Shown in pieces: positions 1 to 64,000 of a stretch of DNA of 64,000 nt; position 1 is the first letter of the stretch; the number at the start of each line of letters is the position of its first letter. A model generated the notes under the pieces. The model worked only from the letters and a program-made list of their open reading frames with translations. It did no database searches and was not told the origin of the DNA. The position numbers and the translations under genes are program-made. Source of the DNA: Guillardia theta CCMP2712 (taxonomy: Eukaryota; Protista; Cryptophyta); contig NW_005434652.1 in the NCBI RefSeq assembly GCF_000315625.1, forward strand, positions 364,384 to 428,383, in the 5' to 3' direction.

Positions 1-3000
1 ATCCTATCCCGCACGGATGGCCATTGCTCGCTCTTGCGCTTGACCGTCTCATCCGCTATGCTGAGGTGGTAGTGGGCGTCGAGGACGAGCTGCGATGAGA
101 TGTTAGGAGGGGGAACGAGGAAGAGGAGGAGGAAGTGGGAGATGAGGAGAAGAAGGAAAAGGAGAGAGAAGAGAGAGGCGGGACGAGGATGAGCAGAAAA
201 GCAGGACAGGGAGGAGGAGCAGAGCGAAACGGAGAAGCAAGAGGGGAGGGGAGGGAGGAGGAGGAGGAGGTACCTCTTCCTCGGTGTGAGAGTTAACCGC
301 GCTGACAAACCCTTAGCAACGCGTCAACAAGCAAGAGGAGCTTCACCTGAACATGCTGCGAATGGCTTCCTTCTGCCTCTTGACCTCCTTCATGTTTCCA
401 TCCTTCGGAAGATCGACAACGATGGTGGAGATGTATTCAACACAAGAGAGGAGGAACTGTCCAACAAGGGCCGTCATCCCTCCTATCCCTTCTCGAACTA
501 TCCTCTTCTCTACTCCACCCTGACCTCATATGTTTGCACGAGTATCAACATACCTTGCGTCTACAACCTCTCCCTCCCTCCCTCTCCCTCCCTCCCTCCC
601 TCCCTCCTTTTCTTCCCTCCCTCCCTCCCTCCCTTTCCCTCCCTCCCTCCCTCCCTCCCTCCCTCCCTCTCCCTCCCTCCCTCCCTCACTCACTCACTCC
701 TCTTCCTCTACATCCCAACTCCTCTTGTTGCCCATCATCACCGGCATCACGATCGGCCGCCAGCTGCCGGCCTGGTGGTGCCTTCCCCTTCCACCAGGGA
801 GGAAGAGCGACTTCCAGTTACAGGGGATCAGTTTGGTGACTATCTCCCCCTCCGAGCGCAGGTCCACAGCCTCTCTGCACCACATCTTGTCAGCACGAAC
901 AATCCTCCTGCTCCTCCTGTTCCTCCTCCTCCTCCTCCTCCTCCTCCTCCTCCTCATCGCCCTGCTCCTGCTCCCGCTCCCGCTCCTGTCCACTCTTCCT
1001 GTCTCCTGTTCCTGCTCCTCCTGCCCTCCTTCTCCTCCTGCTCCTTCTGCTCCTGCTCTTATCTCCTCCCACCCCCCCCTCTCTCTCCTCCTCGTAACCC
1101 TCAACACCCTCATCTCACGACAGCCCCACCTGCAGTCGGAGGAGGAGTGGGAGACGGGGAGGAGGATGTGGAGGACGTAGGCATCGCGCGAGGTCGCAGG
1201 AGGGAGAGCATCCCCGACACTTTCTTCCGTGCTCTTTGTCTTCGTCCTCCGGGCAAACCCAAGGACAACTCCCCAGCCCCAGTCGACAGTCGGGGAGGAG
1301 GAGGAGGAGGAGGAGATGATTTCCATGACCTTGACGACTCGGCCAGGCCTTAAGACTCCAAGAGCGACATCCTGCCAATCACAACGAATTCACCACCATT
1401 TGTTTTCTCTTTTCTTCGCCTTCCCTCCTCCTTCTCCTCCTAATCCCACTCTAGGCCCTCTCTTCCCCTTTCCACTTACTCCTCCTCTTCATTTCCTCGC
1501 ATCCTCCCCTTTCCTCCTGCTGCTCTCCTCCTCCACATCTCACTGGTTTGGTCGAGAAGGAAGAGATCTCGCATTTGAGGTCCTGTGTGAAGTGTGAAGG
1601 AGCGGAGCATGAAGGAAGCGAAGTACGTTCGACAGCTCCAGCAGCTCGCAAAAAGCTTCTGCTTCCCGATCATCGTGCTCGTTCGGAGCTTGTAGCTCGC
1701 TGACCTCTGCCTCGAGCTCCTTGCTCCTCAACTGTCGCACGAACATTACAGCAGAGAAGAAGGAGGCAGGAGGAGCAGAAGGAGCAGAAGGAGCAGAAGG
1801 AGCAGAAGGAGCAGAAGGTGTACTTCAGTGGAGGAGACGGAGATGCAACTTTGATACTGGTGGAAAGATTTCGTAATGATCTTTTCCGGATCGACACCTG
1901 CAGGAGTGACAATTGAGAGAGTGGGCAAGAAAACGAGGGCAGGGGACAACAGGAGGAAGGAGGAGAGAAGAAGGATGGGAGAAAGGAGAAAGGAGGAGGT
2001 CAAGAGGTGTTTGCAGATTCCATTGATTACCAGAGCTCCGCATAGCATTTAAGATCATATTGTAGTTGAGATGAAACGTGCTGACAAGAGGCGAGGGTTG
2101 ACCGCATAAGATGTCTCTTGCCGTCTGGCAGGAAAGAAGCATGAAAAGAAACCAAGCAAACAAACAGACAACAACATCAAGGCAGGGAGCAACGACAGGC
2201 AAAGCAAGGCTGAGATCGAACAAAATTGCATTCTTGAAAGCATGACGGTAAATCATCGATCCCAGCACATGCATGACATGAAACAATCAGGTCAACTACC
2301 TCAGGCTCCAGATGCTCGTCGAACATGGTGATAACACAGCCCTTGTCGTCGATTCCCCTCCTCCCCGCCCTCCCTGCCATCTGAATGTACTCGCCCGACG
2401 AGATCCATCGGTGGTCCTGCCCATCAAACTTGCGACAGTTTGTGAAGATGCAGGTCTTGGCTGGCATGTTCAGCCCGAGAGCAAACGTCTCCGTTGCGAA
2501 CAACACCTAAAACAGCCAACCAACAGTTCAGAGCATGCCGAGCATGACACGAGTAACGGATCTCGACCTTGACAAGACCTTCTTGGAAAAGGATCTCAAT
2601 CAGCTCCCGCAGGATGGGAAGAAGGCCGGAGTGGTGCACTCCGATCCCGCAGCAGAGCAGCGGGAGAATGTTCTGAATCTGAGGAAGCTCCTGGTCCTCC
2701 TTGGCGAGGCCTTGCAGTGCCTTCTCGAACACCTCCTTGATGGAGAGAACCTGGCTCTCCCCCACCAGCCTCAGGCTCTTGCACCTTGAAGTCTGCAGCG
2801 CCAGGGCCTCGCACTCTCTCCTGCTGAAGGCAAACACGATCGCAGGGCACATCCCGCGGTCAGCCACGAAGGAGACAAGCTTGATGATGTCTGGCTGCTC
2901 CTTCCCCTTGGTCTTCGACTCCGCGCGGCTGTCCTGCAGAGTCATCATCTTGATGAAGTTATCCTCGAGAAAGTTCCCAGCTTCGTCCAGGATGAGGAAA

Positions 3001-3921
3001 ATGCCATTCCCTCCTGCGGGAAACATGAAGTGCTGCAAAGGAGTCGGCCTGAAGTCTGTCTGGACGACATTGCACGGCAGGCCCTTGAGGTTTGCAACCC
3101 ACTGGGCGAACTCCAAGGAGTTTGGGATGGTTGCGGATAGAAAGACGAGCTTGATCTGTATCGGAAGCAAGATGATGCTCTGATACAGGAGGATGAACGA
3201 GAGGGGCGAGAGGAGAGGAGAGAAAAGGAGAGGAGAGGAGAGGAGAGGAGAGGAGAGGAGAGGAGAGGAGAGGAGAGGAGAGGAGAGAAGGGGAGGGAAG
3301 AGGAGAGGAGAGGGGGAGAGAGAGAGGAGAGGAACGTCAGGATAAAACAAGTTCAAACTGAGAGGCAACTTGCTTTACCTCCTCCCACACAACGCCGCGC
3401 TCCTTGTCTCGGAGGTAATGGACCTCGTCGAAGATGACCCAGGCAACTTCCCTTAGCTCGTCTGAACCATGATACAGCATGCTCCTCAGAATCTCCGTCG
3501 TCATCACGATGCAGTTCGCCTCGGAGTTCACCGTCACATCTCCTGTCATGAGCCCGATGTCCTGCTGCGAGAAAAACATCCCCAGATCTCTATACTTCTG
3601 ATTGGAAAGCGCCTTGATGGGCGTCGTGTATATCACCCTCTGATTGTGCTTGATCGCAAGAGCGATCGCATACTGCGCAACGACCGTCTTACCTGCTGAA
3701 GTGTGTGCGGCCACTAGGACAGATTCCTCCCTGTGCAAGCAATCTATCGCTGCCGTCTGGAACGGGTCGAGCTCGAATGGAAAGTTGATCGCCGCGTCCT
3801 CCACCGTCGTGTCGTCAAGACTGGCACTCTTGGAAGTGACATCTGACGTTCCTCCTTCAGGTAGGCAGCGCTCATGGAGCACGCGCTGCTTCTTTCCGGT
3901 CCCCGGCTCAGCTGCTGACAT
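1..3921 (-). CDS. MTR4: Ski2-like DExH RNA helicase, MTR4/DOB1 type (multi-exon; 3' end beyond window start; further 5' exons may extend to about 5400)
   Basis: Motifs [117 protein letters not shown] and arch/KOW-like [16 protein letters not shown], across GT-AG-bounded exons. Confidence 0.93.
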
Positions 3922-5488
3922 CGTTGCTGCTGTTCCGGTGTTTCTGCTTTTATGGTTAATGTGAAGGATTCATGCGCTTACAGAATTTTCAAACTCATTC
4001 TGAAACGAAAGACAAGCTGATCCTGTTGTGAAAGAATCAGAGCACTGCAAAGCCATGTGAACAATAAATCTGTGCTTTAACATGCCTTTTGACCAGTATG
4101 TCTCCTGTCCCCTAATATATTGCACGGACTTGTCTACTCTAGTTCCTTTGGTTGCGGCGGGGGTTGGCGAGGGGAGGGGGGGGATGAAATCATACTGTCG
4201 AGACCGCAGAGAAAGCAGAGGATGGGAAAGAGCGTCAAGACGAGGACGAGTGAAAGAAAAGCTGGACAAGATGGAAGGGCGGAAACCGCAGATTGTCTGG
4301 AAGGAAGGAGCGAATAAGAGAGGAGAACGAGAGGAAACGAAAGGTGGATTCTCAGAAGGAAAGGATGAGAGAAAGAAAGAACAGGACAGGAAAGTCACAA
4401 CACTAGAGAGGAGAGGAGAACGAGATGAGAAGACAGAAGAGGAGAGGAGAGAAGAGGAGAGGAGAGGAGAGGAGAGGAGAAAAGGGAATGCTTGTACATT
4501 CCTTCTCAAAGAGCATGGATCAATAAATATCCGCCTCAGAAGCAATGTAGTGCTTACGAAGAGGCAGAAAGTATTTCCTACAGTGTGAGGTACTTGCTGC
4601 CCAATGTCAGCAAATTTAACAGGGGTGGGTGGTATAAACCCCTCATAATCAACTGTGTCCATAAGTGGTTCAAGGATGGGGTAGGTACAGGACGATGGGA
4701 GGATAGGGTGGGGTGGTAGGCTCGGAGTCCGACAGTTGGTGGTACCGTGGGAGCACGGGGAGATCACGGTACGGTAGGTCCTGCTTCAACAGTTACCGGG
4801 GGTCGGAGTGATGGGGGTAAAGAGGGGCAAGATGGGGAGGATGCCATTTTATCTTAGTACCAGAGATAGGAAATCCTTCACCATGAGAGGCCATTATCAA
4901 GAGGGCTGGATTGGGCCCCGTGGCATTACCGAACTCTTCCGCCTATGCGTTGGGCAACGTCATGTCGCCCGAAAGACGGCAAAGAACATGCTCGAGGATC
5001 TGTTAGCTCCGTCGCTTCCTGTCCATTCTCATTCCCTTCTCTTCCCCTTCGCATCTTCCTCTGGCACTCCTTTGGCAGACTGAATCATGCCCTATCCTCT
5101 GCCGAGTCCTGCACGAGTATGTCAGTGCAAACAGACCTTTTATTGAGATTGACTTGCCGCTGCTTTTCCTCCTCTTTTGTCCCCAGCATGCCATTGCTCG
5201 TTGGTGTTGCCTCATCCAAAAGTGTTTGTAGAGGCCGGTTGCGAATCTGCAAGCACACCCACACGAATCAGAACATATTGTCAACTCTTGCGATTTCCCC
5301 TTTGATCTACAAGCTTTCACGATCAGTCTCCCTGAAGAAACATCTTCTTCTATAAGTCTCAACCATTATCAAAAGCATCATCGTAACGAGAGCTGAACTA
5401 CACTACACGCTGACTCTTGCTTTGCTGGCTCAGGTCACATCGGCGTCAGTTTGGAGGACTGCGTCGAGATTCTCCTCCAAGTCCATCA

Positions 5489-6627
5489 ATGGCGGGTGCA
5501 AAATCAGCTCCCAAGAATGCTCCCAAGGTAGAGGAGAATGCCGGCACGCGCCGCCTGCTCGGCACGTTCACTGCTCCTCCTCCGCTCTGTCTCGGGGAGC
5601 CGTACGTGTCGAGCTACATACGGCCAGAGAGGCACAAGGGGAAGCAGCTAACGGCTGGTCCCCTCAGGCATGAGAACTCCAAAGTGTTTCCTGTGAGACA
5701 GCAGTCAGCGGCTGACAGTGAAGCCTGACGATGCTGTCTTCTCAGGGAACGATCTCAGCTCCTGTCCTGCTGTGGTCGGAGCAGAAGGACAAATACCAGG
5801 AATCCATCAAGGTTAGGAGGCTTTGCAGTGTGAAATGGTCTGAGAGGTATGCCATCGTAGTACAAAGATATCGTCCCAGGGGACAAAAAGAAGAATGGTT
5901 TCTTGTCGTCGGATTATCCCCGCAGGGATGAGTTTTCCAATACGATCCGGACGCAACAGCTGCGAGAAGTGTTGAAGGTGAAGAGTGAGAGTGGAGATTG
6001 CCAGGCAGGAAGTGAACTTGTGTGACGACAGAAAGAGAATGCTCTCCAGAAGGAAGCCAAACATGCCAAGGAAGCAAGGGACACAGCAATCAATACTGCT
6101 AGCGGTAAGATGGTTGTCTCACAGACTTTGTGCCTGTCCTTGTCAACTCGCTGACTTTCTATCATGTAGCTATCATGGACAACAAGGCGAGGCACCTTCC
6201 CTCTGCCCCGCTCTACGACGTTGTCTTCCGGATCCCCGAGGCTTCCCTCAAGTTAGCGAGGGACGACCGACAGGTATCACTGCATGGGAGAGGGTTCCAT
6301 CGGTGCGATCATATCTGCCAGGCCGGGTTGTGGTACATGGCGGAGAGGCAGAAATATATCTCTGGTACCAAGGAGGAACACCACTTTGTCATTCCGGTAA
6401 GTGGGAGAGTGAAAGGTAGCTGTTTTCCTTTGTAATTGCTGCAGCCGAGGGAGCCAGTATGGGTCAACATTTCGCTCAATGGGAGGCCAGTGAATGTTTT
6501 AGTGGACGCCAACGGACAGGTTTGCTCGGCTCGCGAACATGATGGAGTACAAGTGATTGGTCGACAGGTCATCTCGAAGAAGGATCAACCTTTGGTCAAG
6601 ATGGCATCTTCAGTTGACTTGAGATGA
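5489..6627 (+). CDS. Uncharacterised multi-exon protein, possibly cilia/flagella-associated
   Basis: Spliced frame MAGAKSAPK..GTFTAPPPLCLGEPYV..KKKNGFLSSDYPRRDEFSNTIRTQQLREVLK..SSVDLR*, with short GT-AG introns. Family resemblance is from memory only. Confidence 0.55.
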
Positions 6628-6802
6628 AACAATTCAGACTCGTCGACGGATTCGGACTGAGAGAGTGGATTTCAAGAAGTTTTCCAACCTAGCAACTGGT
6701 TCGAATTTCGGTAATTGTACATGCTTGCATTGAGAAGAATAAAACCATAAAGTTGTGAGTACGAAAGCAGAATACAGAGAAGGAGCCCGCGATCACACGA
6801 AA

Positions 6803-8744
6803 TCAAACTCTCCTTCTGTTGGCTACAATGGTCCAATTGCAAGCTTCAATTCTTGACAACGAAATCCGGAAAACGCTTCCCGCATGTGAAAACTCGTTCG
6901 TACCTAATGCAGAAGGTGTTAGCACTGGGCTGACTTGATCCATCAAACCAAGGAATCGCTTCCATCGTTGGAGAAGACATGCTTTCTTGGGCCCTAGAGT
7001 TACGTGAGTCAAGTAGACGGCAAACATAAGAGGTTCACCAATGGTCCTTCGTCGGCATGTTCTGGTTCTCCTTCTGCCCGATCGATCCTTTTCTGGAGGT
7101 AAGGAGAAGAAGGGCTGCATGGCTGGCACAAGCTCACCGAGCAGGTTGCTCCAGGGATTCTTGTCTTCATCCTGCAGCGTCTTGAGCAGCTGCTTCCGAG
7201 CCTGGCGATGCCAAGGTCAGCAACCAGGCGCCATACCGCTGTATCAAGTACAGAGAGCTCAGAAGCAAGCTCGTCTGTGAGAATCTTGTTCTCCCTGTGA
7301 ATGGGTTCATTTCATGGTTGAAAAAGCAGCCTTTGAGAAAAACCTGTTGAGATAGTTGCACTTCTTCTTGAGGACGTCGATACCGTCATTGTCTTCACTT
7401 CTCTCCATCGATCTGCTGCCATGCTTCTCTGCCCTTGTCTCTCAGCCCACAGATGATCGCGTATGAACTCTAGCTTACTCTTGTCATGCTTCGAGTCGGG
7501 CATCCAGGTCGTGTTGCCGTACTCCTCATTGTTGGGCAAACTTGATAGCGGCCTCGGATTCCTTGAAGAACGAGCCAACGATAATCAGATTATCATCAGT
7601 ACTGATGTGTATCGAGACAACCTTGACTGCAGCAACCTTCGTCTCGTGTCGCTGCCTTCCTCGTCGTCTTCGGTAGGGACCTGACAGGCGAGCATTGGTC
7701 TGCTCGTATACATCTGAAGCCATGTGCTGTGTGAACTCAAGACCTCTCAAGCTGAAGTTCACCTTGGTAGAGAGCTGGACAGATCTGGTAGCAACCACCT
7801 CCTTCTTCTCTCCATCACGCTTCAATGTGAGTCGGACCTGCGTGCCTTGGCTGCCTCGGATGAGCACAGCTACATGGTCGAAGTGCGAGACATCGATGTT
7901 TTGTCCGTCAACGGATTGAAGCTCATCCCCGATGGCTATATCCTGTGGGAGCGGCGCAGCAATCACACATGGGAGGGCTAGTGAGCAAGAAGGGATGCAA
8001 GCACTGACCAGGTTGGAGCTCGGGCCGTCAGCGCGGATATAAGAGACCACGGCTTTCCCCTCGCTGACTTTAAACTAGAGCACGCTCGTCATTTGAAACC
8101 TCCCTCTCAATGTAGCAAGGCAACCTGCACTCCAATGCCATATGCTTGCTCACAATCTTCCATCCCGCCTCAGGAAAATCTCTGATGGATTGCTGCATAG
8201 AGTTCAGGTGAAATAGATCAAAACGTAGGGTTGCGAATGTTCCTCCCCTTCAACTCTTTGCTTCCTCTCTGCGAGACCCCTGCCTTGTTGCTTCTCTACA
8301 CCCCACAATTCTCCTCTTGTCCCTCAATCATCGTGGTCGTGCTGCGTCTTTTTTCTCGATCAGTCCTTGAATACCATTCGGCTGTCTACATCATGCCTCA
8401 ACTCTAGAAGGGTGATCCAACGAGCTTCTCCTCTCTTGCATTTCGTCTCAATCCTTCATCATCCTCGTGCAATGGCATCCTCACTTCTTGCTGCCTTCTG
8501 GATCCCTTTCGTCCTTTCGAGCCTTCTTTCCTTTTTCGACTTTGTCCAGATCTGTCATTATCTGCTCCTCACCCTCCTCAACCTCTTTACTCAGTCCCTC
8601 AGTCTTATTCCTCCTCCAACTGCTCCTCCTCTTTCTTGCTCCCCCCCTCCATTTCTTCTCAACTTCCTCCTCCTCCTCCTCCCTGTCGCTTCCTCCCGCC
8701 ATCAGAGGCTGGTTCATTTCTTGCTTCTCAAGTCTCGCAGTCAT
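6803..8744 (-). CDS. PDZ-domain protein (multi-exon; ends approximate)
   Basis: Spliced YGIGVQ|FKVSEGKAVVSYIRADGPSS..|DIAIGDELQSVDGQNI..HVAVLIRGSQGTQVRLTLKR fits the PDZ pattern; acidic N-terminal exon at about 8480-8744. Confidence 0.75.
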
Positions 8745-9140
8745 GAAGGACGTCAAACAGCCACCCCTCCTTATCGAACAACTTGGCAAGAAGGACCCTC
8801 CAAATCCCTTGCATGTACCCCCACCTTGGACCTGACAATTGCGCCCTTGGTACCCCTACCCCCCATTTTTCGTGACTTTTTGTGGGGAATCAGCGAGGCT
8901 TCGGAGGCTCTCTCATATGACCCCGACCGTATTACGGGGTGATGGTGGTAAAGTGCAAACAAAAGGGCATGAGGGGGTACTTATTCGATACTTTGAGGGG
9001 GTAAGGGTGGTAAAAAGTTACCCGGTCCCTCAGGGGTACTGGGGTCCACAATTTAGCCAAACTTTACCAATTTATGGTTCAAAAGCCGTTATTTACAGTT
9101 TTCGTGCTGTATGAGTGAACCTCCGAAGAGGCAGGCCGAC

Positions 9141-11090
9141 GATGGCGGCGCAGCAATGGCAGGGAAGGCGAAGGTTAACTGCTCCTCTCCTCCTGACAGC
9201 AGGCATCTGTTCCGCCTGTATCCTCATGGCCATGTTTGCATCGGTGCAGCCGGGCTGGACAGGCCTGGTGGAAGTCAAGTACTTGTCCTCGGACACAAGG
9301 AAACTAGCAAAGGAGGAGAGCGTGTTTGACGAGGCGTCAGATAGTTTCTCGGCCTTGGAGGAGAAGCTGAGCGAGCTGACTAAGGATGTTCTCTCCAGCA
9401 AGCATGCTCCTAATGCTGCTGGAAGCCTATCCTTGAAGAACGAGGTCCAGGCTACCGAGAAGAAGTTGGACAGGGTCGGTTCCAGGATGACGCGAGCACA
9501 CGCTCTAATGAATCAGGATATCAGCCGGGTCGTGAAGCTCTCTGACAAGGTGGTGCAATGTCTCCCTGTTGTGTTCGTCCTTGACGTTTGCTGGTCTAAG
9601 GGTGGGGAAACGGGCGAGGCTGCTCAGGGAAAGCGTTCATCGCCTCGTGCGATGGTTGCGTCAGGTACGATCCTTTCGTCTGCTGCTCTCCCTTCCATCC
9701 GATGCTCTGACCTGTTGCTACTTTCCTCTAGCAGTAAAAGAGAGGTCGCACTTGTCCGACGATGATCCAAATCAGATGCTGGCTTCTTCCGAGGATCACC
9801 CCACGACCAAAACGCTTGATCGCTCCACCGCGTCACAGAAACCTCCTGCTCTCGCTTCTGCTCGCGCTGCTCCTGCTCCTGCTCCTGCAGTGGCAGTGGC
9901 AGCGGCAGCGGCAGCCGTGGCAACAGCTCCCATCCATCCATTGAAGCATCATCATCAGGTTTCTGAAGATGAAGAAGACGAAGATTTGAAGGTTCGGAGG
10001 TCTGCGAGAAAGGATGTCCTCCGAGCTTTCCGCTTCTTCGAGAAGCACCAGCAACAAAAACTGCAGGAGGCTTTGAAGGCCAAGGAGCTGGAGCAAGCAA
10101 AGGGGTATGATGTGACGCCAGAGGAAAACTGCAAAGGAGATGATTGTCATATTCGCCTCTATCTGCACGTTGGCAGCCCACGGATGGGTCACACGGCCCG
10201 CAATGGCGCGAACTTCGTTCCCAACCTTCGTGATCTCCGCAACACGATCCGAGAACGGGGACTTGTGTATGTTCAGTCAGGAGTTGACATGTGCGAGCAG
10301 AATCCTGCTGCTTGCCAGGGTTTCCAAACGGTTTACAAGGGCAAGGACTTTGATGTGTCTTATGTGCCTCCGCATCAAGATTTTGTCCCAGTGGGTGGTC
10401 AAGCGCATTCAGGAGTACGACATCCTATTGGCACGCCTGATGTAAGAATCCCTGAGCATGCCTTCAAGTCCTCTCCTCGCTCTCCGACTTCGTTGAAATT
10501 GCAAAACATCGTTGGCACTTCCTTTGAACCGATTCAGCATCACGGTTCAAACGCTGACGAAGGGGAGGCCACCAAGCTGGATTCGAGCCTGTTGGTACCA
10601 GCGGCAATGAAGATTGCAAAGGAACAGGAGAAGCTTGCAATTATTGCTAAGAAGATCAAGAAAGCTGCAGACCTTCGAGCTCAAGTGGCGTTAGCTGAGG
10701 ATACGATGGTGAAGGCCCTCATGAATCACATGCAGACGAAGCGTGCTTCTAGACAGTCTCGGACAGCAGAGACCAGCCAGGGAGCATCGTTACATCGTTC
10801 CGTGGAAGATAAGGTGAGGCTGCCGGCAGACTCGTCGACACACCAAGGTCCCCGCACGGAGGATGTGAACCGACAAGGGATGTCGCCCAAAACGACTGGC
10901 GCGCACCAGCGATCCATCGACGTCAGGCTGCAGGAGAAGCTCGAGGTGCTCAACCGCCAGATGCGAAGGGACAAGGCCTTGCTGACGGAGTGAGGCGTGC
11001 TAGCTATGTGGACGTGTTTCCCGGACGGTGCTGCACCGTCAAGGCAAGTTGGAGAACGTGGGGCCGGGAGCAATCTTGAAAGACTCCTTC
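9141..11090 (+). CDS. Uncharacterised protein with N-terminal signal anchor, coiled coils and a small Cys-containing segment (3' end approximate)
   Basis: MAAQQWQGRRR followed by hydrophobic LLLTAGICSACILMAMFASV; long exon 9733-10990. Confidence 0.7.
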
Positions 11091-11439
11091 TGCTAGCTCA
11101 TCGGGATCGGGAAGGCCGATCGTCCGCTTGAAGCTGCTTTTGACCCGCTACGCATCCTTTGAAAGATGCAATCTCCTTCATCTCTCTGTATATTTCCTTT
11201 CTTCTCAAGCTGGATGGTTTTGAGTGATGAGATTTGTAAACCATAACTTCTCAAAAGATTTTGAAAGAAAAAAGAAAAAAATGTGAAGGGTCTTCGCTTC
11301 GCACATTCACCAGTCCTTTTCCAAATCTGAGATCTACTTGAAGTCCAATTGCAAACTTATTCAAACAATCGCAGGAAACATCGACTTAAGTTCTACATTG
11401 AGATTATGATACAAGAAAAGACAAAGTCACATGATTCTC

Positions 11440-12593
11440 TCAAAGCAAGGGGTCGCTTCCCCACAAGTCATCCTCTCCATACGAACGGCCGACCCAAAAG
11501 ATGCCGGAGGAAACGAAGATGAAGACAGACTGCACGATGGCAGCAATGGCCTGTTGACGGCCCGTTAGATCAGGCAAGGGAGCCAACAACTGCCGCTCAC
11601 TGGTTCATGATGCAGCGCAGGATCGCGCATGTAGACGTCGAGAAGAACCCAAACGCTGAGGATGATGGAGGTGAGACCAGCGAGCATGCCGACGAACAAC
11701 CAGATCTTGAGGGCAGTAGGCGAGGCCCCTTCCACCATCTCCGCGTAGGACATGGAAAGTTGATAGGGCTCCACTGTGTTCACCATGAACAGCGCAACTG
11801 CTCCGAGCACCTGGTCGCACAGAAGTCAGCGGAAGCTCTTGGACGACTTTCCTACTCACCCCTGGCAGGTAGACCAGCGCAGGTCGTCCAGTGATGGCAG
11901 GCCATTGAGGAGGGGCTGGAGTAGTCATCTGCAAGGAGGAGAGGAGGGTCACAGGAGAGACGGAGCCAGTACTGGCACAAGGAAGGGATGCTGCTACAGC
12001 AGAATAGTTTGCTATCACTGGGGGTGTGGAGGGGCACCAAGAGTGGTAGAAAGGCATGATTCAATGGTAGTCAAGAGGAGAGGGAAAAAGTATGGGGAGG
12101 CAGAGCAAACAGCAAGTTGTCCGCATGTTTGTACCAGAAGGACATTTCTGTCAGAAGCGTGTGCAATTGTCTGGTTGTTCGGAGGCTTTCCCCATGCACA
12201 GATGTCATCTACATTCACCCGGTCCAAACACGCTGAATGAACCAAGTAAGTTTCCAACAGCTCGACAAGTGCAATAGCGAGCAAACAAGCGAGGACCAAG
12301 TAAAATTTGAGATAGATATATCAAGACATCAGGAGGTACTCACTGTTGTATTGGATAATGCTGTCTATGAAAACAAGCCATGCCTGGACATTTGCATCAT
12401 CAGACTTGAAACTCCTACGGAACATCGCCCCCCCACAATCCCCCCTACCCCCTACCCCCTTACCCCTCCCCCTCACTGTTGCTCTTCCTCTTCTGCTCCC
12501 ATTCTTCGCTTTCTCTCTCTCGTCCTCTTCCTCGCTCACCACTCCGAACGCCATCCCTGCCACTAGGCATGTCGCCCGCCGCGTATCCTCCAT
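11440..12593 (-). CDS. TMEM50/Vps68 (UPF0220) family membrane protein
   Basis: VAGMAFG|AWLVFIDSII ... LGAVALFMVNTV ... KIWLFVGMLAGLTSIILSVWVL ... AAIVQSVFIFVSSGIFWVGRSYGEDDLWGSDPLL*, matching the 4-TM TMEM50 layout and C-terminus. Confidence 0.8.
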
Positions 12594-12680
12594 TGCAACT
12601 CCCCTTCATGAAAAAAAAGTAACTGTAAAACAAGAGGTCAGTGGGGGGAAGGGGGCTTCGGGCGAACAAAGATGGGATCT

Positions 12681-14046
12681 ATGGCCAGCAGGATGGAGGA
12701 GGAGCGACAGCAGGAGAAGAGTGAGAAGAACACGCGTGCTTCTGCTCTCCTTCGCCTCCCTTACATGATCCTCATGAGAATCAACACTCACCACAGCATG
12801 CTGCATTGCTTCGCTGTGCTTCGCTGCCCTGTGTGCCAAAAGTCTCCTAGTTGACCCTCCGCATTGAGCTGATTGAATTCTTTATGCATCGCAGTGGACG
12901 GCTTCGATTTTGAGAAGGCAGTTTCTCGACAATTTCAAGAACAGATCAACGCCATCACGAGTCTTGACGGAGGTTTCTTGTGCCGTGTATCGAAGTTTAT
13001 CGTGTCCTTGTAACCCCGTCTTCCTCCAGCGCTTGGTGAAGACGGGTTGAAGTCTATTTCATACCCAGACGGCGGAATGTAACAAATTGCTGTGAATGAT
13101 TATTATGCTCGTGACGCTGGTTACGCAAGATATCGAGGAGAAGTTCGGAACAGCATGTGGCATGGAAAGGGTTCGTGGATTGCCTTGATTCGTCGATTTA
13201 TTAAGAGGCCTTCAGGCAAGCTGCTGCATGCGAATGGAGACATCTATGAGGGAGATTTCTTGCATGATGCGAAGAATGGTGAGGGCGTCATGGTAGAAGC
13301 GAACGGTGATCACATACGATCAGCGACCATGTCCACTTGTAAGGCTGGATACAGGTCGCAGGTACAAGGGAGAATGGAAAGACAACGAGCCATGTGGAAA
13401 GGGAAGCTACATCTTTGTGAATGGTGCGAAGATGTCTCGACTACTGTCCGCAAACTCCTTCCTTCCTCCATCCTTGTCCTTGTGCTCCTGCTTTCCTCCC
13501 TCCCGTTGTGGAGATTGCATTTCGTGTCCTCACCGTCGCAATGACAGGCGATGAGTATGAAGGGGAAGTCAGCAATGGCAAGTTTCAGGGGAGCGGCAGG
13601 TACACTTGGAAAGGTACAAGTCTGAAGAGAACGGTAGCGGATGTTCTAACGAGCAATCGACAGACGGGCGAGTCTATCAGGGAGAGTGGTACCAGTCAAA
13701 GATGCACGGCAAAGGATGCTTCATGTCTACCGCTCCTTGAAGCTGTGCAGCGCCTCCTTATCTCTTGCTCTAGGTATGTGAATGGCGATTCCTATGACGG
13801 CGACTGGTATGAAGGTAACTGAGCGCCGCTGGAACCGCTGGAACTCACTCTGTCTTGACGTTCTCAAGACCAAAAGCATGGAGCCGGCTACTTGGTTGAG
13901 GGCAGGCTGGAACACTCTGTGTTTTACAATCAAGGTGAAGGGGCAAGATTGCACTTTCTCTTGTGCTCACTTTGTCTGTCCTCGCAGGAAAGCTCGTGGC
14001 ATATGGCAAGAGGTATTACTGCTTTCTGTCGTTGTATTCTCTAAGT
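12681..14046 (+). CDS. MORN-repeat protein (ends approximate)
   Basis: About 6 repeats of Y-x-G-[ED]-[WF]-x4-HG-x-G: YRGEVRNSMWHGKG, NGDIYEGDFLHDAKNGEG, YKGEWKDNEPCGKG, YEGEVSNGKFQGSG, YQGEWYQSKMHGKG, NGDSYDGDWYE. Confidence 0.88.
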
Positions 14047-14216
14047 GAGTCTTCTGCAAGGTGTAATACTTCAAAGTTTTCTCTACCGCGGGTATTCGTG
14101 GTGGCATGTTTGAACAGACGGGCTGACTTGTGGTGTGTAGATGGTTATGAAAGAAGACGCGGTGAACCAGTAGGAAGAGCTCTTTCTGCTTCTGTACATC
14201 AATCCTTTAGATTAAT

Positions 14217-15770
14217 CTAGTCAAAAACCTCCAATATCCTCGCTCCTTCGGAACTCTCTGAATAGTAATTTATATCTCTTGACTTGTGTTGGTGGACGAG
14301 ACATCATTCTCCAAGTGCTCGTCATCTGAGATATTCAGTTGACTTCGAGTCAATCTCATACTCCTGCATCAAGTGTGCCTGCAGAGCAACCTCGTACTGG
14401 GCCGCCTGCATATGCAGCGGATCAAACGTATCCTTGCACAATATTGGAAAGCAAACCTCCGCTTCCCTCTCTAAAGCAACCTCTAGGTCGCGCAAGGCTT
14501 CACATCTTGACTTCAGCTGTCACTCGTACATCAGTGACTGGCATCAGCACCGCACCCTGACATCCAGACCTTGTCGAGGTAGGCGACCATCTGGTTTCTG
14601 ATCGCGAACAGCTCCCTTGACCTCCGGCCGGCGTTATCGTACAGCACGTTGACTTTGCTGCGACACAGCGTCAGTGAAACTCACAAGGAGAGAAAGTTTC
14701 TCTACCTTTCAAGGGCTAGCAGGATGTCTACATTCTTCATCTTCAGCTCTTTCAGCTTTTGCACTTCACGGACTGCAGGTACAAGTGAACACCAGCAGCA
14801 GGGACGGAGCAAGGTCAAGGACCAGCCTTGTCGACATAAGAGGTTATCCTTCCCTCGGATGCATTGATCTGCAGGACTAGTCAGTCAAAATCGGCAAGAT
14901 GGCAACAACAACAAGAAGAACAATGACAACAACAAGGACAACAACAAGGACAACAACAAGGACAACAACAAGAAGAACAACAAGATCAACCTTCTCCGAG
15001 TGATCCTTTTGAAGTTGGAGAACTTTGAAAGTGATACCCAGTGCTCGTATCATTTCTTTCTCCTTCTGCGCCATTTCCTCTGCCTTCTTGTTTGAGACTT
15101 CCTCCATGTACAGCGTTCTTTGCTTGAGAGAGTCAAGAACATCGACTGAGGGTCCTGCTGCTCCTCGCTTCTGGGCTGTTTCATGCTTCATCTTCAGCAG
15201 CTTGACCTCCTCTTCTAACTGTACAAGCTTGTTGGTGCTGACTTTCTGGATCTCTGCCTTGCTCTTGTCCAGTTCTTCCAGCGCTTCCTTGGTCTTTCTG
15301 TAATCTCTCTCAGCCTGCTGCCTGCTCTGCTTCTCGTTATCGACAATCCTCTGCAGCTTGAGAACATGCTCCTGAAGGACATCCCTGTCTTCTTCGATGA
15401 TCCTCAGTCGATTCCTCATGTCCTCGAAATATCTTTCAGATTCCTCGGGGGTGATGTCTTCATACGCGAATGCCCCAACCTTTGATATCTCATCTTCGAT
15501 CCCCCGTTTCAACTCCAGCACAGATCGATGGGCGGACCGTTCGCTCTCCACCAGTGACTGTCGGCGAGAGTGGGCCCCTTGCTCCTCAGAGTCGAACCTG
15601 AGATCATCGGCCCATGAGAGCACGTCTCCTCCTCCTCCCCATCTTCCCTCCTGCTCCTCAGGAAGTTGGCTCAACCAGGCGTCCTCGCTCTCCCTCCCCT
15701 GCTCCTCAAGCTCCTCCCACATCCCTTCCCCGGGCTCCATGGTGGGTCCGTTAAACTTCATCGCCCTCAT
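14217..15770 (-). CDS. Coiled-coil protein of unknown function (3' end approximate)
   Basis: Long E/K/Q-rich heptad exon 14991-15770 plus small downstream exons. Confidence 0.7.
14905..14985. repeat. Intronic ACAACAA(G)-type minisatellite
   Basis: Repeated acaacaacaagga/aagaaca units. Confidence 0.8.
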
Positions 15771-15839
15771 GCTCCCGCCCCGGCAGCCTCGCCCTGAGCC
15801 TCGCCTCACCGGGCCCGGGGCCTCGTGCCGCACCGCCGG

Positions 15840-16160
15840 GCCTTAGCCTGCTCAGGCCAGCGGCTCATTCAACCGTCAACGGTCCGAGCGCAGTGCTGAG
15901 TCACGGGGCCTGACTCAGTGCTCTGCTGGGCCCGCACTAGGGTCTTCTGACTCCCGAGGTCCTCTGAGGCTTCCGGCTGAGACCGTACGGGCGGCCCCCC
16001 CGCGCCAATCCCCGGCCCAGTTCGGGGAATTGAACCCGGAACTTCGGATCCGATCTGTCGAACTTTCATCCGATCGGCGGCCCGGGTCGGCCGGGCCGGG
16101 GCCATCAGGCCGCCGCCTGCCGCCGGGCAGCGCACTCTGGCAGCTCCACTCAGTGACTAG
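15840..16160. promoter_or_regulatory. CpG-rich divergent intergenic island
   Basis: Very GC/CpG-rich, lies between divergent genes, and contains TGAGTCA, TGACTCA, CCGTACGG and CGGATCCG. Confidence 0.55.
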
Positions 16161-16372
16161 AAATTTTGGTAGACTAGTCGGAGAACAAACTTCGGATTTC
16201 TTTTGAAGAGAAATCTGTTTTGAACATCAGTCAACTCGTAGCGTTTGACTGGAATCTCAGGTTCATTTGAAATGTTTCTCTGTATATTTCAAAAGCAGGA
16301 GAAAAATTGCGAGAATGCCGTGCCTTGTGATTTCCGCGGGAGTGGCGGGAAGGCGGGAGAGGGTAACAAGGC

Positions 16373-17767
16373 ATGGCAGCGGGTAACAGGGAGATGCGTG
16401 CTCCCCTTGCGGTGATCGCCGAGCCCATTGGCATCGTAAACATACAAAGATCGAACTATAAAGGAGATGTGTCAACTTGCAAAGCTGGTAGTGTGCAGAC
16501 ACCATTGCAGGAACTGCGGATTCATCCATGGCAGCTGTTTTCGGAAGTCGAAGTTGGCGAGAAGCAGTCGAAAAAGAGAAAGACGATTTGGCCCGCGGAT
16601 CCAGAGCATGCAAACAAGCTCATTCTTATATTTGCTAAGGCCTGGTTGGACATGCCCTCTTCGATTGTTGAGAAAAATCCGCAAATCCACTGGACGCAGT
16701 TGCTTAATGCTGTTTCGGGCAAGGATCCCTTGATTAACGAAATACCTTGGAAATTAGCGCAAACGAAGTTTAACCAATACACTGTCGTTGTTCGCAAGGA
16801 GTTAGCACTGTCTCATGACAATTTCAGTGATCCGTTGCAATGTGATTGGTACCAGACTTGGAGCGAAGTTTTGAAAAGGCTTGACCGTGTTCTTGATGAG
16901 AAGAGAAGGCTGCGAGAAGATAATCAAGAACCATGCAAGGTCCTGCAAATTGCCCTGCATTGTCAATCACGGAGGAGAAGCGATGGACAACAGTTTGAAT
17001 CGAGGGAGCAGGCGGTCAAACAGAGAGAGAAACTTGTGCAAGAGCAAGAACGGATGATGAAGAACCGGGAGCAGGCTGTTCAGCAAAGGGAGGCAGCGAT
17101 CAAGAACAGAGAGAAGGAAGTGATCGGGAGAGAAGAGACCGTGAACTACCTGCAGCAAAGGTGCAAAGAGCTAGAAAAAAAGATCTCTAGCAAGGAGGAG
17201 GAGGTCCAGAAGAAGGAAGAAGGAGTGCGTAAGTCTCAACAGGAAGTTCAAGAGAAGTTAGAGGCTGCGCTCAAGGTGGAAGCTGAGGTGAAGCAGCGAG
17301 AGGAGGCAGTAGCAAAGAAGGAACAAGAAGCTCGACAGAAATCTGGAGGAACGGACTACAGCATGCGTGAAAAGGAGCAATTCATGTACATGAGGGAAAG
17401 GGAGTTGCTGATGAAGGAACAGATGATGTATGGAAGAGAGCTCGCGGTCAGCAAGAGAGAGCACACAGTCCATGAGGTGGATCAAAATTTGCGCAAGAAG
17501 GAACAAGAGCTCAATCTCAAAGAGAAATATGTACAAGACAGGTTGGATGCAGCGAAGGAAATGGAACAAACAGTCCGTTCACGAGAAATTACCTTGTACG
17601 ATGAAAGGACAAAGCATATGCAGACATTCATCGAAAACAAGGTTGAAAAAGATCGTGAAGAGCGAATGACAGAGTTTGCAAACTTTGCTCTGGTTGTCAA
17701 GCAGATGATGAGAGACGTTATCAAAGAAAGTGCAGAGAGAAATAAGGTTGTTCATGAACTCAAATAG
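16373..17767 (+). CDS. Myb/SANT-like (trihelix/MADF-type) domain followed by a long repetitive coiled coil
   Basis: 464-aa ORF with W..KLILIF..W..HWTQL..WKLAQTKFNQY..WYQTW pattern, then repeated RE(Q/E)AV(K/Q)QRE-like heptads. The domain call is by eye. Confidence 0.65.
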   Translation: MAAGNREMRAPLAVIAEPIGIVNIQRSNYKGDVSTCKAGSVQTPLQELRIHPWQLFSEVEVGEKQSKKRKTIWPADPEHANKLILIFAKAWLDMPSSIVEKNPQIHWTQLLNAVSGKDPLINEIPWKLAQTKFNQYTVVVRKELALSHDNFSDPLQCDWYQTWSEVLKRLDRVLDEKRRLREDNQEPCKVLQIALHCQSRRRSDGQQFESREQAVKQREKLVQEQERMMKNREQAVQQREAAIKNREKEVIGREETVNYLQQRCKELEKKISSKEEEVQKKEEGVRKSQQEVQEKLEAALKVEAEVKQREEAVAKKEQEARQKSGGTDYSMREKEQFMYMRERELLMKEQMMYGRELAVSKREHTVHEVDQNLRKKEQELNLKEKYVQDRLDAAKEMEQTVRSREITLYDERTKHMQTFIENKVEKDREERMTEFANFALVVKQMMRDVIKESAERNKVVHELK

Positions 17768-18016
17768 TTAGCCCTATTCGTGAACATGTTCACAAGCTCG
17801 CTGCTAGTAAATTCTTATTTGATATCTGAGTGACAACTATCGCACTCTGATGATATGTGCTTAGAAAAAATACTCTCTATTGACCGCATGCTCACTCCCT
17901 CTACATTTTGCATCCCTTCACATAGACTGACCCACTCGTACAGGATGAGGACGAAGAGCTGTCAGGTTATGCCGACTAGTCGGCAGTGAATGATCGAAAG
18001 ACCGTCCAATTATATC

Positions 18017-18805
18017 TCATGCAGATGGATCGACGACACTCCCGTCTTTCCATGTCGCACCCGACTGACGATGATAGGAAGTATCAGCAAGAGCAAAGCG
18101 TGGCCAGATCCCGTCTTACCTCCCAAACCTCCTGCTTCCATATAGGAACCTGAGAGGGGAATGCTGTAAGACTTACCAACTCTATTGGGTATGACCTTTT
18201 TCTTGAGCCTGTCCATAATCTCGGCTGTTGCCTCGAATGTTTCTTTTCTATGTATCCCAATCACCTTGCAAACAGCACTTCAGGAGAGAAAAATTTGTCG
18301 TAATTCACCTGCACGAGCACTGAAGCATCGCCCACCGGAACCTCTCCAACTGAGTGGCGAATTCGGACGAAGAGTAGCTGATGGCGATCCATGGCTTCTT
18401 GAGCAATCTGCTGAAGCATCTGGACGCAAGATCAAACCTCATGATGTTTGACTGGAGCTCCAAGAGAACCTTGGTGGCCATACTCTCTTTTGCTTCATAT
18501 CCTGTGGATGCCTTTGTCAGGCCCAGCCTTCCCATCAAAATTCACGCACTCAGCAACTTCAATATGCCATGAGAAGCACTTTCTTCATGTCTAGTCCCTG
18601 AGGGAATTTCAATGGATACCGAACGAGTGGACATGCTGCATACGTCCAAGGAACGCATTCTCCCCTCCTCCTTGCCTACACAGCCATATCAATCATCAGC
18701 CGTACGACTCACAGGAAGCAAATTCAACCTGTAGAATGGCGGTTCCTCGTAATTGACCGGCCCGTTAACAAGGGATACATCAACAGACTTGTCTTCTGTC
18801 GACAT
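18017..18805 (-). CDS. MOCS2B: Molybdopterin synthase catalytic subunit (MoaE), about 147 aa, multi-exon
   Basis: Spliced MSTEDKSVDVSLVNGPVNY..GGENAFLGRTR..LRYEAKESMATKMLQQIAQEAMDRHQLLFVRIRHSVGEVPVGDASVLVQVIGIHRKETFEATAEIMDRLKKKVPIWKQEVWESGATWK..*, with the MoaE motifs YEA, H..G.V.VG..S, HR..F and LK..VPIWK.E. Confidence 0.92.
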
Positions 18806-18869
18806 TGGAATCACCCAGGCCAGAACTACAGGACAGATCAACAAAATCATCTATCAGAGTTATCTCAAC

Positions 18870-19272
18870 CTATCCACCACTGATCGGAGGAATGAATGCA
18901 ATGTCGTCGGTTTCCTTCAGATCGAGTCTATCTTCAGGCAGGACGTAGTTGTCATTCACTGCGAGATAAGCACTGATGAATTGTGTCATGTTGCAGTGTG
19001 TATTTGACTTCCTTACCTATCTTTCAACACCCTCAGCTTCGGCTCAACCTTGCAATGCCCAAATTCAGATAGAAAGACAAAGAAAGTCTCCTAAAAGACC
19101 TCAAAGACGTGGTTCTCTAAGAAATCTCTACACAATATGCTCGATCCCTCCAGTCTGCTAGAATCGTCAGTTTTCCAACCTTCTCTTGCGTTTGGTCGTA
19201 CCTGCAGGTTATGTACAAAGATCCTCCTGCGAGCTCCTTAGCCTTGGCAAATAGATGAACCTTCACTTCCAT
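18870..19272 (-). CDS. MOCS2A: Molybdopterin synthase sulfur-carrier subunit (MoaD), 86 aa
   Basis: Exons 19272-19202, 19154-19100, 19048-19017 and 18972-18870 give MEVKVHLFAKAKELAGG..AYLAVNDNYV..DDIAFIPPISGG*, with the diagnostic C-terminal PPISGG. Confidence 0.93.
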
Positions 19273-19539
19273 CCACCTAGAGAAATCAAATCAACCGCGG
19301 CTTCTTACACGCAAACTGAGAAAGTTGTTTGCGGCATTCAAGGATCCATGTAAAACACCATGAAAGGAGTGAAATGAGTGTAGTAGTCCACTCTCTATCC
19401 TTCAATCTTCTTGCCGGTCTCCTCTCCTCTCCCCTCACTCGAAACTCATCTCCTCTCCCCTCGTGCCTCCTCCCATTCCTGCCGTCGTGAACATCCGACT
19501 GGTGGATCACCATCGTGTGGAAAGGTTTCAACGACCACC

Positions 19540-20660
19540 GGGTCATATGCGTTATTTCTACCGATGATTTGGAGGTAGGGTGATAGTAAAGAAGTGTAGT
19601 GGGGTCCGAGGGGTCTGCGGGGTAGGGTTGTCCAAGCTTGTAGGCTGGGTGGGTCGAGAACATTAGGGGAGGAGGGGGTTGGGGTGGGGTGGGATTCAGT
19701 TAGATCAGGGTAAGTCATTTGCAAATAAGGGGTGGTAGTGTGAGAGCACATATATAAAATCAGAGTAGGTAGGGTTTCTCGATAAGAGAACAGTAAAATG
19801 GAATTTGGGGGTAGGGGTAGTAATTTTTATACTGTAGGGGTGGGGAGAAAACGACTTAACCAGCAGGGAAGGGTGGGGTTATCAACATTCTGTCCAAGGG
19901 GGTCAGACGGAGATTGAAGGGTGGGTGGATTTTTAAATTTTGAAAGGGGTACTGTGATAAGAGGTAAAAAGTATACTAGGGTAGGGGTATCTAGGTGATG
20001 TCTAAAGGGTAGGGTGGTTGTTGGACGGAGCACCAGTAGTAAGGTCGACCCGAGGTCCTCTAGGAGGTAGGGCGATTGCGCGATGATAGTAGGGGTGGGT
20101 ACCATTTTACTGTTTCGTCGTGGGTACTATTCCCCAGAAATTTTATGGTGGGGTAGGTGGCTTCAACTAATAAGAAATGGTAGCGAGTATGGTAGGGTAT
20201 ATGTCAAGGGGGTGGTCTTGAAAGCCTGAACGAAGGGTAGGGAGCCGTTTTCGAGAGGTGGGGTATTGAGAATGTAGGGGGTACGGTACAATTCTCTACC
20301 GGTACCAAGATCGATTCTCTGGCTAGTAGTGGTCAGGGTGGAATAAAAAAATGGTTGAAGGTGGTAGGGGTACAAATTATGATATGTGTAGGTAGGGGTG
20401 GTGTAGGGGGGTCAGGGGGTATGCAAAGGTACTGGGATTGTGAGCAACTATGTACGTAGGGGGTTCGACAGGTAAAATTGCCGGGTGGGTGGTATGATGG
20501 TCCAAACCTCAGGGGTACATGGCTGGAATGTGGGGTTCTTATTTGCTTGGGGTGGAGAATCAGGGGAAAGGGTGGGGTTCATTCTATATAGATGGAGGGT
20601 GACTACAGGACAAAGGGGGTGCATATTTCCAAGGATAGGTAGGGGTAGTCTCAGCGCAAA
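19540..20660. promoter_or_regulatory. G-skewed GGGGT/GGGTA-rich intergenic tract between divergent genes
   Basis: Dozens of GGGGT/GGGTA/GTAGGG words on the + strand and no convincing coding frame. Confidence 0.5.
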
Positions 20661-21050
20661 GGCCCGGAGGATGGCGAGGACGAGAGCAGAGCCGAGAGTA
20701 AGCGAGGAGGAGAGGAGGAGGAGGAGGAGGAGGTAGAGGGAACCTGAAGCTTGAGGAAACAAACTCATCAAGACTGTGCGAGCCTGGGGCCGTGCTCTTA
20801 GCCTCCTTCAGTGTCCAGATAAGTTGTACATTGTCCTGGTTGTGTTTATCCAGCTTTGGACGGCATCAGAGTGGGAGATACAGCAGGACGGGGGTTGGCG
20901 GCACATTTCCAGCATTTGCGATCTTCTTGTTCAGTTACGAATCTAAAGTAGCGTACACCAGAAAACAGTTTTTCTGGCCCCTTCTGGTCGAAGCGCTTCC
21001 CAAGGAAAGGAGCCCTGCGTTGTCGAAAAACTTGGATATATTTGACTAGG

Positions 21051-23150
21051 ATGGATGATCTGACTTTGCACGGTTTTCATGGGGACAGTCTTCCTCGACC
21101 CTCCTCCCCAGACAATCTGCATGCTCTGTTGGAGGATGTCGAGAACTTCATCCCTGGTAGCAATGAAAGAACGAACTCGCTGGAACAGCTGAGGAGTGCG
21201 CTTGTTGATCGTTCTTCCATGCTGAAACCCAAGGGGTTGGGCGATCATGACATGTCTCGATCTGGCACTCGAACAAGGGGGGGGACAGGAGCTTCCTCTT
21301 TCCTGCATGGAGGAGTATCCCCTGACGATACACACATGCTCGATGACCTTTACGGTGAAAGCACCGGCGGCATGTCTTCTATCCCGGAGCATTCTGGCAC
21401 CGATGGGTTGTGGGGTCCTGCGCATACACACTTTGTAAGTGCACCTATGTGCTCTGGGACTGACGTGCTCTTTCTTGTTGAGTGGTGTTTTGCTGATTTG
21501 ATGCTTGAAATGCTGAAGGGACAAAGTTTGATTTCTGTTGCAGGATGCGAGTGAGTATGACGACATCGAGGGAACTTTTCAAATGGATGATATAGGAGAC
21601 ACTCTTCCCCCAACCATGCCTACGACGTACTCTCATCTACACTCGAGGGCAACCACGACGATCTCTAGCGCAGCAACGAAGCAGGTGCATGAGTTGCATG
21701 GGGTATGTATCCCAGTTGACCCTTCTTTGCATTCGTGCAGGCTACCAGCGCCTCGATACAGTCACACTCGGCGGGAACAACAGCTGCACGAATCATTGGA
21801 GGTCCACATGTAAACCGCTCTATCCCTGGATCTCAGACTTCAAGCGCGTAAGCAAAGCATGTCTGTCGATTTCTTATCAAATAATGTTGTCTGCCCTCCA
21901 GTGCTGCTGCTATAATTCAAGATGTTGGCTTCGCCGCGGTGGCTGCTGGAGTTCCTGGTGCTGCTGGAGTACTGAGCGGAAACTTGAATATCGGTGACTC
22001 TACAAAATTCCTTGATCACTGCGGTGCTGACGAAGCACGTATAGGGAAATCAGCTGCATCAGCCGCTGTGAGATCTCCAGTGGCAAGACCTCCGTCCAAG
22101 ACGAATGTTCAGGTTGCAAGCAGTACACGCAATTAGAAAACCACTGACATGTCTCGTGTATCGGCAGATGTCAAATTTAGCTCGAGAAGAACAAGCTGCT
22201 ATTCCACATGTTTCTGCAGACGTGATGTCATTTGGCGCATGGACTCTTCTGAGTAAATGACAGGATTTGGGTGGAGCACCGGTGGTTCCGATGCAGCCTG
22301 AGCCTGATAAACGCTTAAGCCACAAGGAAGTTGAACAGCGTAGAAGAGAGAAAGCGAAACAGGTAACGTGTGAAACTATCGTTGCTTGTTGCTAACAGGA
22401 TGGCTTTGCAGTATTTTGATGAGTTACGTGGGCTGCTTCCGTATGGTGGCGATAGTGCCAAATTCGATAAAAATGCCATTCTGCACCATTCAATCGCATT
22501 AATCAAGCAGCTTTTAAGCGAGTTAGAACAGGTGGAACATGGCTTGTTGTTTGTTACGCAGGGATGAATGTCATCTGTTACAGGAAGAGGCAAGCTCTGC
22601 GAAGACTGAGCAGGAACCAGGGACTCCAACCATGGCTGAATTTCGATGTTGCTTTGATGTAACGCGGCAACCATTATGCTTCACGGGGCTGGATAGCAGG
22701 ATATGGGAAGCTAACACTGCCTTCTGCACTCTGCTTGGGTACTTCACCATCACATCTGCTCGTATTCCTAATGAGAAAACAGGTATACAAGGTTGGAGAT
22801 TAGTGGGCTTTCACTGCTCAGTGCTACCGCTCCTGCGGACACAGAAGCTTCTTCAGAGCGCTGGCATCACATGATTAATTCGCCACAGGTCGGCGACTTG
22901 AATGAGTTGCTTCCACCTAATATCTATGATCGAGCAGGCGACTCCGGTGTCCTATATGTGCAAACTGCAAAGAAAAGATTCACAACAGGTATCGCGTTCT
23001 CTCGTTCTTCCTCTGTGCTTCTCGGCTCTGCCATCTTCGCGCGTCTTCTGACTGTTTTGGGTAAAGGTCTCTTGTAATATCGATTTGAGCATTGTAAGGC
23101 GGAACGGCAAAGCACACTGCTTCCTAGTGGCCGCGAATCCGAGCCTTTGA
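21051..23150 (+). CDS. bHLH-PAS transcription factor
   Basis: bHLH: KRLSHKEVEQRRREKAKQ|YFDELRGLLP..KFDKNAILHHSIALIKQL. PAS: FRCCFDVTRQPLCFTGLDSRIWEANTAFCTLLG|YTRLEISGLSLL..P.D..CKLQRKD..CNIDLSIVR. Confidence 0.9.
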
Positions 23151-23377
23151 AAGAAGCAGCAAAGGGGGAACACAAGAGAACTTGCTCGTGAACGGGGATG
23201 AAGGCGGGGTGACCGAGTACAGGGGCATAAAGTAGGAGGAAGCTGACAAGTCTGCCTCACACTCGCGTTTGAGGCGAAGATGGGGAGCATCTTGACAAGA
23301 ACGATGACAAATTTAAAAAATAAATCAAATCTGTCGGTGATATGCACAGCTGCTGGGCTGCTCCTCTCCCAGCTGCT

Positions 23378-25743
23378 TTAGCCGGTTGGCGGCGTGGGCG
23401 GCAGAGGAGTGGAGTCCAGCTCGACCGGAGGAGGCTCTCGGGAATCTAGAGGAGTAGAAGGCGTGTGCGGGTGTCCTGGCGCGTCCTGTTTAACAGGGGT
23501 TTGCGGCAGGACTCCCAGGTTGGGGATGCTGCTCTCGCCAAGCTGGGGTTTCAGGTTTGCCGGTCGATCCTCCGCTGCCCCCCTGTTCTGCAGCCCCTTG
23601 CGCACTTGCGGCGCATGAAAGTCAAGCAGGGGCAAGGAGAGATAGGAGCAGAAGTGGAGGGTAGAGAGCAGAAGAGGGACGGGAAGCGGCAAGGGGGGGA
23701 AGAGGAGGAGATGGATGGAGAACTGAATGAGGGGAATAGGGGAGGAGGAAAGTGGGGAGGACACCTGGAAAGCCTGCGAGCTTGAGAGCATCGCTGAGGT
23801 CGTCAAGGACAGAGCACAAGGTGTCTCGGTAGCTGGAGTTGGTGTAAAACTCGTGGAGGAAGGGAAGGGAGAGAAGGGAGAGGAGTGAGGGGAGGGGACG
23901 GAGAGAGAGGGAGAGGAGAGGAGTGAGGGGAGGGGACGAGAGAGTGAGAGGAGTTGAAGAAGGGGAGGGAAAGAGGAGGGATTGAGGGAGAGGAGGGAGA
24001 GGAGAGAGGATGTTAGGGGACCTCAAGACGAAGTTGTCCGAGTAAACGGCGATGAAGTCAGCGAGCTCTTGATCCTCTGAGACGTTCTGGGTAGGAGGGT
24101 GAGAAGAGGAAACTCTGGTCGAGGAACGACCGATGCGTTCCATGCCCACTCGTTGGAGCCGGAGACGACGACGGCGGCAAGGGGTCCATGGATCATTTCG
24201 TCTGTTCCCATGGGAGATCAGAAACTCTATCCTGTCTGCAAGCAGCAGACCTGCACTCTGTCGGAAGGCATGCCTTCGTCGCTGCGAGGGTGTGAGGAGG
24301 AGGGATACGTTGATGATGGCAAGAGAGGAATAGAGAAAAGGTATTTGCTCAGGGAAGGTAGAGGAGAGTGGAGAGGGGGTTGTCTGAGAGAGGAAGGAGT
24401 GGGAAAGGGATGGAGGACGAAGGGAGGAAGTGTAGGTAGCGAGAGCAAAAGAGGGGAGGGGAACCTCCATGTTGTCGATGTCGAACCCCTCGAAGAGGAA
24501 CTTCAAACTCCATCCCTGCACTGCCTTCACCCTTTCCTCCTCTGAGGACGGAGCAGCTACCGTAGCATGAAGACAGAGCTCTTCGTCTCCTCTCATCTCG
24601 TCCAGTACGTGTCGCTCGAAGGTGAGGTCTTGATCGCCTTTGACAAGCTCTCAGTCCTGCAAGCGAGCTGCTTGTTGTTGACTTCACCGGACTTGACCGG
24701 ACACTCGCCAGGGTCGATCATGTTCTTTGCGAAATGCTACAAAGGACCGGAGGGTATCAGTGAGATGATGGAGAAGGGGAAACGGCTAGCGCGAGGAGCA
24801 GGGAGCGACGAGAGGAAAGGAGGAAGGCAGGAGAGCTAAGGAGAGCTGAACATGTGGGAGGGAGAGGACAGCAAGAGGAGGAGAGTAGAGGAGAGGCAGC
24901 GAGTGTAGGATGAGGAAGAGGGAGGGAGAGGCCAATGACGAGGAGGAGGAGAGGAGAAGGTACCCGCGCTCGACGGACGAGGGCTGGAGGGAGGTCTTCG
25001 TGCTCAAGTTCGATCTGCCTGAGAGGGCCAGCGAGGAGGACGGAAAGAACCGCCTGCAAGGGGAGGAGAGTTCACAGGTTCATCGTCATACAGAGGGGAG
25101 GGGAAGATGTACACAGACCTGCCATGCCACGTTCAGTGTGATGGCACTTTGAGGTATAGCTGGATAGCAACAAACACGGTGGATGAGCATCAGTGCATTG
25201 CGCATGTTCTTTCCGTTCCTGATGATGACGTTGTCAGGATGCAAGCACAGCAAAGTGAGATATTGATTGCGTCATTATCACGATCACCCACACAATCTCC
25301 ATCACTTTGACCGCTGTCATCTTCAGGATTGTAACCACCACCACTACCATCACCAGCTGTAACAAAGTACAACACCTGCTGCAACAACATCACGCAACGA
25401 ACCGACCTAATCCGGTAGATGAGCGACGAGATCAACTTCTCGGCGTGTTTTGAAACTTGTGCGTCTCCACGGCATCTTGTCAACGTGTCGACAATGATCT
25501 CTCGAAGCAGTTCCGAGACGGGATGGTCCTGCCTCTCCTCTCAGTCTTGCTGCGTTCTCCTCCTCCTCCCCTCCCTGTCCTGTTTCCTTCCCCTCTCTCA
25601 TCCCCTCCCACTCTTTCCTTTCCTCTCCTCCCCCCCGCATCTCTGCTTACCCGGGGAGTCTGAAGCATCGCAGCTCCTTCCTTCCCCTCCGATCGCCTTG
25701 GAGCCCCTGCGCTCTCTTCCTTGCTCTCGTCCTCGCCCTCGCC

Positions 25744-25803
<60 letters not shown>

Positions 25804-26821
25804 ACTCTGCGGGCACAAGGGTCTCGTCACGATTGCACGCTGCACGGCCGACGTCTCACGTTCTCCACAAACAGCTGATGCCAGGCGCTCCATCCTTCCT
25901 CCGTGTCGTCGAACTGCAGGGAGGGTCACATAACGATGCTCCCCTGACGTTCCCCTGCTCACCTTCTCCGCAAAGGGTCCGAGAGGAGGTAAAGTCTGAT
26001 TCCCCCCTTCCTCCCTCCTCCCCTGCTGCTGCTGCTGCTCCTCCTCCTCCTCCTCCCGCTCGCTGGATATCGAAATCGCGTCATCGTACACGGGGTAGTC
26101 ATGCGGCAGGAAAGCTACTCCCTGCTCCCCCAGCGCAGCGCTAAGGTCGTCTCTGACGTCCTTCACTGATTCCGATCGCAAGTTCCGATCAGCAAGGAAC
26201 TCAAGCACGAACTCGCAGATGTCCGCGTCAACGTCTCGAGGAACGATCTCCTCCGCGTCCCTCCTGTTGTTGTCGGCCAGCGGGATGTACAGCGGAGCGA
26301 TGTGGCTCTTGAGGGCCCTTCTCATGAACTCCGCCGTCTCCTCCCTCCCCATGATCCATCGCGCTGATGAAAACCATTCCTCCTCCTCGTTCAGGAAGTC
26401 CTCAGGGGATAGCGATGCTGCCCTCTCGTCCACTCCTACTCCTTCCTCAGGGTCCTCCTCCTCCAAGTCAGCGGCGTCGAACTCCTCCGTCTCGATCCCT
26501 TCCACTGCTCGCATGGGCTTGCATATCATCGCTGCCTCTTGCAGGGATGCCCGGAGCTTGTCCAGAGCGGCTACTGTGCTGTTCACCATCTTGGCGCTCT
26601 CCTCGCCCAACCCGAAGGGCATTGGCGGAGGTTTGGCGGTACCTGCGATTGCGATGTGAGGAAGACAAGCAAGGAGAAGGAGAGGGAGGAGAACTTGGAC
26701 ATATGACTTGATGATCTATAAATTCCCCTACAAGCATTCTCCCCTTCCTCTCCTCGACACAGTTCGTCAGTCTCTTTACGTCATGCTCGGTTCGAACGCG
26801 CAGCTGGCAACTCGTCTGCAT
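23378..26821 (-). CDS. Uncharacterised multi-exon protein (may be more than one gene)
   Basis: Coding-like exons (e.g. 26060-26640 and 24467-24657) separated by purine/pyrimidine-tract introns; Pro-rich C-terminus. No family recognised. Confidence 0.55.
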
Positions 26822-27365
26822 CGTGTGCTATACTTGCATGCGTGATGAAACCAGATGGAACATGCAGCTTGTGAATCAATCAGAGGAGTGAAAGGCTTAA
26901 ACTACCATCACCGCAACTATCACCATTGACTCCACTGCTCTCAGCTCTCTACCATCCTTACAAAATTTCCATCCCTGCAATCCTCTCACTCTCCCTCCCA
27001 ATACTAATTGCCACTCTTCCTCTCTCTCTCTCTCTCCCTCTCTCCCTCCCTCCCTCCCTCCCTCCAACACTCCCCAGCTCCTCGCCCCTCGGTGGAATAT
27101 CTCCGGGACAGAAAACTATAAAGAACATTTTGTCCTCATTGACGCCATGAATCTGGGGAAACAGAATCGATCCCGCCTGATTACCTGCGGAGGTTCTAAT
27201 GCTTCTTTACTGGGAGATGTAAGATCCCCTTGCGATATCGGGCTTAACCGATTCAGAGATCTCTAGCATAGCTCGATTGACACTTCTCACTGGTTAAGAA
27301 TGGATCGTAGTATCAATTTGAGGATGAGACTCAAGATGCTGTCGCCGGTGAGCATCAGAAAGTCT

Positions 27366-27465
27366 NNNNNNNNNNNNNNNNNNNNNNNNNNNNNNNNNNN
27401 NNNNNNNNNNNNNNNNNNNNNNNNNNNNNNNNNNNNNNNNNNNNNNNNNNNNNNNNNNNNNNNNN
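27366..27465. other. Assembly gap (100 N)
   Basis: Run of N. Confidence 1.
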
Positions 27466-27934
27466 CCTCTCCCCTCCCCTCCCCTCCCCTCCCCTCCCTC
27501 CCTCCCCCGCTGCCCTCCCTTCTCCCTCCCTTCTCCCTCCCGGCGTCCTCCTTGCTAGAGTTGCCGCAGAATGGCAGGAGTGCTACAAGGTCCCCCGGGG
27601 CCCCGGCCCCGGGCCCGGGCCCGGCGCCGACACTGCACTACTGGCGGTTCTCGCTGTCTTTTCTCTTCTCGCCGTTTGGCCTGTGCGACAGTGTCAGGGT
27701 CAAGCCTCCTCGACTCTCCTGATTGTCCTCGTACTGCTTTTTAACTTAACTTTGAGTAAAGTGAAAGACTGGCACCGTGGCCCACACGCCGGGTCACACC
27801 GGGTGGCCCAGCGCCGGGGCACGGTCGCGTGGGCCGGGGCCCGCCGCGCCGGGCGCGGGCCGATCGAATCGGCAATGATGACGGCCCGCGCATGGTACCG
27901 GTGTCAACCCGTTGAACTGTCAGTAGGAGGAGGC

Positions 27935-28830
27935 CGCTCGCCGCCGTGCCCTTGGGAGCCAGCATCGAGAGGATCCACCAGCACATGTGACAATCACCAA
28001 CGCCTGGCGGCGGTCGCAAGAGCTGTGACGGGCATGGGATGGGATCAAGGACGAGTGACCATGGCGAGGAGGAGGCTGTCTCAAGCCTCCCGTGTGATCA
28101 CAGCAGAGGCCCCCCGGCATCATGTCCATAGCATGCCGACCAGAGCTGCACAGGGCGAGGGTTTGGAGCAGAGAAGGGCGACGATGTAGAGTATGATGAA
28201 TGAAATGGACCCTCACTCTCTCATGGTGAGCCTGAGCCCTCGAGGCATCGGTCATGCGCTTCCTGGATGGCACTTGCATGCCGCAAGGCCCCCCGCAAGC
28301 TCGATGTGCGTGGAGAGGCCAGAGCGTGAGGAAGCTGATGATGGGTATTAGGGGTGCGAACAGGGTGGGTATTAGGGGTGCGATCAGGCCTTGTCCTGCG
28401 TCCCCAAGGTAAGGTCAAGTCGCCGCTCGCCGCTAGCCCTTGCGAGCCAGCATCGAGATGATCCACCAGTACAGGACGATCACCAACGCCTGGCGGCGGT
28501 CGCAAGAGCTGTGACGGGCATGGGATGGGATCAAGGACGAGTGACCATAGCGAGGAGGAGGCTGTCTCAAGCCTCCCGTGTGATCACAGCAGAGGCGCCC
28601 CGGCATCATGTCCATAGCATGCCGACCAGAGCTGCACAGGGCGAGGGTTTGGAGCAGAGAAGGGAGACGATGTAGGGTAGGATGAATGAAACACACTGCA
28701 CACACGCGCAGGACCCTCACTCTCTCATGGTGAGCCTGAGCCCTCGAGGCGCAAGCTCGATGTGGGTGGAGAGGCGAGAGCGGGAGGAAGCTGATGACGG
28801 GTACTAGGGGTGCGATCAGGGTGGTACTAG
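27935..28830. repeat. Tandem duplication, period about 480 bp
   Basis: 27935-28390 recurs at about 28420-28830, e.g. caacgcctggcggcggtcgcaagagctgtgacgggcatgggatgggatcaagg. Confidence 0.9.
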
Positions 28831-28900
28831 GAGGGGGTCCTCTGACGACGTCATGGCAGCGCTTTATAACCACCACCGTACCCACGATGGCGTGGGTCGA

Positions 28901-30880
28901 CTTGGCCTCCCTTGAGAGACACAGTCTTCATCATCCAGCCATGTCGTCCTTGCTGCGCTATCTGCTCGCTACCGTCGCGTGCTCGAGGCCGTACTCTCTC
29001 ACACATGTCGATCACGACGGCATCCTGCTTCTGGAGCATGCGCCGAGCTGCTTGGGATGGACCAAGTACACATGACATGAGAGCCCATGGTTGGCTTTAT
29101 TCTACACCTCACACATATCACCACACTCCTCCTGTCATAGCTCCTGCCACCTCCCCCACGCGTCCTTGATCTTGCGATGCTCCAGAATCATCGAGATGCT
29201 CGCTCGCAAAGCTGCTATCTGCTTAGCGCGCCCAGCAGCAGCAGCGTGACGATGACCAGCCGACCCAGCTCCCGCGTGAGCTGCTGCTCTCGTCAGCGAC
29301 GAGGGCGACGAGGAGGAGCAAGAAGAGGTGGGTCTGGGATGGGAGCTGGGAGCGGGGAGGGCAGAGGGGACAGAGTGAGGGCGGAGAGGAGTATCCATGG
29401 GAGGCAAGGCACGCACTGGAGCGGAGAGGAGCGTGGGAGCAGCAGGGAGGACAAGCACGAGGACGAGGACGAGTCTCGATAAGGAGGCTAGATAGGCTTC
29501 TGACCGTCAAAACGGGGGCGACCCTTGAGGGCTGCGGAGGGTCTTTGGAGTCCGAGACCTCGTGATCGATCCTTCTCTGACTGTGAGCTTGTCTACGAAA
29601 CGTTGCTACTTGAGCACCTCTGTAAACCCGCGCTGTCAGCCGACCGTAGACCGCATGACCGGTGCGACCCGTTCGGAGCCTCGGAGTACCGACGCCAAGA
29701 TGGAGTAAAACAACTTATGGGAACATCATGGTTATCGAACTGAAAGCTACCGAGTCACGAGGACTGTTTCTATGCGTAGGGCTCAACTTACAGTGCTTGG
29801 CTGTCGATGCTGACAAAATCATGACGAGAGGGCTCGTCGCCTCCTCCCGCACCTCCTCCTTTCATGTCCCCTCCCTTGTCCTGCGTCCGGCCCCCCTCCC
29901 CTTCAGGATGGGCTTACGGACGCCCTGCATCATGTGCATAGCATGTCGACTAGAGCTGCACAGGATTAGAGCTGCACAGGACAACAGACACGAAGAAGAC
30001 GAGGTAGAGTAGGATGAATGAAACAATCTGTGCACACGCGCAGGACCCTCGCTCTCTCATGGCAACTTGGCCTCCCTTGAGAGACACAGTCTTCTTCATC
30101 CAGCCATGCCGTCCTTGCCGCGCTATCTGCTCGCTACCGTCGCGTGCTCGAGGCCGTACGCTCTCACACATGTCGATCACGACGGCATCCTGCTTCTGGA
30201 GCATGCGCCGAGCTGCTTGGGACGGACCAAGTACACATGACATGAGAGCCCATGGTTGGCTTTATTCTACACCTCACACATATCACCACACTCCTCCTGT
30301 CATAGCTCCTGCCACCTCCCCCACGCGTCCTTGATCTTGCGATGCTCCAGGATCATCGCGATGCTCGCTCGCAAAGCTGCTATCTGCTTGGCGCGCCCAG
30401 CAGCAGCAGCGTGACGATGACCAGCCGACCCAGCTCCCGCGTGAGCTGCTGCTCTCGTCAGCGACGAGGGCGACGAGGAAGAGCAAGAAGAGGAGGGTCT
30501 GGGATGGGAGCTGGGAGCGGCGAGGGCAGAGGGGATAGAGTGAGGACGGAGAGGAGTATCCATGGGAGGCAAGGCACGCACTGGAGCGGAGAGGAGCGTG
30601 GGAGCAGCAGGGAGGACAAGCACGAGGACGAGGACGAGTCTCGATAAGGAGGCTAGATAGGCTTCTGACCGTCAAAACGGGGGCGACCCTTGAGGGCTGC
30701 GGAGGGTCTTTGGAGTCCGAGACCTCGTGGTCGATCCTTCTCTGACTGTGAGCTTGTCTACGAAACGTTGCTACTTGAGCACCTCTGTAAACCCGCGCTG
30801 TCAGCCGACCGTAGACCGCATGACCGGTGCGACCCGTTCGGAGCCTCGGAGTACCGACGCCAAGATGGAGTAAAACAACT
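28901..30880. repeat. 815-bp direct repeat pair (28901-29715 and 30066-30880) carrying pseudogene-like exon fragments
   Basis: Collinear at offset 1165 with about 14 substitutions counted by eye. The minus strand carries exon-like RRMLQKQDAVVIDM and LRASISMILEHRKIKDAWGRWQEL*. Confidence 0.92.
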
Positions 30881-31719
30881 GACGGTTTGCAACTCCGAAA
30901 CGATGCTGGGGACAATGCGTCCGTGCTTCAAAATGTTGTAGCCGAGTTTGCTCTCCGAGAGTCTGTCAGCATCGACAGCCAGACACTACCCACTGCTGTA
31001 AGTTGAGCCCTTTCACGGACTGATCATGAGACCAAAATCATGATAGCCCTTGCGAGCCAGCGTATGGGATCAAGGACGCCGGTGACGAGAGGAGGAGGCT
31101 GTCTCTCCGCAGCCCTCAAGGGTTGCCCCCGCAACTGTTGCGACCCTTCGAGTCGCCGGAGCGCCTCGGAGTACCGACGCCAACTTTGGATGGAGCAAAA
31201 CAACTGACGGTGTGCAACTCCGTAACGATGCTGGGGACAATGTGAGACCTCGCCGTCGTGATCGGTCGACTGTGGGCAGGGCTTGTCTACGAAACGTTGC
31301 TATTTGCCAGAATCGACTCAGCGCCGGGCGTCAGCCGACCGTAGACCGCATGACCGGCGGCGGTGCGACCCTTTCCGAAGTTTCGGAGCCTCAAAGGCCC
31401 GACTAGTGCCTCATAACCGACGGAGCACAAGTTTGTTAGACTTGTGATACTGTGCCAAAGTCACGCAGATATCACATCTACCTCAGTTGTAACAAGACAG
31501 GTTTTGCTCAAGACCGAGTTTAATGCACACAAAACCAGAATTGAGGAGCACATGAGAGAATAGACTGTATGCTAGGATGTAAAATCCAAGCATCCAGACA
31601 TGAGAGGACCTTAGCAAGACGGCTAGGAAAGCCCCCTCTTCGTCCCACACGCTACATTGGCCACCTTGACACGTAAGTCGTCTGGACTTTCCGAAGCGTC
31701 ACCTTGAGACTATCTGGCA

Positions 31720-32000
31720 GGCGGGGCCCGTGGATCCGACACTCTGTGCCTCACACAGCGGCCGTCCGGCACTTTTCAAGTTTCTAGGTTCCGTACCGAC
31801 GGACGGCGGGCCTGCCGCTGACTCAGTAAGTCACGAGTCCGACTCGCCGGACTCCAGGAGTCGGCACTGCAGCGGCAGGCCGCGAGTCAGTACGGTCAGA
31901 TCACTCGGTGGAGTCACTCCGAGACTCCCGTACCGTACGGTCAAGTTCAGTGGGGGACTCGGATCATCGGACACGGCCGGACACTGAGGGGGGCCCGTCC
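31720..32000. promoter_or_regulatory. CpG-rich island upstream of the SAM-domain gene
   Basis: TGACTCA, CCGTACGG, GGATCCGA and GGGCCC motifs shared with the other islands. Confidence 0.5.
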
Positions 32001-32143
32001 AATGAAATGGAAAAAAAACGATGACAGCCTGGGTTCGCTCTATGCAGTCAGCCTGAGTCGACGGCAGAGGAACCAGAGCTGAGAATCTCAGTACGATCAA
32101 GATGCTGTCCAGCTGAGAGCAGACGGCAGGTTGCACCTCAGCG

Positions 32144-34061
32144 ATGCTGTCAAGTGGGTCCTGCAGGCAACGGCAGACCACCAAGGAAGCAGCGAATGAG
32201 CTGTCGGCCCAGCTTGCTCAAGAGCGGCTGAAGATGAAGCACAGGAGGAGGACGCAGAAGCGCCTGGAGTCGAGTACCACCGTGGAAGGAGCCAGGGAGG
32301 TTGGGGACGCTGAGACGCACAAGGTGGAGCAGCGCGAGGCTGCCTCTCACAGTCGTCGCACGGCTGATGCCAAGACTACGAAGAAGTTTGCCGACGAGCT
32401 CGAGTTGGCGTCCCATGTCCTCCTGAGCGCTGTGCGAGAGCGAGACCAGCTGCAGGAGAGCTACCTGTAAGCCCGAGAAATCTGTCGACCTGCCGCCATG
32501 ACGTCCATGTTTGGTCAGGCTGAACCAACTGGACGGGGAGGCAATGCTTTCAAGGGCAAAGGAGAAGATACAAAGGAATCATCGGCCGTGCAGTTTCTGC
32601 AACTTCAAGTTTGTGAGTACTGAGATTGCCGCCTGACTTTTTCACCCTCACTGCTTGCAAGACCTCAGAGCTTCTGTTTGGCGAGGACAAGCGCTGTCCT
32701 CGATGTTACCTGCTGTATGGGCCAGATTGCAAGTAATAGCTAATTTTGTCATGTGCAACAACTGAAGACTGTTCTACAGTTGCACGCAATGTCTTTCCAT
32801 GAGGAGGAGAAAGCTGGTCAAAGAGATAGAGGAAAATGCTAGAAGAATCAAGATGGAAGCAGCTGCCAAGTATCCACAGAGTGAGACGCATGTTGGGGGA
32901 CTGGAACTGCGTACTTGACGATCGTTCTCTTGTCAGCCGAGAAAGTGATGGTGAGGACGAGGGAAATCCTCGACCACTTCAACTTTAGGATGTCTGAGGA
33001 GGTGGAGACGATGGTGAGATGATGTGAAGGAAGGCTGATGGTGTGACTGCGCTGCCCAAGATCATGAGCAAGCAGAAAGAACAAAAGGTCGCTCTCAGTG
33101 GCGTGAGGTTCAGAGCAGATGCTGTGGCCGAGCTTCAAGATATAAGTCCGGTACGAGTACAAGGCGGTCGGTAAGGTGAGATGTCATGCAGGAAACATTC
33201 CACTGGATCCCATGACCAAGGTTATGAGCGAGGAGGAGGAGGTTTGAAGAGAGGGGGAGGACAAAGCACACGTTGAGCCGATCGAAGGTACGAGCATTCT
33301 TCGGGAGGATCAACCTCGACAGGTTCAGCGACAAGGTGCTTCACTCCTTGAGCGATGAATCTCTCCTCAAGGGGTTGCAGATAATTGCCAACGGATGGAA
33401 CAATCTTGAAAAGGTCCCAACTTGCCGCTCCTCCTCCCCATGCTCTCCGTTCCCTTGCTTCTTCTCTCTTTTTCTACTTCTCAACTTGTCTTCTCCTCCT
33501 CAGCTCTCATCTTCTCGCTCATCAGGTCACCAACATGCTCGAGTCAGACTTCACCCAACGTGTGGGCATGCCAGCGCGCCTTGCTCGCCGAGCTCACGCG
33601 TCTCCCCCTTTCTTTTCCTCCCTGCGGGAACTGAAGCGATTTCAGCGAGGTGAAGCGAAGGTTCTACGGACATGACGTCTGTTCCAATGTCCAATGTGGA
33701 CGGGCACAGATGTCATATGAGCGCGTCAGGTGGGATCACAAGGGTGTGGAGGCTGAGGAGGAACAGGGTAGAAAGGAGGAGGTTTATGCAGATCTGACAG
33801 TGGGTGTTTGTGTTAGTTCAAAGGCTGGCCACGACTCCGAGTATGTCGCGCGATGCCCAGCATGTGGCTGGTCGGAGGTTCGGCCCTGTCTTCGCTTTCC
33901 CTCCAACCTCCTTGGGTCACTCGCTACCACTCCTCCTGCCTCCTCCCTCCAGCAGGAGCTGAGCAGTCTTGCAGGTCCCCAAGTCCAAGAGCATGCTGCA
34001 GATTCTCGGAGCTCCTCCCAACGAGATCCAACGGCCAACCACCTGGGTGGACGAGCTATGA
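32144..34061 (+). CDS. Coiled-coil + SAM-like + zinc-ribbon protein (start approximate)
   Basis: VRAFFGRINLDRFSDK|IIANGWNNLEK|VTNMLESDFTQRVGMPARLARR is SAM-like; CSNVQC..CPACGW; last exon VPKSKSMLQILG..WVDEL*. Confidence 0.62.
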
Positions 34062-37000
34062 GACCTTGAGGACGTGGACGGGACTTGCGCTGGTCCACCT
34101 GCTCTCTACCATCATCCTCAGCACCTCCTCCCATCCCTCCACCCATCGCTGATTGTCGAACAAGCGGTTCAGACCTCCCTCGTCCTTCCTCCTCCCCCTT
34201 GCGACGTCGGTGGCCCCCGCCATGCAGGTCCGCAGATCTTCCAGCTGTCGCCTCTCCAGCCTGCCATCCCCAGCTGAGCGCGCGAGCCTCTTTGAGAGCT
34301 GGACGAAGTCGTCTTCACTCCGCGCGATGCCGAGCAGCGCAAGGTGGCAGGAGGCTGAGAGAGCTGAGAGGAGGCTGCTCGTAACGCGGCCGGCCCACAT
34401 GAAGGAGGGGAGGGACACCAAGGGCACTCCTCCCCAGAGGTAGTTCGCGCTCGTCGTGTGCCCGCTGATGCCGTGGGTGTCGAGCGCAAGGTCGCATGCT
34501 CGGATCCTCTCTAGGTGCTTCCTAACGTCAAGGAAGGGCTGGAAGACGATCCGAGAGCGAAGATGAGGAGGGGCCCGAGACAGGAGGCTGCTCTCCGTGG
34601 AGTTTCCCTGAGCAAGGAGCAGCAAGGTTGATCCCTCCACCTCCTCTAGTAGCTTCATCCACGACGTAAACCTGCGACAGGGTCACAGCCGTTCCCGCTC
34701 CTCCCCTCCCCTCCTACCGCGTTGGATCCAGCTTGTACAGTGAGTCATGGTTGCAGAATGTCAGCCTGCCCGCTCTGGTCTTCCGCGCCCTCTCCCCTCC
34801 CAGCAGCTCCTCCTGCAGGTAGTCCGTGGTCATGTAGGAGGTAGGCAGCACGACGAACTTCTCGCTGTAGAGCTGAGAAACCTCCGGAGGAGCGACCCAG
34901 CTGTCTACCAGCACGTAATCGATGAAGCCCGCCCCAGTGGTCCCGGTGAAGCCCATGTACCCAACCTGTAGCGCAGCTGGGCGATAGCTGAAGATCCGCA
35001 TCCTGTTGCCGGCAGTCCAGCCGTTGAGGTCGACGAGCACGTGCGGACCATGGCCGTTGATGCTCCTGCTCGCCTCCAGATCCGGCAGGGAGCTCAGGTC
35101 GCTTCTCAGAGAGCACGAGGAGGGGACTAGGCTGGGATCCATGGGTGGTGCGAGGAGGAAGCAAAGGACCCGCACGCGAGGCGAGTGGCGTTCGATCGCG
35201 CCCTTGATGAGCAGCATCATCGAGTGGCGCCTGCCGAGATCGCTGCTGACGTACCCCAGCTGAATCTGAGCTGCGGGCTGCATCCTTGTCTGAAGGGGGT
35301 GCTGCTCAGGAGCCATCAATTCCGTGTAGTGACGGGCGAGCAAAAGGAAAGCAGTAGGGTCCATCGCCAGCCCCTCCACTTCCCCCTCCTCCCCCTTGCT
35401 CCATCTCGCCTCTGCAAACGCCAGGGCCATAAAAGGATCGACGGGAGGTTCGATGGGAAGCTGATCTAACTTGCCTCTGGCGCGAGAGGTTCAGGATGGC
35501 ACTTTGACGCAGCATCTCACCTGACTTGATCGCTCATGAGCCGGCGGGCAGCGGAGAGGTCCTCGTCCCAGCCTCCCCATGAGCACAACTTCCTCCGGGT
35601 GAAGAGCAGGTTCGCCACAGCCACGTGCTTGTGAGGAAAGCTCAGGTTGCTTGCGACCACCCGGGTGAGTCTGGCGGGACGAGGTCACGTGATCCCTCAT
35701 CCTCCACGACGTCACCTCGTCTCGCTCTTGGCGTACTCTCCCAGCTCGAAGAGCGCGCTCGCCATGTTCAGGTCTGTCTTCCAGGACGTTTCGGCCTCCT
35801 CCTTCACCTTTTTCTCCAGCTCCTCCAGCACGAGGACAGCTTCCCTCGGCCTTGACATGGACAGCAAGCAGGCAGCCACGTTGTTTCTGTGACCCACGTC
35901 CTGTGCGCAACACAGCACGTGAGGACCTCCTGCAAGGGCAAGGAGAGCATGAGACCGCGGGGTTCAGACGCACTGCCGTCCTGTCACGCACGTCAACACT
36001 CGAGATAGGAAGGAAATTAAGTGCAAGACCAGAAGGAGGAGAGAGCCAAATGATAAACCCCGAGCTTGTGCAAGAACGCCCCCAGCTCCATGAACAGATG
36101 CTCGTCTGCACCACAACTCCTGATCGCTTCCGCGAAATCTCCGGTAGAGAGCCGAGCTTGCGTCACAATCTTCCTGAGCAACTGATCCTTGTCTGGACAA
36201 CCAGCAGACGCTGACGCGATCAAACAGACGAGAGCGATGGAGCACAAGTTGAAAATCGACATGGTTTACTAATGGAGTTGGAATGCCCCGCTCAGTCGCT
36301 GTCGTACATGGCTCTACTCAAGACCTACAAGAGGTTTCAAGAGAAGTTCGAGATTCGGGGATAGAGAGCACAGAGGAAGAGCAGAGTGACAGTCAGCAAA
36401 TGGAATTTCTGTGGTTCCTGTCAGAGAGCAAATCACCGTCAAGGGCTCAGCAGGAAATCACCGTCAAGGGCTCAGCAGGTCAAGCTTCTCCAGGACTTTC
36501 TTGACCATGACCGGGGAATCATTGAGGACGGACAGACAGCCTTCCCTTGGATTCAGTGGAACCAGAGCAGGCAAGGAGACATTCCCACGCAATCAGCACT
36601 GGCTTCTGAGATCTCTTGTACGTCACCTCGGCGAGCTGACAGGCGTACACCTGGACAAGAGGATCAGCTCTCTTGCACTGGTTGTCTCGGAATCAAGCTT
36701 GACATGGTGAAGCCATCTCTCTTCCCAACAAGACCGTTGATGCTCCATCCGGATCCGCTCGCCAAGTCTCTTTCCCTGCCCGACAGAAACTCAGCGATAG
36801 CAGCACGTCTTCTGTTGTCACAAACTTACACGCGAACGACTGTCCCCGGCTTTCATGTCTGTGTAACAACCTCGCGCGACTGAAACACCACGATTCACCT
36901 CACTATTGACCAAAAGGGGTCAATGCAAATACCTGATCAGCGTAAGCGCTGATATGAAAGTCTGTCTTCATTCCATCTATCACTTCTGATCCCTACGTGT

Positions 37001-37222
37001 GCTCATGAGTATCTTTCGTTGTTCGACACGTCAGATCAACACATTCTTACCTGCTGCCGACTTGCCAGCGGGATCGAAGACATCCTGGCCCCAGCTCTTT
37101 TCTTCCCCACTGCTCACACGAGAGAACATTAGCAGGGACATCCAAGAGAATGAATCGGAGCCTTCTAACGAAAGAATTTTGAGAATGGCCCTTTCTCTCT
37201 CACCTCCCTTATTTTCTCTCAT
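34056..37222 (-). CDS. GT41 O-GlcNAc transferase/SPINDLY-like protein with N-terminal TPR-like helices (start approximate)
   Basis: LGYVSSDLGRRH, VLVDLNGWTAGNR..FSYRPAALQVGYMGFTGTTGAGFIDY, YSEK, FCNHDSLYKLDP, CDLALDT..SGHTT..LWGGVPLVSL, GRVTSSLL. Confidence 0.9.
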
Positions 37223-37558
37223 GTCTCTCTCCTCCGTCCCCGTTCCTTGCTCTGCTTCTCTTCCTTCTTGACCTCGCCCTCCCTACATCCCCTCTGCTCC
37301 TCCCTCCCCCCTCCCCTGCTCCTGCTCCTGCTGCTACTTCTCCTCCTGTTCCTGCTCCTGCTACTTCTCCTCCTCCTCCTCCTCCTCCTCCTCCTCCTAC
37401 TACTACTACTACTACTACTACTCCGCCTCTGATGGTCTCAACAAATCCTTTTAACCCCCCTCGTCCCCGCATCTTTCCGTGTAACCCTCATCCCCGCTCG
37501 TTCCTATTGTCCCCCAAGCCCTCGAGCCCTCGTCCCCAACTTGCACGCGACCACGGAC

Positions 37559-39452
37559 ATGGCTGCGGGCTGTGGAGAGCGGCAAGGCAGCAGAGGAGGA
37601 GGAGGAGGAGGAGGCGCAAGACACGGAGCAGGATGGCTGAAGACTCTGACCCTTTTCTCATGCCTCACCTTCCACTACTCCTCTGCCTTCAACCTGCTTG
37701 GACCAAAGCCGTTCGGACTTCCATCCGGGACGTTTAAGGCGGTGGGGGCCACTGGAAGGCGGGTGACATGCGGAAGCAGAACGGCGAGGATGGTGCAGAC
37801 GCACGTCAGCACTGGAGGAGAGAAGGCAGGAGTGGAAGTGGGAGGTGTAGATGGTGTCTGGTACCTTGAGCAGATCTTGACCGCCAAGGTCTATGACGTT
37901 GCTGTTGAAACTCCTCTACATGACATGCCAAGGCTTTCTGAGCGTCTGGAAGGAGGGAATATGATCATGGCGAAAAGAGAAGACATGCAGCCTGTATTCT
38001 CGTTCAAGCTTAGAGGAGCGTACAACATGATCGCGAACCTTGACCAAGCTCAGCTGGATCGAGGAGTCATCACAGCTTCAGCAGGTAATCATGCACAGGG
38101 TGTCGCAATGAGCGCGAAGCATCTTGGATGCAGAGCTGTCATCGCCATGCCGACTGTGACTCCCGCCATCAAGGTGAACAGTGTGAAGCGGATGGGTGCG
38201 GAGGTAGTTCTTGTTGGAGACAACTTCGACGAGACCAAGGCGTACGCGCTCGAGCGATCAGAGAAGGACAACATGGTGTTCATCCCACCGTTCGATCATC
38301 CTCTGGTGATCGCTGGTCAAGGAACAATCGGCCTGGAGATCCTCAGACAGTGCTCGAAGCCGATAGACGCCATCTTCATCCCCGTCGGAGGAGGAGGCCT
38401 CATTGCTGGAGTGGCCGCGTATGTGAAGCGACTCCGACCGGACATCAAGATTATTGGAGTAGAGCCGACAGGAGCAGACGCTATGTATCGATCTCTCAAG
38501 GAGAAGAAACAAGTTGTGCTTGACAAAGTGGACACCTTCGCGGACGGTGTTGCGGTCAAGACTGTCGGTAGTTTGACTTTCAAGCTTGCCCTCGAGCTCG
38601 TTGACGAGATCGTGCTCGTTGATACTGATGAGATTTGCGTTGCGATCAAGGACATCTTTGAGGATACACGTTCAATCACAGAGCCTTCTGGAGCTCTTGC
38701 TGTAGCCGGAGCGAAGAAATGGCTGACAGACGGAGCCAAGAAGGGGTCCCGTGTGGTTGCCATCACAAGTGGCGCAAACATGAACTTTGACAAGCTTCGA
38801 TTGGTCGCCGATCGTGCTGGTTCAGGAGAAAAGGAAGAAGCGATGCTCGCTTCCATCATCCCTGAGAAGAAAGGAGAGTTCAGGAAGTTCATCAACATCT
38901 TGTCCAAGTCAGGCCTGAAGAGAGGAGGCAGCCAGTCGCGCTCCATCACCGAATTCAAGTACAGGTACAACGAGAGATTCACTTCCCAGACCGGCAATGC
39001 CCAAGTCTTCTATAGTGTAGACACGGCAAACCGCAAGGATACAGAGACTCTGGTGCAAGAGCTCAACGACTCGGGCTTGAAGACTCTCGACCTCTCCAAG
39101 AACGAGCTGGCGAAGGAACACATCCGCTTCCTTGCTGGGGGCGGAACTCGCGCTGCTGATGAGCGCCTGTTCAAGATCGAGTTCCCTGAGCGTCCAGGTT
39201 CTCTGAGGAGTTTCTTGGACGTGCTGGGAGAAGATTGGAACATTTCTTTGTTCCACTACAGGGCAACCGGACAGGTAGGAAGTTGTTGATCGCTGGCGTG
39301 TCTTGCTTACTTGTATACAGTTGGTGGGGAGCGTTCTCCTCGGAGTGTCCCCGATGGGTGAGAAGGATGTGCAGACTTTCAAGGCTGCTATTGCCGAACT
39401 TGGCTGGGCCTGTGTTGACACATCGGACAATGTTGCTTGTGCACTGTTGTAA
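37559..39452 (+). CDS. ilvA: Biosynthetic threonine dehydratase with bipartite plastid-targeting presequence
   Basis: KREDMQPVFSFKLRGAYN (PLP lysine), SAGNHAQGVA, PVGGGGLIAG, EPSGALAVAG, SGANMNFDKL and two ACT-like domains. Signal peptide ends SSA/F. One intron near the 3' end (about 39274-39320). Confidence 0.96.
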
Positions 39453-39665
39453 GGGAGAAATGTCCAAGTAAAGTGGGTCGAATGTGGATCAGGGATTTAC
39501 TAATGCAGAGAAGCGTTGTAAAATAAATGCGGGATGTCTCCCAACCTCCGTGTCAAATATTATGTGACATTGTTACAGGTGGATCGAGATCCTAACAAAC
39601 ACACAAAACACTGTAATGTACATACAGTGCAGCGTGATGGTTTCATGTTACGATAGAAGGGATGT

Positions 39666-42300
39666 ACTACTGCTTCTTCTGTGCCCCATGGGATGCCCCA
39701 CGGGTTCTTGACGAGATGGGCAAGTCTGCATCAGAAACTACACCTTGCCCTGCAGCTCGAGAGGCATTTGCTGTCCCCTCTGCTTCCTAAAAATCAAAGT
39801 AAGATTTGACAGGAGCATCCATAGGTCCTACCTGAGGCAGATTGTCACGCTTGTAAACCCGCTTTCTACGAGAGCTCTCCACGTTGACATGAGAGACATG
39901 GTTAACCTACAACAGGGTGTTACAAGAATACCTTTCACACTAGCAACCCTTCATACCGAATCTTCCGACTTCCTCTTGCGCCCTCGCGCACTTTGATTGT
40001 TCGCAACCGAAGGTTCAGAATTTCGATTGGGAATGGCATCAAATGTTGATGCAACAGTGGGAGGAATAGGATCGGGAACATTTTGACTGTGACCCTGTCT
40101 ATTTTCATTCTGTCCGCCCATTCGTTGAGATGCAAAGAACTCCGCGGCGATACCGGACCGATCTGTGTTGCTAGAATTTTGTCGCACAGCTTGCAAAGCG
40201 GCACCAATTGAGGCAACCGGCATCCTCAAAGTCATGCGAACTGACCGAGGTCCGGAACCAGACATGATCGATGCGTCAATACCGTCAGTGCTTGACAACC
40301 ATCTCCCTTGCAACTGAGCAATACGAGGAGCCTCAGGAAAGTTGGATAATCCACCACTCTTGTGCCTCGAAATCTACGAAAAATGGTTATACATCGCAAA
40401 ATCAAAATGTTTGCAAGGATACCGTCTCGCTGCATAGTTCTCCTTTCAATTTGCTGTAATTGGCCTGATTGTACCTTGGGCAGTTGGATTCTATTTCGCA
40501 TCTGCAGATCGGACACGTGTTGTGCTCAGCAAGCCAAGGCACCTGCCAAAGAGTGATTTCTATCCTTTTTTCGTCAACCGGAAACATCTTACCAAACAAG
40601 CACGATGAAAATGATGGCCACAAGGCATCTTGAGGCTTACGGCCCCTATTTCCATATCATCTTGACAAACAATACATCCCGCATCCAGCGCCTGAGCCAA
40701 AATTATGAACACGATATTCAACACCAAATACTCCGTACCTCAACAATGATAGATTCATCAAGCTTGTTGATTGCGAAGTCTGATGCAGGTGGATTCCCAC
40801 GACTGCGATGAGCTTCGATTGCATGACGTATGAAATCCTGCATAAGAGTTCGTTTCAGTACATGAAATAACGTGAAACAGTGGATGTCTCACCGTAATTA
40901 GTGCTTCAGCAGAGAAGTGGTTAAGGGTCCTCTGGATAAACTGAAAAAGGAAGTCACAGAATTGATACAGAAATATGATCCTACCTGGTGCATCCGTTGA
41001 GGTTGGGTAGATGTCTGTGAAGAGGCATCGGTGGCTGTTGGGCAAAGTTACAAGAACATTCACAAACTCGAAGCATAAAAGTGCAACAAATCTCACCACC
41101 GGTTTGTGCGCTTGACTCAGTGCCTGTTGTAGATCCAAAACGGAAAGTTTGATGCAAGGCAGAAACACCGGAACGTTGAAGCATGGAACTTAAAGTTCTG
41201 CAACAAAGAGACATCACAAATATGAAATGACCAAGCCAAAAACGTTTCGAGCACCTTTCTCTGGGATTGGTGTTTGTAGCTTGTGTGCTTGCCTCAGTAC
41301 GGCTACGATTTCTGGGCCGAGCTCCAGTCTCATTCTGTAAACAAGCAAAGCCATCGTCACATCTCAAGTAAGCTTTCGATGAGTGAGCTGATCGGCTTAC
41401 ATTTGAGGCAGAGCTACTGCGACGCGAGGTAGAAGCGAAATTGTATCCAGGACCAGGTGGTGGAAGCCGAAAAACCATTGGCTGACCCACATTTGCCAAG
41501 AAAGGGTTGCTGTTGCGAGTGTCTGTGTTGGCTCTATTCGTAGGGTTCGATCGTTGCAACAGAGTTTCGATCAGCATCGGCACGTCTGAGTTCACATTTC
41601 CAGTGCTTCGCGCATTTGTCGATGGACGATCATTCGCTCGAGCATCCTCTGTGTTCGAGCCGATGTCCAAGTCTGCCAAAACAACGAAAACGCCCTGCAT
41701 AGTAGTAGTTTGTCGCGGTTCAAATGTATTTGTACCAGTAGCTGATGCAGTGTGTGGCCTTGGAACTGGCATGGAACTCCAACAAATTGTCAAACAACCC
41801 TATTGCTCACAATCGCTTTCCAGTTCGATATTAGAGACTGGAGGAGGCTTAGAACTTTTTACGAAGTGCTGTACTCTTCAGTAAACTGCAGCACCGTATA
41901 AAGAATCAGCAAAGAATTTTCCTAATAGCTCAAAAATAAAAGAATAAGAATATATATGTTCAACAGGCTAGGAGCAAGATCAGCACTTTCGAGATGCCAA
42001 CAGATCTGAATTGGTATCGTAATTCACTATAGGAGGCTCTTCACTCGACACTGATTCCACCAGTCGATCACTCCTTTGGATGAAACTCCAGAACAGACCA
42101 AACCTCACGCAATTCTCCAGGATTTGCAAGTGCCAAACAGAGAAAAATACAACCTTGAAAACCAAACGCCCGCTGTGCTGTCTTCAACCTAGAAAATTAC
42201 TACTTCATCGGTAATGAATCAACTTCGGCCCGCCCGAGATTATATTCTGAGCACCATCCGTCGAGCAAAAAATTAGGATCTCCTTGTATCTATCAGTTTC
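39666..42300 (-). CDS. RING-H2 E3 ubiquitin ligase (ends approximate)
   Basis: CIVCQDDMEIG..MPCGHHFHRACL|VPWLAEHNTCPICR. Confidence 0.85.
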
Positions 42301-42419
42301 TTCTTTCTCCTTCCCTCCTCCTTCACACCAGACGCAGTCTTCTTTGTCCGGAGTGCGCTTCGACCTCCCCGCTCCTCGCCTGCACTGCGCGCGGGCCACC
42401 TCGTTTCCAATCAGTTTGT

Positions 42420-44550
42420 TCCTTCGCGTTGATCCCTACCCCTCCCTGCTCAAATCAAATACCCTCCTGGCTAACCGGTACTCACTCTAAACCAACTCCC
42501 ATCACCCCTTCATAATACTGTGATATACCCACCCTTTGATCGGAAGGAGGTTTAAAAACAATTTGGGGTACCCACCCATTCAGTTCCACCCACTTCTTGA
42601 CAAACTGGGTCTTCTTCCCGTGTTGGTCAACAGCCTCATACTACCCTACCTCCTGATTTTATCATCATTTCATATTTCGGAGGGGGTACATATCTGAAAG
42701 ACCCCCCCCCCTTGTACGATTCTCGACCTGGCCTATATCCATTTACAACTTAGGTTCCTTGGAAATTATCGCGGGGGGTGAACAAAATAGGCATTATGAA
42801 TGTTTTGAAATTTTATTTCAATATATGAGAGATTTTGACAAATTAATGAAACCATTTAGTGATTTGAATGAATTTGTATCAAGCATACACACCCTTTTGT
42901 GTAAATGTTGTCTTTCCTCCCTTGTTCGGGTTCATGGTAGTCGGGAGGGGGTCCTATATATGTTATGTTGTCAGTACTATTTCAGGGGTAATAATATATT
43001 GGTACTGATTTAAAATCTAAAATACTTCACTTTTATATTCATAGCTACAAGATGAAGCTTCGCTTGTACCAAGTACAGATCTCTACTGTAGCCAAATCCT
43101 TCACTACCCACCCCCTTGATCAAAGATCTAATACCCTACCCCTCTGTTTAAATGTCAGCAATAGCAAAACCACCTCTCCCATATATGGAATGAGTAACCC
43201 CACCCTGTTCGTTGGTCTGCTGCGCGTCTACCTCCCCTTTTCCACCCCTCACCCCCTCTCTTTCAGCGATTTGCAGGGTAGTGGAAGCGAAACCTGGTGG
43301 CCTGCTTCCAATCAATGGGAAAAGGGTGGGGTGGGGTGAAATTACTACCTTTGTGGGGTAATATTTTCATTGAGGACAACGGGGTACTTCCGACCTTAAT
43401 TTTCAATGCTCAGTATGACGGGTGGGTACTATAACTGAATGCCACCGGTGCCGTGCCTGCTGGACTGAGGGGACATTGCCAGCCCTGCGTGCCGTTGCCC
43501 GGCCCGGGCGCGCCGGGGCCGGGCGGCCGGGCCAGCCCGGCCGGGCAGTGCCAGGTGACCGTCCACGGTGAGGGCCCGGCCGGCGGCACACGGGCGGGCC
43601 GACAGGCCGGGCTGAGTTCGGCGACCGGGCCCGCCTTGAGGTGCCAGCCTAGTACCGGGCCCCGGGCGGCCCGGAGCCTCGGTGAGTGACCGTATCGGAC
43701 TCGCCGGCGGCCCGGCGCGCCGCATGCGGCCACATCCGACCGGGCCCGGATATTCTACTACCCAGTGTGTGACTGCGGCACTGCCCGCGGCGGATCGCGG
43801 CGGATCGGACGGTCACTGTAAAAGTTCAACTTGGCAACCCAGTCCGACTCGGACAGGCTAAAAGTTTTTTTTGGCGAGGTGACCGTACGGTCACGCTACG
43901 TGCGGCGGCCAGCCGGGCCGCTCAGATCGGACGGTCACTAAGTTCCGGCGGCGCAGACGCCGCCATCTCACTCAGGGAGTCCGCGGCCGACGAGTCAGTG
44001 CCGCGGGCCGGCCGCCGCGCCGCGGCGGCCGGCCTGCGCGGGCGCTGGGCACGACGACGGTGGCGTGACAGTGACGGCCCGGCGCGGGCCTGCCGCAGTC
44101 ACACGCTGCCGCCTACGAGTCATTGAACTTCCGAATGGCGGCGGCACAGTCTGGGCGCCCGGTGACTGGCCCTGCGTAGTCACAGCCTCGGAGTCACGGT
44201 GGTCCCCGCCGCACGGCACCGCGGGACGGTCGGCCGCGCCGGGTTCCGAGTTCGGAACTCGGAACACGGTTTGAATTTCCCGGCGCCCGGCGGCCCGTCC
44301 GGGCCGCGCCGGGCCGCCGCCGCTGTTCCGAGGCTGGCTCGGTTGAATGTGACTCAGACAGGCCGACGCGTACCAATGTAGGTTTTCATAGGGGGTGGGT
44401 AGTCAATCACAGGGGTACAGCAACCCATTTTCTTCCATAAGGTGGGGTGGGGTGGTCGTAAAATACTGCAATAAAGGGGCAAGGTGGGGTCGAGTGATTG
44501 AAAGTAGGGTAGGTAGGCTTTGAGGTATGGGGGGTAGGGGTAGTTTGGCG
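42420..44550. promoter_or_regulatory. Tripartite divergent intergenic region: ACCC/GGGT-rich, then CpG palindrome island (43440-44370), then GGGT-rich
   Basis: Sharp compositional boundaries; lies between the RING gene (-) and the FHA gene (+). Confidence 0.55.
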
Positions 44551-44855
44551 CCAAAAGTTTGAGATGCGCCATTCCTAGTGGAGAAAAGCGAGTCGATGAG
44601 AGCGGGAAGGAGAGGAGGGGGACGAGGAAAAGAGACGAGGAAAGAGAAAAGAGAGGAGAAATATACGCTGAAGAAAACATTTTGAGGTAGGCTGAAGGAT
44701 ATACGATGAATGTCATGAACAGCACAGTTCTACCTTGCTTCCCTTGAATGCAAGGAACTGAAATCTAAGACATCTGCTCCGTTGTCTCCTTGAGGATCTG
44801 ATAAGATCAGGAGGTTTTGCAAAGTTTGGATTTCGTTCATCACAAAACATCCAAT

Positions 44856-47800
44856 ATGACATCAAAGTTTTGGCCCTACACTCGATTCAATCAGATCACA
44901 GCGGTGTACATGATGTTTGCGATTTCTTCTCCCTTGCGTGTGGACACTCGTGCAGAATTTCCTGATACTCTACTTCGTGCAAGACATCCGATAGCCTCCA
45001 TCCCACAAGTTCAATTAACATCCCAATCGCAAAATCCAAGTCTGGGCCAGCAGAGGAATCAAGCATTTGAAATCTCGCGACTCAAAAGACCGTCAGATGT
45101 TAAGAACATCCTAGGTCGTTGCATGGTGAAAAACGATGGAGGGCAATCAAAGTCAGGACTTGAGTCTACATTAGCGGTTCAGCAAGAATGCAAGACGTAC
45201 CTAGCTCAGAATGATCAATTTTTCAAACAAAGTACACCAGGTCCTTTTGATCGTCAATGGGCAGAGAGTCCGACACTCATTTCTTCACGGATGGAAGACT
45301 CGGAAATGCAAGTCCCTTCCCCAATCCGTTCACAGCCTTTCTCCGTACCGAATAAGGGCCAATCAATGTTCTTAGATACGGTGAATGCCATGCCGGACAA
45401 AGAAAGTCTTTTTGCAAATTTCGATACCAGCGGCAAGACGGATGTCCATGAGCCTTCCAAAGAGTATGCCATGGATATCCCTCCTCAACACACAGAAATT
45501 CCAGTTTTCCGTTCGGTAATCTCACACCAGCCCTTGGATTTGGCATCTGCTCAAGATTCTATGACTCCAGCTTTTGACGAATACAGGGAACAGTCTTTCA
45601 AACTGAAGGAAAACAAGCTGCCTCCTCTGTACATTCCACAAGCTGCAGATCTGGAAGAGGAAGCATGCGAACTCCTCAACGCTGCACGTAATGAGCTACA
45701 GCTGCTGACTGAGGATTGGAAAAATTCAATCTCTACCGCAGCAGCAAAAGAGCAAGAGGTAATGAACATCACTATGTCTGCGATGTGTGATGTATTCGTT
45801 TTCAGATACGCTCACTGCAAGGAGAGATCGAGCGATTGAAGTCCATCATGAGTAACCTGCAGGAAGAAAAGGAAACCATTTCTGCAGAGATGTCAAGAAT
45901 ATTGGCCAGCAAAAACCACTTGCTAACGGAGCTTGAAGAGGTACACCTCCCTTGTAGTGAGCGAAATCAAATAATGATACCTGTAGTCTGAAAGGCGCAT
46001 GGAAAAGATGCAACACGAGATGGAGATTCTTTCGAATGCAAATCTTGCCTATGAAAGCCATATTCGTGAAAAAGATGTCAAGGATGCATCTATGTATTCC
46101 GAAGAGGTCAAGAACCAATATGAGAGCAAAATCTCGGTTTTGGGCCAAGAATTGCATAATGCAAATGTAAGTCTGATGTTTCTTTCCCTTTTTATGAAAC
46201 TGAATTCAATATTGCAATCAGGCTGATCGTGAGAGGCTTTGGGATCACATTGTTTACCTTGAAAAATCCGCTTCGGATGCAGAGCAACTCACTGCAAGCC
46301 AACGGCAGCAACTTGCTGCCCTTTGTGATGCCCTGGAAGGAGCTGAGTTTGAAAGGCAACAGTTGGAAAGGTCCCTCAACGCCACACAACTGAGTGAGGA
46401 AGCTTCGAAGAGTGCTCAACGGAATCTTGAAAATATAATTTTCGAATATGAGAGTCAGATAGAATCCATGAAGCAGGAGATGGCGGCAAGATACATGGAA
46501 ATCGAAAATTGGAAATCATCCTTTGTTTGTATCAGCCAGAATTTGACAGAGACTACAAATTGTTTGAACGAGTTGAGTCAGGCGAAGTTTAAGCTGGAAC
46601 GAGAGTATCAGGCTCAAATTCAGATGCTGCAATCGAAACTTGATGACGTGCTGCAAGACAGTGAAACCAAAGCCAAATCCAATACGGATCGTACTCTCAG
46701 ACTTGAAGCTGAATTGAATGCTACGGCTTCCAGATGTCAGGAGTTATTGAGACGAAATGATGTGTTGACTAAAGAAATTAACACTCAAAAGAATAATTAT
46801 GAACAGAAACTTATTCAATCTTTGGAAGCTGCAAAAAAGGAAAGGGAAAACCTTATCCAAAAGGCAATTAGTGAAGCAAAGGATAGCTACCAAGTGGAAT
46901 ACGACTCACTCACATCAAAAATGAATCAAGCTGAAATGATGGTACCACTTCTTCTTGATATGAAATGAATGATTTGACATGTTTATAATTTTGCCAGATA
47001 TCACAAAAAGATGGAATACTCAAAGATATGGAACTCAAAAATCAAGAATTCAAGAAGCAAATTGATTCTCTCAAAGAGAAAGCAAGTCAATTAGAGGCCC
47101 GTAACAAAAATCTAGACTCGAAGGTTCATACCATGGAATCACATTGCGAACAACATACGGCGGAGTTGAAACACACACAACAAACTTTGCAAGCAAAAGT
47201 AGGATCTTGTTTTTCTCCCAATGTACATTCTTGTAGAGTCTGATCGATGGTTGCAGGAAAAAAGGATGAATAAGACGGCAATAGATCTCGAGGCAGCGTG
47301 TGAAAAATTGCAAGAAACTGAAATCCGACTGAAGCAGACCATGATGGAGAACAATCGCTTGCAAATTCAAATTCAAGAGGCCCACAACAATCTAACTGAG
47401 TTTCAATCAGCCAAGGACGAAGAAATCAGCAAAATTCAATTCAGAGCCTCAGAAATTCAAACTCTTTGTGAATCACTCAAAGCTGAATGCGGAAGGCTTG
47501 AAAAGGACAACGATGCATACAACAAAAAACTTCAAGTATTCGAAAATGAAAACGAAAACCTTAAACAAAAAATTAAGGATCTGAGATATCAAACAGAAAA
47601 CAGCAATCTGGAAAAGGGAAGTGTACAATCTGAATTGAGGGACAAATGCTCTCGAATCGAAGAGCTTGAAAACTTGGTGTTACGGATCGAGAACAGAGAG
47701 AAAGATTTGCGCTCAGAAAATGAGCTAATGGTAAGTTACCTATTCTTGCACATTGCGTACCGCAGTTGTAATTTTGTTGAAATAGATTCAGAGGAGCCGT

Positions 47801-49102
47801 GAGAGGGAGTCCGAAATGATATCTCTCCAGCAACAAAACGAAAATTTGATGATGAAGTTGTCTCAAGAAAATGAAATTCTGAGAGCGCAGTTGAATGATA
47901 CCGCTATGACATGCGAAGAGCAGAGGGCTAGAATGAACGATTTTATTGCGAGAGCTGAAGCATCGGAAAGGAGGTGCAGAGAGGCCGAAAAGATTGCAAG
48001 GGAAGCAACAAGAACTGCAAGCAAAGACCTCAACTTGGTACAGGTAATTTGATAGATGCGTTTCTTTGCTTGTGCGTGTTTGATATTGAACAAAGGCGCA
48101 AGCTTCCCATTTGAGACAGCAAGTTGATGCGCTCACGAAGGAAAAGGAAAGTGCGCTTTATTCCCTCCAAAGGAAGGAGCAGGAAATGGAGAAATTACGT
48201 CTCGAGTTGATGAACAGAAAGAATGGCATACACCCAACCGATAGAAATGACGTGATGGAAGATGAGCCAGTGGCAGAGAATGACAAGATTGGAAACATCG
48301 ATGCATTTTCCAAGGAAGAATCACAAGCAATCGGGAATGCAGAGATCATGCAGTCCGTGATTGCACAGCGCACTCGGGGTAGGATCAACAATATCATGGA
48401 AACAGGGACCAAACCCTCGGCTGTTGATCCAAGAATGTCCGCACCGTTGTCAACAGGGAGTGCCAGAACAAGATCGAGGACGTCCTATGCTCAATCTCAG
48501 GATGGCCAAGGTGAGATAGTGCTACATGTTCCTCTATTGTGAAATTTATGCTTAACAGAACAATCTATCTTACAATCAGTCATCGCCGCAAGGACACGAG
48601 GGCGAACGGCGGAGAAAGATTCCATCTTTGTCTTGAGACACATCCCTGTGAATGGCGGGAAATCTCCTGTCGACATTCCGGAGACGGTCCAGTTGACTCA
48701 TACTGGGTAGACTCATGCGAGCTGGACTGCTCTCTGCTAATTCACTGCGTAGGTTCGTGATTGGAAGGGTGGGTGCAGATCTTTGCCTCACGTCAGGTGA
48801 TATTCCCCATCTGCAGCCTCTCAGAGGTCTGAAAATATCACTTTCAGGATACGTAAGCAGAAAGCATGCGCAATTCCAAAGAACTGCCCTTGGCTGGAGA
48901 GTGCTTGACACAAGCACGAATGGGCTCTGTGTGAATGGGGTGAGGCTCAGCCAAGTCTTGGTTTCACGATTGAAAGGTGTTCTAGATCAAAGTGAGGAGT
49001 CAGCAGCTCTCTGATGGGGATGTCCTATTGTTCGAAGTGCCGCAGACAGTTGGCTTCGGGCAGGTAGCTGAATTCAGTCTGAGCAACTTCGTTTGTAACT
49101 GA
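44856..49102 (+). CDS. Large coiled-coil protein with C-terminal FHA domain (start approximate)
   Basis: Many heptad exons, then FVIGRVG..YVSRKHAQF..WRVLDTSTNGLCVNG..LSDGDVLLF. Confidence 0.85.
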
Positions 49103-49339
49103 ATGCCCTGCAGGAGGTTCCAAAGCAGTGGGATGAGAAGAGCCATTTTCGTTTTCGATTCTGCATAGAATCTCCCGGAGCCTAACCCTTTCACGAGCAT
49201 TATTGCCATACTGAAATGTGTCCATCCTTCGTGACCATTCGTGACTTTGTACAGTGACCGTAAGAGTAACACTGAGACTTGCTTATTTGAATTCAGGTTG
49301 AATATATTGTTGTGACCAATTAGACCTTAGTCTCCCGAC

Positions 49340-52300
49340 TTACTGAATGGTTGATCCTGCGAAGGATATTCTCCTTTCCTTGCCTCGGATCTGCCTCTGC
49401 AGCATGGTCTGCTGGAGGTTTAGCTCATTAATCTTTTCCTCCTTGTATTTTTCGAGGACTTGCACGTAAGATCTCTCAGCGAAGAACAGCACGAGGATGA
49501 GAGAAACCAGGAACCAGGCGAGCAGCGGAGTCTGAACAGCCTGGAGTAGGGGAGAGAAGAACAAGTTTGACTGTATGTCGGCGGCAACAACAGAGGCAGG
49601 AGAAGATGAGTAGAAGAGATAGTTGGTAGATGCCGACTCTGCAACGCTATTTGTCTTGAGGGCATCTGAGAGGCAGGTGGAGGCTGTGATGTTGACTGCG
49701 AAGCAAGCGCCGCTCGTTCCATTGCCAGAAGCGACAAGCTCTGTAAGCCTACAGCACAGCAGATCCGATGTGCTCGAGGAGAAAATGAACCATACGTAGT
49801 AGAACCAGCCAAGGAAGAGAAACAAGGTGAAGGAGTAGAAGAGGGCGAAGTAGACTCCCCCATCCTTGACGTCAAAGGGTCTGACCGGCTTTGCGTTGTA
49901 GTTGAAGAGGATGTAAGAGTCAACCTGGAACTGCAGGAACCAAAGAATGAATCCAATGAAAATGGCAAAGGGAAAGTGGGGCAGCGAGAGCCAGAGGAAG
50001 ATTTGTTGATACAGCACTTTGATGATCTGGGCCGAAGGTCGAAACTCGTCCTTGGCCTGAGGAAGCATCAGCACACGGAGGGTTTGGACAAGAGCGGAGG
50101 AGCGAGGAAGAGCAAGGAACAGTGGATTTGAGAGAGACCAGGCTGGGTTTGTTGAGGATCTTGGTGTACAGGAAGTGGAATCCAACTGCGAATCCATATG
50201 CAGTAGCCATGTTGATGATAACGTCCGTGTAGAATAGCGCAAAGAAAGTCGAGCCAGCCTGTAAGTCTTGTCGTCACTCCCTGCGATACGAAGGCAACAG
50301 CAGCCATCACCTGATCTTCGCATGTCAGGTAAGAACAGCTACGGAGGAGGACGCGCTGGAGGCCAAGGTTGTCTGCTCCATGGAAGAGGATGAAAACGAG
50401 CGCGACCTGGACGTCTAAAGGTGAGGGGAGGAGAAGAACTCAACGGGCCTGCCTGGATCAGCGCGTTCAGGATCTTTGCGGCGTAGAGTCGGGAGACTCT
50501 CATCTTGAGCACGAAGGCAGGGTCGTCCCACTCCTCGAAGTCAACGCAGAAATCGACCACCTGTGGCATGATGCCGTTGACAGCAGAGGGGATGATGTTG
50601 GGCACAAGGGCGAGGAGCTGGCCGGTGAGACCGGAGGAGTTGTTAACTCTCCCTGTGAAGAGGATGAACTTTGAGACAATTATGGTGGACCATCCTCCAG
50701 CCAGCGCGATGAAGTTGAAGAAGAGTGAAACGCTCCTCTTGACATACAGCCTCGTCCACTCCTGTTGGCTCCTGTTGCGAATCCTGTCGGCGAGCTCGTC
50801 CTCGAACTTGAGAATTCGAAAATTCTGAGAGATAGCATCTTTCATGTCCTGAGCTGCCGAATCGTCTGCAATGGCCCAGTCCCATGCCGTGAAAGCAAGT
50901 TTCGCATATCGCTGCGGCTCCTTCCCCCAGTTTTGTACTTCGATGTCAAACATCTTGCCGTATTCCACGGTGACCTTGTAGCTTGCCAAGAGAACGATCG
51001 ATCCTGCGTGCTCAGATGAGAGGATTTCACTCCGTCACCCTCAATCTCACCAACAGAAGCGAACAGAAAGGATGCATAGATAGTGGACATGCTTGTGTCG
51101 ACAGTAGAGAAGAAGAAGAATTGCGGGTAGATCGAAATCTGCGAAAGAAATGGTCAGCGGGGTTCTCAGCCAACACCATCTACTGTTTCACCCTCTTCCA
51201 TTTTCAAATCCCCCCTCCCTTCCCGTCCGCTATCCCCCCCGGCCTCCCCGGCCCCCCCCCGCTCCCACATTCGCGTCTCACCCTCCTCTCCCCTCCCTCC
51301 TCCCCCTTCCCCCTTCCCAACACCAACTCCTCACAACTTCCCTCCCTCTTCGAAGGACGAAGGCCTACCATTTTGAAACTGCGGGTGCTCAAGTATCTGA
51401 TGAAGTGGAATATGAAGACGAAGAGCCAAAGGAGGATCACAGTCCACATGGTCGTTTGCAAGATCCAACGGTAGAACCAGAAGTAGAGAGAGACACCGGA
51501 CCCGAACCTGCGTAAACTATCCTTCACACGAGCTCATCTACTGCCATCTTCTCCTGCTTCTGCTACCCCCCTTGACATCCTCCTCAACCCCGCCTCCCAC
51601 ACTTCTCCTCCCTCCTTTCCCTATCTTCTCCATCCTCTCCTCACCTGCTCTCTGCTGCACGTGATTGTCTGTACAATATGTCATGCTGTCTTAGAGAAGT
51701 CTTGAAAGCTCGCAGTCGAATCCTCAGCAACTTCATGATCCCGAGTGCTGTGGACTGCGTCATATCGTCCTCCTGTTCATACTCGAGTCCGAGCTCCATC
51801 GCCCTGCGCCTTGCTTCCTCTCTCTTGATGCGAGCTTCCACCTCCCTGAACTTCTTCTCCTCTGCAGCATTCGATGCCTTCACAAGCCCTCGCTCCTACA
51901 CTCATATCACATTCGTGCTCTAGAGGATGGCATGTTACCTGTGTCTGCACGTTCCAATCCTCGAGCCGCTCCTCCAGCTCAACTTTGTCTGTCCGAAGCC
52001 TCTTCAGCTGCTTCTTCAGCTTCTGGTTGATCTCCTCCTGTCTTTCAATGAGTTCCCCACCGAACCGTAACGGAGACGAGGACCTGTTCAGCAAGCTCCT
52101 TTGCCAGCGTGGAGACAGCTGCATCAACGCGGCTAAGGCGCTTCTCCACATCCTGCAGGTCAAGGCGATTCTGATTGCGACGAGCATCTTTCTCTGTCCC
52201 GAACCTCGCGCCATCGTCATCGGGGATGTCGTCCTCTACCACCGTCTTGAACTCAACGGGAGGAACGAAGGACTTCTTCTTCTCCTCGCTCGCGTCTTTT

Positions 52301-52620
52301 TTCCACAGCTCATCATAGTTCCCACCCAGGTCGTCCTCAACTGCTTCCTGAAACTCTTCCAGGGGGATGAAGGAGCCGAACTTGGGCTCAATCAGCTGCA
52401 GGTCGGGAGCTGATTCCTCCACAAACTCGGTTTCGGAAGAGCTCACTTGACCGGGGATGATATTCGTGAGCTTCTCTTCTCCAGAATCCTCGAGGAAGGG
52501 AGCTCCTCTAAGCCTCAGAGAGCCGCCTTGTCCTCGAGAGGTGGCAGCATGAGGGCCCGACCATACCTCGGGCTCCTCAATCTCCACAAACTCATTCAGA
52601 TTCACGTTCCTGCCCTCCAT
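49340..52620 (-). CDS. TMC (transmembrane channel-like) family protein
   Basis: RFGSGVSLYFWFYRW, KLAFTAWDWAI, FEEWDDP..KMRVSRLY, and KDEFRPSAQIIKVLYQQIFLWL..FPF..AKPVRPF, following the TMC motif order. Confidence 0.85.
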
Positions 52621-52834
52621 CGCTGGAGCGTCGCTAGCTCATATCAGCTCCTCTGGTCCCCCTCATGTTGTCGGTGCATGCCCCTCCCCCTCCCTCCCCC
52701 TCCCTCCCCCTCCCTCCCCCTCCTCCCCAGCTCCGGCGCGATCCAGCATCAACCGACGGTCCAGCGCGCGGCAGCATCGCAATGCTACCCAATCTTCAAG
52801 GTTTTACTCAAAGTTCAAGGCGGGCAACTGATTG

Positions 52835-52876
52835 TAACGGTTTAAAACGGTTTAATTCGTAACGGTAGATAACGGT
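52835..52876 (+). promoter_or_regulatory. Cluster of four AACGGT (MYB/MSA-like) sites
   Basis: AACGG starts at 52836, 52846, 52861 and 52871, about 40-80 nt upstream of the SERF ATG. Confidence 0.6.
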
Positions 52877-52914
52877 TGAGAAACAATCGATTCCTTCCTC
52901 AAGTTCCATCGGCG

Positions 52915-53461
52915 ATGACGCGTGAGTGCGGCATGCGGACGCGGGAGGAGGGGGAAGAGGAGGAGGAGGAGGAGGAGGAGGAGGAGGAGGATGGAGACGT
53001 ACATGGCAAGATAGGTGGAGGAGGATCATCATTAGGCGATGCGGATGCAAGGAGTGTTAGAGGCGATCAGATGGCGATGGCCTGGTAAAATGGGGTTCGA
53101 AAACTTGGGGACTGCGCTGCAGAGGGGAGGGAGGCAGCGCCTCTTGATCACCTGTTCAGCATGTGGCTTCCTGCGTGACTGACGTGTTCCTGTAGGAGGA
53201 AATCAGAGAGACATCGACAGGGCGCGCGCACAAGCGAGGTGATGGTTCGTGCGTGGAAGATTGATGGTTTGAAAGGATTTATTCAGGGCCGCCAAGAACG
53301 GAGGAGGAGGCAAGAAGGACGATGGCCTGACTCCCCAGCAGCGCAAAGAAAGGTGCTATGAGTATACCCCTTCCCCGGCCCATGTCGTTAATATGATGTA
53401 CAGGGATGCGGCGGCCCTTGCGGAGAAAATTAAGAAGAAGCAAGAGGCATCGGGCAACTAG
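52915..53461 (+). CDS. SERF: Small EDRK-rich factor (SERF/4F5 family), 57 aa, 4 exons
   Basis: Spliced MTR|GNQRDIDRARAQAR|AAKNGGGGKKDDGLTPQQRKER|DAAALAEKIKKKQEASGN*. Confidence 0.92.
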
Positions 53462-53606
53462 CATTGGCTTTGAACAGGACAAGAACTGTACAGTAACCCT
53501 CACGAGAGACATAAACATAATGATTTGAAGCCAATGAAGCCAATAAAGAAAACATGATGATGATGATGATGAGGAGGAGGAGGAGGAGGAGGAGGAAAGA
53601 AGTGAA

Positions 53607-64000
<10,394 letters not shown>

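What the first reader, a model, noticed from the sequence alone, without database searches (positions are those of the whole stretch)
18017..19272. Apparent bicistronic MOCS2A-MOCS2B (moaD-moaE) transcription unit with an intron between the cistrons
Seen: the MoaD TAG (18872-18870) lies only 64 nt from the MoaE ATG (18805) on the same strand. The stop is immediately followed by GT(TGAG)...TCCTGTAG, a 44-nt element of typical local intron size, so splicing would leave a 20-nt spacer. That leaves little room for a terminator plus promoter. The two ORFs are out of frame, so MoaD keeps its free C-terminal Gly-Gly. The MoaD CDS has no internal Met and only one out-of-frame AUG (a 12-codon ORF), as expected for leaky scanning or reinitiation. 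Known: MoaD needs a free GG for thiocarboxylation; animal MOCS2 is bicistronic; plants use separate CNX6/CNX7 genes; bacteria have moaD-moaE in this order. Inference: one polycistronic nuclear mRNA co-expresses both synthase subunits, in a lineage where I know of no such report. The ORF track does not show it.
Basis: partly seen in the sequence, partly recalled or inferred. Interest (0 to 1): 0.88.

Follow-up and report, generated by a model that had tools for sequence, protein, structure and literature searches.

The report
Chimeric bicistronic molybdopterin-synthase mRNA in cryptophytes
A cryptophyte alga (Guillardia theta) and its relatives appear to make both subunits of a molybdenum-cofactor enzyme from one spliced nuclear mRNA, as animals do, but here the first gene is eukaryotic and the second came from bacteria, suggesting a transferred gene can be expressed as the second reading frame of its partner's mRNA.

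Summary
Observation confirmed. The genome is Guillardia theta; these are the only moaD and moaE found in it. RNA-type contigs from three studies each cover both ORFs with 11 introns removed, including the 44-nt intron 18826-18869. That leaves MoaD (86 aa, ...PISGG-stop), a 20-nt spacer and out-of-frame MoaE (148 aa). No fusion was seen. Nine other cryptophyte-type sequences show moaD-spacer-moaE on one intron-free contig, and two genomic loci have 15- and 27-nt spacers, so the bicistron is conserved while the intercistronic intron is not. Leaky-scanning signatures are strong: purine at -3 in 0/10 moaD versus 8/10 moaE starts, no internal Met in 10 MoaDs, and no AUG in 940 nt of spacers (12 expected). 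New: the pair is chimeric. MoaE nests within Planctomycetota (Phycisphaerales) MoaE (100/100; grouping with eukaryotes rejected, p=0.0005), whereas MoaD is eukaryote-type, and the closest bacterial moaE genes lack an adjacent moaD (20/20 genomes). It is therefore not an operon relic. Not shown: single molecules, proteins, the mechanism; spliced-leader trans-splicing remains a minor rival. No published cryptophyte report found; the scan flagged three other unchecked bicistron candidates here.

The parts
19202..19272 (-). moaD/MOCS2A exon 1 (coding); AUG at 19272 in weak context (U at -3)
19155..19201 (-). moaD intron 1 (47 nt, second AG of a NAGNAG used)
   Evidence: joint 19154|19202
19100..19154 (-). 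moaD exon 2
19049..19099 (-). moaD intron 2 (51 nt)
19017..19048 (-). moaD exon 3
18973..19016 (-). moaD intron 3 (44 nt)
18870..18972 (-). moaD exon 4, ends PPISGG-TAG; the AG of the stop codon is the exon end of the next donor
   Evidence: Pfam ThiS 25.2 bits, over cut-off
18917..18955 (-). only AUG between the two starts: out-of-frame 12-codon ORF, weak context (U at -3)
18826..18869 (-). intercistronic intron, 44 nt, GT-AG; holds an AUG (18850) in frame with MoaE; not conserved in relatives
   Evidence: spliced in 3 of 3 contig sets
18806..18825 (-). 20-nt spliced spacer, no AUG; a second stop in the moaD frame 4 codons after the TAG
18729..18805 (-). moaE/MOCS2B first coding stretch, AUG at 18805
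   Evidence: spliced protein identical to GUITHDRAFT_151856
18017..18728 (-). rest of moaE: introns 18676-18728, 18598-18643, 18502-18549, 18420-18469, 18265-18308, 18150-18195, 18065-18119; TGA 18019-18017; 148 aa, Phycisphaerales-type MoaE
   Evidence: Pfam MoaE over cut-off on exon 18309-18419; trees
17695..18016 (-). shared 3' UTR; contigs end at 17796, 17780, 17695; raw sense reads of run X19 pile at 17713-18067
19277..19296 (-). candidate spliced-leader acceptor (branch-like TTGAT, pyrimidine run, TAG) 4 nt before the moaD AUG; no matching cis intron in RNA
   Evidence: X2 main contig starts exactly at the AG (19278), upstream contig 19-fold shallower; SL ends in AG (PMC5619915); inferred, no SL read seen
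19279..19519 (-). weakly covered upstream region (outron or long leader) with 7 AUGs

Best explanation
One promoter upstream of 19272 makes a pre-mRNA that is cis-spliced at 11 introns (and probably given the 17-nt spliced leader at 19277|19276, a 21-nt leader) into one mature mRNA with two separate ORFs. Some scanning ribosomes start at the weak moaD AUG and make the 86-aa sulfur carrier with a free C-terminal Gly-Gly. The rest leak past it, cross about 280 nt almost free of AUGs and start at the moaE AUG, making the 148-aa catalytic subunit; the two assemble into molybdopterin synthase. The locus is a chimera: moaD is the eukaryotic MOCS2A, moaE came from a Phycisphaerales-like planctomycete before the sampled cryptophytes diverged, and no eukaryote-type MOCS2B was found in this genome. 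Shown: gene structure, splicing in assemblies, conservation, sequence signatures, MoaE phylogeny. Inferred: full-length single molecules, translation of both ORFs, leaky scanning, SL use, order of evolutionary events.
For: Single contigs over both ORFs in 3 studies, lengths equal to the spliced model; stop and start are 26 nt apart after splicing, so single 31-mers hold both. MMETSP gives MoaD and a MoaE isoform the same transcript number in this species (Transcript_28686) and in Hemiselmis andersenii (Transcript_7162). X19 sense reads pile only at the moaE 3' end, none at 18281-19061. Same layout in 9 other cryptophyte-type intron-free contigs, spacers 22-212 nt, all three frame offsets, and 15- and 27-nt genomic spacers. 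Purine at -3: moaD 0/10, moaE 8/10 (Fisher p=0.0007), stand-alone eukaryotic moaD 16/19. Internal Met 0 in 10 MoaDs; out-of-frame AUGs 7 versus 13 in codon shuffles (p=0.02); 0 AUG in 940 nt of spacers versus 12 expected. These match the features reported for algal bicistrons (PMC11291117) and the mechanism given for human MOCS2 (PMC9607355). MoaE in Planctomycetota clade 100/100, AU p=0.0005 against joining eukaryotes. MoaD: AU rejects joining planctomycete MoaD (p=0.004), not eukaryotes (p=0.61). One moaD, one moaE, no eukaryote-type MOCS2B in the genome.
Against: No long read, ribosome or protein data. Contigs drop rare isoforms, so a minor SL-moaE or internally started transcript would be invisible. 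In G. theta itself the moaE AUG is also weak (C at -3), as in one relative. The species are related, so the p-values overstate independence. My genome-wide Kozak baseline for G. theta is thin (4 of 5 probable starts and 29 of 45 long-ORF first AUGs have a purine at -3). X19's library type is not on record, so reading it as 3'-end tags is an inference from 87 reads. The MoaD tree has 87 columns and is poorly resolved.
Confidence: 0.75

Rival explanations
1. Operon-like processing: the acceptor at 18826 also takes the spliced leader in trans, giving a monocistronic SL-moaE mRNA that supplies most MoaE; the cis-spliced form serves MoaD.
For: G. theta has SL trans-splicing on at least a fifth of genes (PMC5619915); 21 SL gene copies in this genome; the acceptor lies 20 nt before the moaE AUG, within the usual SL distance; a 15-nt SL tip could be clipped from contigs.
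Against: All three contig sets run through the cis joint without a break, while X2 does break at the candidate moaD SL site. Relatives have no intron in the spacer. Weak moaD context and AUG depletion inside moaD would be unnecessary. No SL suffix of 8 nt or more in 16 relatives' contigs checked. Roy found no sign of operons.
Confidence: 0.1
2. Bicistronic mRNA, but MoaE is made by termination-reinitiation after the moaD stop.
For: Spacer only 20 nt here and 15-27 nt in three relatives; AUG-free spacers fit this too; the G. theta moaE AUG context is weak.
Against: Spacers reach 116-212 nt in five relatives; ORF1 is 86-94 codons, long for reinitiation (PMC11291117); reinitiation gains from a strong, not a conserved weak, first AUG and does not predict AUG loss inside ORF1.
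Confidence: 0.08
3. Two overlapping monocistronic transcripts (internal promoter inside moaD; moaD 3' UTR running into moaE) merged by the assembler.
For: The tool warns that a contig across two genes shows no single transcript; Logan depth is flat by construction.
Against: No break in any of about 10 species' assemblies; 15-nt genomic spacer in one relative; no X19 reads near a moaD 3' end; translation signatures make sense only on a shared mRNA.
Confidence: 0.05
4. A MoaD-MoaE fusion protein (as in Mycobacterium MoaX, or splicing as in MOCS1AB) is the working product.
For: Donors at 18880 or 18877 with the 18826 acceptor would give in-frame fusions.
Against: Those fusions lose Gly-Gly; neither joint is in RNA; no fusion-length cryptophyte protein in a search whose length window covered it; frame offsets vary among species and stops are TAA, TAG or TGA.
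Confidence: 0.02
5. (Origin only) The pair is the relic of a whole bacterial moaD-moaE operon transferred together.
For: Bacterial gene order; MoaE is bacterial; more distant members of the same class often have moaD beside moaE.
Against: In 20 of 20 genomes with the closest MoaE (up to 203 bits), the moaD match lies on another contig or at least 38 kb away and scores 20-41 bits on the cryptophyte profile, versus 48-86 for eukaryotic MOCS2A (eukaryotic rows were partly chosen as top hits); AU p=0.004; named top hits of the MoaD search are eukaryotes.
Confidence: 0.08

Closest known systems
Animal bicistronic MOCS2 (human MOCS2A/MOCS2B, PMC9370521, PMC9607355; Drosophila CG10238, PMC2276209)
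   Same: Small subunit first, large second, one mRNA, free Gly-Gly kept; leaky scanning reported for human. Invertebrate-like loci fetched here have non-overlapping ORFs and the same weak-first, strong-second contexts (2/11 versus 11/11 purine at -3).
   Different: Human ORFs overlap by 77 nt, these do not. The second cistron here is not orthologous to animal MOCS2B but a planctomycete-derived xenolog. Different eukaryotic supergroup, with SL trans-splicing.
Exclusively polycistronic nuclear loci of green algae (PMC7896298, PMC11291117)
   Same: Short ORF1, short inter-ORF, variable frame, weak ORF1 context, AUG depletion before ORF2.
   Different: Neither main text mentions cryptophytes or this gene pair (supplements not held). 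Those loci rest on Iso-Seq, ChIP and proteomics, which are lacking here.
SL-resolved operons (nematodes, trypanosomes); cryptomonad SL trans-splicing (PMC5619915)
   Same: Organism has a spliced leader; an acceptor lies just before ORF2; probable SL site before ORF1.
   Different: The acceptor before ORF2 is used in cis, so the mature mRNA stays bicistronic; Roy reported no evidence for widespread operons in G. theta.
Bacterial moaD-moaE operons and MoaX/MoaD-MoaE fusions (PMC4326299)
   Same: Same gene order and enzyme; MoaE of bacterial type.
   Different: MoaD is eukaryote-type; nearest bacterial moaE genes stand apart from moaD; spliced nuclear gene; no fusion.

Membership tests
MoaD/MOCS2A sulfur carrier | ThiS/MoaD family match | tested here: met
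   exon 4 scores 25.2 bits, cut-off 22.5; P0061 carries PF02597
MoaD/MOCS2A sulfur carrier | free C-terminal Gly-Gly followed by a stop | tested here: met
   PISGG-stop in the spliced model and all 10 cryptophyte sequences
MoaE/MOCS2B catalytic subunit | MoaE family match with conserved active-site His-Arg and Lys residues | tested here: met
   PF02391 over cut-off; H105, R106, K121, K128, E130 invariant (their role is from my own knowledge of E. coli MoaE); PDB MoaE hits to E 6e-19
Molybdopterin synthase | D2E2 complex converting cPMP to molybdopterin | not testable with these tools
   needs biochemistry
Bicistronic nuclear mRNA (green-algal criteria) | transcript spanning both ORFs | tested here: met
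   assembled contigs in 3 studies plus 9 relatives; short-read assemblies, not long reads
Bicistronic nuclear mRNA (green-algal criteria) | start site only upstream of ORF1, poly(A) only after ORF2 | tested here: inconclusive
   87 X19 reads sit at the moaE 3' end, none near the moaD stop, library type unknown; contigs cannot show starts
Bicistronic nuclear mRNA (green-algal criteria) | both proteins translated in vivo | not testable with these tools
   no proteomics; conservation of both ORFs and single-copy status argue for it
Leaky-scanning bicistron | weak ORF1 start context | tested here: met
   0/10 purine at -3 versus 8/10 for ORF2 and 16/19 for stand-alone moaD; genome-wide baseline thin
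Leaky-scanning bicistron | AUG depletion upstream of ORF2 | tested here: met
   7 AUG in about 3.6 kb over 10 species; spacers 0 versus 12 expected
Leaky-scanning bicistron | ORF2 output falls when ORF1 context is strengthened | not testable with these tools
   reporter experiment needed
Orthologue of the animal MOCS2 locus | second cistron orthologous to eukaryotic MOCS2B | tested here: not met
   AU test rejects cryptophyte + eukaryote MoaE clade, p=0.0005
SL-resolved operon | downstream ORF receives the SL and becomes monocistronic | tested here: inconclusive
   cis joint dominant in 3 of 3 assemblies; minor SL form cannot be excluded with contigs
Transferred bacterial moaD-moaE operon | both genes from the same bacterial clade, adjacent in the donor group | tested here: not met
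MoaX-type fusion | single in-frame MoaD-MoaE ORF | tested here: not met

The most novel reading that the evidence does not exclude
The bicistron arose anew in the cryptophyte ancestor when a planctomycete moaE landed behind the native MOCS2A gene, was expressed by leaky scanning without needing its own promoter, and displaced the native MOCS2B: a convergent re-invention of the animal MOCS2 layout and a route by which transferred genes get expressed, in an organism whose spliced-leader machinery leaves the message bicistronic. The alternative, xenologous replacement of cistron 2 in an ancient eukaryotic bicistron, is about as likely and also unreported in the papers I could search.
Probability: 0.4. 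Interest if true: 0.85.

Novelty: new variant of a known kind. Interest (0 to 1): 0.72.

Why it matters
Mendel's review calls the MOCS2 bicistron enigmatic and contrasts it with separate plant genes (PMC9370521). Finding the same layout, with leaky-scanning signatures, conserved across cryptophytes but with a bacterial second cistron means either convergence or an ancient eukaryotic bicistron that survived gene replacement. Both point to selection for co-translation of the two subunits, and both are testable by a survey of protist genomes. It would also be a mature bicistronic mRNA in a lineage with spliced-leader trans-splicing reported to lack operons, and it warns that annotation misses such first cistrons: this MoaD is in the protein collection only from MMETSP, while MoaE has a genome annotation.

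Tried and rejected
Pfam ThiS scan of the whole genome found nothing because of short exons; an alignment search found only this locus. Baffinella frigidus moaE locus was too repetitive and gapped to read the spacer; its MoaD and MoaE lie on scaffolds of the same length, 823,119 nt. P0038, first taken for bacterial, proved to be a cryptophyte genomic locus. P0063, the best non-cryptophyte MoaD hit, ends its contig, so its neighbour is unknown. A first L039 splice was off by one base and was corrected (contexts unchanged). A genome-wide Kozak baseline gave too few starts. No PDB sequence hit for MoaD. The ESM Atlas did not identify the L052 organism. Supplements of Roy 2017 and Gallaher 2021 are not held. 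Ten literature searches found no report of a cryptophyte bicistron or of planctomycete-derived MoaE. Rejected: fusion, readthrough (variable stops and frames), operon relic, conserved role of the intercistronic intron.

Full report
Identity and method. The window lies in an 87,145,349-base, 669-contig assembly. The MoaE encoded here is identical to GUITHDRAFT_151856 of Guillardia theta CCMP2712, and the published cryptomonad spliced leader followed by GT occurs 21 times. Later full-length searches used database proteins returned by the tools (P0010, P0061 and relatives). The joined model was used only inside local scripts.

The observation. Three RNA-type contig sets from three studies each give one contig across both ORFs with the same 11 GT-AG skips, including 18826-18869; my spliced model has exactly their lengths, 1196, 971 and 1092 nt. 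The product is MoaD (86 aa, single Met, ending PISGG), TAG, a 20-nt spacer, and MoaE (148 aa) in another frame. Exons match Pfam ThiS and MoaE above cut-off. These are the only moaD and moaE found in the genome, and a eukaryote-type MOCS2B query finds nothing. The one raw-read run has 87 short, essentially all sense reads, piled at 17713-18067 and absent from 18281-19061; two cross a moaE splice joint. If it is a 3'-tag library (inferred, not on record), there is one 3' end, after moaE. Contigs are not molecules, so full-length bicistronic RNA is strongly indicated, not shown.

Conservation. MoaE homologues at 60-70% identity form one clade (99-100 support) that includes Hemiselmis andersenii and Cryptomonas paramecium; the unnamed members are taken as cryptophytes from the tree. 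Every such contig read that reaches far enough upstream has a complete or 5'-truncated moaD ending ISGG-stop before moaE: nine intron-free sequence types with spacers of 116, 38, 153, 148, 22, 125, 212, 86 and 49 nt. Two genomic loci have spacers of 15 nt (L039) and 27 nt (L037; intron right after the moaE ATG, inferred from GT-AG and homology), and L044 has the same 148-nt spacer as its transcript. So the intercistronic intron is a local feature of G. theta, while the adjacency is ancestral to the sampled group. MMETSP numbers MoaD and MoaE on the same transcript in two species.

Mechanism. Across ten sequences the moaD AUG never has a purine at -3 (nine U, one C), whereas eight moaE AUGs do (p=0.0007), as do 16 of 19 eukaryote-type moaD genes without a moaE neighbour. 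No MoaD has an internal Met; out-of-frame AUGs number 7 against 13 in codon shuffles (p=0.02); 940 nt of unalignable spacers hold no AUG against 12 expected. These are the features that distinguish leaky scanning from reinitiation in green algae (PMC11291117) and leaky scanning is the mechanism given for human MOCS2 (PMC9607355). The species are related, so the p-values are optimistic; G. theta's own moaE AUG is weak; the genome-wide baseline is thin. Fusion is not supported: the two in-frame alternative donors lose Gly-Gly and are absent from RNA, and frame offsets differ among species.

Spliced leader. G. theta trans-splices a 17-nt leader ending in AG, and Roy found no widespread operons (PMC5619915). 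The main X2 contig begins exactly at the AG of an unpaired acceptor 4 nt before the moaD AUG, with a 19-fold shallower contig upstream, a region holding seven AUGs. This fits SL addition at 19277|19276, but no SL read was seen. The 18826 acceptor could also take the leader; no assembly breaks there, relatives lack that intron, and the leaky signatures would then be pointless, so I give this rival 0.1.

Origin. The best non-cryptophyte MoaE matches are Planctomycetota, mostly Phycisphaerales where named. In a 37-row mixture-model tree cryptophytes sit inside that clade (100/100), apart from eukaryotic MOCS2B (99/99), and forcing them with eukaryotes is rejected (p-AU 0.0005); they share an N-terminal Pro-Pro motif and a two-residue insertion with it. 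The root was not inferred, but the nesting among diverse bacteria favours transfer to cryptophytes. MoaD behaves oppositely: named top hits are diatom, green algal, plant and animal MOCS2A; joining it to planctomycete MoaD is rejected (p=0.004) and joining it to eukaryotes is not (p=0.61), on a short, weakly resolved alignment. In 20 of 20 genomes with the closest moaE the moaD match is elsewhere and distant (20-41 bits). The bicistron is therefore a chimera, not a transferred operon. Whether the foreign gene replaced cistron 2 of an old bicistron or created a new one is open: eleven other eukaryote-type loci fetched here also have adjacent moaD-moaE, most animal-like but L052 and L084 possibly not, while many others lack a neighbour.

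Comparison and verdict. It works like animal MOCS2 and the green-algal bicistrons but fails the orthology test for the second cistron and the tests for a bacterial operon or a MoaX fusion. I found no paper describing it in the open literature searched; subscription papers are not covered. The scan's notes list three other unchecked bicistron candidates in this genome, which I could not test. Verdict: real, conserved, new variant of a known kind; bicistronic mRNA about 0.9, leaky scanning about 0.75, chimeric origin about 0.85; interest 0.72.

Noticed in passing
window 16373-17767 (+): Intronless 464-aa coiled-coil-rich ORF with no Pfam match, convergent with moaE; the longest moaE 3' UTR contig (to 17695) overlaps its 3' end by about 70 nt.
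   Followed up: partly
window 19560-20700: About 1.1 kb upstream of moaD rich in short GGGGTAG/GGGTAGGG-like motifs on the + strand with no tandem period or long repeat; possible repeat remnant or G-quadruplex-prone region.
   Followed up: partly
window 22267-22570 (+): Exons that look like a bHLH domain, in a gene divergent from moaD (by eye only).
   Followed up: no
L052 59-916; L053: Intron-free contig with MoaD grouping weakly with diatom/stramenopile MOCS2A, a 39-nt AUG-free spacer and a eukaryote-type MoaE: possible bicistronic MOCS2 in another protist lineage; organism not identified.
   Followed up: partly
L084 1873-2876; L086: Low-GC genomic locus with moaD, a 7-nt spacer and an intron-containing eukaryote-type moaE with a His-rich N-terminus; looks fungal-like to me, unidentified.
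   Followed up: partly
P0027/P0050: Long-branch member of the cryptophyte MoaE clade with an N-terminal extension (MMETSP, unnamed); could be an early-branching cryptist and would date the transfer.
   Followed up: no
window 18065-18728 (moaE introns): MMETSP holds many aberrant MoaE isoforms of this gene from retained introns (P0002, P0003, P0008, P0011, P0012, P0026, P0029); none is a MoaD fusion.
   Followed up: partly
L007 2000-5600: Baffinella frigidus moaE region holds several partial repeats of its own exons amid short tandem repeats and gaps; assembly artefact or exon duplication.
   Followed up: no
G001-G003 and 20 further genomes: This Phycisphaerales-type moaE stands apart from moaD; in three of the four GTDB loci read it is followed (directly or one gene on) by what looks like an endonuclease III gene (by eye).
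   Followed up: partly
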